Assembly: GCA_963422645.2 (NCBI GenBank) | Contig: CAXXVO010000004.1 | Span: forward strand, 1-64,000 | Length of the DNA stretch: 64,000 nucleotides | Direction: 5' to 3' | Source: Alphaproteobacteria bacterium | Lineage (GTDB): Bacteria; Pseudomonadota; Alphaproteobacteria; UBA828 | Part shown: positions 1-64,000 of the stretch, one piece after another | Position numbering within the stretch: the stretch's first letter is position 1 | How the letters are laid out: every line of letters starts with the position of its first letter | Notes under the pieces: generated by a model | The model's database searches: none | Told to the model about the DNA's origin: nothing | The model's input: the letters and a program-made list of their open reading frames with translations, nothing else | Made by a program: the position numbers and the translations under genes

Positions 1-8
1 GCCACTCC

Positions 9-599
9 ATGCTTTGCAACGCCCTGGTCTGGGCCTGGCTGCGCGAGGTCGATGAGGCCGAGGCGGCGCGCTGCCGCGAGGCGGGCTGCCGACACTGCCC
101 CGGCAAGCTGCACAGCGCGACGTATCCGCGCAAGCCGTACGGTCTGGCAGCCGAGTTGAGGGAAGAGGGCACGCGGCGGTTCAGCTTCTGCTGCGCGGAT
201 TGCCGCCTGCGAGCGACCCCACCATCGGTACGATTCTTCGGGCGCCGCTTTTATCTGGGCGCCCTGTTCGTTCTGTTGAGTGCACTGGTTCTGAGAGGCG
301 GGGTGCGGTTGCAGACGATCAAGCGGAAGTGGGGGGTCTCGGTCGCCACACTGCGCCGCTGGCGGAAGTGGTGGCTGGAGGCGTTCCCGGCGACGGAGCC
401 CTGGGGAGCGAAGCGTGGCGAACTGGTGATGCCACCCGAGGAGGTGCCGCTGCTCTTCGTGCTGCGGCAGATGCGGGGCGGACGCTTCGGTGAGCGTCTG
501 TTCCTGAGCCTGATCTGGTTCAAGCCGTGGACGGGCTATTGCGGGCTCGGCGATGGCTCGGCGCCGCCCGCAGAAAGTGTTCCTGTCACGCCCGGATAG
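9..599 (+). CDS. Cys-rich (zinc-ribbon-like) transposon accessory protein; true start may lie just outside the window
   Basis: CxxC pairs (CRHC, CADC); lies directly upstream of the DDE transposase. Confidence 0.65.
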   Translation: MLCNALVWAWLREVDEAEAARCREAGCRHCPGKLHSATYPRKPYGLAAELREEGTRRFSFCCADCRLRATPPSVRFFGRRFYLGALFVLLSALVLRGGVRLQTIKRKWGVSVATLRRWRKWWLEAFPATEPWGAKRGELVMPPEEVPLLFVLRQMRGGRFGERLFLSLIWFKPWTGYCGLGDGSAPPAESVPVTPG

Positions 600-648
600 G
601 GCGTTCTACATGGGCATCTCTCCGATGCGGCGAGGGAGGGATGCCGGA

Positions 649-2124
649 ATGGACAAGGACGACGCAGGCGCCAGGCGCGAGAAGTGGGCCCGGCTGCGCT
701 TTGCGGTGGTGGGGCCGCTTCTGGCTTCACCGCCGCCTGCAGGCCAGCTGGGGGCCGAGTTCGAGCGTCTGTCGCAGCGCGACTGGGAGCACCCGTCGGG
801 CAAGGGGCCGGTGCGCTTTGCGGCCTCGACGATCGAGCGCTGGTACTACCGGGCGCGGGCAGAGGAGCAGGACCCGGTCAAGGCGCTGCGCCGGAAGCCT
901 CGGACCGACGTCGGCCGCGAGCGGTCCATGTCGGCGGGGCTGATCGCGGCGCTGCGCGAGCAGTACCGGGTCCATCCCTCGTGGGCGGCGCAGCTCCACT
1001 ACGAGACCCTCAAGGCTCATGTTGCGACCCATCCCGAGCTCGGCCCGATGCCGTCCTACGCGACGCTGACGCGGGCGATGCGCAATCGCGGCCTGGTGCG
1101 CGAGCGCCCCAGGAAGTGGCACGAGGGTGAGGACAAGCCGGCGGTCGAAGCCCGCGAGGTCCTTAGCTACGAGGTGTCTCGCAGTCACGCGCTGTGGCAC
1201 GGGGACTTCCACCACGGCAAGCGCCGCGTGCTGACGGCGTCGGGCGAATGGCAGACGCCCATCCTGCTCGGCTTCCTCGACGACCACTCCAGGCTTGGCT
1301 GCCACCTGCAGTGGTACCTGGAGGAGACCGCCGAGGTCTTCGTCCACGGGCTCTGTCAGGCCTTCATGAAGAGGGACTTGCCCAGGTCCCTGCTGACCGA
1401 CAACGGCGGGCCGATGACGGCGGGCGAGGTCGAGGAGGGCTTGCACCGCCTCGGCATCGTGGGGGCCACGACACTCGCTTACAGCCCCCATCAAAATGGA
1501 AAAATCGAGTCGTTCTGGGGCACGGTCGAGGGCCGCCTGATGGCTCAGCTCGAAGGCGTCGACGCGCTCACCCTGAAGATGCTCAACGACGCCACCATAG
1601 CCTGGCTGGAGCAGGACTACCATCGGCGGGTGCACCGCGAGCTCGGCATGACGCCGCATGAACGCCTCGCCGGGAGCGTCAAGGCATCGAGGCCCTGCCC
1701 CGCCTCGGACGAGCTCAAGGCGGCCTTCCGCATCGCCAGGAAGCGCACGCTCAGGCGCTCGGACGGCACCGTCTCGGTCGAGGGCATCCGCTACCAGGTG
1801 CCACAGCCGTGGCGCCACCTGAGGACGCTCTGGGTCCGCTATGCGCGCTGGGACCTCAGCGGCGTCGATCTGGTGGAAGGCCGAAGCGGCGAGCGGCTGT
1901 GCACGCTGTACCCCCTCGACAAGCGCGGCAACGCCGATGGCGTCCGCCGTCCTGCGAGACCCGGCAGCGACCATGGCGGCGCCAGCGCGGGCGTCGGCGA
2001 ACTTCCGCCGCTGCTCAAGGGCGTGCTCGACGCCCAGGCCGCAACAGGCCTGCCGCCGGCCTGGGTACCCCATAACAAGACGCCCGGTCCGGGCGAGGAC
2101 GACGATCAGGGAGATCCGTCATGA
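649..2124 (+). CDS. DDE-type integrase/transposase (IS481/Mu-like rve core)
   Basis: WHGDFHH, FLDDHSR, LLTDNG and QNGKIESFW motifs; N-terminal HTH (STIERWY); RBS GGGAGG before ATG 649. Confidence 0.92.
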   Translation: MDKDDAGARREKWARLRFAVVGPLLASPPPAGQLGAEFERLSQRDWEHPSGKGPVRFAASTIERWYYRARAEEQDPVKALRRKPRTDVGRERSMSAGLIAALREQYRVHPSWAAQLHYETLKAHVATHPELGPMPSYATLTRAMRNRGLVRERPRKWHEGEDKPAVEAREVLSYEVSRSHALWHGDFHHGKRRVLTASGEWQTPILLGFLDDHSRLGCHLQWYLEETAEVFVHGLCQAFMKRDLPRSLLTDNGGPMTAGEVEEGLHRLGIVGATTLAYSPHQNGKIESFWGTVEGRLMAQLEGVDALTLKMLNDATIAWLEQDYHRRVHRELGMTPHERLAGSVKASRPCPASDELKAAFRIARKRTLRRSDGTVSVEGIRYQVPQPWRHLRTLWVRYARWDLSGVDLVEGRSGERLCTLYPLDKRGNADGVRRPARPGSDHGGASAGVGELPPLLKGVLDAQAATGLPPAWVPHNKTPGPGEDDDQGDPS

Positions 2125-2954
2125 ACCGCGAGCTGCTCACCTTCTACGGGCTCAAATGGAACCCCTTCGCCACCGACCTTCCGGTCGACAGCCTCATGGT
2201 GAGCCCCGCCGTCGACAGCTTCTGCCTCAGAATCGAGCATCATCTTGTGCGCCAGGGCGGCTTCGCGTTGATCGCCGGCGAGCCCGGCACCGGAAAGAGC
2301 GTGGCGTTGCGCGTGCTCGCCGACCGCCTCGGCCGCTCGGACGGGCTCAGGGTCTGTGCCATCACCCACCCCTCTTCCAGGCTGTCCGACTTCTACCGCG
2401 AGATCGGCGGGATGTTCGGCGTCGACCTGATGTACAACAACCGCTGGGCCAGCTTCAAAAACCTGCGCGAGCGATGGCTCACCCATGTCGACGACACCCG
2501 CATGCGGCCCGTGGTGCTCATCGACGAGGCCCAGGAGCTGCTGCCCTCGGTGATCTCCGAGATCCGCCTGCTGGCGTCCACCGACTTCGACTCGCGCGCC
2601 ATCCTCTCGGTCGTCTTCGCCGGCGACAGCCGCCTGATCGACAGGCTCCGCCAGCCCGACTTGCAGCCCATCGCCTCGCGCCTGCGCCAGCGCCTGGTCA
2701 TGACCCAGGCAGACGCCGGCGACCTCGCGGCCCTGCTCGACCATCTGGTCGAGCAGGCCGGCAATCCGGGCCTCATGAGCGCAGAGCTCAAGGACACCCT
2801 GGTCACCCACGCCGGCGGCAACCCCAGGGCGCTTACCGTCATGGGCGACATGCTGCTCGCCGCCGGCGCCGAGAAGAACCGCGAGGTTCTCGACGAGAAG
2901 CTCTTCATGGAGATCCTGGGCGAGCCCGCCAAGCCGAAGAGGGCACGGCGGTGA
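2121..2954 (+). CDS. ExeA-family AAA+ ATPase (transposition helper, TnsC/MuB-like role)
   Basis: FYGLKWNPF N-terminus, Walker A GEPGTGKS, Walker B VLIDEAQ, GGNPR motif. Confidence 0.92.
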   Translation: MNRELLTFYGLKWNPFATDLPVDSLMVSPAVDSFCLRIEHHLVRQGGFALIAGEPGTGKSVALRVLADRLGRSDGLRVCAITHPSSRLSDFYREIGGMFGVDLMYNNRWASFKNLRERWLTHVDDTRMRPVVLIDEAQELLPSVISEIRLLASTDFDSRAILSVVFAGDSRLIDRLRQPDLQPIASRLRQRLVMTQADAGDLAALLDHLVEQAGNPGLMSAELKDTLVTHAGGNPRALTVMGDMLLAAGAEKNREVLDEKLFMEILGEPAKPKRARR

Positions 2955-3949
2955 AGGGCTTCCCGACACGGGCGCCGATGCAGCTCGAGGATCGCCCCCG
3001 GGCGCAACAGTGGATGGTGGACACGCTGTGGGCCGAGCAGGCCGTGGGCATCGTCGGCGGCGAGCCCAAGTGCGGCAAATCCCTGCTCGCGCTCGATCTC
3101 GCCGTCGCCGTGGCCACCGGCGTCCCATGCCTGCGCCACTACCGCCCCAGCGCAAGCGGCACCGTGCTGCTCTTCGCCGCCGAGGACGCCGGCCACAGGG
3201 TGCGCAAGCGTCTGCAGGGGATCGCCCGCGCCGCCGCCACCCCCTTCGACGAACTCGACATCGCCGTCATCGACGTGCCCACCCTGCGTCTCGACCGGCC
3301 CGGCGACCGTCAACGCCTGCAGCAGACCGTGGAGCGCATCGAACCGCGCCTCCTGATCCTCGATCCCCTGGTCCGCCTGCACAGCGTCGACGAGAACGCC
3401 GTCGCAGAGATCGCCCCCATCCTCGGCTTCCTGCGCGAACTGCAGCGCCGCTTCGAAACCGCCGTCCTCCTCGTCCACCACGCCCGCAAGAGCGGCGGCA
3501 CCCGGCCGGGGCAGGCCCTGCGCGGGAGCAGCGAGCTGCACGCTTGGGGTGACTCAAATCTGTACCTGCGCCGGCGCGACAAGAAGATCGTCATGACGGT
3601 CGAGCAGCGCGACGCCCGGGGCCTCAACGACATCGAGCTGGAACTCGTCGACGGCGGACATGGGCCGGCCTTCCGTCTGCACCAGGACGCGGCAGATGAA
3701 GACAGGCACGAGCCCGCCACCGTCGAGCAGCGCGTCTTCAAGGCGATCGAGCAGGCCGAAAAGCCGCTCTCGAAAGCCCAGATCCGCTCACGCGCCGCTG
3801 CCCGCAACGCCACCGTCGTTGCCGCCATCGAGAGCCTCACCAGGGAGGGGCGCATCGAACGGGCGCCCAGGGGTGGCTATCGCCTCGCAGCCGCCGAGGC
3901 GCACCGGGAGCCGCAATCCCCTGCCGCCATCAACGGAAGTGCGGGATGA
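2951..3949 (+). CDS. RecA-fold ATPase (AAA_25 / RepA-type helicase) with C-terminal winged helix
   Basis: GEPKCGKS, LFAAED, LLILDPL, VHHARK and RGSS motifs; GTG at 2951 overlaps the upstream TGA. Confidence 0.85.
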   Translation: MKGFPTRAPMQLEDRPRAQQWMVDTLWAEQAVGIVGGEPKCGKSLLALDLAVAVATGVPCLRHYRPSASGTVLLFAAEDAGHRVRKRLQGIARAAATPFDELDIAVIDVPTLRLDRPGDRQRLQQTVERIEPRLLILDPLVRLHSVDENAVAEIAPILGFLRELQRRFETAVLLVHHARKSGGTRPGQALRGSSELHAWGDSNLYLRRRDKKIVMTVEQRDARGLNDIELELVDGGHGPAFRLHQDAADEDRHEPATVEQRVFKAIEQAEKPLSKAQIRSRAAARNATVVAAIESLTREGRIERAPRGGYRLAAAEAHREPQSPAAINGSAG

Positions 3950-4010
3950 GGCGTTCCCGTTCCCGTTCCCGGAACTCTTAAGCGTTGAAGGGTACAGGAA
4001 CGGGAACGCC
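3950..4010. repeat. 14-bp perfect inverted repeat with tandem GTTCCC units
   Basis: GGCGTTCCCGTTCC (3950-3963) and GGAACGGGAACGCC (3997-4010); GTTCCC occurs three times in tandem. Confidence 0.85.
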
Positions 4011-4051
4011 GTCAGCCTCCCTTCCAAGCAGACCTTCGCCGGGACCCGGCA

Positions 4052-4921
4052 ATGAGCGGCGGCGATCCCCTGGCCACCTGCCGCAACATCCCCCTCGACC
4101 GGGTCGCCGCCGCCCTCGGCTACCGCAGAGACCCGACCGACCGGGCGCGCTTCAAGCGCGGGGGCTCGGTCATCAGCATCAACGGCGAGAAGTTCTTCGA
4201 TCACCTGCGCGGCACGGGAGGGGGTGGCGCCATCGACCTCGTCATCCATGCGACGGGATGCCGCTTCCCGGAAGCCCTCCGCTTCCTCGGAAGCCATGAG
4301 GGGCGGAGGGAGATCACCACCATCCCAGCCGCCCCGCGACGCCTGCGGCTGCCAAGGCCCAGTCCCCGCGCCTGGCCCAGGGTCCGGGACGCCCTCATCC
4401 GCCAACGCGCTATCGGCACCGACGTGCTCGAAGCCTGCCACGGCCGAGGCCTCCTCTACGCCGATGACAGGATCAACGCCGTCTTCATCTGCCGAAACGC
4501 CAGCGGGCACACGACCGGCGCCGAGATCCTCGGCACCGCGCCGCAGCCCGGAACAAAACGCTTCAGGGGCATGGCCCCGGGATCGCGCAAGGCGCGTGGC
4601 GGCTTCTGGCTCCACTGCGACCGAAACCAGCCCGCCCTCGTCATCCTCACCGAGAGCGCCGTCGACGCCATCTCTGCACGAAGCCTGCGCGTCGAGGGGA
4701 CGCGCGAGAACGGCGCCGTCGTCGCCTCAACCGCCGGCATCGCCAGCTCGGTCCCGCCCTGGATCAAGGAGTGGAAGCCACGTCGCATCGTCTGTGCCTA
4801 CGACGCAGACAGCGCCGGCGACACTGCCGCCGAGCATCTCGTGCTCAACGATCCAAGGGTGAAAAGGTTGCGCCCACGACACGCCAAGGACTGGAACGAG
4901 ATGCTCCTGCGGTCTCGATGA
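4052..4921 (+). CDS. DUF3991/TOPRIM primase-like protein
   Basis: GGGGAIDLV, TESAVDAIS, AYDADSAG and terminal KDWNE motifs. Confidence 0.85.
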   Translation: MSGGDPLATCRNIPLDRVAAALGYRRDPTDRARFKRGGSVISINGEKFFDHLRGTGGGGAIDLVIHATGCRFPEALRFLGSHEGRREITTIPAAPRRLRLPRPSPRAWPRVRDALIRQRAIGTDVLEACHGRGLLYADDRINAVFICRNASGHTTGAEILGTAPQPGTKRFRGMAPGSRKARGGFWLHCDRNQPALVILTESAVDAISARSLRVEGTRENGAVVASTAGIASSVPPWIKEWKPRRIVCAYDADSAGDTAAEHLVLNDPRVKRLRPRHAKDWNEMLLRSR

Positions 4922-5020
4922 AAGCCAGGCCACTCACCGCTCTCGCAGATCAACCAAGCGCCGCATCACGAACATCAAATAATCCGAAAACCGCACCATC
5001 AAATGCTGGGCGCACGCTCA

Positions 5021-5212
5021 ATCGCCACCGCTCGAAAACAGCGCTGGAATGTCCTCGAAACCCTGGCGCACCCCGATCCAATCCAGCTGATCCCCGTATT
5101 GCGCTTCTGAAATCCTGCGCTGCTCCGGGAAAGCGCCGCCTGACCCCTGGCTGGTCAGAACCATCAATCCATCACGTCCGAGTGCTCGGCAGAATCAGAC
5201 CTGGGCAGTTAC
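5021..5212 (+). mobile_element. IS66 remnant: tnpC C-terminus (5021-5110) and right terminal IR
   Basis: Translates IATARKQRWNVLETL, like ITTARKQGWNIIEAL in the IS66 at 51535-53423. It ends GACCTGGGCAGTTAC, the reverse complement of that element's left end. Confidence 0.85.
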
Positions 5213-5341
5213 CTATCATCCTTGCCAATTGCACCCATTCCAAGGTCCTTGTACGACCTGCTGCGGACCTCAGCGACGAGAGCGAAGGCGACTGACTGGG
5301 TTAACCGGTTTGCTACGCCACACCAAAGGGGAGGAATATCG

Positions 5342-6538
5342 ATGAGCAAGACCAACTCGAAATCGGAGACGACGCGTCGTCGCGTATCGCGGCGGAGCGT
5401 GCTCAAGGGTGCTGCGGCGTTGACGGCCGCCGGGTTCACCTGGAAGAGCATCGGTCCTTTCGTGCGTGACGCGGAGGCGGCGACGCTGGAGCTGCGCTGG
5501 CTCGGCTGGGAGCACTACAACGTCAAGAGCCTGACCGCCGAGTTCGAGAACCGGCACGACGTCAAGGTCAGCGCCGGGTTCTTCGACGGTAATTCCGAAG
5601 CCTGGAACAAGCTCAGGGCCGGTGGTACCCAGGATTTCGACCTGGTGATGGCCGACGGATTCTGGCCGCGCCTCTATGCCAAACAGGGGCTGGTCCAACC
5701 CGTCGACTATTCGAAGTTGGATCTGAGCAACGTGTTCGATGACTTCGTGCCTCCCAAATTCACGCTGCTGCGTGCGGAGGACAGCGAGGACATGATTGCC
5801 GCGCCCAACTGCTGGGGCGGGTATGGCCTCACGGTCAACATGGACAAGGTTGCGGCCGAGGATCAGGAGTCGGTGAACCTTCTGTTCGACGAAAAGTACG
5901 AAGGGCATCTTTCGACCAGTGCCCGCTTCGAGGAGAACATTGCGTTGGCCGGCATTCTCGCCGCGCACAACATGGGCACGCAGGACGGCCCGCGGCCCGA
6001 CGGTAAGACCTTCAACCCCTACGTGCTCACGGACGAGGAGCTCGAAGAGTGCAAGCGCCTCCTGATCAAGCAGAAGGGGTTGCTGGTTAATCGCTGGAAC
6101 GACGAGGACACCCTGGAGCGGCTCCTGCGCGCCCAGGTGGTGTGGGCGTCGCCCGAGTGGTCCGGAATCTACCGGCGCATTCACTTCGACAAGCTGGACG
6201 GCAAGTCGGATCTCAACATGCGCCACGTCCTCAAGCCAACGGAAGGCGGACTCGGATGGGTGGACCAGTGGTCCATCACCTCGGGCGTAACCGACAGCGA
6301 GAAGATGGAGATCGCGCACAAGTGGATCGACTTCCGGCTCGAGCGCGAGGCCATGAAAACGGTGGCGGTCGAAATCGGCTGGGCGCCCACCGTCGACGTT
6401 CGCGACATGCTGCCGGAGCGCTACGTCGAAACCTTGTTCCTCAACGAGACCGACGCTGTTCACGGCCTCTATCAGTTCGACGCGCCTTCATCACCCGAGA
6501 AATGGGAGCGCATCTGGTCGGCAGTGGAAGCGGCCTAG
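5342..6538 (+). CDS. PotD/PotF-like ABC substrate-binding protein with Tat signal
   Basis: SRRSVLKG twin-arginine motif; KLRAGG..FDLV and EGGLGWVDQW; RBS GGAGG. Confidence 0.88.
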   Translation: MSKTNSKSETTRRRVSRRSVLKGAAALTAAGFTWKSIGPFVRDAEAATLELRWLGWEHYNVKSLTAEFENRHDVKVSAGFFDGNSEAWNKLRAGGTQDFDLVMADGFWPRLYAKQGLVQPVDYSKLDLSNVFDDFVPPKFTLLRAEDSEDMIAAPNCWGGYGLTVNMDKVAAEDQESVNLLFDEKYEGHLSTSARFEENIALAGILAAHNMGTQDGPRPDGKTFNPYVLTDEELEECKRLLIKQKGLLVNRWNDEDTLERLLRAQVVWASPEWSGIYRRIHFDKLDGKSDLNMRHVLKPTEGGLGWVDQWSITSGVTDSEKMEIAHKWIDFRLEREAMKTVAVEIGWAPTVDVRDMLPERYVETLFLNETDAVHGLYQFDAPSSPEKWERIWSAVEAA

Positions 6539-6563
6539 GCCGGATACTTCACAACAAGACGGC

Positions 6564-6599
6564 GCAGAGGGACCGGGCCCCACGATCCGGTCCCTCTGC
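6564..6599 (+). terminator. Intercistronic 13-bp stem-loop after the binding-protein gene (mRNA stabiliser or partial terminator)
   Basis: GCAGAGGGACCGG ... CCGGTCCCTCTGC; no U-tract. Confidence 0.55.
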
Positions 6600-6683
6600 C
6601 AGAGTGCCGACGTTGCTCGCCCAACCGCGAAACGATTGTGCGGCGCTCTTGGCGACGGTCAGGGTAACGGGTAACTGGGCGCG

Positions 6684-7778
6684 ATGAGCGACCAGGCCAT
6701 CCTGCGCATCGAGGCGGTCGAGAAGCGCTTCGGCGCGGTTCGTGCGGTCGACGGCGTGAGCCTGGAGATCGGCAGCCGCGAGTTCTTTGCGCTGCTGGGG
6801 CCCAGCGGCTCGGGCAAGACCACACTGCTGCGCATCGTATCGGGCCTGGAAACGCCCGATCAGGGCCGCGTGGAGATCGGCGGCACCGACGTCACGGCGC
6901 TGCCCCCCTATCTGCGCCGCATCGGCATGGTCTTCCAGGACTTCCTCCTGTTCCCGCACCGCACAGTGGCGGAGAACATCACCTTTCCGCTCAAGATGCA
7001 GGGCCGGAGCGTGGCCGAGCGGCAGGAACAACTCGACTGGATCCTCGGGTTCGTCCACATGGAAGGGCTCGGCGAGCGCTTTCCCCACCAGCTCTCCGGC
7101 GGCCAGAAGCAGCGGGTCGCGCTCGCGCGGGGACTGATCGCGCGGCCCGAGCTTTTGCTGCTCGACGAGCCCTTGGCCAACCTCGACCGGGAACTGCGCA
7201 AGGAGATGGAAATCGAGGTGCGCCGCTACCAGGAAGAGCTGGGCATCCCCTTCGTCTATGTGACCCACAACCAGGAAGAGGCGCTCACCATGAGCGACCG
7301 CATGGCGGTGATGCACCAGGGCGTGCTGGAGCAGATCGGACCCAAGCTGGAAGTCTACAACGCGCCTGCCACGCGCTTCGTCGCCTCCTTCGTCGGCGCG
7401 CCGAACAAGCTCTCCGGGCGCGTGATGGAGGGTGAGGGCGAGCGCCTCCGCATCGACTGGGGCGGCATCACGCTGACTGGACGCGCCGCGGGCGGCGCCC
7501 GGCCGGGCGATGCGGTGGAAATCTATCTCAAGAGCGAACGCATCGCGCTCAGCGCCGCGACGGAGGGCATTCCGCACGAGAATCGGCTCGAAGGGCTGGT
7601 GCGCGACATCATCTTCAAGGGCCAGTTCGCGGACTACATCGTGCGCGCCGACAACGATGTGGAACTGGTGGTGAGCGGGCCGACCAGCATTGCAGGGGTC
7701 GACCGAGGCTCCCGCGCGAGCCTGGGCTGGGCTGTGGAGGCGGCCGACGTCTTCACGATCGCGGATGACGCGCCGTGA
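6684..7778 (+). CDS. PotA-like ABC ATP-binding protein
   Basis: GPSGSGKT, LSGGQKQR, LLLDEP, VTHNQEEA; C-terminal TOBE-like region. Confidence 0.95.
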   Translation: MSDQAILRIEAVEKRFGAVRAVDGVSLEIGSREFFALLGPSGSGKTTLLRIVSGLETPDQGRVEIGGTDVTALPPYLRRIGMVFQDFLLFPHRTVAENITFPLKMQGRSVAERQEQLDWILGFVHMEGLGERFPHQLSGGQKQRVALARGLIARPELLLLDEPLANLDRELRKEMEIEVRRYQEELGIPFVYVTHNQEEALTMSDRMAVMHQGVLEQIGPKLEVYNAPATRFVASFVGAPNKLSGRVMEGEGERLRIDWGGITLTGRAAGGARPGDAVEIYLKSERIALSAATEGIPHENRLEGLVRDIIFKGQFADYIVRADNDVELVVSGPTSIAGVDRGSRASLGWAVEAADVFTIADDAP

Positions 7779-7851
7779 GGGTGCGCGCTGTGCCGCAATA
7801 CAGCCTCCACGTCTGCACCGCCATTCGGGAGGCGGCGGAGGACGGCGTGCC

Positions 7852-8727
7852 GTGAGGCGTCGGCGAGCGCTCCATCTCGACCCGCGCGTGCGCTTTGCGG
7901 CGCTGGTGGGGCCGGGCGCGCTTTTCATCGTCCTCTTTCTGCTGATCCCGCTGCTCTCGATCCTGGTCTTCAGCTTCTGGCGGACCGAAAACTACGAGCT
8001 GATCTCCGACTGGAACGTAAACAATTACGGGTCGGTTCTGGGTGAGTGGATCTACCTCAAGTTCCTGCTGCGCTCGCTCGCCATGGCCGCTGCGGTCTCC
8101 GCCGTCTGTCTCCTCTACGCCTGGCCCTGCGCCTACCTGATCGCCAAGCACGGCGGCCGTTACCGCCTGATTCTCGTGCTGCTGACCGCGGCGCCCTTTC
8201 TCACTGGAATCCTGCTGCGGATCACCGCGATGCAGCAGATTCTGGGGCCCATCGGGCTGGTCAACATGGCGTTGATGGAGCTGGGGGTGCAGCCCATCGA
8301 AGTGCTGATGTACACGAATATCGCGAGCGCGGTCGGTCTGATCTACCTGTGGATGCCCTTCATGTTGCTCGCGATTTACCTGTCCCTTTTCAACTTCGAG
8401 CTGCTGGAGGTGGCGAAGGTCTGTGGCGGGAGGCCGTGGCGGGCGTTCTTCGAGGTGACCTGGCCGCTCAATTGGATCGGAACCGCCATCGGAATCGTCT
8501 TGGTGTTCGTGCCCACCTTCGCCGCGTCGGTAACGCCGCGCTTCCTGGGCGGCCCGGACGGCGCGATGTTCGTCAACCGTCTCGAGCACCAGTTCGGCTC
8601 GGCCGGCACATGGGCGCTCGGCTCGGCGATGGGGGTGGTGATGTGCGTGGCCTCGCTCGTGGTCACCTTCATGCTCTGGCGCACGATTCGGCTGCGCCGC
8701 GCGGGCTTCACAGGCGCTGGGGCCTGA
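7852..8727 (+). CDS. PotB-like ABC permease
   Basis: Multiple TM segments and an EAA-like loop (LLEVAKVCGG); GTG start inferred from the RBS. Confidence 0.88.
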   Translation: MRRRRALHLDPRVRFAALVGPGALFIVLFLLIPLLSILVFSFWRTENYELISDWNVNNYGSVLGEWIYLKFLLRSLAMAAAVSAVCLLYAWPCAYLIAKHGGRYRLILVLLTAAPFLTGILLRITAMQQILGPIGLVNMALMELGVQPIEVLMYTNIASAVGLIYLWMPFMLLAIYLSLFNFELLEVAKVCGGRPWRAFFEVTWPLNWIGTAIGIVLVFVPTFAASVTPRFLGGPDGAMFVNRLEHQFGSAGTWALGSAMGVVMCVASLVVTFMLWRTIRLRRAGFTGAGA

Positions 8728-8728
8728 C

Positions 8729-9547
8729 ATGGCCGCAGTGAATCCAGGCGAGCGCTTCGTGATTAGCGGCCAGACCGTGTTGCTGCTGGTGCTCTACCTG
8801 TTCCTTTACTTCCCCATCTTCTACATCGGCTACCTCTCGGTCGTGGACAACAGCGTGTGGCCCTTCCCGCCGGAGTTCACGGGCGAGTGGTACGCGCGCC
8901 TCATGATCATGAGCGACTTCCACGCGGGCCTCCTGAACAGCGTTTTCATCGGTTTCGGCACGGCTCTGCTCTCGACGCTGTTCGCGACGACCGCCGCGAT
9001 CGGGCTTCTGCGCTATTCCGTGCGGCGGCGCGGCATCATCGTCGTCCTGTTCCTCGCGCCCCTGTTCGTGGCCCAGGTCCTGATCGGGATCTCGACCCTG
9101 ATGTTCAACCGCAACGTGCTCGGCATTCCCGGCAACATCGAATCCGCGATCGTGGCCAACACGACCTACAGCGTGTCGTTCGCGTTCCTCGTAATCCTGG
9201 CGCAGCTCGTGCGTTACGATTGGCGCTTCGACGAAGTGGCCCAGGTGTTCGGTGCGCGGCCGTTGCGCTGCTTTCGTGAGGTCACGTTCCCGAACATCTG
9301 GCCGGCCGTGCTCGGCGCCTTCATCATCAGCTTCATCTTGGGCTTCAACAATTTCGAGATCACGTTCTACAACGTGGCCGCGATCCCGACGCTCCCCACC
9401 ATCGCCTGGGGAACGTTGCGTCACGGCATCGAGCCCGAGCTTTACGCGTTGGCCACCATCGTCAACGCGCTGGTCTTCCTCCTCTTGTTCATCATTTACC
9501 TGCTGATCCGCGTCGGCGCGCTCCGGCTGGGCGTACCGGGCAAGTGA
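8729..9547 (+). CDS. PotC-like ABC permease
   Basis: TM segments; EAA-like loop DEVAQVFGA. Confidence 0.9.
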   Translation: MAAVNPGERFVISGQTVLLLVLYLFLYFPIFYIGYLSVVDNSVWPFPPEFTGEWYARLMIMSDFHAGLLNSVFIGFGTALLSTLFATTAAIGLLRYSVRRRGIIVVLFLAPLFVAQVLIGISTLMFNRNVLGIPGNIESAIVANTTYSVSFAFLVILAQLVRYDWRFDEVAQVFGARPLRCFREVTFPNIWPAVLGAFIISFILGFNNFEITFYNVAAIPTLPTIAWGTLRHGIEPELYALATIVNALVFLLLFIIYLLIRVGALRLGVPGK

Positions 9548-9568
9548 GGACCGCGACCGCGACCAAAT

Positions 9569-10687
9569 CTAAGTGGACACGCGGTAGTCGCGGATGACGT
9601 CCGGGTCGGGCTCGGCGCCGAGGCCGGGGCCGGTGGGAATGCGGAACAGGCCGTTCTCGTCCGGGGAGACGAACCCCGGATAAAGCGTCGCCTCGAGCCG
9701 CGTGTAGAAGCGCTCCGCCCAGCCCCCGCCTGGGCAGCCGGTTAGAGGCATCGCCCCGAGAAGCTGCAGGGTGGCAAGCCAGCCAGGGCCGAAATAGGGC
9801 GAATGCGGCATCAGGGTGACGCCATAGCCCTCGGCCAGCGCGAGCACCTTGAGAAACTCGGTCACGCCGCCCACCTTGGTCACGCTCGGCTGCACGTAGC
9901 GCACCGCGCCGGCATCCAGCATGCGGCGGAACTCGAACGCGGTGCAGGCGTTCTCGCCGCAGGCGAGGTCGATGCCCGATTCCTGCTGAAGCCGGGCCAG
10001 CGCCGCAAAATCCTCCGGTGGGAAGATGGGCTCCTCCAGCCAGTAAAGGTCATAGGGCTTGAGCCGTTCCGCCATCGCGAGCGCCTCCGCCGGCGTCCAC
10101 GGGCAGTTCGTGTCCGTGCAGAGCGGCATGTCGGCCCCCATCGCCTCGCGCGCCGCCGCGATCTCGGGCTCTCCCGTCTCGTGCAGCTTGATGGCGGGAT
10201 AGCCTTCGTCGACGGCGGAGCGTACGGCCGCAGCGACGAGCTCGCGATCCCGATACTTGAGCAGGCTCGCGTAGCCTGGAACCAGCGGCGGCGTGGCCGG
10301 CCCGCCGAGGAGCTGTCCGAGCGGCAGCCCCGCCCTCTTGCCCGCGAGGTCCCAGAGCGCGATGTCGATGGCAGAAATGCCGAACATGGTGATGCCGTAG
10401 CGGCCGAAGAGGTGCAGCGCCTGCTGGAGATCGCGGTTGAGCGACGCGATGTCGGTGGCGTCGCGCCCGATCAGGATGGGCGCCACTGTCGCGTCGATGA
10501 CTGCCTGGAGCGCCGGCATGCAGTTGTAGCTGAAGCCTTCGCCCCAGCCGGAGGCGCCGTCCTCGGTCTCGACCCGGACCAGGAGAATGGTGAGCCCCTG
10601 CCACGCTTGCCCGCCCCACGCAGGCGGCGGCCCACCGTGGTCGTGCGGAATGGCGAGAGGGATGGTTTCGATGCGGGCGATCTTCAT
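9569..10687 (-). CDS. Mandelate racemase/muconate lactonizing enzyme family protein
   Basis: GWGE, AIDIALWDLAGK, WLEEP, ACGEN and GPGLG motifs. Confidence 0.92.
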   Translation of the reverse strand: MKIARIETIPLAIPHDHGGPPPAWGGQAWQGLTILLVRVETEDGASGWGEGFSYNCMPALQAVIDATVAPILIGRDATDIASLNRDLQQALHLFGRYGITMFGISAIDIALWDLAGKRAGLPLGQLLGGPATPPLVPGYASLLKYRDRELVAAAVRSAVDEGYPAIKLHETGEPEIAAAREAMGADMPLCTDTNCPWTPAEALAMAERLKPYDLYWLEEPIFPPEDFAALARLQQESGIDLACGENACTAFEFRRMLDAGAVRYVQPSVTKVGGVTEFLKVLALAEGYGVTLMPHSPYFGPGWLATLQLLGAMPLTGCPGGGWAERFYTRLEATLYPGFVSPDENGLFRIPTGPGLGAEPDPDVIRDYRVST

Positions 10688-10721
10688 GGGTGTCTCCCCG
10701 ACTTGGACCGCCGATGCTGAG

Positions 10722-11438
10722 TTAGGGGAGATCGCCGATCAAGTCCCGGATGTGGCCGGGCGGCGGCGGGGGCAGCGCGATCCCGAAGCGGCGCTTCAGC
10801 GCGTCGGCGATGAGCTCGAAGCAGGCGCCGTAGCGCACGACCTCGAAGGTCTCGAGATCGAGCAGGGTCGATGAGGCCCGGTACAGGTGATAGAGGCGAA
10901 GCCCGTGGTCGATGACGATGTCGGCGATCGCGATCAGCTCGGGCTCGATATCCTCGACCCGAAACTTCGTGCCGGAGAGCGAAAGATTCGCGGACGAGCC
11001 GAAGAGCGGGTGCTGCGCCTCGCGGCTGAGCCGCGTGAGCGCGGCGTGGAAGGGGCCGGCGTTGAGCAGCATCAGCACCGTGCCGGCGCTGGTGGAGGCC
11101 GCGAGCGCTTCCGCCTCCATCTTGCGCAGGATGGGATGGTCCATGCGCGCCGGCGCGATCGCGCCGACCGGCAGGTCGAGGTCCTCAATCAAGGTGCTGG
11201 CGACATCCCACCCTTTCTGATCGAGCACGTGCAGCTCCCGGTGCAGGGCCATATCGCCGAGCATCGCGTTGAGCTTGGACGGCGTCCGCCGCTTGGTCTC
11301 GAAGATGGTCTTTAGCGCTGCCGCCGACCCGCCGATGGCGGAGTAGCCGACGCTCATGGGCAGAATGGCGATCCCACCCTGCTCCAGAACGGCAAAGGCC
11401 CGCTCGGCGTCGCGCTGAACGTCGAGTCTGCCCTCCAC
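10722..11438 (-). CDS. Sua5/YrdC-like domain protein
   Basis: GGIAILP..VGY, KRR, SSANLS and SSTLLD motifs. Confidence 0.75.
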   Translation of the reverse strand: MEGRLDVQRDAERAFAVLEQGGIAILPMSVGYSAIGGSAAALKTIFETKRRTPSKLNAMLGDMALHRELHVLDQKGWDVASTLIEDLDLPVGAIAPARMDHPILRKMEAEALAASTSAGTVLMLLNAGPFHAALTRLSREAQHPLFGSSANLSLSGTKFRVEDIEPELIAIADIVIDHGLRLYHLYRASSTLLDLETFEVVRYGACFELIADALKRRFGIALPPPPPGHIRDLIGDLP

Positions 11439-11466
11439 GGCGAGAATTTCTTCGTGTGGAGCGCGT

Positions 11467-11868
11467 TCAGCTCCCGTGCGTACCCATCTCGATCAGCTCG
11501 ACCTTGTAGCCGTCCGGGTCCTCCACGAAGGCGATCACCGTGGTCCCGCCTTTGACCGGCCCCGCCTCACGCGTGATGTTGCCGCCCGCCTCCCGGATCC
11601 GCTCGCAGGTCTCGGCGACATTGCCCACGCCGAGCGCGATGTGCCCGTACGCGGAGCCGAGGTCGTAGTCCGAGACGCCGTGGTTGTAGGTCAGCTCCAG
11701 CTCGGCCTCGCCGTTCTTGTTGCCGCCCTTGAAGGCGACGAAGGCTAGGGTGTAGCCCTGGTCGGCGCGCTCGGTGGTCCGCAGCAGGTCCATGCCGATG
11801 ATCTCGGTGTAGAAATCGACGGAGCGCTGCATGTCGCCCACGCGGAGCATGGTGTGTAGAAGCTGCAT
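11467..11868 (-). CDS. gloA: Lactoylglutathione lyase (glyoxalase I)
   Basis: [22 protein letters not shown] and [14 protein letters not shown] motifs. Confidence 0.95.
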
Positions 11869-11969
11869 GGTCATTCTCCCTGGATGGCGGCGCGGCAGAG
11901 TATGCGATCCGGCATGCGGACCGCCAGCCCCCTTCTCTCTTTCCCTCCATGCCCGCCGCCGCATCCCCT

Positions 11970-12293
11970 TCAGTTTGCGTGCAGGACGGCATTGAGGAAT
12001 TGCTGCGTGCGTTCCCGCTCCGGGTTCTCGAACAGCTTGGTCGGCGTGCCCTGCTCTTCGATAGCCCCGTTGAAGAAGAAGCAGACGCGGTCCGAGAGCT
12101 CCTTGGCGAACCCCATCTGATGCGTGACCATCAACATGGTGAGGTTGTGCGTATCCACCAGGTGCTTGATCACGTTGGTCACTTCGCCGATGACTTCGGG
12201 ATCCAGCGCCGACGTCACCTCGTCGAAGAGCATGACCTTGGGCCGCATCGCGAGCGCCCGGGCAATCGCAACCCGCTGCTGCTGCCCGCCGGG
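11970..12293 (-). pseudogene. 5'-truncated polar amino acid/ectoine (EhuA-like) ABC ATPase
   Basis: Only [32 protein letters not shown] onward is present; Walker A is absent. Confidence 0.85.
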
Positions 12294-12476
12294 ACATCAA
12301 CCGCGGACGCGAAAGGGGAGATCATCAATGCCTATCACGTAGATCAAGCCGGGGCTTGAGGAGAGAGCTCATAACAACTCTTGTGGTTGTCACCATCGGA
12401 GACAGCCCTCGCGTGTCCCTGACAGGCCGCTTCGTCAGGCCGGGGCGTGGTGGCGGTTGGAAGCGCGCCCCGCAGT

Positions 12477-13592
12477 TCACCGCAGATGGCTCAGTACGAG
12501 CTCCTGGAAGCTCCGCACCGAGTCCTCCCACACCGGGGAAAGCACACCGCCATCTTCGGCGACGGTGGACTCGCGCCCCTGCTGGAGACGCTCGCAGATG
12601 ACCTGGTCCTCCACGTGCACGTCGCGCCAGAGCATCGCGAGATGGTGCGCCTCTTCGGCCGATGGCGGCTCGGGCTTCAGGCTGTAGACGGCGCGGCGCT
12701 GGAGGGTGCGGTCCGGTGCCAGCGGCACGTCCAGGTGCACGCCAACCTGATCCGGGAAGTAAATTCCCAACGAGAAGTTGGGGAAGATGGTGAGGTAGCG
12801 GGAATCCGCCGAAAGCGTGTCGCCCTTCTTCGCCGTGCTGGAGACATCCACGGCGCAGCCCAGGCAGCCCGGCTCGTTGAGGGTGTAGTGGTCGGTCAGC
12901 GGCTGCTCGGTGGTCGTCGCGTGCACGATGGGCACGTGATAGGGCTCGATGAAGTTCTCCATCAGGAGCTTCCAGTTCGCGGCGATCTCGCCCAGGTCAA
13001 CGGTGACGACGTGCTGCATCCGGCTGGTGTCGAGCCCGTCGAAGCGGCTTTGGAGCGGGGCAACGACGTCCTCGAGCGGCGGTGCGTCGCCGTTCAGGTT
13101 GACGAAGATCCAGTCGTGCCAGGTTGCCACCCGCACGGGCACCAGCCCGTGCTTCGCCCGGTCGAAGCCGGCCGGCACCGCGCGCGGGTCGTGCCCGCCG
13201 AAATGGGGTGCGATGTGCAGCGCGCCGTCGAGCTTGTAGGTCCAGGAGTGATAGGGGCATTGAATGGCGGGCCCCACGTTGCCGGGCTCTTCAACGAGCT
13301 TGAGGCAGCGGTGGCGGCACACGTTGTGAAATGCCCGCACTTCTCCATCGTCGTCGCGCACCAGCAGCACCGGCTTGCCGGCCACGGTGACCGGCACTGC
13401 GTCGCCTGGCTGGGCCAGCTCGTGCGCCAAGCCGGCGAACACCCACGATTCGGTAAAGATCCGCTCGTTCTCGAGCGCGAAGATTGCCTCGCTGGTGTAG
13501 AACGCCGCCGGCAACCCCCGCGCCACCGCCCCCGGAGCCTCGAACGCAGCCAACGCCTCGTCTCCCAGGATCGATTGCAGCGATGCGTTCAT
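12477..13592 (-). CDS. Rieske non-heme iron oxygenase alpha subunit (choline monooxygenase-like)
   Basis: CRH...CPYH Rieske motif; NWK..ENFIEPYHVPIVH and ED iron ligands. Confidence 0.92.
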   Translation of the reverse strand: MNASLQSILGDEALAAFEAPGAVARGLPAAFYTSEAIFALENERIFTESWVFAGLAHELAQPGDAVPVTVAGKPVLLVRDDDGEVRAFHNVCRHRCLKLVEEPGNVGPAIQCPYHSWTYKLDGALHIAPHFGGHDPRAVPAGFDRAKHGLVPVRVATWHDWIFVNLNGDAPPLEDVVAPLQSRFDGLDTSRMQHVVTVDLGEIAANWKLLMENFIEPYHVPIVHATTTEQPLTDHYTLNEPGCLGCAVDVSSTAKKGDTLSADSRYLTIFPNFSLGIYFPDQVGVHLDVPLAPDRTLQRRAVYSLKPEPPSAEEAHHLAMLWRDVHVEDQVICERLQQGRESTVAEDGGVLSPVWEDSVRSFQELVLSHLR

Positions 13593-13616
13593 GGCGACCT
13601 CCTGTAGAGCGCCGGG

Positions 13617-14141
13617 CTAGGGCACGTTGCGCTTGAGCAGGAACTGGTTCTTGAACATGCCGAGCCGGGTCATGACCTCGACGTGCGCGATATCGGGCTG
13701 ACCGTGGATGTGGTCGTTCAGGAAGCTCGCGAGCTCGGTTTCCTCGTCGCACACGACCTCGACCAGCAGGTCGAAGCGGCCGCTAACCCACATGACGTAG
13801 ACGACGGCATGGTGAGGATCGAGGCGCTGCGCGACCGAGGTGGGTGCGACTCCCGGCGCGGCCTTGATGCCGAGCATCGCGTCGGACTCGTAGTCGGCGG
13901 CCACCGGATCGACCACCGCCACAATGCGGAGCATGCCCGCCTCGCGCATGCGAGTGACGCGATTGCGGACCGTGCCGCCCGATACGCCGAGCTTCAGCCC
14001 GATCTCGTCATAGGCTGCGCGCCCGTCGTCCTGGAGCAGGCGGATGATCTGCTGGTTCAGATCGTCGTGAGGAGACGCGAGCGGTGATACATTGCCTTCG
14101 GCATTCGCCGCCTGAAGCGCCTGAGGCGTGGGTCGGGACAT
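13617..14141 (-). CDS. Lrp/AsnC family transcriptional regulator
   Basis: LQDDGR...TVRNRV HTH; SGRFDLL in the effector domain. Confidence 0.92.
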   Translation of the reverse strand: MSRPTPQALQAANAEGNVSPLASPHDDLNQQIIRLLQDDGRAAYDEIGLKLGVSGGTVRNRVTRMREAGMLRIVAVVDPVAADYESDAMLGIKAAPGVAPTSVAQRLDPHHAVVYVMWVSGRFDLLVEVVCDEETELASFLNDHIHGQPDIAHVEVMTRLGMFKNQFLLKRNVP

Positions 14142-14325
14142 GTGCTCTGCTCCTGGCGCCGCCGGGTGGTGAGCGCGGCAGACGTTGCCATATCCTCAAC
14201 GAGGCATGTATCATCTTCGGAATCAGCAACACGGGTCAACCGCATTTCAGGTTTTTAAATTTCGGCGAACCGATGCATCGGATTCGTTATCCCCACCAAA
14301 TGGCACGCAGGGAGGCAAACACCCG

Positions 14326-15744
14326 ATGACTGTGACTCCAGGAACCTTGGCCGAGGCGCTGCCTGACATCGAACGCGTCCGTGAGGAGCAGGCGAAGCTC
14401 GTCGAAGCGGGGGTCCGCTACGTGTTCTCCTGCTGGATCGACATGCACGGCTTGCCGAAAACCAAACCGGTGCCGATCAGCGATTTCGAAAACCTGTGCA
14501 TGGGCAAGGGACCGCAGTTCGCGGTGCACTCGGTCTCTTTCGTGCCTGAGCTGGGCGCGGCCGATCCCGACCAGATCCCGGTGCCGGACCTCGATTCCCT
14601 GGTCATATGCCCCTGGGATCGCACCTGCGCGTGGATGTTCGCGGATCTCTGGTGGGAGGACGCCCCCTACAACATGTGCCCCCGTCAGACGCTCAAGCGC
14701 GTGATCGCCGATACCGCGGCGAAGGGATTCATGGGCTTCGCGGGCATCGAGCCTGAGTTCATCGTGATGCGCTGGCGCGACGGCCAGCCGGTGAAAGCAT
14801 TCGACGACGATCCGCTCCCCGGCGAAGGCGTGCGGCCGAGACGCCAGGCGTTCGGCTACGACATCGAGTACTCGATCGATTCCATGAGCTTCCTCGGCGC
14901 GGTCATCGACATCCTCGAAGACCTGGGCTGGGGGCTGAAGGATGTGGTCTGCGAGGGCGGCTACTCGCAGTTCGAGCTCGATTTCGGCTACACGGATCTC
15001 GTGGGCATGGCCGACCGGCTGGTGTTCCTGCGCGTGCTGCTGAAGGAGATCGCCAAGCAACAGGGGCTCTTCGCCACCTACATGCCCAAGCCCACCACCG
15101 GCGACTGGCGCTCGGGCGCGCACATCAACTACTCGATGCAGCGGGTCGACAATCCAGGGGTCAATGTCTTCGGAAACGACGAGTCAGGGTGGTCGGATGC
15201 GGCGTACCACGCGATCGGCGGGTTGCTGCACCACGGCGGCGCGCTCACCGCGCTCACTGCCACGACCGTCAACTCCTACAACGGGCTGGTGGCCCGGGTC
15301 GGCGGCTTCGAGGGCGGCACCGTGACCTGGGCGCCCACTCACATGACCTACGGCAACAACAATCGCTCCGCCATGCTGCGCATGCCGCAGAACCGCTATT
15401 GCATCGAGAATCGGGCGTCGGACCTGTGCATGAACCCCTACCTCGCGCTCGGCATGACCACTGCGGCGGCCGTCAAGGGCGTGATGGAAAAGATCGATCC
15501 CGGTCCGCCGCTCAACAAGGACCTCTACGACCTTACCCATGAAGAGATCGTGGCCAGTGGCGGGCAGCGTCTGCCGCGGCACCTGCTCGAAGCGACGGAG
15601 ATCCTGCGCGACGACCCGCTGGCCACGGAGGTGCTCGGCTCCCAGATGAAGACCTCGTGGTTGCGTTACAAGGTCGACGAGTGGGAGCGCTACCATCAGA
15701 CGGTGACGGACTGGGAGGTGCAGGAGTACCTGCGGCTTTACTAG
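14326..15744 (+). CDS. Glutamine synthetase family ligase (GmaS/GlnT-like gamma-glutamyl-amide synthetase)
   Basis: GIEPEF, SQFE, MPKP..SGAH, NNRSAMLR, IENR and NPYL motifs. Confidence 0.9.
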   Translation: MTVTPGTLAEALPDIERVREEQAKLVEAGVRYVFSCWIDMHGLPKTKPVPISDFENLCMGKGPQFAVHSVSFVPELGAADPDQIPVPDLDSLVICPWDRTCAWMFADLWWEDAPYNMCPRQTLKRVIADTAAKGFMGFAGIEPEFIVMRWRDGQPVKAFDDDPLPGEGVRPRRQAFGYDIEYSIDSMSFLGAVIDILEDLGWGLKDVVCEGGYSQFELDFGYTDLVGMADRLVFLRVLLKEIAKQQGLFATYMPKPTTGDWRSGAHINYSMQRVDNPGVNVFGNDESGWSDAAYHAIGGLLHHGGALTALTATTVNSYNGLVARVGGFEGGTVTWAPTHMTYGNNNRSAMLRMPQNRYCIENRASDLCMNPYLALGMTTAAAVKGVMEKIDPGPPLNKDLYDLTHEEIVASGGQRLPRHLLEATEILRDDPLATEVLGSQMKTSWLRYKVDEWERYHQTVTDWEVQEYLRLY

Positions 15745-15767
15745 AGCGCGGGCGAGGACGTCGCGAC

Positions 15768-16784
15768 GTGGCGCCCGACTGCCAGCGCTTCGAGCTCGGC
15801 GACATAACGCTGCAATCCGGCGCCACGCTGCCGGACGCGATGCTCGCCTACAAGACCTGGGGCTCGCTGAACGCGCGTGGCGACAACGCGATCGTCATGC
15901 CCACCTTCTATACCGGCACGCACGTTCGCAACGAGGGCTACCTGAGGGCGATCCCGGCGCTCGATCCGGAACGCTACTTCATCGTGTCGATCAACATGTT
16001 CGGCAACGGCCTCTCGTCGTCGCCGAGCAACACCCCGCCGCCCTTCGACGGCCCGCGCTTTCCCGTCGTGACCCTCCACGACAACGTCGCCTGCCAGCAC
16101 CGGTTGCTGACCGAGGCACTCGGCGTCAGGCGCATCGCGCTCGTGATGGGATGGTCCATGGCGGGCTGCCAGTCCTACCAGTGGGGGGCGCAGAATCCCG
16201 ACATGGTGGACGCCATCCTTCCCTTCTGCGCCTCGGCGCGGACTTCCCCGCACAACCAGGTGTTTCTCGAGGGGGTGAAGGCGGCGCTCCTGGCAGATAG
16301 CGCGTTCGCGGATGGCGATTACACCGCGCCGCCCGAGGCGGGCCTCAAGGCGTTCGGTCGGGTCTACGCAGGCTGGGCGTACTCCCAGACCTTCTATCGC
16401 GAGCGCTCGCACCGGGAACTCGGCTTCGAGACCTGGGAGGAACTGCTGGCCGACTGGGAGAACGATCACCTCGCGTGGGACGCCAACGACCTGCTGGCCA
16501 AGCTTCGCACCTGGCAGTTGGGCGACATCAGCGCCAACCAGCGCTACGGAGGCGATTTCGAACGCGCGCTCGGCGCCATCCGGGCGCGGGCGATCCTGGT
16601 TCCCTGCACGACAGATCTCTACTTTCCGCCCGAGGACAACGCCATCGAGGCCCGGCACATGCCGGAGGCCGAACTTCGCCCCTACGATTCGGCCTGGGGC
16701 CATTGCGTGGCGTCGCCGAGCCGTGAAGACAGCGACTTCATGAACTTCCTCAACGGTTGCGTCGCGGAGCTGCTCGCGGGCTGA
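15768..16784 (+). CDS. Alpha/beta hydrolase, homoserine O-acetyltransferase-like
   Basis: LAYKTWG, GWSMAG nucleophile elbow, DLYFPP and WGH motifs. Confidence 0.88.
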   Translation: MAPDCQRFELGDITLQSGATLPDAMLAYKTWGSLNARGDNAIVMPTFYTGTHVRNEGYLRAIPALDPERYFIVSINMFGNGLSSSPSNTPPPFDGPRFPVVTLHDNVACQHRLLTEALGVRRIALVMGWSMAGCQSYQWGAQNPDMVDAILPFCASARTSPHNQVFLEGVKAALLADSAFADGDYTAPPEAGLKAFGRVYAGWAYSQTFYRERSHRELGFETWEELLADWENDHLAWDANDLLAKLRTWQLGDISANQRYGGDFERALGAIRARAILVPCTTDLYFPPEDNAIEARHMPEAELRPYDSAWGHCVASPSREDSDFMNFLNGCVAELLAG

Positions 16785-16941
16785 ACCTGACCGGGGCGGA
16801 GCCCGATCTGCGCCGGCATTTCAGTGCCGCGTTTTCTTGCGGTGCACGGCGTGCTCTTGTAACTGCCGCACCCGCCAACCGGGAGAGCTGCAAATGACCC
16901 CGCCCCCCCATGCCTTTGGGCGATAGCGCTCGCGGGCACGC

Positions 16942-18963
16942 ATGAACGACGCGGTCCGAGTGGGGGTGGAGGTCGGCGGCACGTTCACCGATCTCGTCGC
17001 CTTCGAGAAAGACGGCGTGCGCATTACCAAGGTGCCGAGCACGCCGCCCGCGCCGCACCGAGGCGCCATCGCCGCGCTCGATGAGTCGGGTCTCGAGCTT
17101 TCCGCTACCGGCGATCTCGTGCACGGCTCGACCGTGGCCACCAACGCGGTGCTGGAACGCAAGGGCGCCAAGGTCGCGTTCTTCGCGACCGAGGGATTTC
17201 GGGACCTGCTCACGCTGCAACGGCAGAGCCGGCGCTCCATCTACGACCTCCACTACCGCAAGCCTGAGCCCGTGGTGCCGCGCTGCGATACCTTCGAGAT
17301 TTCCGAGCGTATCGGGCCGCGCGGCGAGATCGTCACCGCCCTCGATGAAGCGGCGACGCGGCAGCGCATCGCCCAAGCGCTGCAGGGCGGTGGCTACGAG
17401 TCCGTCGCGATCTGCTTTCTGAACAGCTACGCCAACCCGGCGCATGAGCGGCGCGTGGCGACGATGGTGGCGGAGCGCTTTCCCGCTGTCGGAATCACCT
17501 GTTCCAGCGATGTGACCCGCGAGTTCCGCGAGTACGAGCGCGCTTCGACCACGACGCTCGCGGCCTACGTGCAACCGGTCATCGATCGCTACCTCGGAGA
17601 GTTCGAGCGCGCACTGGACGAGCGCGGATTTGCCGGCCGCTTCAGCCTGATGCAATCGAACGGCGGACGACTGCCGGCGAGCGGCATGGCCGGCAACGCG
17701 ATCGCCTCGCTCTATTCGGGGCCGGCAGCGGGCGTGATGGGCGCGATACGCCAGGCCGGGCGCTCGGGCTACCGGGATCTCATCACCTTCGACATGGGAG
17801 GCACGAGCACCGACGTGTGCCTGGTGCAGGGCGGCACGCCGGTGCTGACCAGCGATGCCGAGATCGACGGGCTCCCCATCCGCATTCCCGTGCTCGACAT
17901 CGTGACCGTAGGCGCCGGAGGAGGCTCGATCGTCTGGCGCGACGACGGCGGCATGCTGCGCGTCGGCCCCCGCTCGGCCGGTGCCGAGCCCGGCCCCGCC
18001 TGCTACCGGCGCGGCGGCGCGGAGCCCACGATCACCGACGCGCACCTCGTCCGCGGCACCGTGCTCGCCGACACCTTCCTCGGCGGGCGCATGGACGTCG
18101 ATCCCGAACTCGCCCGCGACGCTTTCGCGGCGTTGGCCCGGCAGTTCGGCCGCAGCGTCGAGCAGATCGCCGATGACGCGGTGCGGGTGGCCGAGCACAA
18201 CATCGTCCGCGCGATCCAGCTCGTCTCGACCGAGCGCGGGCGCGATCCGCGCGATTACGTCTTGGTCCCCTTCGGCGGCGCAGGACCGTTGCACGCTGCG
18301 CGGGTCGCCGACGTGCTTGGGATCGCAACCATCGTCATCCCGCCTGCAGCCGGCGTGCTCTCGGCCTTCGGCCTCGTCGCCTCGGACTTCGTCCGCTACG
18401 AGAGCCGCACGGATCGCTTCGCCCTCGACGAGGCGGGGGCTGCGGAGCGCGTGCGCGCGCAGTTCGCAGCCATGCGCGCCGAAGCCGAAGCCGCCTTCGC
18501 GGCGCTCGGGCTCACCAGCGGGCTCCGCTACACTCACACGCTGGAGATGCGCTACGTCGGACAGGCCTTCGAGGTCCCGATCCCGCTCGGCGAGGACGAG
18601 ATCGCGCATCTCGACGCCGCGCTGCTCCGCGAGCGGTTCAACCAGGCGCACCACCGCATCTTCGAGTTCGACGATTCGCGCACCAACCGGCCCGAGATCG
18701 TCTCCTTCCGGCTCGGCATCGCTTCGCCGCCGCCTGCCGTCCCCGCGCTACTTGGCACCGATGACGCCCCGCGCGAAGCCAGTATTACGCTCTTCGACGA
18801 CGGCGAGCGCAGAGAGGCCCGCCGGGTCAACCGCAGCGCCCTCAATGAGGCAGCCCGAGGCGATGGGCCTTTGCTCATCGCGGACGACACGTCCACCGCC
18901 TATGTCCCGCCGGGATGGTGCGCGGGGATGGATGCACACCATAATGTCATCCTGACACGCTGA
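16942..18963 (+). CDS. Hydantoinase A / 5-oxoprolinase family subunit
   Basis: GGTFTD, HGSTVATNA, REYER, SGPAAG, DMGGTSTD and EMRYVGQ motifs. Confidence 0.95.
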   Translation: MNDAVRVGVEVGGTFTDLVAFEKDGVRITKVPSTPPAPHRGAIAALDESGLELSATGDLVHGSTVATNAVLERKGAKVAFFATEGFRDLLTLQRQSRRSIYDLHYRKPEPVVPRCDTFEISERIGPRGEIVTALDEAATRQRIAQALQGGGYESVAICFLNSYANPAHERRVATMVAERFPAVGITCSSDVTREFREYERASTTTLAAYVQPVIDRYLGEFERALDERGFAGRFSLMQSNGGRLPASGMAGNAIASLYSGPAAGVMGAIRQAGRSGYRDLITFDMGGTSTDVCLVQGGTPVLTSDAEIDGLPIRIPVLDIVTVGAGGGSIVWRDDGGMLRVGPRSAGAEPGPACYRRGGAEPTITDAHLVRGTVLADTFLGGRMDVDPELARDAFAALARQFGRSVEQIADDAVRVAEHNIVRAIQLVSTERGRDPRDYVLVPFGGAGPLHAARVADVLGIATIVIPPAAGVLSAFGLVASDFVRYESRTDRFALDEAGAAERVRAQFAAMRAEAEAAFAALGLTSGLRYTHTLEMRYVGQAFEVPIPLGEDEIAHLDAALLRERFNQAHHRIFEFDDSRTNRPEIVSFRLGIASPPPAVPALLGTDDAPREASITLFDDGERREARRVNRSALNEAARGDGPLLIADDTSTAYVPPGWCAGMDAHHNVILTR

Positions 18964-19002
18964 ACTCGGGACAGTGCAAGAGGAGCCGCGAGGGAAAGGC
19001 CC

Positions 19003-20589
19003 ATGGCGCTCGACCAGGTCGACCAGGCGATCATCTCCCAGGCGCTGATCGCCGCCGCGAAGGAGATGGGGATCAAGCTCGTGCGCTCGGCGTACTCGCC
19101 GATCGTGCGCGAGGCGAACGACTGCTCCGCCGCGTTGCTCGACGTGCACGGCAACGTGGTGAGCCAGGCGGAGCTGATCCCGATGCAGCTCGGGCCGATC
19201 GGCACCACCTTCCGCCCCTGCGCCGAGCTCTACCCACCCGAGACGCTGGAACCCGGCGACTTCTACATCAACAACGACCCCTACCACGGCGGGCAGCATG
19301 TCCCCGACATCTTCATCTTCACGCCCATTTTCGTCGGCGCCCGGCTGGTCGGCTTCAGCGCGACCGTCGCCCACCACCTCGATCTCGGCGGCGGCGCGCC
19401 GGGCCTCAACATGGCGGCGGGCGACGTGCATCAAGAGGGGCTGATCTTCCCGCCGAGCCGCTACAACGTGAACCGCGACTGGAACGGCGGCCCCTTCGAG
19501 CGCCTGGTGCGCGCAAACGTGCGCGTGCCCGAGAAGACCATCGGGGATTGCAACGCCCAGTTCGCGGCCAACGCGGTCGGCGCGCGGCGTGTGAGCGAGC
19601 TCTGCGAGAAGTTCGGCGCCGACATGGTCACCGAGGCCATGGCGGGTCTGCTGGACTACGCCGAGCAGCGCATGCGCGCCGCGATCGCCGCGGCACCCGA
19701 CGGCGTCTACAGGGGCGAGGACCAGCTCGACAGCGACGGCGAGAACGACGAGCCGCTCGTGGTGCGCGCGCGAGTGGAGATTGCTGGCGACACCGCATCG
19801 GTCGACTACGAGGGCACCTGTGACCAGGTACGGACCAACGTGAACTGCCCCTTCGCATCGACCATCGCGGCGGGCCTCTCCTGCATCAAGTCGGTGCTCA
19901 CCAGCCCCGACATCCCCTTCAACGAGGGGGCGAAACGGCCGATCGACATCACCGCGCCCTATGGCTCACTGCTCAATCCCCGCCCGCCGGCCCCGGTGCG
20001 GGCGCGCATGCTCTCTGCCTATCGCGCATACAACGCGGTGATGAAGGCGCTCGCGGACGCGGTGCCGGAGCAGGTGATGGCAGCCGGGTTCGATACCACC
20101 CATGCCACCTGCCTCTCGCACCTGGGCGAAGAGGGTTACGGCATCTATCTCGAAATCTTCGGCGGCGGCTACGGCGCGAGTGCGATCGGCGACGGTTGCG
20201 ACGCGGTGGACAGCCCGCTTTCCAACTGCTCGAACATCCCCATCGAAGCCATCGACATGGAGCACGGGTTCTTCCGGGTGGCGGAGTACGCGCTGGTCGC
20301 GGGCTCGGGCGGCGCGGGCGAGTGGCGCGGCGGCCTCGGGATCAGGCGGGTCTACGAGGTGCTGGCCGACGATGTCGAGTACCAGTCCTACTCCGACCGC
20401 TTCACGATACCGCCCGAGGGGCTGTTCGGCGGCGAGGACGGCGGCGCGGCGTTCGTCAGCGTGCTGCGCGGCAACGAGAAGTTCGAACTCGGCTCGAAGA
20501 CGAGCTTCCGGCTGAAGAAGGGCGACCGCGTGGTGATGAGCACCGGCGGCGGCGCGGGCTACGGCGAGCCCGGCCGCCGCTCGTCCTAG
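19003..20589 (+). CDS. Hydantoinase B / 5-oxoprolinase family subunit
   Basis: SPIVRE, NDPYHGGQHVPD, HHLDLGG, SGGAG.WRGG and GGGAGYG motifs. Confidence 0.95.
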   Translation: MALDQVDQAIISQALIAAAKEMGIKLVRSAYSPIVREANDCSAALLDVHGNVVSQAELIPMQLGPIGTTFRPCAELYPPETLEPGDFYINNDPYHGGQHVPDIFIFTPIFVGARLVGFSATVAHHLDLGGGAPGLNMAAGDVHQEGLIFPPSRYNVNRDWNGGPFERLVRANVRVPEKTIGDCNAQFAANAVGARRVSELCEKFGADMVTEAMAGLLDYAEQRMRAAIAAAPDGVYRGEDQLDSDGENDEPLVVRARVEIAGDTASVDYEGTCDQVRTNVNCPFASTIAAGLSCIKSVLTSPDIPFNEGAKRPIDITAPYGSLLNPRPPAPVRARMLSAYRAYNAVMKALADAVPEQVMAAGFDTTHATCLSHLGEEGYGIYLEIFGGGYGASAIGDGCDAVDSPLSNCSNIPIEAIDMEHGFFRVAEYALVAGSGGAGEWRGGLGIRRVYEVLADDVEYQSYSDRFTIPPEGLFGGEDGGAAFVSVLRGNEKFELGSKTSFRLKKGDRVVMSTGGGAGYGEPGRRSS

Positions 20590-20656
20590 AGGACCGCGCA
20601 GGATTGCGAGGGCGCCGGGCGCGCGACAGGCCGCGGCCCGCCGCGTCAGCGGCGCC

Positions 20657-20686
20657 ATCGCGCACCCGCGCGCGTGGACGCGCGAC
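20657..20686 (-). repeat. Isolated diverged copy of the ~31-nt palindromic micro-element
   Basis: Minus strand reads GTCGCGCGTCCACGCGCGCGGGTGCGCGAT; the first 21 nt are identical to the copies in IS21. Confidence 0.85.
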
Positions 20687-21088
20687 GCGGAGGCGCCGGC
20701 CGCAGGTCGGCTGCCGTGAGCGACAAAGGCGAGAGCGTTTCCGCGTAGCAGAATTTAGCAGAATTTCACTTGACATTCTTCGGCTACCAGGCTGACACTT
20801 TCATCGATAGTTACCCGTTTCATTCATACGATACAGCGGTTTAGTGGGCATCTCCACTATTTGGTGGTGCGGCACACTTCTCGTTATTGACGGATGGACG
20901 AGTTAGAGAAAGTTGGGGCTGGGTGTTGATCGGTGCTCGTGATTTTTGGGCCGTGTGTGAGGGCGATAGGAGATCCCTGTTGGGCCTCGGGTGTGACGGA
21001 CCATATGGTTGAACTGATCTGAGTATGCTCGGTATGCGAGTTCTTATATAGAACGAGGGATGCTGCGGGACCGGTCGGAGATGGGAAG

Positions 21089-21409
21089 ATGGCGGTGAGA
21101 CCGAGGGGAACCAAGGCGAAGGATCGCTGCGTGTCGATGACCGATGCCGATTGGGAGGGCATCTGCTAGGCGGCGAATGCGGCGGACTTGTCGAACTCCG
21201 AATACATCCGGCGGTGCTGCCTCTCCGGTCAGACGTCCACAGGCTCGACCGAAGGCGGCCTGTCCCCATCGCTGCTGCGCCGGGCGGTGAGGGCGGTGCT
21301 GGTTCTCGAAGGGCTGGAACAGCGGCGCCTCGAGATCCAGGGCGCCGGGGAGCCTTGGCAGAAGCTCGTTGCCGATGTCGAGATCGACCGCGAGGCGTGT
21401 TTCGGATGA
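21089..21409 (+). pseudogene. Ribbon-helix-helix (MobC/CopG-like) protein with in-frame stop at 21167
   Basis: RCVSMTDADWEGIC*AANAADLSNSEYIRRCCL pattern. Confidence 0.6.
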
Positions 21410-21422
21410 AACGGAAGGCTTC

Positions 21423-21758
21423 GTGAACCTCTCGAAGCAGGTTGGCATCTACTGCTCTCCCGAGAAGTGGGAGACGATCCGGCGGCGTGCGAGGAAGGCG
21501 AAGATGTCGATCTCCCGCTTCGGAGAACTGTGTTGCCGCCGGGCGGCGAGCGAGAACGGCTCTTCCCTGCCCCCGCAGCCGCCCGGTCATCCCCTTGAGC
21601 TTTCCGAAGACGAGCAGCGCCGCCTTTACGAGGATATGCGGGCCCTCTCGCAGTCCAGACGCATTGTGGTGCATGCACCGGGAGGCGCGAAGGCGACCCT
21701 CCGGACGCAGGAAGTGGTGCGTATTCTCCGCCTCTCCGAACGGGCGGAAGGAACATGA
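21423..21758 (+). CDS. Ribbon-helix-helix-like protein
   Basis: QVGIYCSPEKWETIRRRARKAKMSISRF pattern. Confidence 0.6.
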   Translation: MNLSKQVGIYCSPEKWETIRRRARKAKMSISRFGELCCRRAASENGSSLPPQPPGHPLELSEDEQRRLYEDMRALSQSRRIVVHAPGGAKATLRTQEVVRILRLSERAEGT

Positions 21759-21799
21759 AAAAGGCCCGCAAGCGAGAGTGTTGTTAAGCTTCCACCGGC

Positions 21800-22050
21800 G
21801 CGGCGCTCCGGCTCGGTCGCGGGAGTAACGGGGGCTTGTGTCTGCGACGCCTCGGTCGTGAACTGGCGGCGGGTGGGGTGAAGAGGCCGTTCGTGCACTG
21901 GCGTGCTGTAGCGGCACCCGCTGTTAAGCTTGGCCCGAACCATTTTGTCGGCTCCGGTCACTGATGGCGCGGGTTTCCCGCGACCTCGTTCAAGAGAATG
22001 GGACTTCGACCATGGTTCCTCCCCGCTCGCGACGGAGATGAAAGGCGGGA
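21800..22050 (+). ncRNA. Candidate IS110 bridge RNA (boundaries approximate)
   Basis: TGTTAAG at 21922-21928 equals the target left flank, TCAAGAG at 21990-21996 equals the element right end, and several hairpins are present. Confidence 0.55.
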
Positions 22051-22059
22051 GGATGTTCC

Positions 22060-23477
22060 ATGGCGCGCAAGTCTCGAAGAACCCGTCGCCTCAGGGTGGT
22101 GAACCCTGACTGCGCAGGGATCGACATCGGCAAGGACCGGCACTTCGTGGCGGTCGAGGCGGAACGCAGCGATGAGCCGGTGCGTTCGTTCGGCTCCTTT
22201 ACCCGCGATCTGGCGGCGATGGCGGCGTGGCTGGCGTCGTGCGGGGTGACGAAGGTCGCAATGGAGTCGACCTCGGTCTACTGGATCCCGGTCTACGAGA
22301 CGCTGGAGCGCGCGGGCTTCGAGGTGATGCTGGTGCCGCCGCGCATGACGAAGCAGATCGGCGGGCGCAAGAGCGACGTGCTGGACTGCCAGTGGATCTG
22401 GCAGCTGATGTCCTACGGTCTGCTGCGGGGAGCGTTCCGTCCGGGCGACGAGGTTTGCCCGCTGCGCTCCTACGCCCGCCAGATGAGGCGGCTGACCGAG
22501 GACCGCTCCCGCTGCGTCCTGCACATGCAAAAGGCGCTGACCGAGATGAACGTCAGGCTCGACTCGGTGATCGCCAACATCACGGGACTGACCGGCCAGC
22601 GCATCCTGCGCGCGATCGTCGACGGCGAGCGTGACCCGGAGCGCCTGGCGACGCTCCGCCACCGGGCATCAAGGCCGACGCCGATACGATCGCCGCGAGC
22701 CTTCAGGGGACGTGGCGCGAGGAGCATCTCTTCGCCCTCGAACAGGCCATGCAGCGCTACGACTTCCTGAGCCAGCAGATCGACGCCTGCGAGGCCCGGG
22801 TGATGGCCGAGGTCGAGCGCCTGACACCGCCGGACGATCCCCCGGACGGCGGCGCGCCGGACCCTGTCCCCGGCACGACCTCGGACACCGCGTCGGGCCG
22901 CTCCGCGAACGCCGCAACCAACGACACCGGCAAGGAGGGCATCCAGCCCCTGGCGTTGCGCAAGATGATGGGCGTCGACCTCACCGCGATCCCCACCGTC
23001 GGTCCCGGTACCGCACTGGTGATCGCCTCGGAGATCGGCCCGGACTTCTCCGCCTTCCCCTCCGCTCAGCACTTCTGCTCCTGGCTTGCGCTCGCGCCGG
23101 GAACCAGGATCAGCGGCGGCAAGAATCTCCCCGGCAAGTCGCCGAAGGCGGTCAACCCCGTCGGACAGGCCCTGCGCTTGGCGGCCATGGCCGCGCGCCG
23201 CAGCCAGACCTTCATCGGCGCCAAGCACCGCGCAAGGCTCGCCCGAATGGACACCCCCGTCGCGATCAAGGCGACCGCCCGCGAACTCGCCTGTCTGATC
23301 TACCTCATGGTGACCGAGGGCCAGGAATACGTCGAGCAGGGCATCGGCGCCTACGAGAAGCGGCGCCTCAACAGAAAGTTCGCTCATCTCGACCGCCAAG
23401 CCCAAAAGCTCGGGTTCCAACTCATCCCGAAAACGCAAGGAGAGGAAAAACAGAACCCAATGCCGTCAATCGCTTAG
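22060..23477 (+). pseudogene. IS110 transposase, frameshifted near 22665
   Basis: AGIDIGK, AMESTSVYW and KSDVLD in the first frame; IPTVG..EIG and LAPGTRISGG in the second. Confidence 0.92.
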
Positions 23478-23603
23478 GCATCTGTTACTCAAGAGCGTGG
23501 AAGATTGACCCCCTGTAGGGGGTGACCGGCGTCCAAAATTGACCCCCCATGGTTTGTGTCCATGAACACACCTCGTCGTTTGGACGGACGGGGTGGGGGG
23601 GAG

Positions 23604-25288
23604 ATGCTGGTTGTGGAAACGATCGCGAAGATTCGTCGGGATCATCTGGTGAAGGGCGTTCCGATCAAGAAGCTCGCCCGGGATTTGAGGGTTTCCAAGA
23701 ACACGATACGCAAGGTGGTGCGGGGCGATGCGACCTCGCACAGCTACGAGCGCAAGATCCAGCCGATGCCGAAGCTTGGGCCGTGGGTGGAAGAGCTCGA
23801 GCGCCAACTGGAGGCCAACGAGAAGAAGAAGCGCAAGGATCGCCTGACCCTGCTGCAGATCCATGAGGACCTTGGCGAGCTGGGCTACAAGGGCGGCTAT
23901 GACGCGGTGCGCCGCTATGCCAGGGCCTGGCGGCGCCGGTGGCGGCTGTTGTCGCCGTCGCAGGCCTTTGTGCCGCTGATCTTCGATCCGGGCGAGGCCT
24001 ACCAGTTCGACTGGAGCCACGAGTACGCGCGTCTGGCGGGTGCGACGACCAAGGTGAAGGCGGCGCACATGCGGCTGTGCCACAGCCGGATGTATCTGGT
24101 CCAGATCTTTCCCCGCGAGAGCCAGGAGATGGTGTTCATCGTGCGCTCCGCGCGCGTGGCCGCGCGACGCGCACGAGCGTGCCTTCTGCTTCTTCGGCGG
24201 GGTCTGCCGGCGGGGCATCTACGACAACATGAAGACGGCGGTGAACACGATTTTCGTCGGCAAGAAGCGGGACTACAACCGCCGCTTCCTGGAGATGTGT
24301 TCGCACCATCTGATCGAGCTTGTCGCGCGTCCACGCGCGCGGAGCGCACGATGGCGTGCACGCCAGGGGCTGGCTGGGAGAAAGGGCAGGTTGAGAAGCA
24401 GGTTGGTGACCTTCGTGGGCGCCTGTTCGCGCGCAGCCCGCGGGGCCGCTCCTACGCCGAGATCAACAAGTGGCTCATGGATCGGTGCATTGAGGAGGCC
24501 AAGAAGCAGCCGCATCCGACGATATCGGGCAAGACGGTGTGGCAGGTGTTCGGGGTCGCGCGTCCACGCGCGCGGAGCGCACGATGAGCGGTCCTTCCTG
24601 ATGGCGTACCGCGGCCCCTTCGACGGCTTCCATGCCAGCGAGGTGTCGGTCTCGAAGACCTGTCTGGTGCGCTACGACAACAACCAGTACAGCGTGGCGG
24701 CCCGTGCGGTGGGGCGGCCGGTGGACGTGCGGGCCTATGCCGATCGGATCGTCATCCGCCAGGACGGCGCGATGGTCGCCGAGCATCCCCGCAGCTTCGG
24801 GCGCGGCGAGATCGCCTACGATCCGTGGCACTACGTGCCGGTCCTGACGCGGAAGCCCGGCGCGCTGCGCAACGGCGCGCCCTTCAAGGGCTGGAAGCTG
24901 CCCACCGCGCTCGGCCGCCTGCGAACCCGGCTGGCGGCCCGCGACGACGGCGACCGGCAGTTCGTCAAGGTGCTGGCGGCGGTGCTGGAGGACGGGCTGT
25001 CGCGCGCTCATGCGCGCGCCAATATAGAGGACGGTCGAGGCGGCCTGTGCCGAGGCGCTCGACTGCGGCGCCTGCAGCGCTGACGTCGTGCGCTCCGCGC
25101 GCGTGGACGCGCGACGTGCTCAACGTCCTCGCCCGGCAGCGCCAGCCTGCGCCGCCGGCAACCATCCCGACGCCCGAAGGTCTGCAGCTCCGCCACCAGC
25201 CGGTTGCCGACTGCCGCCGCTACGACAGCCTGAGGGAGGACGGTCATCCGGTGTGGCGCGCGCATAAGCGCGCGACGGAGCGTCATGA
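23604..25288 (+). pseudogene. istA: IS21 transposase IstA disrupted by multiple short insertions
   Basis: QFDWS, IYDNMKTAV, WEKGQVE and RKPGALRNG are spread over different frames. Confidence 0.92.
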
Positions 25289-25331
25289 TGTGCTGGAGAT
25301 GTCGCGCGTCCACGCGCGCGGAACTCACGAT
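24138..25331. repeat. Seven dispersed ~31-nt palindromic micro-insertions
   Basis: Type A (GTCGCGCGTCCACGCGCGCGGAGCGCACGAT): 24138-24168(-), 24322-24352(+), 24555-24585(+), 25085-25115(-), 25301-25331(+). Type B (GTCGCGCGCTYATGCGCGCGCCA...): 24999-25029(+), 25246-25276(-). Confidence 0.95.
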
Positions 25332-26032
25332 GACGGCGCTGAAGCTCGCGGGCATGCGCGCCGCCTATGACGACATCCTCGCCGACGGGCTCAAGCGCCG
25401 CCACCCGGTGCAGCAGATCATCGGTACGCTGCTGCAGGTCGAGATCGCCGACAAGAGAGCACGCTCGATCAAGTACCAGATGGCCTCCGCCAAGCTGCCC
25501 ACGGCCTGCGGCGCTGGCCGACTTCGACTTCGCCGCCTCGCCGGTCCATGAGCCCCTGATCCAGGAGCTCGCCGGCAGCGGCTTCCTCGAGGGCCAGCGC
25601 AACATCGTGCTGGTCGGCGGTACCGGCACCGGCAAGACCCATCTCGCCGTCGCCATCGCGCGCTCCTGCATCCGCAAGGGCGCCCGTGGCCGGTGCTACA
25701 ACGTCGTCGACCTGGTCAACCTCCTCGAGGCCGAGCTTCGCGCCGGACGCCAGGGCCGCACTGCAGACCAGCTCGTCCGCCGCGACTTCGTCATCCTCGA
25801 CGAGCTCGGCTACCTGCCCTTCGCCCAGGCCGGTGGGCAGCTGCTCTTCCATCTGATGAGCCGGCTCTACGAGCGCACCTCGATCGTCATCACCACAAAC
25901 CTCGCCTTCGGCGAATGGCCCTCCGTCTTCGGCGACCCCAAGATGACCACGGCCCTGCTCGATCGTCTCACCCACCATTGCGAGATCATCGAGACCGGCA
26001 ACGAGAGCTGGCGCTTCAAGAACCGCTCCTGA
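25246..26032 (+). pseudogene. istB: IS21 ATPase IstB; start codon split by an insertion, plus further frameshifts
   Basis: [17 protein letters not shown] and LLDRLTHH motifs; the N-terminus MERHDVLEMMTALKL is recoverable after removing the inserts. Confidence 0.92.
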
Positions 26033-26168
26033 CCCGGCGCCGGCCTCCCTTGCGGCCCGGTTGCCCCGGTGGGCCAACCAATGGCATTCACTTAGCGGTT
26101 TTCGACTGTTCACTTAAGGAGTCGTGTTCTTGCGCTGTCGGTTGCGTGCGTTTCTGTCGTTCAGGTGT

Positions 26169-27671
26169 TCAGGCGACGGCCCGCTTTGCGCGTGCCCACT
26201 TGCCGCGGGGTTTGCGCGACCTGCGTTCGCAGGACCGGCCGGGGTGCGGGCGCTGACGCGCCTGGTTGATGCAGGAGAGGACATGGCTGAGGGTTTCGGC
26301 GACCATCGCCGTATGGCGCAGCAGCAGCGCTTCGAGGTTGCGCGCGACGGTGGCGAGGCCGTTGCTGAAGTTGGCTTTCATCGCCGGCTTGCCGTCGGCA
26401 GGGCGCTCGGCGTCGAGGCTTGCGTTGCTGCGGTTGGTGAAGAGCCGGGTCATGGCGATGAGGTTGAAGTGGGCGAAGAGCTCCTGGCGGACGCCGCGCT
26501 CGGTCTGGCTGTGGAAGGCCTCGACGGCCATGGCCTGTTTCGAGGTCTTGTAGAGTTCCTCGATTCCCCAGCGCGCGTGATAGAGCTCGGCCAGTTCCGC
26601 GACGCTCCAGGCCTTGGGGTCGAGGAGGGTGGTGGCGAGGATGAAGACCGTGCTGCCGATGCGGTAGCGGACCAGTCGCAGGCGCAGCGGGGTGGCGTCG
26701 ACGTGCGGCGTCTTGCGGCGCAGCTTTCTCAGGGTGTCCTTTCCGGGAGCGACGGTGATCGGCGCGTCCGTGCGGCCGTCGGCGATGAAGGCGTCGAGGG
26801 CGGCGCCTGCCTTCTTCTTGATCCGGAACACGGGGTGCAGGCCGCGGGCGACATGGGCGTGCAGCATCTCCCAAGAGTAGTAGCCGCGGTCATAGACCAC
26901 GATGTCGTTGGCCGAGAGCGCCTTGAGGTGGGCGAGGGCGGCCCTTCTTTCGTCGCCGTGCGCGACCAGGTCGAAGTCCACCGGGATGTTCGCGTGCAGC
27001 CGGTAGAGGCAACTCAGCAGGCCCTGCGGGTAGTGGGCCGCCTCGGAGGGCGTGCGGTAGCCGGCCTTGAGCAGCGGCCGCGGCAGGTTGAGCTTGGAGC
27101 CGTCGACCGCGAACACGCGGTGGCCCTTCCAGGCCGGGCCGTCGGCGCGCTTGAGGATCTCGGCGTGCAGCGTCTTGAACACCGCCTCGTCGACCTTGGC
27201 CCGCGCCATGCACATCGCCGAGGCCGAGACCGGCGCCGGCTGCGGCAGTGCGACGCCCAGGACCCGGCACTGCTCCCACAGCCCGGCCAGCGTCGTGGCG
27301 TAGCCCGCGCGGCCGTTCGAGAACGCCAGCCGGAAGATGAAGAGCATGACGAGAAGGGTGTCGAGGACCCGCCGGCGGCTCTGCCACACCCGGTCGTGAT
27401 CGGCGGCCACCGCCGCCAGTGCGCCGATCAGGTCCTGCCACAGCGCCACGAAGGGATCGTCCGGCGCCAGCGCTGCCGGCCGTGTCCTGTTCCCGCGCCG
27501 CGCCGGCCGCGGGCCTTCGAGCAGGATCGAGCGGAAGTCCGGCGTCAGCGGGTAGACGTAGACGCTTTTGCGGGTCTTGCCCTTGCCGCCCCCGGTCTCG
27601 CCGAGACAGCGCCAGTTGGCCGCGCGGTAGCAGGCGCCGTCGAAGAGGCTGGGGTCCACGAAGGTCTCCAC
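26169..27671 (-). pseudogene. C-terminal part of DUF4338-IS4 transposase
   Basis: ETFVD..GACYRAANW (end of DUF4338); AVDGS, YDRGY and Y..RWGIEE.YK (IS4 YREK). Confidence 0.88.
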
Positions 27672-27791
27672 GAACGTCACAGACTACTATCTTGCAGGCT
27701 TCCGAGGCTCCTGAGCCCGTTCGCATTCGACGCTACAAGCATCCTTTCGACGGTGAGGCGATCGAGATTCTCGATCGGCGCAAAGGAGGTT

Positions 27792-30303
27792 CAGACTTCC
27801 TGACCTCGTGATGCTGGCTGTTCTGGGCAGCGTGCCGGGAACTCCTTGAATTCTGATACATTTCGGTTGTTTCAGGCGGTTTTTCGCTGGGTGTCGCGCC
27901 CGAGGTCTGATATTATAATTTGATACCAATTGCACGGTCTCAACCATGCCCAGTACCCTCCCAATGTGCCCTCCAGAGGCGGTCTCGATCGGCAACAGCT
28001 GCTTCGCCGTCCTGATCTCGGACGACACCTTCACCTACTTTTCCAACCTCATTCCCTTTGACAGCCACGCCGCCGATGACCGCACGGCCATGCTCTTGCG
28101 GATCGGCCGCCTCGCGGCGATCAGCGCGGTCTCGCCGCAGGAACTGGCTGACGCTTTCGCTGTCTCGCGCGCGACGGTGCAGCGCGCACGACGGCGCTAC
28201 CTGGCCGAGGGCGAAGCGGGGTTCATGAAGCCCCGGCGCGGTCGCGGGCCGTCGGTGTTCACTCCGGAGTTGGCGGAGAAGGCGACGGCGTTGCTGGCAT
28301 CGGGCCTGAGCGGCTCTGCGGCGGCCCGGGTTCTCGGCGTGTCAGCGCCATCGGTCAACAAGTGGCGCCGTCAGGGACTGATCGGCAACACGGAGGCGGA
28401 TGGGGAGCCCGGACGCTCAGCGCTGGCTGCGCCGCCTGACGCGGGTGCGGCTCCTGAAGGCCGTGTCGATGAAGAGAGTACCGGTGCCCCGGGGCCGGAG
28501 ACGGCGCCGGGGCTGGAAGCGCAGCCGCAAACGGATCGCAGCGCGCGCGATCGGCGGGACCGGCAGGCGCCGATGGGGCGTGCGACTTGCGATGTTCCGG
28601 CTCGGGTTCTGGCCAGTTGTGGACAGGCGGGGCCGGTCGAACCGCAGTTCGCCGCCGCCGCCCGCGGTGTCCGCTTCGGCGGCGTGCTCGCCGCCCTGCC
28701 GGCCCTGCTGAAGGAAGGTCTTCTCTCCGAGACCGGTCTCCTGCCATTGCTGCCGAAGGGCTATTACGGCTTGCCTACGATCCTGCTCTTCCTGGCCTTC
28801 ATGACCTTGGCGCGGGTGCGCAACCCCGAGAGCCTGCGCTACCAGGCGCCGGGCGAATGGGGCGCCATTCTCGGCCTCGATCGCTGCCCCGAGGTCAAGA
28901 CGCTGCGCCGCAAGATCGCTCTCATCGCCGACGACGAGGCCGGCGTGCGGGCGTGGCAGCTCGCCCTTGCCAGGCGCTGGCAAGGCCGACGAGCCGGAGC
29001 TCTGGGCGACGCTGGCCATCGACGGGCACGTCAAGGTCTACTCCGGCCGCAAGGGGCGCTTGCCCAAGCACTTCGTCTCGCGCGAGAAGCTGTGCCTGCC
29101 GGCGAGCGCCAGCTACTGGATCAACGCTCTGGGCGGCAAGCCGCTGCTCTGTCTGCACAAGCCGCTGGACCCGAAGATGGTCGCGGCCATCGAAGCCGAC
29201 GTGGTGCCGGCGCTGCAGGAGCTTGGGATCGTTGGCGCCGGGGCGCCGGACCTGACCGCCGAGCATCCCGGCCAGCCGGCGCTCACCCTGGTCTTCGACC
29301 GCGAGGGCTGGAGCCCGGATCTGTTCCGCCGGCTGGCGAGGCGCGGCGTCGCCTGCCTGACCTGGCACAAGAACTTCAGGGGCGAGGACTGGCCGGCCGA
29401 GGACTTCGGCGCGATGACCGTTCCCATTCACGGACCGGCGGCGGACGGCAGCGCCACCATGCGGCTGGCTGAGAAGCCGGTGACGTTGCCGAACGGCTTC
29501 AGGGTGCGCCAGATCCGCCGCCTGCTCGACAACGGCCGTCAGGTGCCGCTGATCACCACCGATCCGCACAAGCCGATGGCTGAGGTTGCGGGCGCCATGT
29601 TCTCGCGCTGGTCGCAGGAGAACTTCTTCAAGTACATGCGTGACGAGTTCAATCTCGACGCCCTGCCGACCCACGAGCTCGAGCCTCTCGATCCCGCCGC
29701 CATGGTCGTCAACCCGCTGCGGCGGGCCTATGACAAGGCAATCCATCGCCTCGACCGCCAGCTTGGCCGCCTGCGCAACCGCATCGCCGACACGGCCCGG
29801 AAGAAGCAGCCGACGGCGGAACTCAGGAGGGAAGTCAGGGACCTCCAGGATGTCCGCGACATCGTCAGGGCCAGCCGCAGGGAGACGCCCAAGCACTGCC
29901 GGGCCGGCGACCTCGACGAAGCCGAGCAGCTCGATGCCTTGCCCGCGCGCGAGCGCCTCCTCCTCGACGTCATCCGGATGATCGCCTACCGCGCCGAAAC
30001 CCGCATGATGCTTCCCGTCATGCAGGCGCAGGGCCACAAGCCCCATCCCCGGAAACTGCTTCAAGCGCTGCTCACCGCCGATGCCGACATCCTGCCGGAT
30101 CCTGGCAATGGCCTCCTGCGGGTCCACATTCTTGGCCTCGCAAACGACGCCTGCGACCGTTGGATCGATGCGGTTCTGAGCGACCTGAACGCCACCGAAA
30201 CGGTCTTCCCCGGCACCCGTCTGCGCATAGTCTACGACATCGACGGGGCCTCGGAATCCGCGCGGCTCGTGTCACCTAAAATCAGCAGAGGTCAGGAAGT
30301 CTG
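27792..30303 (+). mobile_element. Unclassified 2512-bp IS, copy 1
   Basis: 16-bp TIR CAGACTTCCTGACCTC; 5-bp TSD AGGTT. Confidence 0.93.
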
Positions 30304-30304
30304 A
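27946..30304 (+). pseudogene. Putative DDE transposase with N-terminal HTHs, frameshift near 28980
   Basis: HTH motifs and YQAPGEWG in the first frame; IDGH, VFDREG and RWSQENFFK in the second. Confidence 0.8.
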
Positions 30305-30456
30305 GGTTACGGGGGCCGGACTCTGAAGGTTCGGATGCCGGACGGCAGCTGTTGTTGGATACCAGCGGCATGGACGAGCCTTGGAGCCCGTCCCGAGGAT
30401 GCACCACGCCTGATCGGAGAGTTGTCTGATTTCCTCACCCTCCTTAATCTTCTGAA

Positions 30457-31505
30457 CCGCTTATGCACATGGCTCCGGTTCGATCAACATGCTGTAGGTA
30501 AGGGGTTTTGCATTGGTGGCGATGCGGAAGAGCGAGCGGAAAGCAGCGTGGCGGGTTTTGCGGCGGTTGAAGCGAAAGGCGAACTCATCGAGATAGGCCT
30601 GCAGATGCTTGCGGCGCAGCCCGTGGTAGACGCCTCGCGCCCATCCTTTGAGGTTGGAGAAGACTTGGTGGATCCACGGCAGGACGAGGTGAGCGGCGGT
30701 CTTCCCGACGACATGGACATTGTGGCGATCGGCGGGGACCGCAGCGTAGCCGGACCAGCCGTCGGTTTTCGCGATGGCGTCGGGATCGGCGGCGGTTTCG
30801 ACGAAGTGTCCGAGGTCGGCGGCGCCGTAGGAGGAGATTTCGGCCAGCCGCAGGCGGCCCGGGATGGTTCCATCCCCCAGTTCGATGGCGCCGACGATGA
30901 GCATCTTGCCGTCGTGGCTGCGTCCTTGCCCTCCGGTGGGAGGATCGTCTTTGGTCCGGAATGGAAGGCTGGCCTCGTCGATTTCCACCAGGCCCGACAA
31001 CGGGTTGCGCTCGGGGTCGACCATGCTGGCGCGCAGCTTGTGGGCGAGCAGCCAAGCGCTGCGGTAAGAGCCGATACCGAGCTGTTTCTGGAGCTGCAGG
31101 GCAGAGATGCCGTTGGAGTGGGTCGCCATCAGGTAGGCGGCCCAGAACCAGACGGTGAGCGGCAGCTTGCTGGCGTGCAGGATCGTCCCGGCCGTCACCG
31201 AGGTCTGCCGGCGGCAGCCGGCGCACTCGAAGGTGTGTGCTTTTCTGCGCAGCGCCCATCCCTTTTCATGGCCGCACGCGGGACAGACGAAGCCGTCCGG
31301 CCAGCGCATTTCGATCAGCCAGGCGGCGCAGGCGTCATCGTCCGGGAACATGTGCTGGAAGGCGAGGAGGCTGTCGGCGACCTGTTTCATGTGGTGGCTC
31401 CGTCGGCAGGAACGTATAGGCAACATTCTACCCGTTCTCCCGCCCTAACCTCAACCTCAACATCTGGTGGCAAACTCTCGCGACCGGAGCCATGTGCATA
31501 AGCGG
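30457..31505 (-). mobile_element. IS1595-family element
   Basis: 23-bp TIR CCGCTTATGCACATGGCTCCGGT; flanking direct repeat TCTTCTGAA (30448-30456, 31507-31515). Confidence 0.92.
30461..31390 (-). CDS. IS1595-family transposase
   Basis: RWPDGFVCPAC zinc ribbon, VEIDE, TDGW and YLDEFAFRFNRR motifs. Confidence 0.95.
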   Translation of the reverse strand: MKQVADSLLAFQHMFPDDDACAAWLIEMRWPDGFVCPACGHEKGWALRRKAHTFECAGCRRQTSVTAGTILHASKLPLTVWFWAAYLMATHSNGISALQLQKQLGIGSYRSAWLLAHKLRASMVDPERNPLSGLVEIDEASLPFRTKDDPPTGGQGRSHDGKMLIVGAIELGDGTIPGRLRLAEISSYGAADLGHFVETAADPDAIAKTDGWSGYAAVPADRHNVHVVGKTAAHLVLPWIHQVFSNLKGWARGVYHGLRRKHLQAYLDEFAFRFNRRKTRHAAFRSLFRIATNAKPLTYSMLIEPEPCA

Positions 31506-31544
31506 TTCTTCTGAATGACCTTGATGAGAGGGAACTCAGGCGCG

Positions 31545-31736
31545 ATGGATGCGGAGCAGGAGTTGGCGCTGATCGCGCTGATGGAGTGGGAGGAGCGCCG
31601 GGACCGGTGGCTGGCGTTTCCGGCTCCGGACCGGGATCGCGTCGTGCAGGGTCTGGCCGATCTGATGGTTCGGATTGCGGATCGGGAGGCGGCCGATGAC
31701 GGTCGATCCGTCGAAGATCACCCAGCGTCATCTTGA
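31545..31736 (+). CDS. Small hypothetical protein overlapping the recombinase start
   Basis: Short helical ORF (W..FP...R..VVQGLADLMVR) immediately upstream of the LSR. Confidence 0.45.
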   Translation: MDAEQELALIALMEWEERRDRWLAFPAPDRDRVVQGLADLMVRIADREAADDGRSVEDHPASS

Positions 31737-33876
31737 GCGTCTTGCAGTTGTCTACGTTCGCCAGTCGACACCCTTGCAAGTGAACGCGCACCAGGAATCG
31801 CAGCTGCGCCAATACGCGCTTGGCGAGCGTGCCCGGGAGATTGGCTGGCCGGCCGAGCGGATACGGACGATCGACGCCGATCTTGGCGAGAGCGCAAGCG
31901 AGAAGGCGCGCGGCGAGCGTGGCGGCTTTCGGGAGATGTGCGACCTGATCGCCCGGGACCATGTCGGGGGCATCTTCGGGATTGAGGTTTCGCGGCTCGC
32001 CAGGAACACGATGGAATGGTTTCAGCTTCTCGATCTATGTCGCAGGCACGACACGGTTCTGGTTGAGGACTGCCACATCTACTGCCCGAGCCGGGACGAC
32101 GACTCCCTTGTCCTGGGGATCAAGGGAACCGTGAGCGCCGCTGAGCTGTCTCTTATTCGCGCCCGGATGGAGGGCGGAAAGCGGAACAAGGCGCTTCGTG
32201 GCGAGTTGTACTCGCGCGTTCCGATCGGATTTGTGCGGGATGGCTCGACTTTGCGGAAGGATCCGGATGCCCGGGTTCAGGCGGCGATTGCAACGGTCTT
32301 TGCGCGTTTTCGGCAAGCCGGTTCGGCCCGCCAGGCGACGATGCTGCTGCGTGAGGCGGGCGAGGATGTTCCCTCTCGCCGGCACCCGGGGGCAGCATTG
32401 GAATGGGGCCCGGCGCGCTATGAACGGGTGTACCGCATCCTCACCAACCCGGCGATGGGCGGCGCCTATGCCTACGGCTTCAAACGCGGCGTTGGTCACG
32501 GTGCGCCGCTGCGGCCGGTCCAGGAGCGCTGGGATATTCTTCAGCCGGAGAAGCATGAGGGATATGTCAGTTGGGCAGAATGGCTTGAAGTACAGGAGCA
32601 GCTGGCCCGCAACCACATGGCTCCGGACGGAGCCCGCGGCGCGGCGCGGGAAGGGTCGGCTCTGCTCCAGGGTCTCGCGGTCTGCGGCGGCTGCGGATTG
32701 CCGATGACCGTCTACTACAGCAAGACGGGCTGGGGGTATGAGTGCCGCAAGCGCGATGCTGCGCGCCGGCGCGGCGGTTGTTGGTCGACAGGCGGCAAGC
32801 GCGTTGATGCGGAAGTTGCCCGTCTGTTTCTCGATGCGGTCACGCCGGCGGGGGTGGAGGCGGCCCGGCAGGCGGCTTGTGATGTTGCTGAACGCGGCCT
32901 GCGCGCGTTGCGCCGTTGGGAGCTGGATCTTGAGCACTGCCGGTACGAGGCGCGGCTTGCCGAGCGGCGCTACAAGCAGGTCGATCCCGACAACCGTCTG
33001 ATTGCGGCAACGCTGGAGCGCGAGTGGGAGAAGGCGCTTCGCGCCGAGAAGGCTGCACAGGAAGCGCTTGAGGCGGCACGGGCGCGTCAGCCCGCGGCCC
33101 CTGCCCCGGCGGTTTTCGAGGGTCTCGGCGCGCGCCTGTCGCAGGTCTGGGGGGCGTCGTCGACGACCATGCGCGAGCGCAAGCGCCTGCTCGCCTGCCT
33201 CCTCGACGAGGTGACGATCGAGCTTGCGCGACAGGAGCGTGAGATCATGGCAACATTGCGCTGGCGTGGCGGGCAGATCGACGAGATCACTTTGCCGATG
33301 CTCGCGGGCTCTCCGACACCCCGGCGCGATGAGCGCAGCACGGTCGAGCTCGTGCGCAAGCTGTCATGCTTTTACAACGACCGGGAGACCGCGAAGGTTC
33401 TCACCCGCCAGGGACGGCGCACAGCACGGGGTCTGGATTTCACGGCCGAGCTTGTTGGCAGCCTGCGTCGCCGCCATGGCATTGCGCCCTACCAGCCCGA
33501 CGGGGACGAGCCGGTGCTCATGGGCGTTGCCGATGTGGCGAAGGAGATCGGAGTCTCGGATGACACCATCTATCGCTGGATCCGCGAGGGGCTGGTTCCG
33601 GTTGCCCAGCCCGATATCGAAGGTGCTCCTCTTCGGATCCGGATGACCCCGACCTTGCGCGAGCGCTTTCGTGAGGCGCCTCCGGAGGGGTTTGTTCCCC
33701 TCGCTGTGGCAATGGATCGTCTGGGTGTCACGCGGCAGACGGTCTGGGAACGGATCAAGGCGGGCAGGCTGGACAGCTGCCATGTGACCCGCGGCAAGAC
33801 GCGCGGACTGTATGTGCGTTTGCCGGTCGAGGACGAACTGCCGCTGCTGCGCGGGCTCAACGGTGATGGGGGGTGA
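31696..33876 (+). CDS. Large serine recombinase with zinc ribbon and C-terminal HTH domains
   Basis: VYVRQST, DLGESAS, EVSRLAR, LLQGLAVCGGCG and DPDNRL motifs; RBS GGAGG. Confidence 0.95.
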   Translation: MTVDPSKITQRHLERLAVVYVRQSTPLQVNAHQESQLRQYALGERAREIGWPAERIRTIDADLGESASEKARGERGGFREMCDLIARDHVGGIFGIEVSRLARNTMEWFQLLDLCRRHDTVLVEDCHIYCPSRDDDSLVLGIKGTVSAAELSLIRARMEGGKRNKALRGELYSRVPIGFVRDGSTLRKDPDARVQAAIATVFARFRQAGSARQATMLLREAGEDVPSRRHPGAALEWGPARYERVYRILTNPAMGGAYAYGFKRGVGHGAPLRPVQERWDILQPEKHEGYVSWAEWLEVQEQLARNHMAPDGARGAAREGSALLQGLAVCGGCGLPMTVYYSKTGWGYECRKRDAARRRGGCWSTGGKRVDAEVARLFLDAVTPAGVEAARQAACDVAERGLRALRRWELDLEHCRYEARLAERRYKQVDPDNRLIAATLEREWEKALRAEKAAQEALEAARARQPAAPAPAVFEGLGARLSQVWGASSTTMRERKRLLACLLDEVTIELARQEREIMATLRWRGGQIDEITLPMLAGSPTPRRDERSTVELVRKLSCFYNDRETAKVLTRQGRRTARGLDFTAELVGSLRRRHGIAPYQPDGDEPVLMGVADVAKEIGVSDDTIYRWIREGLVPVAQPDIEGAPLRIRMTPTLRERFREAPPEGFVPLAVAMDRLGVTRQTVWERIKAGRLDSCHVTRGKTRGLYVRLPVEDELPLLRGLNGDGG

Positions 33877-34065
33877 CCATGCCCGGACCGTCAGGCAAAA
33901 CGCCCGATGCAGATCCGCACCTCCAACGTGCGATACTGGAAAATCACGTCCGGCACGATGTAAAGGTCGCCGCGGCGGCAACAACGGAATCCAAACCGCC
34001 TTTTCTATCAATGCGGTAGAAACGCCCGCCCACCTGCACAACGGAGAAGCATTATGAAGCCTTCA

Positions 34066-34783
34066 TCTCCACCAGAACCGGGCGCGCTCCGAAGCGCGCC
34101 TCCCAGTCGCCGGGCAGCTGGCGCAGCGCCATCGACAGCGCTTTCGACGCCAGGTTGTCGACCCGGACCCAGGGAAAGATCAGGAAACGCGTGTGACCCA
34201 CGACCAGATCGAGGTGCTTGCGGAAGCCTTCCGCCGGCCACCCGATCCACTCGTCGCGGCAGGGCACCGCGCGCGACGCCCGGGCAAACAGAAGGCAGCC
34301 CAGAGGCCGCCCGTGGCGGTCCAGGAGAAAATAGCGCAGATGCGCGCCGACCAGACGATGCAGCCCGAGATAGTGGTGGCGCGCGACGAACTCGTTCCAC
34401 AGCCCGCCCTCCTCCTTGCCCGCCGCAATCGACAGGCGCAGCGGCATCAGCGCGGCCAGGTCCTCCGCGATCGCCGCGGCCGGCGCCGTCCGCTCGCTCC
34501 GGGCCATCGCCTCCTGCGGCCCCCGCACCTGCGCCTCGTCCCGCGCCGGCAGGGTCAGGATGCCCAGCCGCTCCAACTCCTCCAGCATCCGCAGGCAGAC
34601 CGCGACACGGTTCCGCCCGCTCGGCGCGCGCCAGTTCAAATGCTCGCAGATCGTGTGCCCGAGCTCGTTGCGGCTGATCGCCGGAAACAGCGCCACCGTC
34701 TCCTGGATGTCGGCAATCTGCCGGCGGGTCAGACGTCTGCCGAAAAAGGTCGTCGACTTCAGCGCGGTGATGCGGGGGTCCAT
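34066..34783 (-). pseudogene. N-terminal DUF4338 (DruA-like) part of the IS4 transposase
   Basis: WNEFVARHHYLG, RDEWIGW and RFLIFPWVRVDNLAS motifs. Confidence 0.85.
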
Positions 34784-34943
34784 GGGCCGGCTCCACTGAC
34801 AGGGGGACAGCCACAGTGTGCCAAAGCACACGCCGCCGGTCAATCCCCCTCGTGCGGGAAACGCCGAGACCGACAATCCACACAAGAAATCAACTCGTTA
34901 CGACACCACCAAAAAACCCCGGAACAATCTTCGCGCCAAATGA

Positions 34944-36311
34944 ATGCCATTGGCCGGCCATCGGGCAGCGATACAGGCGGCGAAGCTCGGCAAGAAAACA
35001 GCCGTCGTGGAACGTCAAGCGGTTGTCGGCGGTGCATGCATCAACACTGGCACCATCCCGAGCAAGACGCTCCGGGAGGCGGTACTGCATCTCTCCGGCT
35101 ACCGGGAGCGCAATATCTACGGCGCCTCCTACCGGGTGAAGAAGGATATTTCGATGGCGGACCTGCTGGTCCGCACCGACAACGTCGTCGCCCACGAGCT
35201 CGACGTGAACCGCCATCAGCTACTACGCAACCAGGTCGAACTGCTGCAGGCAGAAGCGGCCTTCGTCGACCCGCACAGGCTGCGTCTTGCCGGCCTCGAC
35301 GGGCGGGGAAACTGGGAAGTCACCGCCGACCGGATCGTCATCGCCGTCGGCACGACGACGACGCGCGAGAGCCATGTCGATTTCGATGGTCAGCAGATCT
35401 TCACCAGCGACGAGATCGTGACCCTGAAGAGGCTGCCGCGCTCGCTGATTGTCATCGGCGCAGGTGTCATCGGCCTCGAATACGCGACCATCTTCGCGGC
35501 ACTCGGTGTCAGGGTCACCGTTGTCGACAAACGGCCACGACTGCTGAGCTTCATCGACTTCGAGATCATCGATACGCTGGTCTACCAGATGCGGCAGAAC
35601 CGTATGACGCTGCGCCTCGGCGAAGAGGTCAGCAGCCTTGAGCGGCTGGACGGCAACAAGGGCGAGAAGGTTCGCGTGCATCTGGCCAGCGGCAAGCAGA
35701 TCCAGGCGGATTCCGCCCTTTACAGCATCGGCCGAACCGGCGCCACGAAGACGCTCGATTTGAGTGCGGCCGGGTTGAAGGCGGCCGATCGCGGCTTGAT
35801 CGCCGTCAACGAGTCCTTTCAGACCGAGGTTCCGCACATCTACGCGGTCGGCGACGTGATCGGCTTCCCGAGCCTGGCCTCCACGTCGATGGAGCAGGGC
35901 CGTATCGCCTCATGCCACGCCTTCGACGCGCCGGCGGAAAGCACCCCCAACCTGCTGCCCTATGGCATCTACACGATCCCGGAGATCTCAATCGTCGGGC
36001 GCAGCGAGGAAGAGCTGACCGACGCAGGCGTTCCCTACGAAGTCGGCAGGGCGGCCTACAACGAGATATCCCGCGGCCAGATCCTCGGCGACTCGGAGGG
36101 CATCCTGAAGCTGACCTTTCACCTTGAGACCCACGAGCTCTTGGGCGTCGCGATACTCGGCGAGGGCGCCACGGAGCTGATTCATATTGGCCAGGCGGTG
36201 CTCACGCACGGCGGCAAGATCGACTATTTCGTCGATACGGTGTTCAACTATCCGACATTGGCAGAGTGCTACAAGACAGCCGCCTTCGACGGAATCAATC
36301 GTCTCGACTGA
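34944..36311 (+). pseudogene. sthA: Soluble pyridine nucleotide transhydrogenase, 5' end removed by the IS4 terminus
   Basis: GGACINTGTIPSKTLREA, GDVIGFPSLASTSMEQGR and FNYPTLAECYK motifs; the first half of the GxGxxG fold is missing. Confidence 0.88.
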
Positions 36312-36609
36312 ACAATAGTGGTAGGGCATTCGAGATGAGAGATGTCGCGCTAGTGACAGTCTGTCCCCGTGTCGCTATGTCGCGTCCTGCATAATCGCCT
36401 GTTGCAAAGCCATATTTCGTGGTTCGGCCACTCAACGGCGACAACGTCCACCCACAAACATGGCGCACACGCGAGCTCTCCTTGCTTGCCGCATTCCACA
36501 TGCGATGGCGCTTTCTATTCTATACTAACTCAATGCTACCGACCCAATGCACCACGGTCCGGAGTGTCGGAAGAGGCGTTGGACCGGGGCCGGCGGGGCG
36601 CGACGGCCC

Positions 36610-37425
36610 ATGATCTCATCCAGAACCGAGGCTGTCGAGACCGCGAAGCGCTATCCCTTCCCGCGGCCAGGGTATTCCTTCCTCTATGTGGACGGCGAGG
36701 CGTGGCGCCTGCTCTCGCTCGGCGACGCGCTGGAAGACGCGGAGGTCGAAGTCGACGGGCGGTGCGTACCAGCAGGCACCCTGCTGCGGCAAATCGGGAT
36801 CGCCGCCCCGGTGCCGCTCAGCCAGCGCACGCCGGTGCTGGCCTACGGCGCCAACGCCGCGCCCGAGCGACTGCAGCGAAAGTTCGGGCCCGTCGGGCCG
36901 GCGGTGTTTCCGGTCCTCCAGGCGAGGCTCCATGGCTTCGATGTCGTCCACGCCGCCCACATCTCCAGCTACGGCGCGGTGCCGGCGACCATCGCCCCCT
37001 CCCCCGGCACGGTCTGCGACATCGCCATCACCTGGCTCGACGCGCGCGAGCTCGCGCGCATGCACCAGACCGAGTTCCGCCGCCACACCTACCTCTTTGG
37101 CCCCCTTCGAAACATCCGGCTCGAGCCCAACCTGCTGCCGCCCATGGAGACGGTGAGCACCTATGTCGGCGGCTACGGCCACATCGCGCCGGAGGGCGCC
37201 CCGCTCGCGCTCGCGGCCATCCGGGCCGAGGGCCGGCGCTTCCGCACCTGCTCGCAGACGGAGGCGCTACGGGCGATACAGGCCATGCTCGGCGTGCCGG
37301 GGCCGTTGGACGACTTCATCCTGGGTGCCGTCGACAACGAGGCAGTCAGACTCGAGCGCACAGCGCGGCTCAGGGCGCAAGCGCAGCCCTTCTCCTACGC
37401 GGACTTTTCGCTTACGGCGAGTTGA
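36610..37425 (+). CDS. Hypothetical protein, gamma-glutamylcyclotransferase-like fold
   Basis: VLAYGAN and ELARMHQTE patterns. Confidence 0.6.
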   Translation: MISSRTEAVETAKRYPFPRPGYSFLYVDGEAWRLLSLGDALEDAEVEVDGRCVPAGTLLRQIGIAAPVPLSQRTPVLAYGANAAPERLQRKFGPVGPAVFPVLQARLHGFDVVHAAHISSYGAVPATIAPSPGTVCDIAITWLDARELARMHQTEFRRHTYLFGPLRNIRLEPNLLPPMETVSTYVGGYGHIAPEGAPLALAAIRAEGRRFRTCSQTEALRAIQAMLGVPGPLDDFILGAVDNEAVRLERTARLRAQAQPFSYADFSLTAS

Positions 37426-37428
37426 CCG

Positions 37429-38322
37429 TCAGCCAATGCCCTGCGCGGCGACGATGCCGGCGAAGAGAGCGAGGCCGACCAGGCTGTTGTTCTTGAATTT
37501 CGCGAGGCAGTCGGGAGGGCTGTCGATGCGCACGCGCAGCGCCTGCCAGGCGAGCAGGAGCGCGGCCACCGCCACGCCAACGAAGTAGGGCCAGGCCACC
37601 TGCGCCGCCACGCCCGCCCCGGCGAAGCCCGCCACCGCAGCCACGTAGAACGCGATCAGGAAGGGCCTCGTCCGCTGGCCGAGCGCGAGGGCGCTGGACT
37701 TCACCCCGATCAGCAGGTCGTCCTCCTTGTCCTGATGGGCGTAGATCGTGTCGTAGCCGAGCGTCCAGGCGATGCCGCCGGCGTAGAGCAGCCCCGCCGG
37801 CCAGCCGATGCCGCCCTCCACCGCCGCCCAACCCAGCAGCGCACCGTAATTAAACGTAAGTCCCAGAAAGGCTTGCGGCCAATAGGTGATGCGCTTCATC
37901 AGGGGATAGAGCGCCACCAGCAGCAGCGAGCCCGCCCCGAGCAGGATCGCGAAGAGGTTGAGCTGGAGCAGGATGGCAAGGCCTGCGGCCAGCAGCACCG
38001 CCATGAAGGCGACGGCCCCCTTCACCCCGATGGCGCCGGAGGGTAGCGGGCGCCGGCGGGTGCGCTCCACGCGGGCGTCGAAGTCCCGGTCGAAGATATC
38101 GTTGAGTGTGCAGCCGGCGGCCCGCATCACGAAGGCACCGGCGGTGAAGAGCGCCAGCAGGCCGATATCCGGCAGGCCGTCGGAGGCGAGGCCTATGGCC
38201 CAGAGGCAGGGCCAAAGCAGGAGCCAAACACCGACCGGCTGGTCCAGCCGCGCCAGCGCGACGAAGGGGCGCGCGAAGGGCGGCATCGCCCGCTCGACCG
38301 GCCCAGGCCCTCTAGCCTGCAT
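37429..38322 (-). CDS. ubiA: 4-hydroxybenzoate polyprenyltransferase
   Basis: NDIFDRDFD..VERT..RPL, YPLMKR and YDTIYAHQDKEDD motifs. Confidence 0.95.
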   Translation of the reverse strand: MQARGPGPVERAMPPFARPFVALARLDQPVGVWLLLWPCLWAIGLASDGLPDIGLLALFTAGAFVMRAAGCTLNDIFDRDFDARVERTRRRPLPSGAIGVKGAVAFMAVLLAAGLAILLQLNLFAILLGAGSLLLVALYPLMKRITYWPQAFLGLTFNYGALLGWAAVEGGIGWPAGLLYAGGIAWTLGYDTIYAHQDKEDDLLIGVKSSALALGQRTRPFLIAFYVAAVAGFAGAGVAAQVAWPYFVGVAVAALLLAWQALRVRIDSPPDCLAKFKNNSLVGLALFAGIVAAQGIG

Positions 38323-38806
38323 TTCTCACCACCAACACGGTTGGGCGCGCCGTCGCGCATAACCATTTCATTTCAATAGCTTGGGAGAAGACACGAGCGT
38401 GCGCCCGACGCCGGAACGAGGAAAATAATCACCCAGTAACCACCCCGAAGTAAACTCCAGACCACTCCTGACCTCAAAAGCCCGCGGAAACCCCGGCAGC
38501 GGGATCGCCGCCCCGTCCTCCGCAGCCGCGCACGGCCCAGCCATGCCGTCGCCCATCCGGGCCTCGGCGGCGCCGCAGGGCCGCCCGGCCCGGCGGCGTG
38601 CGGCCCCCCGCCTTCAACCCGCATCACGATCCTTGCTCCGCGCCGGCGCCCTCACGCCGGCAGGAGGGAGAGCCCGGCCTGAAGCGGGGCGCGGCGTGCG
38701 GCGTCCGGCGAGAGGCGTCCTCGCCGCTTCCACTCACAGGCTAGCGGGAGGCGGCACATGCAGATCAACGGCACACTCCATGGAAACGCCCGAACCTACC
38801 TCACCC

Positions 38807-40131
38807 CACTAGTGTCCCATTAAAACTACAATAGAATCAGTTGCTTATCTTCGCGGCTCTGGCCCACCGGGAGTGCCTTATGCGTAAGTAGCGCATTGAG
38901 CGGGATTTTTTCGAACAGGGTGAGGCTCAGGGTCTGTAGAATTGTGTAGAGGCTGGCATCGAGTCTCAACCTCTTCTTGATGATGGCAATCAGGACGTAG
39001 ACGGAGACTGCGATCCAGATTTGGGTCTTTACGGCATTTTCGGAGGTGCCGAAGAAGGCCTTGATGCGGAGGTTTTGCTTGATCCATTTGAAGAAGAGTT
39101 CGACCTGCCAGCGATAGCGGTAGAGCTCTGCGACGGTGAGGGGCGGAACAGCGAAGTTGTTGGTCAGGAAGTTGAAGGTCTTGTTGGTTTCAGTATCCTT
39201 GTAGCCGACCCTGCGGAGCGGCTTTGGGTAGCGGCTTTTGCTCGCCTTTCCGGTCAGGACGATGGTTTGATCGCAACGCAGTCCGGCGTCTTTGTCGACG
39301 GTACGGGAGTATTGGCGCCGGTATTTCGTGTTGGCCTTTGCGCGGATGACGAAGAAGCTTCCCGCCATATCCAGGGCGTTGAGGCGCTTGAAGTCGAGGT
39401 AGGCGCGATCCATGATGTAGAAGGCGCCGGGCTCCGGAATGATGATGTCCAGGACATTCACATCGCCGAGCTTGCCGTCGGAGATGTGAATGAAGGCCGG
39501 GATACTGCCCTGCAAGTCAAGGAGAGTGTGAAGCTTGACGGCCGACTTGGTTGAGCGGAACAGAGCCCAGGGGAAGACCGACAGGCACAGATCGATGGTC
39601 GACGCGTCGAGAGCGTACACGGTATTGTCGAGTTGAAGACCGAGGTCCTCGCCGGCATAGAGTGGGCGTGCGATGTCGATCAGTTCCTGGGCGAACTCGG
39701 CATAGATGCGCCAGTCGCGTTGCGCGTTGGCGTTCGCTAAAGTGTTGCGCGAGACCGGTCCCCGAATTCCCATGTGATAAAGCTTGTTATTCTGGGCACG
39801 CAGACAAATCTCGATGTCGCGCAGGCTTTCTCGATAGGACAATTGTGCGAAGGCCATGCAGAAAAACTGGCTCAGGCATGAGAACGATTTGACGTACCGA
39901 TTACCATCGTATTGTTCGACGCATTTGCGGAACGAATGCAGGGGCAGATGGTCCATCACCTGCGAGAAGACAAGTTGTCCCGTGGACATGACCGGGCTCC
40001 CTCTGGATCGGAGAACCCAGCCTCGGCACTCGCGCCGGCCACTTCAAGTCGGTAACAGCGCGAAATGGCGCTTAATCGCGCTTTGTCAATAACTTAACAA
40101 GGGTCTCTCCAATTTTCTTGGGACACTAGTG
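38807..40131 (-). mobile_element. Intact IS4-family element
   Basis: TIR CACTAGTGTCCCA / TGGGACACTAGTG; 9-bp TSD ACCTCACCC. Confidence 0.95.
38826..39989 (-). CDS. IS4-family transposase (DUF4372-type N-terminus)
   Basis: LDASTI, MDRAY and YRYRWQVELFFKWIKQ motifs. Confidence 0.95.
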   Translation of the reverse strand: MSTGQLVFSQVMDHLPLHSFRKCVEQYDGNRYVKSFSCLSQFFCMAFAQLSYRESLRDIEICLRAQNNKLYHMGIRGPVSRNTLANANAQRDWRIYAEFAQELIDIARPLYAGEDLGLQLDNTVYALDASTIDLCLSVFPWALFRSTKSAVKLHTLLDLQGSIPAFIHISDGKLGDVNVLDIIIPEPGAFYIMDRAYLDFKRLNALDMAGSFFVIRAKANTKYRRQYSRTVDKDAGLRCDQTIVLTGKASKSRYPKPLRRVGYKDTETNKTFNFLTNNFAVPPLTVAELYRYRWQVELFFKWIKQNLRIKAFFGTSENAVKTQIWIAVSVYVLIAIIKKRLRLDASLYTILQTLSLTLFEKIPLNALLTHKALPVGQSREDKQLILL

Positions 40132-40546
40132 ACCTCACCCACCTGTTCGGGCAAGGGCTCGATGACCAGCGCTACGTGGTCGAGCGGTACCTGTCCGACT
40201 ACTAGGGCCAGATCCGGCCCTGGCGGCCCGGCAAGGGATCGAAGGGCGGACGCAAGCAGGCGCGCAAGGCGATGAGCTTGCGGGCCGTTCAGCGGCTGCG
40301 GCCCGAGCGCCACGAGGTCATCGTCTGCACCGGGGTCAACCTGACGGACTCGGGCATGCAAATGTGGGGGAGCTACGCGGCGGGCATTTTCGTCGACGCC
40401 CGGCGCCGCTGATCCACCGTCGGCGGGGTGTCCGCTGCGGGCGCCCCGCCGCCTCTTCGTCTCTCCCTGCCGTCTTCAACGACCGGGCTCGCCATGGCAC
40501 GATGCGTCTCGATCCCCGGCATCAGCCCTCTATCCCGGACACGACC

Positions 40547-42640
40547 ATGCCCGAAGCCGATCTTCTGCAAGCCTGCCTCGACGAGCTCGACGGCTTCGAC
40601 GACTTCCTCGACCGAAGGGAGCTGGCGGAGCAGCACGCGCCGGTGCTTCTCGGCAGGACGGGCATGGCTTCCATGCTCGCCGCCCGCATCGCGCGGACCG
40701 CGGACTCGGAGCGCAACGCTCCGCTCGACCTGTTCGGGGTCCTGGTCGAACGGGCGCAACGCGATGCCGAGAACCGACGCCGCTTCGGCGAGCCCTTCCT
40801 CGCCGAGGCGCGCGGCGCCATCGATACCCTGGCCGCCCGCGGCGACCTCCCGGACCACGCCGCGCTCGGTCTGGCACGCGCCTTCATCCGCGCAGGCCTG
40901 GATGCGCCGGAATGCCTCTTCCCGATCTTCGCCGGCGAACCCGGCACCGGCCAGGCGCTTGCCGCGTTTCCCGGCCTGCTGGACGGGGAGATCGACCGTC
41001 TCGCGCGCCATGCGGGCGGCGACGATCATCTGCTGCACGACCTCCTCGCCAACCTGATGGCGGTCCTTCCGTCCGAGTTCAGGCCGACCTTCGTCCACCA
41101 TGTTTCGGGGCGCGAAGAGGAGCGGTACGGCCGCGCCGCCCTCTACTGGCTGCTGGACCGCTCGCCCGAGGTTCGCCTGGCGGCCGCCAGCGGCCTCTCC
41201 GGCCGGGTGCGGGGCGACGCCATGGAGCCCGCCCTGCCGGCGCTCGTGCCGCTCATCCGGAACTGGATGCCGGCGGATTCCGCGCGTCCCTTGCTGGATA
41301 CCGCCCTGCGCGAGACCCGGCTGCGGGGCCGCTTCCACCCGATGGCGCGCCCCGCGGGCCGTCCGACGCGTTTCCTCGCCGCCCTGCCGGCCGGCTCGAG
41401 CATGCAGCATCTCGCCGCCATGCTCGACCCTGCGGACGGACCCGCTTGCGCGGTGGTGGTGGTCAAGGCCGGCCACGGCGTCACCATCGCGCGCATCTTC
41501 CGGGACGACGAAGCCCTGAGTGCCGCGTGCAACCTGGAGGACGAGCTGGGGGCGCTCGACGTACCGTTCGAAGCCTTCGAGACCGCGCTTTCCGCCGCGC
41601 TCGCGGACGGACTTGCCGAAGGGCGGCCTCCACCGGCCTATCTGATCGACGTCGCCGCCGGCTTTGGCCTTTCCGAGCTGCGCCCGCGGGCGATGACGGC
41701 GCCCGACTGGCTCACGGAACTCGACCCGGGAGGCGCGATCGCCGGCCTGCCCGACGCGGAGCGGGACGAGCTGATCCGCCGCAGCTCTGCGTGGCCCGAC
41801 GACCGGCCGATCATGGACACATGGTTCGAGGGCACGGCGCTGCTGGACGAATCGCTGAAGGCCGCTGACGGTCCACGGCAGACGCTCGAAGCTTTCCGGG
41901 CGCGCCTCGAAGAGAGGCGCGGCGACTGGGCCCTTCTCGTGCTGCGCGCCGCCCATGTCCTGAAGGCCGCCGGCGACGCCGACTGGCGCTCCTTCGCCGC
42001 CGTGGCCTCGGCCCTGCTCGACGGACGCGCGCTCAAGGGCATCCCGATCATGGATAGCATCTTCCTCGCCACCGTCGACGCCTGGCACGAGGAGGAACGC
42101 CGGCTTCGCGCCGGCGACGCAGGGCGTCCGGACCCGTTGGCCGCCCTTGCCGAGGCGGCGGCGTGGCCGGAGGGGGACCTGCATTGCGCTGCTTCGCTGG
42201 CCTGGCTCGACGGCTACGTCGCGGCCGCGGTGCTCGCGCCCCGGGAGCCCCGTCCCGCGGAATGGCTGCACGCGCTCGCGGACGGGGTCCGGGGCATCGG
42301 CGGCGAGGGGACCGGGGAGTTCCTGCGCCGCGCACCGGAGCGCCACAACGAGTTCGACCGCGGTATCGGAGAGAGCGGCTTCGCCGCGGACGCGCTCGCC
42401 GCTCTCGGCGACGGCGAGCTGACGACCTGGGCGCGAGGATTCGCTCAGGGGGTGCGCATCCTCGACGACGACTGGCCGAGAGACGAGCTCGAAATCGAGG
42501 ACTACCCCGCGCTGTCCCTGCTCACCGCTCTCGCCGGCGGCGAGCCGTCCGGCCCCGCGGCTCGCGCCGATCTCCCGATCTTCTTCGAACGGAGGAAGCG
42601 GATGCGCGTCTCCTCCCTCAACCTTCCCAACGAGGCCTAG
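40547..42640 (+). CDS. Large helical hypothetical protein with C-terminal UPF0149/YecA-like domain
   Basis: Long ORF with protein-like composition; LDGYVAAAVLAP..P.EWL and WARGF motifs. Confidence 0.7.
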   Translation: MPEADLLQACLDELDGFDDFLDRRELAEQHAPVLLGRTGMASMLAARIARTADSERNAPLDLFGVLVERAQRDAENRRRFGEPFLAEARGAIDTLAARGDLPDHAALGLARAFIRAGLDAPECLFPIFAGEPGTGQALAAFPGLLDGEIDRLARHAGGDDHLLHDLLANLMAVLPSEFRPTFVHHVSGREEERYGRAALYWLLDRSPEVRLAAASGLSGRVRGDAMEPALPALVPLIRNWMPADSARPLLDTALRETRLRGRFHPMARPAGRPTRFLAALPAGSSMQHLAAMLDPADGPACAVVVVKAGHGVTIARIFRDDEALSAACNLEDELGALDVPFEAFETALSAALADGLAEGRPPPAYLIDVAAGFGLSELRPRAMTAPDWLTELDPGGAIAGLPDAERDELIRRSSAWPDDRPIMDTWFEGTALLDESLKAADGPRQTLEAFRARLEERRGDWALLVLRAAHVLKAAGDADWRSFAAVASALLDGRALKGIPIMDSIFLATVDAWHEEERRLRAGDAGRPDPLAALAEAAAWPEGDLHCAASLAWLDGYVAAAVLAPREPRPAEWLHALADGVRGIGGEGTGEFLRRAPERHNEFDRGIGESGFAADALAALGDGELTTWARGFAQGVRILDDDWPRDELEIEDYPALSLLTALAGGEPSGPAARADLPIFFERRKRMRVSSLNLPNEA

Positions 42641-42790
42641 CCCGACCTATTCGTGGAGAGCCTTGCACTTGAGGCTCGATTGATGGGTCGCGTCGGGGCC
42701 AGACGCCGTTTGGCGCCGGGATCTGAGGATGGTCGTTATCGGGTTGAGGGTTGAACGGGCCTGGGTGATCGGGGCTCGGCGCCCCTTCGC

Positions 42791-43740
42791 TCAGGGACCT
42801 GCCGCGGCGAGACGGCCTGCCAGCAGGCGGAAGAGAGCGGCGTCGGGGCAGGCCGAGGTGAAGTGGATGCGGACGCGGGTGGCCTTCTCGATGACGCGGG
42901 CGCCGATCTTGAGCAGTCTCAGCCTCAGGGTTGCGAACTCTGCACGGGCGAGGGGCGCGGCACGGGGGATGGCGTCGCGCAGGGTGAGCATGAGCCAGTA
43001 GGCTGCGGTGTGCAGGACCAGCCTGAGCTGGTTGGCGATCGGGCTCTGGCAGGAGGTGCGGTCCGAGGCGAGCTGGCCCTTGTGCAACTTGATCAGGTTC
43101 TCGGCCTGGCCGCGGGCGCAGTAGACGTCTTCGTAGAGACGGCGGGGATCGCCTTCGAGCGAGGTGACGATATAGCGGGCATCGAAGCCGCGCGTGCTCG
43201 CCTCGAGCCGGGCGACGACCCGGCGTTCGCGGTCCCAGGAGCGGGCGGCGTAGGCGAAGGCGGCGAAGGCCCGCATCCTGTCTGCGCCGGCCTCTGCGCG
43301 GCGGACCTTGAGATCGTCGGCCGCCTCGTATGCGAGAGCGTGCAGCGCGCGATTGCCCGCGAGGCCGAAGATGTAGTCGACGCCGTTCTCCTCGCACCAG
43401 GCCATGGCTTGCGTGCGGCCGTAGTGGCTGTCTCCCTGGAAGACGATCCGGGTGCGCGGCCAGTGCCGGCGGATGCGGCGGACCAGATGCTTGACGAGGG
43501 TACGGACCTCGGACCCCGACGGCGTCTTTCCCGGGCGCAGGAGGACCGCCACCGGCTTGCCACGTTCCACATGATAGACGTGAACGGGCAGGAAGCAGCG
43601 CGTGTCGTAATGAGCGTGGAAGAGCGAGAGCTGCTGGTGGCCGTGCACGGCATCGCAGGTGTCGTCGATATCGAGGGTGATGGCGGCGGGAGGGGCGGGG
43701 AAGGAGCGACAGAAGAGATCGACCAGCGCCGCCGTGTCGG
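42791..43740 (-). pseudogene. IS1380-family transposase, 5'-truncated
   Basis: LDIDDT..VHGHQQ, GDS and YCARGQAENLIK motifs. Confidence 0.9.
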
Positions 43741-44113
43741 TGATCATCCAAAAGCGCGGATAGTTGATCATTTTGCCCGGTGGGCGCGGTGAGGCGCTTG
43801 CCGCCGCTATGGCGGTTGGAGGCGTTCCTCGACGGAGCTGTGGTTAAGTAGCCCGCCGCAGCGACCGGCGACGAGTCTGGCGGCGGCGGGCTACTTTTCC
43901 ACAGCGGGCATCCAGCACGCGGCCAGCGGTCCCTCGGACCTGACAGCGGGATCGGCGGGAGTACACTCGGCCGGCTGAGAACGATGCGACGCCGGCCCGA
44001 TCTGCTTGGCGGCAACGGCCGGCGCCGCACCCCCCGGGCCATGCCGGGCACGGCCCAGACGCGCAGTATCGTGCGGCTTTTGGCGGGGGTCCACCCCGTT
44101 CTCATCGGTCGCG

Positions 44114-44350
44114 ATGAAGAACGCCGCCCGCCTGTTCGCCTGCGCCTCCTGTCACCGTCAGGTCGTCCTTTGCCGGCGCTGCGACCACGGCAACATCTAC
44201 TGCTCCAGGGGTTGTGGCGATCGGGCGCGGCAGCATGCGCAACGCCTTGCCGGGCGGCGCTACCAGAACAGCCGGCGGGGCCGTCACAAGCATGCGCAGC
44301 GCCAGCGCCGCTACCGCGAACGCCGCCGGCGCCGGGCGCCGGAGAAGCGG
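44114..44350 (+). pseudogene. Cys-rich ORF fragment of the type that precedes some IS21-like elements; element end near 43741
   Basis: CASCHRQVVLCRRCDHGNIYCSRGC; TGATCAT repeats at 43741 and 43765. Confidence 0.55.
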
Positions 44351-44351
44351 C

Positions 44352-45730
44352 TATGGCGCGACAATCTGAGTGAGACGCGCGCGGCAATCAGGATAAGATT
44401 CCTGGCGGCGGCGGCGTGCTGAGGATTCCGCTCCGTGGCGGTTATTGCAAGCTCTTTTTGGTTTTGATTGTCGCGGCGCGACAGTTTTTTGGAGCCGCCA
44501 GATTGACGCAGAGAAGAAGCGGCCCGCGGGGGTCGATCTCCCGCGGGCCGCGAGTGGATCAGTGGTGGCGGGTCAGTCCTTGGTGGTGTTTTTCTCGGTG
44601 GCGAAGTTCGCCGGGCGCCCCCGCTTTCTCTTGCTCTTATCGAGTGCGGCCCGGCGCCGGAAGCTCTCGACGTTCATCTCAAGGATGGTGGCATGGTGGA
44701 CCAGGCGATCGACGGCGGCCACCGCCGTGGTTTCGTCTGGGAACACCTTGCCCCACTCCCCGAAGGGCTGATTTGCGGTGATCAGCAGCGATCGGCGCTC
44801 ATAGCGTGCGGAGATGAGTTCGAAGAGCACGCCGGTCTCGGCCTGATCCTTCCGCACATAGGCGAGGTCGTCGAGGATCAGGAGGTTGAAGCGGTCGAGC
44901 CGGGCCAACAGGCTTTCCAGCGCGAGCTCGCGCCTTGCAACCTGCATGCGCTGCACCAGATCGGTGGTTCTGGTGAACAGCACGCGGTATCCGTTCTCGA
45001 CCAGGGCGAGGCCGATAGCGGACGCGAGATGGCTCTTGCCGACGCCTGGCGGGCCGAAGATCAGGCAGTTGGCGCCCTGGGTGAGCCAGGCGTCGCCGGC
45101 GGCCAGCGCGTTGACCTGAGCCTTTGAGATCATCGGCACGACGTTGAAGTCGAAGGAGGCGAGGGTTTTGCCAGGCAGCAGCTTTGCCTCCTTGAGATGC
45201 CGCTCGATCCGCCGCCGGTCGCGTTCGGCGAGCTCGTGCTCGGTCAGGGCTGCGAGGAAGCGGGCCGCGGTCCATCCCTCCTTGTCGGCCCGCTTGGCGA
45301 AGCTCTGCCAGAGTTGGCTGATCGTCGGCAGGCGGAGATCGGTGAGCATCAAGGAGAGCTTCATGGCGTCGACCTTGTTGGGGTCGGGCGCGGTCATGTC
45401 GTCCTTGTCGGTCATGCCGCGTCTCCCGCGCTCAGCAGTGCGCCGTAGCCGACAAGCGGCGCCCTGGCGATGTCGACGCTGGGCATCTTGCCGCGCTGCG
45501 GCGCGAAGCGCGGCTTGAGCTCGCCGGGATCGGGCAGTTGGCCGGCCTTCAACGCACGATCGATCTCCGTGGCCAGCTCGGCCTCGCAGCTCTCCTCATG
45601 CGCGAGCGCCAGGAGGCCGACGGCGAGGCGGCAGGCCTCGCGCTCGCTCAGCCGCTCAAGGGCTCTCTCGAAGCAGCGCCGGTAGGCCTCGCGCGGGAAC
45701 AACTCGTCGCGATAGACCAGATGCCGTAAT
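44352..45730 (-). mobile_element. Second IS21-family element, left part deleted
   Basis: GCGCGACA end repeats, intact istB and an istA C-terminal fragment (45412-45730). Confidence 0.85.
44573..45415 (-). CDS. istB: IS21 ATPase IstB
   Basis: GPPGVGKSHLA, LDDLAY and DRLVHH motifs. Confidence 0.95.
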   Translation of the reverse strand: MTDKDDMTAPDPNKVDAMKLSLMLTDLRLPTISQLWQSFAKRADKEGWTAARFLAALTEHELAERDRRRIERHLKEAKLLPGKTLASFDFNVVPMISKAQVNALAAGDAWLTQGANCLIFGPPGVGKSHLASAIGLALVENGYRVLFTRTTDLVQRMQVARRELALESLLARLDRFNLLILDDLAYVRKDQAETGVLFELISARYERRSLLITANQPFGEWGKVFPDETTAVAAVDRLVHHATILEMNVESFRRRAALDKSKRKRGRPANFATEKNTTKD

Positions 45731-45868
45731 GGGGCTCGGCACCAATCGGCACCGTTGAAGCCTGTCGCGATGGTAGCGAATCGGGTGTCGTTGCCCTTAC
45801 ACGCTCAGCGTGTTCACGGGGTCTTGCCGCAAGGCGCGCCCCAATTCCTCGAAGGAAAGGGCAACGAC

Positions 45869-45989
45869 ATGGACGTCTATATCGGGCTGGATGTATCGCT
45901 GGCAAGCACGTCAATCTGCGTCATCGGCGAGAAGGGGAAGATCGTTACCGAGGCGCAGGTAGCCAGCACGCCTGAAGCACTCGTTGCTT
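45869..45989 (+). pseudogene. IS110-family transposase N-terminal fragment
   Basis: MDVYIGLDVSLASTSICVI; cut by the IS3 end. Confidence 0.8.
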
Positions 45990-47180
45990 TGAACCGCTCC
46001 GGCTTTCCCGGAGGCAGTTTGGTTTGAGTCATGCAGCCATATTGAGGTTCTCGCTGGCGGCATAGTGATTTGCTTCGGCCTCAGCGGGCGGGATGTTACC
46101 GATGGGGCCGAGCAGGCGTTGATTATTGAACCAGTCCACCCATTCGAGGGTGGCGTATTCGACGGCCTCGAACGATCTCCACGGGCCGCGCCGGTGGATC
46201 ACCTCGGCCTTGTAGAGGCCGTTGATCGTTTCGGCCAACGCGTTGTCGTAGCTGTCGCCGACACTGCCGACCGATGGATCGATCCCGGCTTCGGCCAGAC
46301 GCTCGGAGTATTTGATCGACAGGTATTGGACGCCGCGGTCGCTGTGATGCACGAGGCCCGATCCCCTGGCGGGCTTCCGGGCGTGTATCGCCTGTTCCAG
46401 GGCATCCAGAACGAAGCTTGCATGAGCCGTGCGGCTCACCCGCCATCCGACGATCCGGCGTGCGAAGGCATCGATCACGAAGGCCACATAGACGAACCCG
46501 GCCCAGGTCGCGACATAGGTGAAGTCCGCCACCCACAGACGATTGGGCCCGGGCGCCTGGAACTGCCGGTTCACCTTGTCGAGCGGGCACGCCGCTCCCT
46601 TGTCGCTGACCGTGGTCTTCACCGGCTTGCCCCTGATCGCCCCGGCAAGGCCGAGATCGCGCATCAGCCGCTCGACGGTGCAGCGGGCAACGTCCAGGCC
46701 TTCGCGCCGTAGCTGGCGCCAGATCTTGCGGGCGCCATAGACCGAGTAGTTCGTCTCGAAGACGCGCTCGATCTCCGCCATCAGTACCAGATCACGCCGG
46801 GCACGATCCGGCAGCAGCGACGGATCGCGCTGTCTGCCGGCATGAAGCCGGTACGTGGACGGGGCGATCGGCAGAACCTTGCAGATCGGCTCGACCCCAT
46901 AGGTATCGCGATGCTCGTCGATGAAGGCGATCATCGCTTGAGTGGGCGGTCGAGCTCCGCCTGGGCAAAATAGGCACTGGCTTTGCGCAGAATCTCGTTC
47001 GCCTGGCGCAGCTCGCGAACCTCGCGTTCCAGCGCCCTGACCCGCGCACGATCGTCGCTGGTCATGCCCGACCTGGCGCCGCTGTCTTGTTCAGCCCGAC
47101 GGACCCACCGCCGCAGCGTCTCGGTCGTGCAGCCGAACTTCGCCGCGATCGAACACATCGCCGCCCATTGCGAGCCATGC
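45990..47180 (-). mobile_element. IS3-family element, left end deleted (orfA 46931-~47180, orfB 46029-46934)
   Basis: TGAACC terminus; WVADFTY, HSDRG, SYDNALAE and [15 protein letters not shown] motifs. Confidence 0.93.
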
Positions 47181-47860
47181 TGTCAATCTCAATGCGCATG
47201 TATCTTCGCTTCCTCGTATCGGAGGGCAGCGTAGCGGCGGCGCTGGTCGAGGTCGTGCCGACAGTACCGCAGTGGCGGTTGTCGACCCTGCCACGGTACA
47301 TCCCGGCCGAAGATGTCGAGCGCACCATCGCGTCCTGCGGTGACGGCTTCGTAGGCGTACGCGACCGGGCGATCCTGCTGCTCTTGGCACGGCTAGCGCT
47401 GCGGGCAGGGGACATCGCTGCTCTGCGTCTCGGTGACATCGACTGGGACAGGGCGGAGATTCGTGTTCCCGGAAAATCACGACGGCACACGGCATTACCG
47501 CTGCCCCAGGACGCCGGCGATGCGCTCTATGCCTATATCACGACGGCGCGGCCGAAGGTGGACGAACCGCAGGTGTTCCTCTGTTCGAGAGCGCCTTATC
47601 GGCCGTTCGCCAAGAGTGCTGTCACCGCCATAGCCCGTCGCGCTCTGGACCGAGCCGGGGTCGCGACCCCCGCTACACGCGGGGCCCATGTGTTCCGGCA
47701 CAGCCAAGCCACGAACCTGCTCCGGTCCGGCGCCTCACTGGACGCGATCCAGTTGCTGCTTCGGCACGCTTCCCCGAACACCACCATGATCTACGCCAAG
47801 ACGGATGCGCTAATGCTTGGCGAGATCGCCCAGCCCTGGATCGGAGGGATGGGAGAATGA
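47178..47860 (+). pseudogene. RitA tyrosine recombinase, 5'-truncated
   Basis: RDRAIL..LR, HVFRHS and LRH..TTMIYAK motifs. Confidence 0.85.
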
Positions 47861-50800
47861 AGAACTCAGCCCGTATGACCGAGCATGTGGAGCGCTTCGT
47901 CGCGATGAAACGGAACCTCGGCTATCAGTTTAAGCAACAGGAATGGACGCTCTCGGGCTTTGCTCGATATGCCGAAGACCGTGATGAGACATTCATCCGT
48001 TCCGAAACCGTCCTTGCGTGGATACGGTCATGCGAGGCGTCATCGCCAAGCCAGCGCATCGCAAAACTGCATCTCTTGCACGCATTTGCCGGCTGGCTGC
48101 ATGCCGAGGACACACGCCACGAGGTGCCGCATCGTGATGCCCTGGGTCATCAGCGGAAGCGAAGACCGCAGCCCTATCTGGTATCCGCTCCGCAGATCCG
48201 GAAACTGCTGACGGCGGCGCTGTCCGCCGCACCAGCCGGCACAATCACCCCGCTGACTTGGCATTACCTGTTCGGTCTCATCGCCGCCACGGGCCTGCGT
48301 TGCAGCGAAGCCCTCGCACTGACCCTGGACGACGTTACCGCAGACGGCCTCATCATCCGCGAGACCAAGTTCCGCAAATCCCGCATGGTCGCGCTACATC
48401 CGACCACTTGTGACGCGTTGAACCGCTATCTTCAGGTGCGATGCAAGGAGAAAACCGCCGACCGGCATCTGTTCGTAATCACGACCGGTGGGCGGCCAAG
48501 CAGGCACTGTGCGAAATCAGCGTTCCGTAAACTTGCGGAACAAACAGGCCTCCGAAAACCCAGCGCGGCACGCGGACCGACGATCCACTCATTGCGGCAC
48601 TCCTTTGCCGTCCGGTCCATCGAGAACCTCGATCTCGGCGCCGATCCAGGCCGCCACATGCTCGCGCTTGCCACATATCTCGGCCACGCCAAGGTCTCCG
48701 GAACCTCAGACTTCCTGACCTCTGCTGATTTTAGGTGACACGAGCCGCGCGGATTCCGAGGCCCCGTCGATGTCGTAGACTATGCGCAGACGGGTGCCGG
48801 GGAAGACCGTTTCGGTGGCGTTCAGGTCGCTCAGAACCGCATCGATCCAACGGTCGCAGGCGTCGTTTGCGAGGCCAAGAATGTGGACCCGCAGGAGGCC
48901 ATTGCCAGGATCCGGCAGGATGTCGGCATCGGCGGTGAGCAGCGCTTGAAGCAGTTTCCGGGGATGGGGCTTGTGGCCCTGCGCCTGCATGACGGGAAGC
49001 ATCATGCGGGTTTCGGCGCGGTAGGCGATCATCCGGATGACGTCGAGGAGGAGGCGCTCGCGCGCGGGCAAGGCATCGAGCTGCTCGGCTTCGTCGAGGT
49101 CGCCGGCCCGGCAGTGCTTGGGCGTCTCCCTGCGGCTGGCCCTGACGATGTCGCGGACATCCTGGAGGTCCCTGACTTCCCTCCTGAGTTCCGCCGTCGG
49201 CTGCTTCTTCCGGGCCGTGTCGGCGATGCGGTTGCGCAGGCGGCCAAGCTGGCGGTCGAGGCGATGGATTGCCTTGTCATAGGCCCGCCGCAGCGGGTTG
49301 ACGACCATGGCGGCGGGATCGAGAGGCTCGAGCTCGTGGGTCGGCAGGGCGTCGAGATTGAACTCGTCACGCATGTACTTGAAGAAGTTCTCCTGCGACC
49401 AGCGCGAGAACATGGCGCCCGCAACCTCAGCCATCGGCTTGTGCGGATCGGTGGTGATCAGCGGCACCTGACGGCCGTTGTCGAGCAGGCGGCGGATCTG
49501 GCGCACCCTGAAGCCGTTCGGCAACGTCACCGGCTTCTCAGCCAGCCGCATGGTGGCGCTGCCGTCCGCCGCCGGTCCGTGAATGGGAACGGTCATCGCG
49601 CCGAAGTCCTCGGCCGGCCAGTCCTCGCCCCTGAAGTTCTTGTGCCAGGTCAGGCAGGCGACGCCGCGCCTCGCCAGCCGGCGGAACAGATCCGGGCTCC
49701 AGCCCTCGCGGTCGAAGACCAGGGTGAGCGCCGGCTGGCCGGGATGCTCGGCGGTCAGGTCCGGCGCCCCGGCGCCAACGATCCCAAGCTCCTGCAGCGC
49801 CGGCACCACGTCGGCTTCGATGGCCGCGACCATCTTCGGGTCCAGCGGCTTGTGCAGACAGAGCAGCGGCTTGCCGCCCAGAGCGTTGATCCAGTAGCTG
49901 GCGCTCGCCGGCAGGCACAGCTTCTCGCGCGAGACGAAGTGCTTGGGCAAGCGCCCCTTGCGGCCGGAGTAGACCTTGACGTGCCCGTCGATGGCCAGCG
50001 TCGCCCAGAGCTCCGGCTCGTCGGCCTTGCCAGCGCCTGGCAAGGGCGAGCTGCCACGCCCGCACGCCGGCCTCGTCGTCGGCGATGAGAGCGATCTTGC
50101 GGCGCAGCGTCTTGACCTCGGGGCAGCGATCGAGGCCGAGAATGGCGCCCCATTCGCCCGGCGCCTGGTAGCGCAGGCTCTCGGGGTTGCGCACCCGCGC
50201 CAAGGTCATGAAGGCCAGGAAGAGCAGGATCGTAGGCAAGCCGTAATAGCCCTTCGGCAGCAATGGCAGGAGACCGGTCTCGGAGAGAAGACCTTCCTTC
50301 AGCAGGGCCGGCAGGGCGGCGAGCACGCCGCCGAAGCGGACACCGCGGGCGGCGGCGGCGAACTGCGGTTCGACCGGCCCCGCCTGTCCACAACTGGCCA
50401 GAACCCGAGCCGGAACATCGCAAGTCGCACGCCCCATCGGCGCCTGCCGGTCCCGCCGATCGCGCGCGCTGCGATCCGTTTGCGGCTGCGCTTCCAGCCC
50501 CGGCGCCGTCTCCGGCCCCGGGGCACCGGTACTCTCTTCATCGACACGGCCTTCAGGAGCCGCACCCGCGTCAGGCGGCGCAGCCAGCGCTGAGCGTCCG
50601 GGCTCCCCATCCGCCTCCGTGTTGCCGATCAGTCCCTGACGGCGCCACTTGTTGACCGATGGCGCTGACACGCCGAGAACCCGGGCCGCCGCAGAGCCGC
50701 TCAGGCCCGATGCCAGCAACGCCGTCGCCTTCTCCGCCAACTCCGGAGTGAACACCGACGGCCCGCGACCGCGCCGGGGCTTCATGAACCCCGCTTCGCC

Positions 50801-51315
50801 CTCGGCCAGGTAGCGCCGTCGTGCGCGCTGCACCGTCGCGCGCGAGACAGCGAAAGCGTCAGCCAGTTCCTGCGGCGAGACCGCGCTGATCGCCGCGAGG
50901 CGGCCGATCCGCAAGAGCATGGCCGTGCGGTCATCGGCGGCGTGGCTGTCAAAGGGAATGAGGTTGGAAAAGTAGGTGAAGGTGTCGTCCGAGATCAGGA
51001 CGGCGAAGCAGCTGTTGCCGATCGAGACCGCCTCTGGAGGGCACATTGGGAGGGTACTGGGCATGGTTGAGACCGTGCAATTGGTATCAAATTATAATAT
51101 CAGACCTCGGGCGCGACACCCAGCGAAAAACCGCCTGAAACAACCGAAATGTATCAGAATTCAAGGAGTTCCCGGCACGCTGCCCAGAACAGCCAGCATC
51201 ACGAGGTCAGGAAGTCTGAACCTATTGGTACCTGGAGGCAACGCCCATTCTGTTACGCGGCATTGCCGAGGCCACGGAACAGACGCACAGAAATGGAGGA
51301 AGTTGTCATGACTGA
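47857..51315 (+). pseudogene. RitB tyrosine recombinase split by the 2512-bp IS just before the catalytic Tyr
   Basis: TGLR, TKFRKSR, HSLRHSF and YLGH...|TYWYLEATP motifs. Confidence 0.88.
48707..51218 (-). mobile_element. Unclassified 2512-bp IS, copy 2 (inverted)
   Basis: Same TIRs and identical ORF translations as copy 1; TSD AACCT. Confidence 0.93.
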
Positions 51316-54197
51316 TCTCGCTCCCCACCTCACCGCGTTCCTGCAGGACTATTTGCCCAACGAGCGGCGCTTCAGCCGCCATACCGTACGCAGCTACACG
51401 GATTGCTTCCGGCTCCTCGTACTCTACGCGGCGGACCAGATCAAAGCCCGTCCCAGCGCCATGAAGATCGAGCACTTCACGGTAGCGCTCCTGGTAGCCT
51501 TCCTCGAATCCCTGGAGAAAGATCGAGAAAATAGGTAACTGCCCAGGTCGTCTGATTTGTCATTTTGGGCCAGTGGATTGAGGCGTTTCTCGTTCGGAGT
51601 TGGTGGAAAGGGCTTGACGGGAATTTCGGGAAATGACTCAACAACGACATGAGCAATCCCGAGTCGCCGCGCGGCCCTTCGACGGGAGCAGCGCCCGAAA
51701 CGCCCGCGCAGAAGATCGCCCGCCTGGAGGAGGAGAACGCCCGGCTTCGGGAGGAAAATGCCTGGCTTCGGCAGCAGAACGCGCGGCTGGAAGAGCAAGT
51801 CGCGCGTCTCGTCGAGCGCATCGAGGAGTTGGAGCGCCGTCTCGGCCTCAACAGCGGCAACAGCGGCAAGCCGCCTTCGAGCGATGGGCTGAGGAAGCCG
51901 AATTCGAAGCGGCGAACCCGAAGCCTGCGCGGCAAATCGGGCCGCAAGCCCGGTGGCCAGCCCGGCCACAAGGGCAAGACGCTGCGCCGCGCCGATCACC
52001 CGGATCGGGTGAAGGATCACGTCCCGGCTTCCTGCAAGGGATGCGGTTCGCCGCTTTCGGACGCGGCCAGGGCGGGAACGCCCGTCGCCCGCCAGGTGTT
52101 CGATCTGCCCGAGCCGAGCCCCCTGGAGGTGACCGAGCACCGGGCGCATGCCAAGTGCTGCGGGCATTGCGGGACGGTGACCCGGGCGGCGTTCCCCGAC
52201 GGGGTGTCGGCGCCGGTGCAGTACGGCCCGCGCATTGCCGGGGTGGCGGTCTACCTTCAGCACGCTCACTTCCTGCCGGAGGATCGGCTGTCGCAGGTGA
52301 TGGCCGAGCTCTTCGGCGCGCCGGTGACGGCTGCGACGTTGGCGACGATGAGCGAGAGGGCGGCCGAGCGGCTTGCGGGACGCGGCCTTGCACATACAGG
52401 ACCTGGCGGCGGGCACGGCGCGGGTGAAACACATGGACGAGACCGGCTTGCGGATCGGCGGTCAGACGCAGTGGCTTCATGTGATCTGCACGCCGCTGCT
52501 GGCGGCGTACCGGGTCAGCGGCAAGCGCGGCGCCCTGCTCTCGGGTGTCTCCGGCATCGTCGTGCACGATCACTGGAAGCCGTACTTCGCGATGGAAGGG
52601 GTGGAGCACGGCCTGTGCAACGCCCATCACCTGCGGGAGTTGCAGGCGCTGGTGGACATCGAAGGGGAGGCTTGGGCCCGGCGGATGCAGCAGCTCCTGC
52701 GCCGAGCCAATCGCGCCGCCCGCATCGCGCTGGACAAGGATATCGCCGTTCCGGCGAGGCTTGTGGCGCTGATCGAGCGCCGATACGACGAGATCATCGC
52801 CGATGCGCTGGCCTTTCACGAGAGCCAACCACCGTTCTCGCCTGGCAAGAGGAAGAAGCGCCGGAAGCGAAGGATCGGTCACAATCTGGCCTTGAGGCTG
52901 CGCGACCACAAATGCGCGGTGCTCCGGTTCCTGATCGACCTCGAGGTCGGGTTCACGAACAACGAGGCCGAGCGCGACCTTCGGATGATGAAGCTGCGCC
53001 AGAAGATCTCCGGGGGCTTCCGGTCCGCGCAGGGGGCCGAGAACTTCGCCATCCTGCGCAGCGTCATCACCACCGCCAGAAAGCAGGGCTGGAATATCAT
53101 CGAAGCCCTGACCAGCCCATCGGATCGGCTCATCGCCACCGTCAAGTGCGCGTAAGCTCACCTGGCACGGGTTCTCCAACAGCGGAGCCATTCTCATAAA
53201 CGATCATGGTCGACGCCGTGCTGGACCACCCCATAGAATGAAAATCGGTGCCCGTCGCGCGGGCGGACTTCGGGCCACATCGGGGTAGCTTACCGGTCGC
53301 AGTCCGCAAGAGGGGCATCGTGAGCTGTGAAACCCGGCGACCCCAGAGGAGCACACGGGCGTCGCGTGGGTAGCGTTGTGCCGAATCCCAGAGAATTTTC
53401 ACAGCAAGAACCTGGGCAGTTACAAAAATAGTATCGGTAGCCGCAATAACCGCCTCGCCGCCATCAAGGCATTCTTCCGTTATCTGGAATACCGTGTCCC
53501 GAGCTGCCTGGACCACGCACTGCAGGTACGCGCCATCCCTCATAAGCGCGCCGACAAGCCCCTGATCGACTGGCTGGATCAAACCGAAATGCAGTCGATC
53601 CTGGATGCTCCGAATACCCGGACGGTGGCGGGCCTTCGTGATCGGGCGATGCTGCACCTGTGCTACGCCGCCGGGCTGCGGGTCTCGGAACTGACCGCGC
53701 TCACGCTGGACAGCCTCACGTCTCCGCAGGCTGAGGCCATCCGTATCCTGGGTAAGGGACGGCGTGAGCGCGAACTGCCACTGTGGAAGGAAACGAAAAC
53801 CGTCCTTCTTGCATGGCTGGATGTCCGGCCGAATGTAAATAACCGCTACCTGTTCCTGAACGCTCGGGGACGGGCGATGAGTACGGACGGCTTCGCATAC
53901 ATCCTCAAACAGCATGTCGTCTCGGCATCGCAGACGATCCCATCGCTCAAGGAAAAGCGAGTGACCCCGCATGTGCTCCGTCACTCGACGGCGATGGCGA
54001 TACTGCACGCTACCGGGGACATCCGGAAGGTCTCGCTGTGGCTTGGTCATGCGGATATCAGGACCACTGAGGTGTATTTGCGCGCTAGTCCGGCCGAGAA
54101 GCTGGAAATACTTGCTGCTAACGCTCCCCCAGGCATCAAGCGCGGTACCTTCGCTGGCGTGAAGGATGACCTGATGAAGATTCTCCGCGGGACCTGA
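51308..54197 (+). pseudogene. RitC tyrosine recombinase split by IS66
   Basis: LEKDRE|NSIGSRNNRLAAIK rejoins in frame; GLRVSE, HVLRH and LGH..TTEVY motifs. Confidence 0.9.
51535..53423 (+). mobile_element. IS66-family single-gene element (ISBst12-like); tnpC 51649-53155 frameshifted near 52380
   Basis: TIR GTAACTGCCCAGGT; TSD GAAAATAG/AAAAATAG (7 of 8); NSGKPPSSD, DETG, CNAHHLRE and TNNEAERDLR motifs. Confidence 0.93.
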
Positions 54198-54919
54198 AGC
54201 CCAAGAATTAATGCCGAGCGGATGTGCGGAAAACCCGCACTGACGAGCCGTTTTCTGCACGTCGCTCGGCATTAAGAACTTATCGGTATTACATCCCCTG
54301 TGGTGAGCGCCGTGAACCGCCTGCCGGCGGTCGCGGACAGGGCCGCGCAGCGGCTGACGCCGCTTTGGGGGAGGGGAGGGACTGCTCCCCGTCGTGAAGT
54401 CCAATCGTGCCACACGTGCTCGCTACAGCAACCCTGCGGGTCCTCCGGTCGCTCCGCTCCCTGCGGCCTGGCCCAAGAAGCTCTAGGGCGGGCCGTGAAA
54501 GTCGCCGACCGTGAAGATCGCTTGCGTGTAATCGCGAACCGCCTCGCGTGGGGCACGCCGGCCCCTGAAGCGCGGGGCCGGCGTATCGGGCCGGCGCTAG
54601 CTAACCGCCCGGCATCCGCTCCCCGGCGCCCAACGCCTCGCGTGAAGGCACGGTCTCGCAATCATCCCGCACGCCCGTGCCTGAACGGGCGCCACGGAGC
54701 GGACGCCTCGAAGGCCTACTGAAAACGCGGCCAGTCCCCAAGGCGGCGCGCCGGCCCTCCCCAGACGGCACGAACGCGATCTTCCGCACCATCGGCGACT
54801 TTCCGCACCAACCCCGCCCAAGAGCTTCTAGGGCCAGGTGCTTCCGCTGCGCGCGCGTGTCCCGAAAGGACATCACGACGGGGCACAGGGTCCCGGAGGA
54901 TGAACAGAAGGAGATCGTC

Positions 54920-55840
54920 ATGATCGACACTCACATCGACACCCAGACCGCATCGCCCACCGCCGCCGTCTGCGAGAGCCTCGCGCTATACGGCGGAAGC
55001 CCGGAGCGCGGCGAGTTCGACAGCCGAGACGTCTGGGACCAGGACGACGCCCTGGATGCGCTGTCGGAAGCGATCCGCGTCATCGTGGACGGCGTCACCG
55101 TAGACGGGACCCAGATGGCGGACGAGCGCGAGCCGCTGCTATGGGGCTTCGTGAACACGCTGCACAGCCAGGTCGCCCGCCTCGACCGCGCCGTCGACCG
55201 CATCGCCCCGGAGATGCGGGACCTGGAGCGCGCACAGGACGGCACCGAGGTGAAGGCGTGGGAGTTGGAGATCCTGACCGACCGGGCGCGGAACTTCGGC
55301 GACCGGCGGGACGCGTTCGAGAAGATGCGCGATCTCGCCGCCGATGCCTACCGCGTCGAGACCGGAGATACCTGGCGCCCGCGTCACGGATCGCACGCGA
55401 GCCAGACCGGCCAGCTCACCTCGGCCGCCATCGACGCCCGCGACTTCCGCCGCGCACGGAAGGACCGCGAGACCCAGGCGCACCTGCCGGACGGCACCCT
55501 CGTCGCCATCACCGGCGGGAAGACCGTCGCCAATGCGGACGCGGTCTGGACCACGCTGGACCGCGCACGCGAGAAGTACGGCGACATGGTGCTGCTGCAC
55601 GGCGGCGGCCCGGGCTACGAGAAGATCGCGGCGAGCTGGGCGGACGCGCGCGGCGTCGACCAGGTGGTGTGCCGCCCGGACTGGAACGCGCACGGGAAGG
55701 CCGCGCCGTTCAGGCGGAACGACGAGCTGCTGAACCTGCTGCCGAAGGGCGTCATCGCCTTCCCCGGCTCAGGCATCACCGGGAACCTCGTCGACAAGGC
55801 CCGCCAGCTCGGCATCCCGGTCATGACCGTCAGCGAGTGA
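54920..55840 (+). CDS. DUF2493 (SLOG/YspA-like) plasmid-backbone protein
   Basis: VAITGG, LLHGG, AAPFRRN and AFPGSG motifs; RBS AAGGAG. Confidence 0.85.
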   Translation: MIDTHIDTQTASPTAAVCESLALYGGSPERGEFDSRDVWDQDDALDALSEAIRVIVDGVTVDGTQMADEREPLLWGFVNTLHSQVARLDRAVDRIAPEMRDLERAQDGTEVKAWELEILTDRARNFGDRRDAFEKMRDLAADAYRVETGDTWRPRHGSHASQTGQLTSAAIDARDFRRARKDRETQAHLPDGTLVAITGGKTVANADAVWTTLDRAREKYGDMVLLHGGGPGYEKIAASWADARGVDQVVCRPDWNAHGKAAPFRRNDELLNLLPKGVIAFPGSGITGNLVDKARQLGIPVMTVSE

Positions 55841-56526
55841 GCGCGGCGCGCCTGCCACCCGCCAGGCCGGTCTCTCGCTTCGGCGAGGGATCGGCCTTTC
55901 TTTTTGCGCCGTGCCCGGTGTCGCGCATCGCGGCGCGGCGCTTCGCGCCTGCGCCGCTCGCGCTCCCGGCGCCGCCGTCCCGCCCCGCGCCGCCCGACCG
56001 GGCCTCGCGTCCGGCTCGGCGCAAACGCGCCGTCGCCGGGCGCTCGCCAATGCTTCCTGTTCAGCCAATGTCCCTCCGTCTTCAGCGCGTCGGATCGCCG
56101 TTCTGCGAGCGACAATCGCCGCCGCGCTTCGCGCGCCGCCATCGTCGACCCTCCCGGATCTCCCTCTTTCCGTCATCGCATCCAACACCGCCGACACCCG
56201 ATGGCTTGGAGCCTTGTTGGAGGAACACTCGCTCCCTTCAGCCTGCCGGTCATCCCCATCGGTGACGGATGCCGGCCCGGTATCCCCCGCTTGTCCGATT
56301 GGAAAGTAAGGGCGCCCGCCCGGTCCTTCGGACCGGTCGCCGGGCTCTATTCCGGTGACGATCCCTGGCGCCTTGTATGACCCGCCTTTAGCCCTTTGAA
56401 CAAAGGGTTATCCACAGTTGTTGCAGTCGCGAATTCTGTGGAAAACCGCCGCTCTTCGGCGACCGACGCCATGCCGTGGCCCGGTCACCCAAGTACGGTT
56501 TGGGAATGCTGCGGCTCCGTCGTTAG

Positions 56527-57669
<1,143 letters not shown>

Positions 57670-58110
57670 TTGTCGAGCCTGTGGAGAAATGGGCGAGCAT
57701 CAGTGGATGAAACGCCGGTAGCCCCACTTCAATCCCCGAATCGGGGTTGACTACAAACACGGATGCTTCGCTCCCTTCGGTCGCTGCGCGCTACGCTTGC
57801 GGGTGCGAACGGGACGACCCCGCCTTTCCGCCGCCGTGGCTCGGTCGCTCCGCTCCCATCGCCGGCGGCTCTTCCCGACGCCTTGCCCACGCGCATCGCT
57901 GCGCGTCGCTTCGCTCCGCCCTCGCTTGCGCCCGCCTCGCCGCCCTTCGGCGGCTCGCCTTCCCCGCTGCCTCGCAACAGGCTCGGCGCTGACGCGCCAT
58001 CGCCGTTGCTCGCGCTTTTTCCCAATATCCCCCACATCGCATATCGGCCACGGCTCATCGCTCTTCGAGCGATATCGCCCTCTCGCGCCCGGCGCTTCGC
58101 GCCTGCGCGC

Positions 58111-58416
58111 TCAGAACGGATCGCCACCTTCCTCCGAAGCCGTGGCATTCGCCACGGACTTCGCCGCCTTGCGTCCCGGCAGCTCGCCCTTGTCGAGGAA
58201 CGCCTTGAGGCTCCTCTCCCCGATCTCGATGCCTCGTGCTTTCAGCACTTCGTGCATCTGCGCCACCGTGACGCCCTTGGCCCGTTGCTCGACCATACGG
58301 TCTCGCAGACGGTCCAGGACATCCTTCAGCGACAGCTTCGGCGGCGCCAGCTTCGCCAGGTCGCCGTCAATGCCCTCGAAGTCGATATCCGTTTCGTTGA
58401 AACGCCTTGCAGCCAT
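58111..58416 (-). CDS. Small protein divergent from the relaxase (putative relaxosome accessory)
   Basis: Strong RBS GAAGGAG; HTH-like segment; position next to the presumed oriT. Confidence 0.65.
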   Translation of the reverse strand: MAARRFNETDIDFEGIDGDLAKLAPPKLSLKDVLDRLRDRMVEQRAKGVTVAQMHEVLKARGIEIGERSLKAFLDKGELPGRKAAKSVANATASEEGGDPF

Positions 58417-58419
58417 TGT

Positions 58420-58820
58420 GTCTCCTTCCTTCTTCGACCACTACATCTGGTGTGTCCGCATGATCGCCCGACCGCCCCATGGTGTCAACGGACGTCCCGT
58501 TCGGCCCTTGCGACGGAGCCCCACCCGGCACGATCTTTCCCTGCCCCTGCGATGGAACCCGTGTCATGCACGGAGTCTCCCTTGTTGAAACCACGGAACG
58601 TAGAAAAAGCCTCTGCACACCTGTGCAAGCTTACGCTTGCGGGACCACTCCAAGGACATACTATCGACCATAGAAAGACGATTCGTTCGATCGTAATAGG
58701 GAAATGGCCCGTACGTTCAAGTCGTTACGGACCGAACGCACGACGAAGCCGGCGTCCACGACAGGAATCGAGACGTTCATGCCAATCATCGCCGTCCTGG
58801 TCAGCCTTGAGGACACCCAG
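58420..58820. other. Presumed oriT region
   Basis: Lower-GC divergent intergenic region upstream of the relaxase with short inverted repeats (e.g. TGCACACCTGTGCA); nic site not identified. Confidence 0.45.
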
Positions 58821-58822
58821 CC

Positions 58823-61800
58823 GTGGTAGCGTCCATCGGCCAGATGGCGTCGGCCGAGTACTACCTGGAGAGCCAGCGCTCCTTCCGGCACCCCAACGAG
58901 TACTACACCGCAGGCGAGGAACCGGACGGCACCTGGTTCAATCCGAAGGGTCTGTTCGAGCAGCAGGACGGGGCGAAGGTCGACTCGCGCGCCTTCCAAC
59001 GCCTCTACAACGGCTTCGCTCCGGACGGGTCCGGCAAGCTGGTCCAGCGCGCGGGCAACCCGGACCGCTCCCCCGGCGTCGACATGACGTTCTCGGTAGA
59101 CAAGAGCGTCTCCGCGCTCTGGGCCATTGCGGAGCCGAAGATGCGCGAACGGATCGAGGCGATGGCGACGGCCGCCGCAAGAGCAGCGCTGGAAGACTCC
59201 GTTCTCAAGCATTGCAGCTACACTCGCCTCGCTGAGAAGGGCGTGACCCGCCCTGTCGAGGCCGACCTCATGGGCGCTACGTTCGTTCACGGCACCAGCC
59301 GCGAGAACGACCCGCAGCTTCACGTCCATTGCACGATCTTCAACGTCGCGAGGACCCGCGAGGACGGCAAGTGGCGGGCGCATCACCAGTACCCGGTCTA
59401 CAGCTGGAAGAAGGCGGCGGGCGCGCTGTTCCGGGCCAACATGGCCTGGGAGCTGAAACAGGGTCTCGGGGTCCGGATGGAGCAGTACGGCCCCAACAAC
59501 GAGTTTACCCGCATCACCGGCATGCCCGACGACCTCAAGGCCTTCTGGTCCAAGCGGCGCAAGGCCATCGTCGCCATGGCGGGCGAGCTCGGTATTTCCG
59601 CGCTCGGGAACGCGTCCCGCATGGCGGGCGTGAACAAGATCACGCGCGAGGGCAAGTCCCACGACAACGACCCGGAGATACGCCACGGGCGCTGGCGCGG
59701 CGAGGCCGAGGGCTTCGTCGAGCGCGAGGAGCTGATCGCCTCGGTGACCGGGCACGAGGTGGAGATCGGGCGAGACCGGATCCGGGAGCTGACCGACCGT
59801 CTCGACGATCTTCCCGCCCATCTCGCGCGCGAGGAAGCGGTGTTCCGGCGCCCGGACATGGTGGAGGCGGCCGCGAACGCGGCGGCTGGTCTGATGGGCC
59901 GGGAGGCGGTGGGGACGGCGATCGAGCGTCTGCGCCGCAACCCGGAGATCGAGCGGCTGGAGCCGAAGAAACCGACCGCCGAATCCAGGGCAGGCATGGT
60001 TCACACCGAGGTCTATTCCACCCGGCACAACCTGGGGCTGGAGCAGGCGGTGCGCGACATGGCGGAGGCCATGGCCGCCGATACCGGCCACGCCCTGCCG
60101 GAGCAGGCGGTGGAGGAGAAGGTGGAGACCCTGATGGAGCAGGGCTATCCGCTGAGCCAGGAGCAGTCGCTGGCGATCCGGCATGCGACGATCAGGGGTG
60201 GACGCGTCGCGGTGATCGAGGGCGCGGCGGGATCGGGCAAGACCACCACGCTCAGGCCCATAACGGACCTGCACAAGGAGCACGGCTACGAGATCGTGCC
60301 GACGGCGGTGGCCTGGCGGACGGCGGTGGCGCTGGGCGACGACTGCGATGCGCGCGCCTGGTGCGTCGACAAGCTGCTGAAGCTCGCCGCGAAGGGGCAG
60401 GTCGAGATCGGCCGCAACACCCTGATCGTGGTGGACGAGGCGGGGATGCTGTCCACCCGCCAGGCACACCACATTCTCCAGCTCTCCGAGCGCCACGGCG
60501 CCAAGGTGGTGTTCGCGGGCGACACGCGGCAGCAGCAGCCCGTGGAGGCGGGGCCGGGGTTGAGGCTCGTCCGTGACGTGGCCGGCAGCATTCGTGTCGA
60601 CCGCATCAGGCGCCAGAAGGCGGACCTCGAGGACGTGCTCACGCATGTCCAGGGCGAGACGCCCGAGCAGGCACGCTTCCGGGCGGGGCTGACCTCGCGG
60701 GAAGAGCGAACAAGCATCCTCGCCGAGTACGAGGCGATGGAGAGGAAGCCGGTGTTCACGCCGTGGCAGGTGGCGGTGTCGGAGGCGCTCAGGGACGGCG
60801 AGGCGGAGAAGGCGATCGAGGCGTGGCATCTGCGCAACCGCCTCCATCTCTGCCACGACGAGGAGAAGACGCTCACGAAGCTCGTGGATGACTGGGAGCG
60901 CCATGTGCGCGCACGGCCCGGCACGTCCACCGTCGTGCTCGCGCGCACGAAGGCGGAGGGCCGGGCGCTATCGTGGCTGATGCGGGAGTGCATGCTTGCG
61001 CAAACCCCCGACGCGAAGCGCGCCGTCATCGAAGTCAGCCGGGACCTGGACGGGCGCCTGACGGAGCCGCTGGAGGTCGCGGTCGGCGACCGCATCCGCA
61101 TCGGGGCCACGCAATGGGAGAAGCAGCTCTTCAACGGCACCGTGGTCACGGTCGAGGACCTGGAGGTCAGGCGCCCGGACGAGGCGGCGGTCACGCGCAA
61201 GGCGCGGAACCGGCAAGCCGGCGGACGGCATCCGGACGCGGACACGGGCCTCTCCGAACTTGAGTCTTCCGTCTATATCACGGCGCGCATGGACGACGGC
61301 AGGCGCGTCACGTTCCGGCACGACGAGATCCGCGACTGGCACGACAACATCCGCCTCGACTACGGCTACGCGATGACCATTGCCTCGGCCCAGGGGCTGA
61401 CCGTGGACAGGGCGTTCCTGCTGGTCGACGACCGGCCGGCGCGGGAGACCATCTATCCCGCCGCGACCCGGCACCGCGAGGCGCTCGACATCTACGTCAA
61501 CCGTGCGCCGCTCGCCTTCGACATTGCCGAGAACCGGCCCGAGGACGAGGCGGAGCGGCCGGTCCTGGACAGCGACGTCCGGGCATATCTGGCCGAGCGC
61601 TGGTCGCGCTCGCAGCCCAAGGAGGCGGCGCTCGACTACGTCTCCGACGGCAAGTGGCGGGATGCGCGGGAGGACGCGCAGCATCACCGGCGCGGCGCCG
61701 GAGAGGCGCGGTCGGGGACGGCCGAGGCCCCTGCCGCTGCGAACGACAACGCGCTGGTGCGCGTCGCCCGGGACATCCGTCATGCGGTCAACGGCTGGCG

Positions 61801-62758
61801 CCACGGCGCGGCGGTGGACGCCTTCGCGTCCGAGCGTAACGAGGTTCTGGCGGCCTGGGACGAGCTGCGCGAGCGCGCCCGGCAGGAAGGCGACGCCGTT
61901 GCGCTCAGCCCCGCATTCCGCGAGACCCTCGACCGCCACGGCGTGCTGATGAAGCAGGCGGCTTCGTTCAGGACCCGTCCGCAGACCTTCGAGCGGCTGC
62001 TGGCCGATCGCGCCGGGATCGGCCAAGGCGAGATCGAGGAATTCGGGAAAGTCTATGCCCGGGCGGGAAGCTACCGCCGCGCCGCCGCCGCCAGGGCCGC
62101 GCACGCGCGTCATGAGGCGCCGGAGAGGGCGCAGGAGGCCGCTCCCGCAGTCGAGCCGGTCGAGACGGCGGCCCGTCCTTCCGAGCGCCCCGCAGAGGCA
62201 CGGCGGGCGGGAGAGTCTGGGCCGCCGGCGGTTTCGCGCACCGAGTACAGCAACCTGCGCCTCGACTGGGGCAGGCACGTCGGCCGCGCCGAACGGGCCG
62301 GCGTCTCCCCCTACGATCTCGACGGCGCGGCGGAGCTCGTCCGGCGCATCGCGGCGTTCGCGCAGAACGAGCGGGTCCCGGCCGAACCGCGCCGGCGTCT
62401 CCAGGCCATGGTCGACCGTTACCGCGCACACGAACGGGCGCGCACCCGCGTGCGGGACTGGCTCCAGACCGCCGACCGCCACTGGCAGGGCTTCGACGAC
62501 CTCGCCCGCCGCGCCCGCGCTCTCGGCGTCCGCCCCGAGGACCTGCCCGCGTGGCCGGACTGGCTGGAGAGCAACGAGCGCCTGGTCCGCGAGGGCAGGG
62601 CGATCCTCGACGACCCCGGCACCTACGGCGTCCATCTCGACCGCATGAAGGGCAGCAGAGGATCCCTGCGCGACACGGTCTCCCGGATGGAGCGGTTCAC
62701 GCCGCAGCACCGGACGCGCTCCCACGGCCGCGACAGGGGGCCGTCCCGGAGCATGTAG
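58823..62758 (+). CDS. MOBF (TrwC/TraI-like) relaxase-helicase
   Basis: EYY motifs, DMTFSVDKSVS, HGTSRENDPQLHVH, GAAGSGKTT, VDEAGM and YAMT..AQGLTVD. Confidence 0.95.
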   Translation: MVASIGQMASAEYYLESQRSFRHPNEYYTAGEEPDGTWFNPKGLFEQQDGAKVDSRAFQRLYNGFAPDGSGKLVQRAGNPDRSPGVDMTFSVDKSVSALWAIAEPKMRERIEAMATAAARAALEDSVLKHCSYTRLAEKGVTRPVEADLMGATFVHGTSRENDPQLHVHCTIFNVARTREDGKWRAHHQYPVYSWKKAAGALFRANMAWELKQGLGVRMEQYGPNNEFTRITGMPDDLKAFWSKRRKAIVAMAGELGISALGNASRMAGVNKITREGKSHDNDPEIRHGRWRGEAEGFVEREELIASVTGHEVEIGRDRIRELTDRLDDLPAHLAREEAVFRRPDMVEAAANAAAGLMGREAVGTAIERLRRNPEIERLEPKKPTAESRAGMVHTEVYSTRHNLGLEQAVRDMAEAMAADTGHALPEQAVEEKVETLMEQGYPLSQEQSLAIRHATIRGGRVAVIEGAAGSGKTTTLRPITDLHKEHGYEIVPTAVAWRTAVALGDDCDARAWCVDKLLKLAAKGQVEIGRNTLIVVDEAGMLSTRQAHHILQLSERHGAKVVFAGDTRQQQPVEAGPGLRLVRDVAGSIRVDRIRRQKADLEDVLTHVQGETPEQARFRAGLTSREERTSILAEYEAMERKPVFTPWQVAVSEALRDGEAEKAIEAWHLRNRLHLCHDEEKTLTKLVDDWERHVRARPGTSTVVLARTKAEGRALSWLMRECMLAQTPDAKRAVIEVSRDLDGRLTEPLEVAVGDRIRIGATQWEKQLFNGTVVTVEDLEVRRPDEAAVTRKARNRQAGGRHPDADTGLSELESSVYITARMDDGRRVTFRHDEIRDWHDNIRLDYGYAMTIASAQGLTVDRAFLLVDDRPARETIYPAATRHREALDIYVNRAPLAFDIAENRPEDEAERPVLDSDVRAYLAERWSRSQPKEAALDYVSDGKWRDAREDAQHHRRGAGEARSGTAEAPAAANDNALVRVARDIRHAVNGWRHGAAVDAFASERNEVLAAWDELRERARQEGDAVALSPAFRETLDRHGVLMKQAASFRTRPQTFERLLADRAGIGQGEIEEFGKVYARAGSYRRAAAARAAHARHEAPERAQEAAPAVEPVETAARPSERPAEARRAGESGPPAVSRTEYSNLRLDWGRHVGRAERAGVSPYDLDGAAELVRRIAAFAQNERVPAEPRRRLQAMVDRYRAHERARTRVRDWLQTADRHWQGFDDLARRARALGVRPEDLPAWPDWLESNERLVREGRAILDDPGTYGVHLDRMKGSRGSLRDTVSRMERFTPQHRTRSHGRDRGPSRSM

Positions 62759-62918
62759 GGGCCGGAAGCGAGGCGACCGCCCGCGGGCTGGATCAGGGTC
62801 CGCGCGCCGGCCGACTAGCTCTGCCCTCCCGAATTGCTCGCGAGGGAGTGAACCACGGGCCGGCCGGGTCGGCGCGGCCGTGCAAGGAGACCCGGATGCC
62901 GTGCCGCGGCAGGCCGCC

Positions 62919-63257
62919 TCACCGCTGCGGATCCGCCACGGCGACGATGCGGCTCTCGCCGGGACCGGTCCCCCGGATCGCCTCCGCGATAGCGGGCACC
63001 GCGGCGGTCAGCCGGGAAACGCGATTGTCGTCTACCGCGACGATGGCGATGGCGGAATGGCGTTGCTCACCCGCCATGCGCTTGTCGGTCGTCACCAGCG
63101 TCGTGAAGCCGTGCTTCGCCGCCTCCGCCAGCAATTGGTCGTCACGCAGGGCGCGCCACCCGCGGAACGCGACCGTCTCCACGGCAGCGCCCTGGAGCCG
63201 ATCCTGGAGCGGGCGCCGCAGGCGCGGCGAGACCGCGACGTCAAGAAGAACCTTCAA
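62919..63257 (-). CDS. VapC45-like PIN domain protein (putative toxin)
   Basis: KVLLD, GW..LRDDQLL and LVTTDK motifs. Confidence 0.75.
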   Translation of the reverse strand: MKVLLDVAVSPRLRRPLQDRLQGAAVETVAFRGWRALRDDQLLAEAAKHGFTTLVTTDKRMAGEQRHSAIAIVAVDDNRVSRLTAAVPAIAEAIRGTGPGESRIVAVADPQR

Positions 63258-63266
63258 GCGCCGGGA

Positions 63267-63542
63267 TCAGGAGCTCTTGGCACAGCCGGGACTTCGAGCG
63301 GCGGCGTCGCGGACCGCGCTTGCGCCCGCGCGCAGGACGGCCTCCGCCGCCCTGGGATCGATCTGGAACTCGCGGACGAACCGGTCCAGCGCTATTCCGT
63401 CCTCGAGCCAGTCGAAGAGCTGCTGCACGGGCAGGCGGGTGCCCCGGAAACAGGGGACTCCGCTCATGCGCGCAGGGTCCAGCCAGACCGCCTCTTCGAG
63501 CGACATGGGCGGCTCCGGCTCGGTCTTGGCAAGCGTCTTCAT
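63267..63542 (-). CDS. DUF433 protein (putative antitoxin)
   Basis: DPARMSGVPCFRGTRLPV motif. Confidence 0.88.
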   Translation of the reverse strand: MKTLAKTEPEPPMSLEEAVWLDPARMSGVPCFRGTRLPVQQLFDWLEDGIALDRFVREFQIDPRAAEAVLRAGASAVRDAAARSPGCAKSS

Positions 63543-63626
63543 GGCCGTCGCTGTGTGCGGGGCAGGAATTGGACCCCGAAAGCATACGCCCGAGCGTCCA
63601 AGTGTCAACGAATCCAATGAATTCCA

Positions 63627-63640
63627 GTAACTACCCAGGT
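63627..63640 (+). mobile_element. IS66-like terminal IR facing right
   Basis: GTAACTACCCAGGT, 13 of 14 identical to the IS66 TIR. Confidence 0.55.
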
Positions 63641-63778
63641 ACCCCGCCGCCAGTTCTGAGTGCGTGCTGATGTTGCTTGCCGTCGGTGCCGTTTCGCCGT
63701 CGGCGCGTCGTTGATCCCCGCTTGACTGTATAGGTTCTCTCGCCTATGGGTTGCACTCTCGCATGAGAGGAGCAGCCG

Positions 63779-64000
63779 GTGGGGTATTTCGGGTCGAAGG
63801 CGACGACCGGTCTGAGCCAGGCGCTGATTGCGCTGATGCCGCGGCACTCTGTCTATATCGAGAGCCATCTTGGGGGCGGGGCGCTGATGAAGCGCAAGCC
63901 TGCGGCCATGCGCTCGATCGGGATCGACCGCGACGAGCGGGCGCTTGAGGCCTTTGGCTGCGACTACCCGGTGGAGTTGGTGCACGGCTGCGCCCATTCC
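63779..64000 (+). CDS. DNA adenine methyltransferase (D12/Dam class), runs off the window; absent from the ORF track
   Basis: GTG after GAGGAG; MGYFGSKA...MPRHSVYIESHLGGGALM..K...IGID (motifs X and I). Confidence 0.82.
   Translation, partial: MGYFGSKATTGLSQALIALMPRHSVYIESHLGGGALMKRKPAAMRSIGIDRDERALEAFGCDYPVELVHGCAHS

Follow-up and report, generated by a model that had tools for sequence, protein, structure and literature searches.

How does a hairpin of some 30 nucleotides come to sit seven times, in both orientations and at irregular spacing, inside a single insertion sequence (IS)? This is the question raised by positions 24137-25332 of the window, by which we mean the whole 64,000-nt stretch of DNA that was analysed. 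A first-pass annotation, made from the sequence alone, had described seven ~31-nt palindromic units, each frameshifting an IS21 element, and had offered several origins: a minimal REP-like mobile unit moved by a HUH or Cas1 enzyme, an excision scar, or a transposon-inactivating system. We find that the unit is a genus-restricted, REP-like hairpin repeat, and lean towards a reading in which whole modules move, their ends pairing with the target, spread mostly in cis and persist where selection is absent.

All seven copies are present in the window as GC-hairpin modules (Table 1). As the empty-site reference we used 67 near-identical intact IS21 copies of the same genome (G000), and pairwise alignment of the relic with one of these (C5:221208-223594) left exactly seven gaps, measuring 28, 29, 28, 28, 28, 29 and 28 nt. 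Since all seven are 28 or 29 nt long, the claim that each insert shifts the reading frame holds, and the peptides restored by removing the inserts fit the intact copy (VFDAH for VFEAH, DVVLN and EMMT). Unit 7, which had been said to split the istB start codon, does lie inside the ATGATGA overlap of istA stop and istB start, flanked by GGAGAT and GATGAC, its position being ambiguous by 1 nt. From ~40 matches to the hairpin pattern in 5.9 Mb, 0.008 units would be expected in 1.2 kb, so that a chance origin of the cluster is excluded.

Table 1. Hairpin units and neighbouring features of the window (reference positions are those of the intact IS21)
Feature	Position	Strand	Type or identity	Net gain (nt)	Target	Reference position
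Eighth unit	20655..20686	-	In central hairpin loop of family-A MITE (about 20600-20780)			
Probable IS21 left end	21779..21789	+	First 11 nt, TGTTGTTAAGC; set apart from body by IS110			
IS110-family element	21790..23496	+	In IS21 left end; Transposase_20 match 22749-23477			
Decayed IS21 body	23494..26078	+	istA + istB; 6.3% substitutions against 67 intact copies; IstB_IS21 Pfam match			
Unit 1	24137..24168	-	Type 1, GCCA loop	+28	CTCG (element orientation) replaced	644
Unit 2	24322..24353	+	Type 1	+29 (window)		799-802
Unit 3	24555..24586	+	Type 1	+28	GAGG replaced	1005
Unit 4	24999..25026	+	Subtype 2, GTCGCGCGCTCATGCGCGCGCC + variable tail	+28		1421
Unit 5	25084..25115	-	Type 1, GACG end	+28	CACG replaced	1481
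Unit 6	25248..25276	-	Subtype 2; clean insertion	29	Between CTCC/ATGA	1614
Unit 7	25301..25332	+	Type 1, diverged tail AACTCAC	+28	GATG	1636-1638
DDE_Tnp_1 transposase gene	26169..27680	-	Neighbour; its IS begins right after IS21 right end			

The host element is a relic, its left end split by an IS110 and its istB carrying a further +1 frameshift. It has istA (DDE) followed by istB (AAA+ helper), the order of the IS21 family, whose members also bear multiple terminal repeats, is colinear with the 67 intact 2387-bp copies, and its two genes are colinear with, and ~72% identical to, annotated istA/istB homologues; istB is matched by IstB_IS21 at 25367-26032 (3e-63), and the N-terminal 177 residues of istA, taken alone, have no Pfam match. 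Beyond the units the relic has small indels, namely the loss of 1 nt near 23596 and the gain of 1 nt near 25507, the latter in istB. The junctions between the IS21 left end and the IS110 element recur at two further loci, the last 3 nt of the IS110 being ambiguous with IS21, and the 33-nt end repeat of the IS adjoining the other end is seen many times; as this neighbour abuts the IS21 right end, the relic sits in an IS-rich stretch. The view of the host as old, dispensable DNA is thus borne out by its ~6% divergence, the IS110 in its left end and the extra frameshift. Removal of the inserts from RNA, or their bypass in translation, was considered and rejected, given that the units lie in both orientations and that istB has a separate frameshift.

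That the inserts might be artefacts of assembly, adapters or chimeras is a reading already effectively refuted, and we give it practically no credence. The same insertions stand at the same sites in the separately assembled MAGs L001, L004, L007 and L030, and in three studies contigs of public runs extend gap-free over units 5-7 or over 6 and 7; with independent MAGs and the contigs of three studies sharing them, the insertions are not artefacts. Contigs of runs X1, X2 and X4 cover units 6 and 7, and one of X2 spans 25087-25410, in the region of unit 5, with 1 differing base and no gap. The module recurs, moreover, at ~30 other places in the source genome and in 16 other genomes. No support for an artefact was found; what can be set on its side is that in the best public runs the fraction of the window's sampled words recovered is 0.24-0.36 (in none above 0.36) and that their contigs are short, bridging by single contigs being limited to units 5-7 and uncovered parts counting neither way.

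Individual units have histories that can be followed between relics. The unit 1 insertion is also found in L001 and in L007/L060, and the sites of units 6 and 7 are common to L004/L041, where unit 6 has an identical hairpin with a different tail and unit 7 differs at 5 of 32 bases. The left junction of unit 2 exists in three versions (in the window, in L001 and in L030/L007), its net gain is +28 nt in L040/L060 as against +29 in the window, and in L001 a deletion spans units 2 to 3. Such common sites may reflect descent and recombination rather than a preference for the site.

The module itself consists of a 5' GTCG, a 6-7-bp G+C stem, a loop of 3-5 nt, a tail of ~8 nt and a 3' GATG, and folds with -9.2 to -11.4 kcal/mol (DNA parameters). 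Five of the seven copies are of type 1, with the consensus GTCGCGCG-TCCA-CGCGCGCGGAGCGCACGATG, and two of subtype 2. Of the first-pass description, the end and the length need amending, the former being GATG, GACG or GATC and the latter 31-33 nt, of which 1-7 end bases coincide with target bases or replace them. Among 26 distinct 32-mers the 5' tag is GTCG in 22, ATCG in two and AGCG in one, the remaining one starting with Ns, and covariation in the hairpin is too weak to be informative, with one compensatory pair. The ends show an imperfect terminal symmetry of 7 nt (TCGCGCG/TCGTGCG), and 30 of 79 ungapped 32-mers are identical across genomes. Neither the units nor ten unit-bearing loci matched an Rfam family, the search giving just a tRNA and an ALIL pseudoknot elsewhere; ARAGORN found no tRNA in nine family-C loci, one stretch being T-arm-like. 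Our literature searches, which are not proof of absence, turned up no paper on this module or on REP-like units filling an IS.

A census by nhmmer profile and pattern search, the pattern-based part of which would miss truncated modules elsewhere, found about 30 credible copies in G000, mostly intergenic or in MITEs, and about 1-25 per genome in general. Sixteen of the 20 other genomes of the genus have the module and none of 23 genomes from nine other genera of the family does; a control with the reversed pattern gave 0 matches. The unit falls within a described general class, that of tagged palindromic repeats (PMC3733652), but with a distribution that is not unbiased. The relic has 7 units in ~2.6 kb, against roughly 1 per 150 kb in the rest of the genome. 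Decayed IS21 copies of six genomes hold 12 distinct unit sites, and exact copies of subtype 2 (5/5 at 0 mismatches) all lie in IS21 relics, which supports a preference for cis. Of the 57 copies of the MITE that can carry a module in its hairpin loop, 7 are filled, the loop motif replaced being GAGG in G000 and TGCG in G024; further modules lie within intergenic mosaic repeats. Nesting of one unit within another is seen in both phases (L024, L028), and a single head-to-head pair was seen (L084), the position lists having no close inverted pairs outside IS21 relics. The ORFs that lie downstream of family-B copies have no relation to each other, for which reason family B was rejected as the end of an IS.

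The statement that no unit lies in another IS or in intact genes holds for the genes of the window, which nonetheless has an eighth copy in a MITE, and fails genome-wide, there being copies in an IS5-like transposase gene (2), in a second IS21-family istA and in dusA. Judged by GC3 phase, comparison with paralogues and Pfam (in a genome of 67% G+C), these genic copies are in frame and leave the reading frame open, adding 8-10 residues each. Of 21 genomes, 3 have a module at the dusA site; their junctions are of two kinds, and the filled alleles are not monophyletic.

Could the module then be aimed at transposase genes, IS21 above all, by a dedicated host or mobile-element system that disables them? 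Genic sites are mostly in IS genes (12 in IS21 relics, one in the second IS21-family istA and one in the IS5-like gene, against dusA as the one housekeeping gene), the density in the relic is in keeping with such targeting, and two of the three near-complete genomes among the four that are unit-free (G032 and G039, the third being G042) lack this IS21, having 2-3 weak short matches where G042 has a 161-nt end fragment; by marker genes these three are 100% complete, and the fourth, G031, is 67% complete. Yet all 67 active IS21 copies of G000, which are at least 99.9% identical, are untouched, and so are eight other homologues, complete or nearly so, with a divergence of up to 11%; the inserts in the IS5-like and second IS21-family genes keep their frames open; most copies genome-wide are in intergenic DNA or MITEs; the target motif described below, NWYG, is much too short to specify IS21; and selection alone accounts for frameshifting copies being seen only in dispensable DNA. 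We therefore regard a transposon-inactivating system as highly improbable. A second diverged IS21 fragment in G000 (C8:528400-529370, 92.5% identity) is unit-free at four known sites, which means that age alone does not bring units either.

Comparison with empty sites gives a simple junction rule: the whole module stands in for 1-7 target bases, which are replaced, with no target-site duplication at the junctions examined. The 4-mers replaced (GTCG three times; CTCG, GATG and GAGG twice each; CACG, TGTG and TGCG) have G last in 12 of 12, A/T at position 2 in 10 of 12 and C/T at position 3 in 10 of 12, so that the target motif, which alignment to an intact homologue was to provide, is about NWYG, much like the two ends of the module itself (GTCG and GATG, both of the form GWYG). 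The left 4-mer is GTCG even where the empty site reads CTCG, TGTG, GAGG, CACG or GATG, although with comparators that are paralogues or orthologues 6-22% diverged, single-base calls such as CTCG to GTCG may partly be later change. In dusA, ATCGACG pairs with both module ends and the net gain is just 24 nt; elsewhere it is 27, 28, 29 or 30 nt and, with some doubt, 26.

Homology at one or both junctions and net lengths of 24-30 nt would also suit an enzyme-free process, in which a nascent strand, by way of 1-4 nt of homology, switches during replication to a nearby unit, copies it and goes back, the hairpin promoting the stalling and the units being mutational by-products. The clustering of both orientations within ~1.2 kb, the near-confinement of subtype 2 to IS21 relics, the lack of a candidate transposase in searches for Y1_Tnp and TnpB, and the clusters of substitutions beside some junctions (ACCCAG to ACGGCG after unit 7, for example) all agree with templated insertion of this kind. 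It should, however, yield variable points of entry and exit and bring in sequence flanking the donor, whereas at all 12 sites in the IS21 alignments each module-related insertion of at least 12 nt is the entire module, bounded by the same pair of ends, and other small insertions number just two, a 13-mer (L037/L042) and a duplication of 24 nt (L001); unlinked sites, in dusA and the MITE loops, have been reached as well. We consider this explanation possible but doubtful.

As to an enzyme, Y1_Tnp (PF01797, RAYT/IS200) has no match in any of the 21 genomes of the genus while the control genomes matched, and TnpB is absent from G000; the Y2 profile (PF04986) gave no match, in the control genomes either. 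With working controls, mobilisation by a resident Y1 HUH enzyme was rejected. So was a Cas1/CRISPR origin: Cas1, present in 9 of 21 genomes, fails to follow the units (two of the four genomes that lack units carry several matches each, and 10 of the 17 with units carry none), and the 36-nt repeats of the two resident CRISPR arrays are unrelated to the module. Nor does the idea of an excision scar find support, for we found no longer element with module ends and, in the position lists, no gene between inverted units. Three RT fragments are present, with no established link to anything. What survives of the first-pass proposals is the minimal, REP-like mobile module, whose spread does look local.

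One could still suppose a classical REP/REPIN or an IS200/IS605-type element (PATE), moved by a Y1 HUH transposase since lost or residing in another replicon or organism. Size, hairpin and a conserved 4-nt tag at one end fit, as do the sites used (hairpin loops, and positions next to a tetranucleotide-like motif), the lack of a target duplication and the GTAG that adjoins many family-B copies. Against this, in addition to the Y1_Tnp result, the left 4-mer is constantly GTCG whatever the empty site, unlike insertion 3' of a retained tetranucleotide, the number of target bases replaced varies, and neither the lone head-to-head dimer nor the position lists, with no gene flanked by inverted units, suggest such an organisation. 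This we hold to be very unlikely.

Synthesising these observations, we propose that the module is mobile as DNA and always arrives complete, its GTCG and GATG ends substituting for a short, similar motif in the target (~NWYG); the net gain of 24-30 nt would then follow as module length minus the 1-7 matched bases. We suggest that the module may be released or copied as a discrete hairpin strand, whose ends would then base-pair with the target and so allow it to be joined into DNA close by; the joining enzyme is probably something other than a Y1 HUH transposase or Cas1. A variable net length fits such end-pairing and is unusual for a dedicated transposase. The IS21 of the window would be a dead copy whose lineage predates the present species and which has gained its modules stepwise, several of them being common to decayed copies in other species. 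Clustering would arise because new copies appear near existing ones, for which a preference for nearby sites is presumed, because a dead IS is unselected, and because relic lineages persist and recombine; in genes needing an open frame, only in-frame modules would survive. The events seen are all old and filtered by selection, with no polymorphic insertion or intermediate among them.

A stronger version, which makes the module a ‘parasite of a parasite’ that truly prefers IS21, multiplies within it in cis and spreads across species on relics that could still transpose, with a new kind of enzyme reading the GWYG core at both ends and in the target and with the killing of the IS as an effect, whether intended or not, seems to us unlikely. 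The case also shows that, in a symbiont lineage rich in IS, hairpin repeats as small as these can be a major path by which such elements decay. The IS21 copies and dusA orthologues, serving as empty sites, provide ~20 dated insertion events with exact junctions, which are rarely available, and the junction rule (a complete module, GWYG ends against an NWYG target, and the same site hit again) narrows the search for an enzyme. Annotators of this genus should expect hairpin inserts of 24-30 nt in frameshifted or lengthened genes.

Of the known systems, the mobile GC clusters of yeast mitochondria are likewise G+C-rich hairpin modules, of ~30-50 nt, that insert into genes and other elements and are not known to have an enzyme; they have target and duplication features of their own, both absent here, and differ in kingdom and sequence. 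PATEs and RAYT-mobilised REPINs combine a hairpin, a short recognised motif at each end and insertion by a tetranucleotide-like motif with no target duplication. Those of IS200/IS605 type come with a Y1 TnpA and insert on the 3' side of a tetra- or pentanucleotide of fixed sequence, which they leave in place. Our units, in contrast, are single and do not retain the target tetranucleotide, in 21 genomes with no Y1 transposase. The module is, as REPs are, a short, imperfect, repeated and mainly extragenic palindrome, but its tag is GTCG rather than GTAG, it is not organised as inverted pairs, and a RAYT gene (PF01797), which REPs typically flank, is found in none of the genomes. It shares ~32 nt of length, a GTCGCGC start and an internal hairpin with type I-C CRISPR repeats, the likeness noted at first pass, but has neither spacers nor array and lies in both orientations. 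DDE-type MITEs have terminal inverted repeats and a target-site duplication; the module has a 7-nt imperfect terminal symmetry and no duplication, target bases being replaced.

Rickettsia palindromic elements (RPE) are palindromic repeats inserted in frame into genes that remain open, as the module is in dusA, the IS5-like gene and the second IS21-family istA. The sequence families are unrelated, however, the module is much shorter than RPE-1, and its copies are mostly non-coding, with those in IS21 shifting the frame. These elements are cited in PMC3733652, which also describes the closest relatives in kind, the tagged palindromic repeats of the GTAG and CGTC super-families: hairpins, 20-40 nt long, that carry a short tail and an unpaired tag of four nucleotides and are chiefly intergenic, at times nested in other palindromes and occasionally within genes. 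Hairpin, tag, tail and all three settings are shared by the module. The CGTC class, typical of alphaproteobacteria, is there described as apparently without a dedicated transposase (PMC3733652), as we find for the module, and Di Nocera et al. (2013) explicitly state the movement of such repeats without a RAYT as an open question. CGTC REPs, on that description, have a terminal CGTC, TGTC or CCTC and a CCA tail, with a 4-5-nt loop on a stem of 8-9 bp whose first pairs are A/T; the 4-nt loop of the module fits, whereas its GTCG tag, its all-G+C stem of 6-7 bp (CGTC stems almost invariably begin with A/T) and its tail of ~12 nt ending in GATG do not (PMC3733652). Set against the tagged repeats of that account (PMC3733652), the module stands apart in being low-copy, restricted to one genus, dense in one IS lineage and inserted in place of 1-7 target bases.

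Alignment of the window's IS21 with one intact copy from the source genome (G000; 5.9 Mb, 67% G+C, 23 contigs, with the window as the first 64 kb of contig C5) leaves exactly seven gaps, of 28, 29, 28, 28, 28, 29 and 28 nt, which bears out the observation, made in the first-pass annotation, of seven small elements within a single IS21. The hairpin units concerned are G+C-rich, lie on both strands and are irregularly spaced; five belong to type 1 (consensus GTCGCGCG-TCCA-CGCGCGCGGAGCGCACGATG) and two to subtype 2, in which GTCGCGCGCTYATGCGCGCGCC is followed by a variable tail. Matches to the hairpin pattern number about 40 genome-wide, giving an expectation of 0.008 per 1.2 kb. The 32-nt and subtype-2 units break the reading frame of the element, which also differs from the intact copy by substitutions at 151 of 2386 positions (6.3%), lacks one nucleotide near 23596 and has an extra one in istB, near 25507. 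Together with five clustered substitutions, the istB insertion produces GGCCTGCGGC, a 10-mer also found within a MITE hairpin, which could stem from a short templated patch or from chance.

The inserts do not stem from an artefact. When one genome per species was scanned for exact 28-mers, 34 loci turned up, spread over nine MAG assemblies with the labels Alphaproteobacteria, Rhodospirillales or Rhodospirillaceae, four of these loci being IS21 homologues with units at the window's sites. Contigs from four public sequencing runs, of four studies, were also compared with the window (no public run contained more than 0.36 of the sampled words of the stretch): one contig, from run X2, spans 25087-25410 ungapped, with a single difference, and units 6 and 7 are covered by contigs from X1 and X4. 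One contig from X6 lacks unit 2 (29 gap letters), so that the filled form occurs in nature alongside the empty one.

G000 carries 67 full-length copies of the 2387-bp IS21-family element, at least 99.9% identical, and additionally nine 100%-identical fragments, a massive recent expansion of one element; a second IS, with more than 100 near-identical ends, was noticed in the flank of C13:128345. All 67 copies are unit-free, as are eight full or near-full homologues elsewhere in the genus, 4-11% diverged (L036-L039, L043, L057-L059), of which L059 is interrupted by an unrelated 1334-nt element. The window's IS21 is dead, with its seven units, the istB frameshift and an IS110-family element in its left end. 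The latter seems to cut off that end's first 11 nt from the remainder, and the identical junction, 11 nt inside at three loci, suggests that it targets IS21 termini.

Across all decayed, unit-bearing copies (relics), units occupy 12 distinct sites: 596, 644, 799-802, 941, 1005, 1215, 1421, 1475, 1481, 1614, 1636-1638 and ~2050. Relics that are 10-12% apart have sites in common, as a mosaic, and the window and L004 have conserved hairpins at sites 6 and 7, with 5 differing positions in the tails. L001 lies near the orthologue of a gene ~7 kb from the window's relic, suggesting partly vertical descent; from this, and from the sites common to diverged relics, we infer stepwise gain of units over a time longer than the species age, and recombination among relics. 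Internal deletions begin at a unit in L001 (genome G043), where the loss extends from unit 2 to unit 3, and in L129 (G025:C176), so that units also serve as short recombination substrates.

Features, unit-bearing relics and replaced target bases (bare coordinates are those of the window; IS21 sites are positions on the intact reference copy; 4-mers are in element orientation, for type-1 and 31-nt units only)
Feature	Location	Observation
Intact IS21 (example)	C5:221208-223594
Probable IS21 left end (first 11 nt)	21779-21789
IS110-family element	21790-23496	Transposase_20 match
Identical IS110/IS21 junctions	C18:201175-202897; C3:154826-153108
Window relic	24137-25332 (units)	7 units
Relic	L060=L007	4 units
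Relic	L041=L004	3 units
Relic	L040=L030	1 unit
Relic	L042/L061	1 unit
Relic	L001	at least 2 units
Relics	L129 and L122
Shared site 1	window, L001, L007
Shared site 2	window, L001, L007, L030
Shared sites 6 and 7	window, L004
Replaced 4-mer	IS21 site 644	CTCG
Replaced 4-mer	IS21 site 941	CTCG
Replaced 4-mer	IS21 site 799	TGTG
Replaced 4-mer	IS21 site 1005	GAGG
Replaced 4-mer	IS21 site 1475	GTCG
Replaced 4-mer	IS21 site 1481	CACG
Replaced 4-mer	IS21 site 1636	GATG
Replaced 4-mer	MITE loop, G000	GAGG
Replaced 4-mer	MITE loop, G024	TGCG
Replaced 4-mer	IS5-like gene	GTCG
Replaced 4-mer	unit nested in unit, L024	GATG
Replaced 4-mer	unit nested in unit, L028	GTCG
dusA unit	C8:184518-184548 (G000)	in frame; single continuous Dus match, residues 29-341, across insert
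IS5-like DDE transposase gene	two copies	in-frame unit
Second IS21-family istA	G000	in-frame unit
istB cluster	~25500-25512
Family-A MITE	~20600-20780
CRISPR arrays	C16:194006-198690; C7:274384-277945	36-nt repeats
cas1	C16:199399-200277	adjoins first array
27-nt coding repeats	C13:118800-119150; C7:2650-2900 (G000)	encode ~HARRAHD
ALIL pseudoknot (RF01497)	46860-46976 (-)	120 bits; frameshift signal of IS3-family element

At every available empty site, the filled allele holds the full module and lacks a few target bases; comparison of junctions with empty sites revealed no target duplication. The final base of the replaced 4-mer is G in 12 of 12 cases, with A or T at position 2 and C or T at position 3 in ten each, so the target is approximately NWYG, a pattern shared by the two ends of the module itself (GTCG and GATG). 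At IS21 site 596 the subtype-2 unit adds 29 nt immediately 5' of a GATG. At two independent sites the left end of the module is GTCG although the unfilled homologues have CTCG, and unit 5 ends in GACG where its target is CACG. The empty site in dusA, ATCGACG, is similar to both module ends and the net gain there is only 24 nt; a second IS21-family istA, with 1-2 nt of overlap, gained a net 30 nt. Net gain thus equals module length minus those target bases able to pair with the ends.

Insertions of unit sequence in the IS21 alignments are always whole modules (only two other small insertions occur there), and it is because the module always arrives complete that we favour a discrete hairpin intermediate with defined GWYG ends. 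Such an intermediate would be joined through pairing of these ends with the target, by an enzyme other than a Y1 HUH transposase or Cas1. Pure template switching would account for both the microhomology and the clustering, but leaves the invariant module ends unexplained, and we regard it as a rather doubtful source of the insertions.

As to what might move such an intermediate, the first-pass annotation had pointed to HUH enzymes or Cas1, neither of which fits. Y1 HUH transposases (RAYT, IS200/IS605 TnpA) were found in 0 of 21 genomes of the genus, control genomes being positive; Cas1 is present in nine of the 21, but two unit-free genomes have it in multiple copies and many unit-bearing ones lack it, and the repeats of the two CRISPR arrays in G000 are unrelated to the unit. 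A search for Y2 transposases gave no match, and neither did its control genomes. TnpB was not found in G000, three RT fragments have no link to anything, and the position lists of the genus genomes hold no gene flanked by inverted units. The cas1 beside the first array is part of a ~604-aa open frame and may be a fusion.

Units are not absent from other IS and genes, where the first-pass annotation had seen none: G000 has three further genic insertions, in dusA, an IS5-like transposase gene and the second istA, each by a 31-nt variant whose loop is 3 nt long, and all in frame and leaving the reading frame open. This is most simply read as filtering by selection, whereby in genes that matter in-frame events alone survive, and in dead DNA any event does. 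A dedicated IS-silencing system, the defence role also raised previously, is very improbable, since units are missing from the active IS21 copies, two of the IS insertions keep the frame and NWYG cannot single out IS21. Of 21 genomes of the genus, 18 have an empty dusA site; it is filled in G000, G038 (L094) and G035 (L106). The first two have an identical junction, and G035 holds a tandem pair of units with another junction. A tree of 477 flanking columns does not unite the filled alleles in one clade (the sister of G038 is empty G043, support 1.0; that of G035 is empty G024, support 0.91), implying at least two gains, probably three, or else gain combined with allele transfer or precise loss. 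Three different left junctions likewise occur at IS21 site 799-802.

Unit density reaches 7 per ~2.6 kb, 4 per 1.45 kb and 3 per 1.7 kb in relics, with the genome-wide figure, roughly 30 per 5.9 Mb, far below. A second diverged IS21 fragment in G000 carries no units; relaxed selection is necessary, not sufficient, for crowding in IS21. All five exact subtype-2 copies (0 mismatches) lie inside IS21 relics, as do two of seven 1-mismatch matches, four of the seven being one orthologous intergenic locus. This suggests that new copies arise mostly close to existing ones, in both orientations, and that relic lineages persist for a long time; true affinity for IS21 DNA and spread in cis are both compatible with the clustering. 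What endures of the original interpretation is a minimal, REP-like mobile unit whose spread is local and in old DNA, without HUH or Cas1 mobilisation and with a defence role improbable.

An nhmmer profile gave 48 matches in G000 at E ≤10, ~30 of them credible, and outside the relic most copies fall into one of three repeated settings. The first, family A, is a ~175-nt MITE with ends TAGAGCG...CGCTCTA (57 copies in G000), holding the unit in the central hairpin loop of seven copies and a third hairpin module, GTCGCGCC-GACA-GGCGCGCGGAAGCATAGAAT in reverse, in eight; it is built from nested G+C hairpins with optional modules, and one copy lies in the window and 56 elsewhere. In family B, G+C hairpins form an intergenic mosaic adjoining unrelated genes, and family C is a further repeated context holding units. 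Two paralogous coding regions contain 27-nt repeats like the unit minus its CGCG, hence with no hairpin, which may be old in-frame units turned coding repeats.

The unit is restricted to one genus, being present in 16 of 20 other genomes of that genus (1-25 copies per genome at ≤3 mismatches) and in 0 of 23 from nine other genera of the family; a reversed-pattern control of this census gave 0 matches. The 79 ungapped 32-mers from G000 and the retrieved loci comprise just 26 distinct sequences, with 30 of the 79 identical. The hairpin has a folding energy of -9.2 kcal/mol (DNA parameters), and Rfam holds no corresponding family. These insertions provide a well-resolved case for an unsolved question, namely how palindromic repeats without a RAYT move. 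In anatomy and distribution the unit is a REP-like 'tagged palindromic repeat' by the definition of Di Nocera et al. 2013 (PMC3733652), but it matches neither the GTAG nor the CGTC class described there in tag, stem composition or tail.

Follow-up and report, generated by a model that had tools for sequence, protein, structure and literature searches.

In archaeal viruses and plasmids, the recombination site of the SSV1-type ("suicidal") tyrosine integrases lies within the integrase gene, which is whole only in the circular form (PMC8371274). In the sections of this review that we draw on, self-disrupting recombinases are reported from archaea only (PMC8371274). Here we describe a bacterial element located in the window, by which we mean the whole analysed stretch of 64,000 nucleotides. 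As in the SSV1-type systems, the recombination site lies in a gene of the element, and this gene is split by integration and complete only in the circle. The SSV1 integrase itself is split into two large halves, whereas here the recombinase is whole and an accessory gene is split. Moreover, the cut removes no more than the SD, the start codon and 4–5 codons, the element relies on a serine recombinase, and its hosts belong to many bacterial phyla. In mycobacteriophage BPs and its relatives, the source, as far as it was available, describes integration-dependent immunity with attP located within a regulatory gene (PMC4557955). In both cases the gene product would depend on the integration state, but the polarity is opposite, and BPs is a phage with a tyrosine integrase, while the element studied here is IS-like. 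In BPs, integration reportedly removes the 3' end of the repressor gene, giving a stable active repressor, so that the gene is on in the integrated state.

With Tn4451 tnpX and with the IS911 and IS30 junction promoters, expression crosses the junction that forms on excision. In ICEKp1, according to the extract of the source used here, the excised circle puts an expression signal before the int gene at the other end, and this promoter switch favours re-integration (PMC13023037). All these systems are transcriptional, with a promoter or its halves being joined, whereas here a coding sequence with its RBS and start codon is divided. The transposons of the Tn4451/Tn5397 type, whose large serine recombinases (LSRs) are TnpX and TndX, are described in the available part of the source as excising in the form of a circle and inserting at a 2-bp core without target duplication (PMC3158075). 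The same is inferred for our element. However, Tn4451 and Tn5397 carry cargo and mobilisation genes, and the part of the source at hand describes no DUF5372 partner for them; our element has 2.8 kb and two genes, occupies 12 loci in one genome and targets the genes of other mobile elements. A small accessory protein is also encoded together with LSRs that use RDFs, such as phiC31 gp3 and Bxb1 gp47. The likeness is that a small protein stands alongside an LSR. But RDFs have to be there before excision, which cannot be initiated by a protein that appears only afterwards.

The two-gene element and its divided small gene

Positions 27665–34072 of the window hold one copy of a 2832-bp element, which consists of a DUF5372-like gene and the gene of a 726-aa LSR, together with two later IS insertions (Table 1). 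The gene that hosts this copy is the transposase gene of another, multicopy IS. Members of the family mostly insert into genes of other mobile elements. The N-terminal catalytic domain of the recombinase, with the serine nucleophile, matches PF00239 (E = 8.5e-17), and the rest of the protein matches PF07508 (E = 2.4e-10) and PF13408 (24.1 bits, just under the cut-off of 25.3); the protein also matches PHROG 95 "integrase" (E = 7.8e-43). R22-Q23-S24 are invariant in 12 aligned homologues.

Table 1. Features of the element and of its target gene, in window coordinates
Feature	Position	Strand	Remarks
Target gene, distal half	26169..27668	-	DDE_Tnp_1 part of a DruA-DDE transposase, multicopy IS
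attL	27665..27671		TCTCCAC; crossover within 27665-27668, predicted core TC 27667-27668; CAC 27669-27671 belongs to the element
DUF5372-like ORF, first piece	27665..27790	+	Overlaps P' arm of attP; no ATG/GTG, only TTG 27692
Secondary insertion, Transposase_29-family IS	27791..30304	+	2514 bp; 17-bp terminal inverted repeats; 3-bp duplication GGT
DUF5372-like ORF, second piece	30305..30456	+	Domain core
Secondary insertion, IS1595-family IS	30457..31506	-	8-9-bp duplication; transposase 30461-31426, minus strand
DUF5372-like ORF, third piece	31507..31699	+	Low-complexity tail; stop TGA 31697-31699 shares ATGA with the recombinase ATG
Large serine recombinase, 726 aa	31696..33876	+	Resolvase, Recombinase and zinc-ribbon domains; C-terminal excisionase-like HTH
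Spacer from recombinase stop to SD	33877..34042	+	Unusually long for the family
P arm of attP	34043..34069	+	SD GGAG 34043-34046, ATG 34054-34056, initial small-gene codons as far as core TC 34068-34069
attR	34066..34072		TCTCCAC; read from the sequence
Target gene, proximal half	34070..34885	-	DruA (DUF4338) domain part

The element is present at 12 loci of the genome. Five copies are intact (full and identical), and two differ by a 1-nt deletion. The genome also contains 13 empty target sites, each with TCTCCAC present once; in the assembly, a 30-nt attB word is counted 13 times, with 6 counts for the attL word and 8 for the attR word. The absence of target duplication, the restorable empty site and the 2-bp core support a conservative exchange. 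In diverged targets, the copies of the element have TCTCCAC at attL and TCTCGAT at attR. This indicates that the crossover takes place within TCTC, and that CAC is element DNA. From the dyad geometry, the crossover core is predicted to be TC (27667–27668 and 34068–34069). In a relative, G037, the sequence common to three copies spans exactly from core CG to core CG. The attP is an imperfect dyad around the core, with 12/27 mirrored positions in the window and up to 16/27 in relatives, and its spacing (triplet + 11 + 2 + 11 + triplet) is alike in both.

The first-pass annotation had described the TCTCCAC at both ends, a left-end ORF lacking ATG and an outward-pointing GGAG-N7-ATG at the right end, all of which are read directly in the sequence. 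The small ORF (frame of 27674) has neither ATG nor GTG from the left end to the conserved HPF motif, and TTG 27692–27694 is its only in-frame canonical start inside the element. When the repeat is counted once, ATG-AAG-CCT-TCA-TCT at the right end is in frame with TCT-CCA-CGA at 27665, giving the N-terminus MKPS|SPRT; the in-frame join proposed in that annotation is thus correct. The complete small ORF exists only in the joined form, and the crossover core lies inside it. The interruption of the ORF by two IS, which had also been recognised, is borne out by their terminal repeats and duplications and by the intact copy L002, where the small ORF is single and uninterrupted. The transposase of the Transposase_29-family IS is itself frameshifted (27946–29472 and 28967–30304). 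A scan for sigma-70 promoters gave no consensus site in the intact element or its flanks; it left out the joined sequence, and the promoter types of the host are unknown.

The label "DUF5372-like" proved right for the family and weak for the window protein. Read from L002, this protein matches PF17342 with E = 0.0023 and 18.3 bits, below the cut-off of 25, while the same-genus relatives reach 74.5–75 bits. PF17342 is matched at E ≤ 0.01 by 24 of the 29 close relatives, and hhalign of the subfamily against classic DUF5372 proteins gave a probability of 98.1% (E = 1.1e-13, 93 columns). Judging by these similarities, the window protein should be filed as a divergent DUF5372 relative, not as a formal member. 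The profile of the small protein finds 2305 representatives at E ≤ 0.001, and the invariant residues are present. The small protein had 0 PHROGs matches and nothing significant among PDB profiles, and no sequence relation to LSR RDFs was found.

Frame, start codon and joined forms in relatives

The first-pass annotation had named the conservation of the RBS-ATG and of the frame across the in-silico circle as the test of its idea, which would be refuted if translation began inside the element, for instance at TTG 27692. Recombinase homologues with 36–44% identity come from the same genus and from many phyla, and the best 80 of at least 550 confirmed stretches were kept. A DUF5372-like ORF lies on the same strand at 63 of these best 80 loci. 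The ends of the elements were placed by dyad symmetry alone, with a dyad score of ≥12 (45 elements) or ≥10 (56 elements). At ≥12, an in-frame ATG, GTG or TTG at the right end is followed by an open frame into the domain in 45/45 cases, and the start is ATG in 37. The two other frames at the same junctions give 1/45 and 3/45. At the looser score, 54/56 are in frame with a start; the two failures are L071, which is in frame in a separate analysis, and L076, which has lost the left arm. The conservation of frame and start covers several phyla and three attP types that differ in sequence. Five more families (G037, G033, G040, G044 and G045), whose ends come from the comparison of copies independently of the dyad, are all in frame. 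The loci are related by descent, and the counts overstate the independent support. The test thus came out in favour of the annotation, and TTG 27692 did not refute it, being present in 1/45 elements, the window's own.

In 30/34 loci, the P' arm and the conserved His codon are separated by a multiple of 3 nt, with six different spacings of 45–63 nt. Since the spacer before the domain varies by whole codons only, barring a 58-nt subgroup, the linker is apparently translated. In the four 58-nt loci (+1 spacer), the start is shifted by −1, or an upstream ATGA is used. Loci that lack a start codon at the canonical triplet have one in frame next to it (ATG +3 in L062, TTG +3 in L107 and L098).

Joined forms were found in nature. 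Four public metagenome contigs contain the joined form with an intact small ORF. L117 is a 2881-nt contig with a terminal overlap of 141 nt, and its ORF starts at the P-arm ATG. A pattern matching joined ends only retrieved 3 metagenome contigs, in each of which recombinase sequence precedes the small ORF. In 19/27 clade-A loci, the small ORF ends within the recombinase start (ATGA or GTGA), and 3 more show TGATG. The right-end start lies −10 to +15 nt from the recombinase stop in 35/45 loci. Taken together, this abutting and the ATGA overlap suggest that the circle is a nearly gapless, translationally coupled ring of two genes.

Proposed mechanism and alternative readings

We propose that this is an IS-like, site-specific LSR element which moves via an excised circle, and that its attP lies in the first codons of a DUF5372-family gene that is split by integration and restored by excision. 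We estimate the probability of this reading at about 80%. The gene has about 156 codons, and integration cuts it between codons 5 and 6, which leaves the SD, the start and the first 4–5 codons at the right end of the integrated copy, pointing outward, and a start-less body with no recognised promoter at the left end. Excision by the LSR rejoins the ends into one ORF, which in most relatives adjoins the recombinase stop on its upstream side and runs over the recombinase start on its downstream side (ATGA). What the sequences establish is the layout of the element and its ends, the interval within which the crossover falls, the preservation of frame and start in different phyla, and the natural occurrence of joined forms. 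It is an inference that the circle is the only, or the main, source of the full-length protein; there are no expression data, and no RNA run contained the element. The earlier interpretation of a gene completed only in the circle is largely supported.

An unlikely alternative is that GGAG-N7-ATG is only the binding motif of the P arm, and that the protein starts internally (at TTG 27692, or in relatives at a GTG near the domain) and is produced by integrated copies. The half-site of the recombinase does indeed include the SD-like run and the NTG triplet, so that the "conserved SD-ATG" is partly a constraint on the DNA site. The two arms are asymmetric: an SD-like purine run precedes the P-arm triplet in 40/45 loci, and this triplet is ATG in 23 and GTG in 14; the P' arm mirrors the motif, with GTG in 15/45, TGA in 11, CTG in 8 and ATG in only 3. 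The fixed dyad geometry (3+11+2+11 nt) by itself sets the frame within a clade. In addition, 24/45 loci have an in-frame GTG, TTG or ATG upstream of the His codon, in 22 of them (not in the window) at most 8 codons away, and gene callers, which assign inconsistent starts to DUF5372-like proteins, some within the conserved motif, often choose GTG just before THPF. However, these internal candidates stand at varying positions, no ATG, GTG or TTG occurs between core and His codon in 21/45 loci, an internal ATG occurs in 1/45, and the TTG of the window is unique to it. The whole-codon variation of the linker, the compensating start shift in the frame-shifted subgroup, the excess of ATG in P arms, and clades B and C, where the mirrored triplet is not a start codon, also speak against this alternative. 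Nevertheless, internal initiation with a slightly shorter protein cannot be excluded.

It is improbable that the ORF is translated in the integrated state from a start in the neighbouring host or target DNA, with a target-dependent N-terminus, although the frame in the window is open into the flank up to GTG 27419. Proteins P0121, P0147, P0148 and P0262 begin with a similar flank-coded peptide, their elements being in group II intron genes, and in L093 a flank ATG lies three codons before the core. But the flanks vary between copies, the target gene is read on the strand opposite to the ORF, the sequence just upstream in L044 and L047 offers an in-frame stop but no start, and the flanks that were read contain no conserved SD. 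Lineages in which the flank supplies an ATG (P0121, P0147, P0148, L093) may make the protein while integrated, and some family members (P0002, P0006, P0023) have an internal ATG. It is scarcely credible that the small ORF is a decaying relic, expressed in no state and open only because of high G+C. The genome of the window has 67% G+C, at which long chance ORFs occur, an IS disrupts the small gene in no fewer than two copies in this genome (the window copy and one on C8), and a third, on C3, ends where the window copy is broken. Yet the ORF is kept at 160–180 codons in genomes of 48–56% G+C (L047, L065, L052), and both the 2305 representatives with their invariant residues and the linkage to the recombinase among the best 80 loci argue against decay.

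Returning to the gene restored in the circle, the function of its protein is unknown. The first-pass annotation had suggested that it is perhaps a directionality or regulatory factor, which is likewise an inference. We infer that it works together with the recombinase on the circle, most likely to promote or regulate re-integration and, by coupling, to increase the translation of the recombinase. A classical excision factor is less likely, since the protein would be absent when excision must start. G041a, a relative present in several copies, lacks a DUF5372 gene altogether, so that not all lineages need the protein for mobility. A bolder scheme, which we offer tentatively and regard as doubtful, makes the DUF5372 protein a "reverse directionality factor" and state-sensing co-factor of a large, as yet unnamed family of IS-like serine-recombinase elements. 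The recombinase alone, with its fused excisionase-like HTH, would excise; the circle-born protein would switch it to integration and boost translation via ATGA; re-integration would reset the switch, and two coupled ORFs with no intergenic DNA between them would make up the whole circle as a closed ring.

As far as sequences can tell, relatives in many bacterial phyla share the layout in which the gene is whole only when the element is circular. The result defines a widespread two-gene IS-like family, with the 2305 small-protein representatives and at least 550 recombinase stretches given above, and explains why DUF5372 gene starts are annotated inconsistently or truncated. Since attP is spanned by the ORF, att sites can be read off the sequence for many LSRs that have yet to be characterised. 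The partner protein may set the direction or efficiency of LSRs, which matters to users of genome-engineering tools. For the mobile element, this would be a simple form of state-sensing, in which recombination writes the beginning of a gene or erases it. It would parallel junction promoters at the level of translation and, for bacteria and serine recombinases, the split integrase genes known from archaeal viruses.

Anatomy, target and copies of the element

The element copy in the window ends in TCTCCAC on both sides, and the small open reading frame upstream of its recombinase is cut into three pieces by two insertion sequences (IS). The first-pass annotation had noted two IS in this ORF, and they are a Transposase_29-family and an IS1595-family IS. 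In the intact copy of the element (L002), the small ORF runs unbroken from the left end to a stop codon that overlaps the ATG of the recombinase (ATGA). No ATG or GTG is found within the element 5' of the conserved HPF motif of the small protein, and the sole candidate is a TTG at 27692. The right end carries GGAG (34043-34046), followed after 7 nt by an ATG (34054) directed outward. When the core is counted once, this ATG is in frame, so the predicted N-terminus is MKPS joined to SPRT. The first-pass annotation had described a left-end ORF without ATG, an outward GGAG-N7-ATG and an in-frame join, and had claimed that the small gene is completed only in the excised circle. All three observations were correct as written, and the splitting of the small gene is confirmed. 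The Rfam search of the intact element gave no match, and the promoter scan returned 0 sites.

Coordinates of the element, its target and neighbouring features (window positions unless a contig or locus is named)
Feature	Position	Strand	Remarks
Element copy	27665-34072		bounded by TCTCCAC at both ends; read from sequence
Large serine recombinase	31696-33876		726 aa; Resolvase, Recombinase and zinc-ribbon domains
Recombinase residues about 599-700	33400-33870		HTH_17, TIGR01764 and PHROG 66 'excisionase and transcriptional regulator'
Transposase_29-family IS	27791-30304		2514 bp; perfect 17-bp terminal inverted repeats; 3-bp duplication
Transposase frames of this IS	27946-29472 and 28967-30304		overlapping
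IS1595-family IS	30457-31506		second interruption of the small ORF
73-codon ORF	31515-31736		rejected as a third gene
Interrupted target gene, halves	34070-34885 and 26169-27668	minus	DruA/DUF4338 domain and DDE_Tnp_1 domain, respectively
ORFs resembling another IS	24229-26113		upstream of the target IS
ATPase-like ORF	25367-26032		within the preceding region; GTGKTH Walker motif
Intact copies in the window genome	C10:178466-181297, C14:17821-20652, C5:335240-338071, C6:280317-283148, C6:342638-345469		
Loci for mobile-element targets	L062, L049, L044		L062 in Ralstonia pickettii CP158805.1

The target gene codes for a DruA/DUF4338 and DDE_Tnp_1 transposase; therefore, the target is itself an insertion sequence. 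Upstream of it, where further ORFs putatively belong to another IS, the region is a pile-up of mobile elements. The two overlapping frames of the Transposase_29-family transposase point to a frameshift or to programmed slippage. Members of the element family insert into genes of other mobile elements. In other phyla, the split gene is a group II intron reverse transcriptase, which is cut within its ..KFFD.. motif at position 79/80 of the RVT_1 profile; these insertions are always antisense to the target gene. In a literature search of a limited collection without supplementary files, no account of a gene completed across the circle junction was found for serine-recombinase elements in group II intron genes.

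The window genome contains 12 element loci. Five of them are full-length, with 100% identity across 2832 bp, two carry a 1-nt deletion that shifts the recombinase frame, and the remaining ones are interrupted or truncated. The small gene is hit by an IS in at least two copies, that of the window and one on contig C8; a copy on C3 and the window copy break off at one and the same base, and a further copy is broken within the recombinase gene. The target IS has many unoccupied copies with a single TCTCCAC, and the 30-nt attB word occurs 13 times in the assembly. Four element copies inhabit diverged relatives of the target gene, and in two of them the left junction reads TCTCCAC and the right one TCTCGAT. 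The exchange therefore takes place within TCTC, and CAC is element DNA. Serine recombinases exchange strands at a 2-bp core and produce no target duplication. A crossover within TCTC, as read from these junctions, fits an enzyme of this type.

Conservation of start and frame across the joined ends

Recombinases with 36-43% identity to that of the window are present, frequently in several copies, in 9 of the 20 other genomes of the genus. There the ends were set by comparing copies, independently of any model. In one genome with three copies (G037), the common sequence spans from CG to CG, and the right end has GAGG, 6 nt and an ATG directly after the recombinase stop; with CG counted once, the reading continues in frame into a classic DUF5372 ORF. 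Another genome with four copies (G033) has a different end sequence and a shorter arm spacing, and the ATG is again in frame. For G040, where the core was fixed by an intact target at another locus, the frame holds as well. One group (G041a) lacks a DUF5372 gene; there the first gene starts with an ATG of its own, and no outward ATG is present at the right end. The G041 loci (L020, L027, L033) represent this multicopy relative of about 2.97 kb, which has an HTH gene and whose first-gene ATG lies 13 nt inside the left end.

An alignment of 12 recombinases was also used to scan a single genome of each species. At least 553 stretches were found and 550 confirmed, of which the best 80 were kept. 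According to the record titles, these best 80 of 550 belong to Acidobacteriota, Actinomycetota, Pseudomonadota, Chloroflexota, Gemmatimonadota, Nitrospirota, Cyanobacteria and others. The small-protein profile detected a same-strand ORF at 63 of these 80 loci; several of the other 17 have little upstream DNA, and L106 gave a weak match on the opposite strand. From the upstream stop to the domain, hardly any of the small ORFs contains an ATG. The ends share one architecture: a P arm (right-end half of attP; a five-base motif and a triplet), 11 nt, the 2-bp core, 11 nt, and the P' arm (left-end half), which has the triplet and motif in mirror image. A motif-free dyad search picked many chance pairs and was replaced by placement on motif plus geometry. 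The ends were placed by the dyad alone, ignoring the frame. For the window subfamily, the ends and the AA core were confirmed by comparing six copies of one Ralstonia pickettii genome and four copies of one gammaproteobacterial MAG.

At the stricter threshold, 45 elements remained, namely 38 of the 80 and seven from the genus, the window element included. It turned out that all 45 have an in-frame right-end start and a frame open to the domain across the in-silico circle junction, so that the start and frame reported for the window copy are conserved. The start is ATG in 37 elements, and the other two frames satisfy the same test in 1/45 and 3/45. At a looser dyad threshold, 54 of 56 elements pass; of the two that fail, L071 proves to be in frame once the correct arm is used, and L076 lacks a left arm and has an internal ATG. 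A few placements are less certain. No P arm was found within 489 nt at L065, and L085 has two candidate arm pairs, one of them in frame. L109 and L112 are in frame by one motif-plus-geometry placement and lie under the later dyad threshold. At L061 the two cores differ (AA and AG), and the frame holds by geometry; L089 and L108 are in frame only on manual reading with a YAT triplet. Copy comparison did not resolve the core of G046.

The main caveat is that the purine run and the NTG triplet are part of the recombinase half-site, mirrored in the P' arm, and could be conserved for that reason. Within any one clade, the frame follows from the fixed spacing of 3+11+2+11 = 27 nt. However, the linker from the P' arm to the conserved His codon has six lengths (45, 51, 54, 57, 60 and 63 nt) in 30 of 34 loci, all multiples of three. 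The other four loci have a 58-nt linker, and there the start is shifted by one base (GCA-GTG for GCAGT-NTG) or an ATG overlaps the recombinase stop, which restores the frame. Loci whose canonical triplet is no start codon (L062, L107, L098) have an in-frame one right beside it. The arms are also asymmetric, with ATG in 23 P arms and in only 3 P' arms, and the mirrored triplet of the classic subfamily reads TGA or CGA. Judged from sequence comparison, these features suggest that the reading frame is itself under selection.

A start inside the left end would remove the need for the junction, and the first-pass annotation had named an internal start, such as the TTG in the window copy, as what would refute its claim. 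This TTG lies at -16 codons and is found nowhere else among the 45 loci. The interval from the core to the His codon contains no ATG, GTG or TTG in 21 of the 45 loci; one locus does have an ATG there, and in the remaining ones GTG or TTG encodes a valine or leucine whose position varies. In the databases, genes of the family are called from MTHPF, from an internal Met that removes the conserved motif, or from the flank, and such inconsistent starts are expected where a gene lacks a start of its own. An internal or flanking ATG does occur in a few family members, so the split is a rule and not a law. The database proteins P0004 and P0011 begin with a right-end-type peptide (MVRRSL), which is separated from the left-end peptide by a short segment of unrelated sequence. 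It looks as if the right and left ends lie a few codons apart in these two, which would come from adjacent or tandem insertions.

Joined forms were also found in nature. A 2881-nt contig from a Chloroflexia MAG (L117) has a 141-nt exact terminal overlap, which is a signature of a circle or tandem, and its small ORF directly follows the recombinase from the P-arm ATG. Using a degenerate pattern matching adjacent arms only, we found three metagenome contigs, all with recombinase sequence upstream and a small ORF downstream. The ORF has 185 codons to the stop in two of them and ends after 85 in L119, where it is frameshifted. These joined-form contigs include stretches that match neither the recombinase nor the small ORF (positions 1-497 and 2866-3225 of L120), which could reflect a variant or a fault of assembly. 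Viral contigs gave 0 matches to the two joined-end patterns. The window genome's own assembly, which is unable to show rare circles, lacks the junction word. In public contigs of four runs, the one joint seen is that of the empty site (1045 to 3871), and none connects the two ends; since rare forms are lost from contigs, this lack is uninformative on circles. Among the public sequencing runs listed with the element, none is of RNA. The structural interpretation is supported by the broad conservation and the natural joined forms.

The small protein and its possible role

The small protein of the window scores 18.3 bits against Pfam PF17342 (DUF5372), under the cut-off of 25. PF17342 matches 24 of 29 close relatives, relatives of the same genus score about 75 bits, and profile-profile comparison of the window subfamily with classic DUF5372 members gives a probability of 98.1%. 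The Pfam domain starts at the HPF strand, and the preceding 25-30 residues, including the junction, fall outside it. A word-based protein search with the window protein found no match; an exhaustive profile search later recovered the family. Pfam gave nothing on the separate small-ORF fragments, NCBIfam and PHROGs nothing on the small protein, and PDB sequence profiles nothing significant (best E=0.5). In the window subfamily, a low-complexity tail of 60-70 residues extends to the recombinase start. The 73-codon ORF was therefore rejected as a gene, since the relatives hold the DUF5372 frame open to that point.

Expression across joined ends is known from Tn4451 and IS junction promoters. A gene split by the attachment site is described for SSV1-type integrases of archaea (PMC8371274), a gene altered by integration for phage BPs (PMC4557955), and expression across joined ends at the promoter level (PMC13023037). 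Our literature search, limited to the same collection without supplementary files, found no paper naming DUF5372 and no serine-recombinase element with an accessory gene completed across the circle junction.

Codons 1-15 of the small gene contain the attP site, and after integration the right end retains the Shine-Dalgarno sequence, the start and 4-5 codons. Among 27 window-subfamily loci, 19 have a small-ORF stop that overlaps the recombinase start, and three more do so by TGATG. In 35 of 45 loci, the right-end start is placed -10 to +15 nt from the stop of the recombinase. Joined in the circle, the two ORFs therefore make up a ring almost free of gaps; the window element is unusual in having a 177-nt spacer. 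The recombinase C-terminus of the window element contains an excisionase-like HTH (TIGR01764; PHROG 66, E=8.9e-12), whereas the classic subfamily has a separate HTH gene between the DUF5372 gene and the recombinase.

We infer that the full small protein would be made only from the circle, although its translation is untested, and that coupling may yield more recombinase from the circle as well. The role of a classical excision factor is less likely, because the protein would be absent at the onset of excision; that role may fall to the excisionase-like HTH fused to the recombinase. The small protein, whose role is likewise untested, may instead help or regulate integration, the step that a circle must take.
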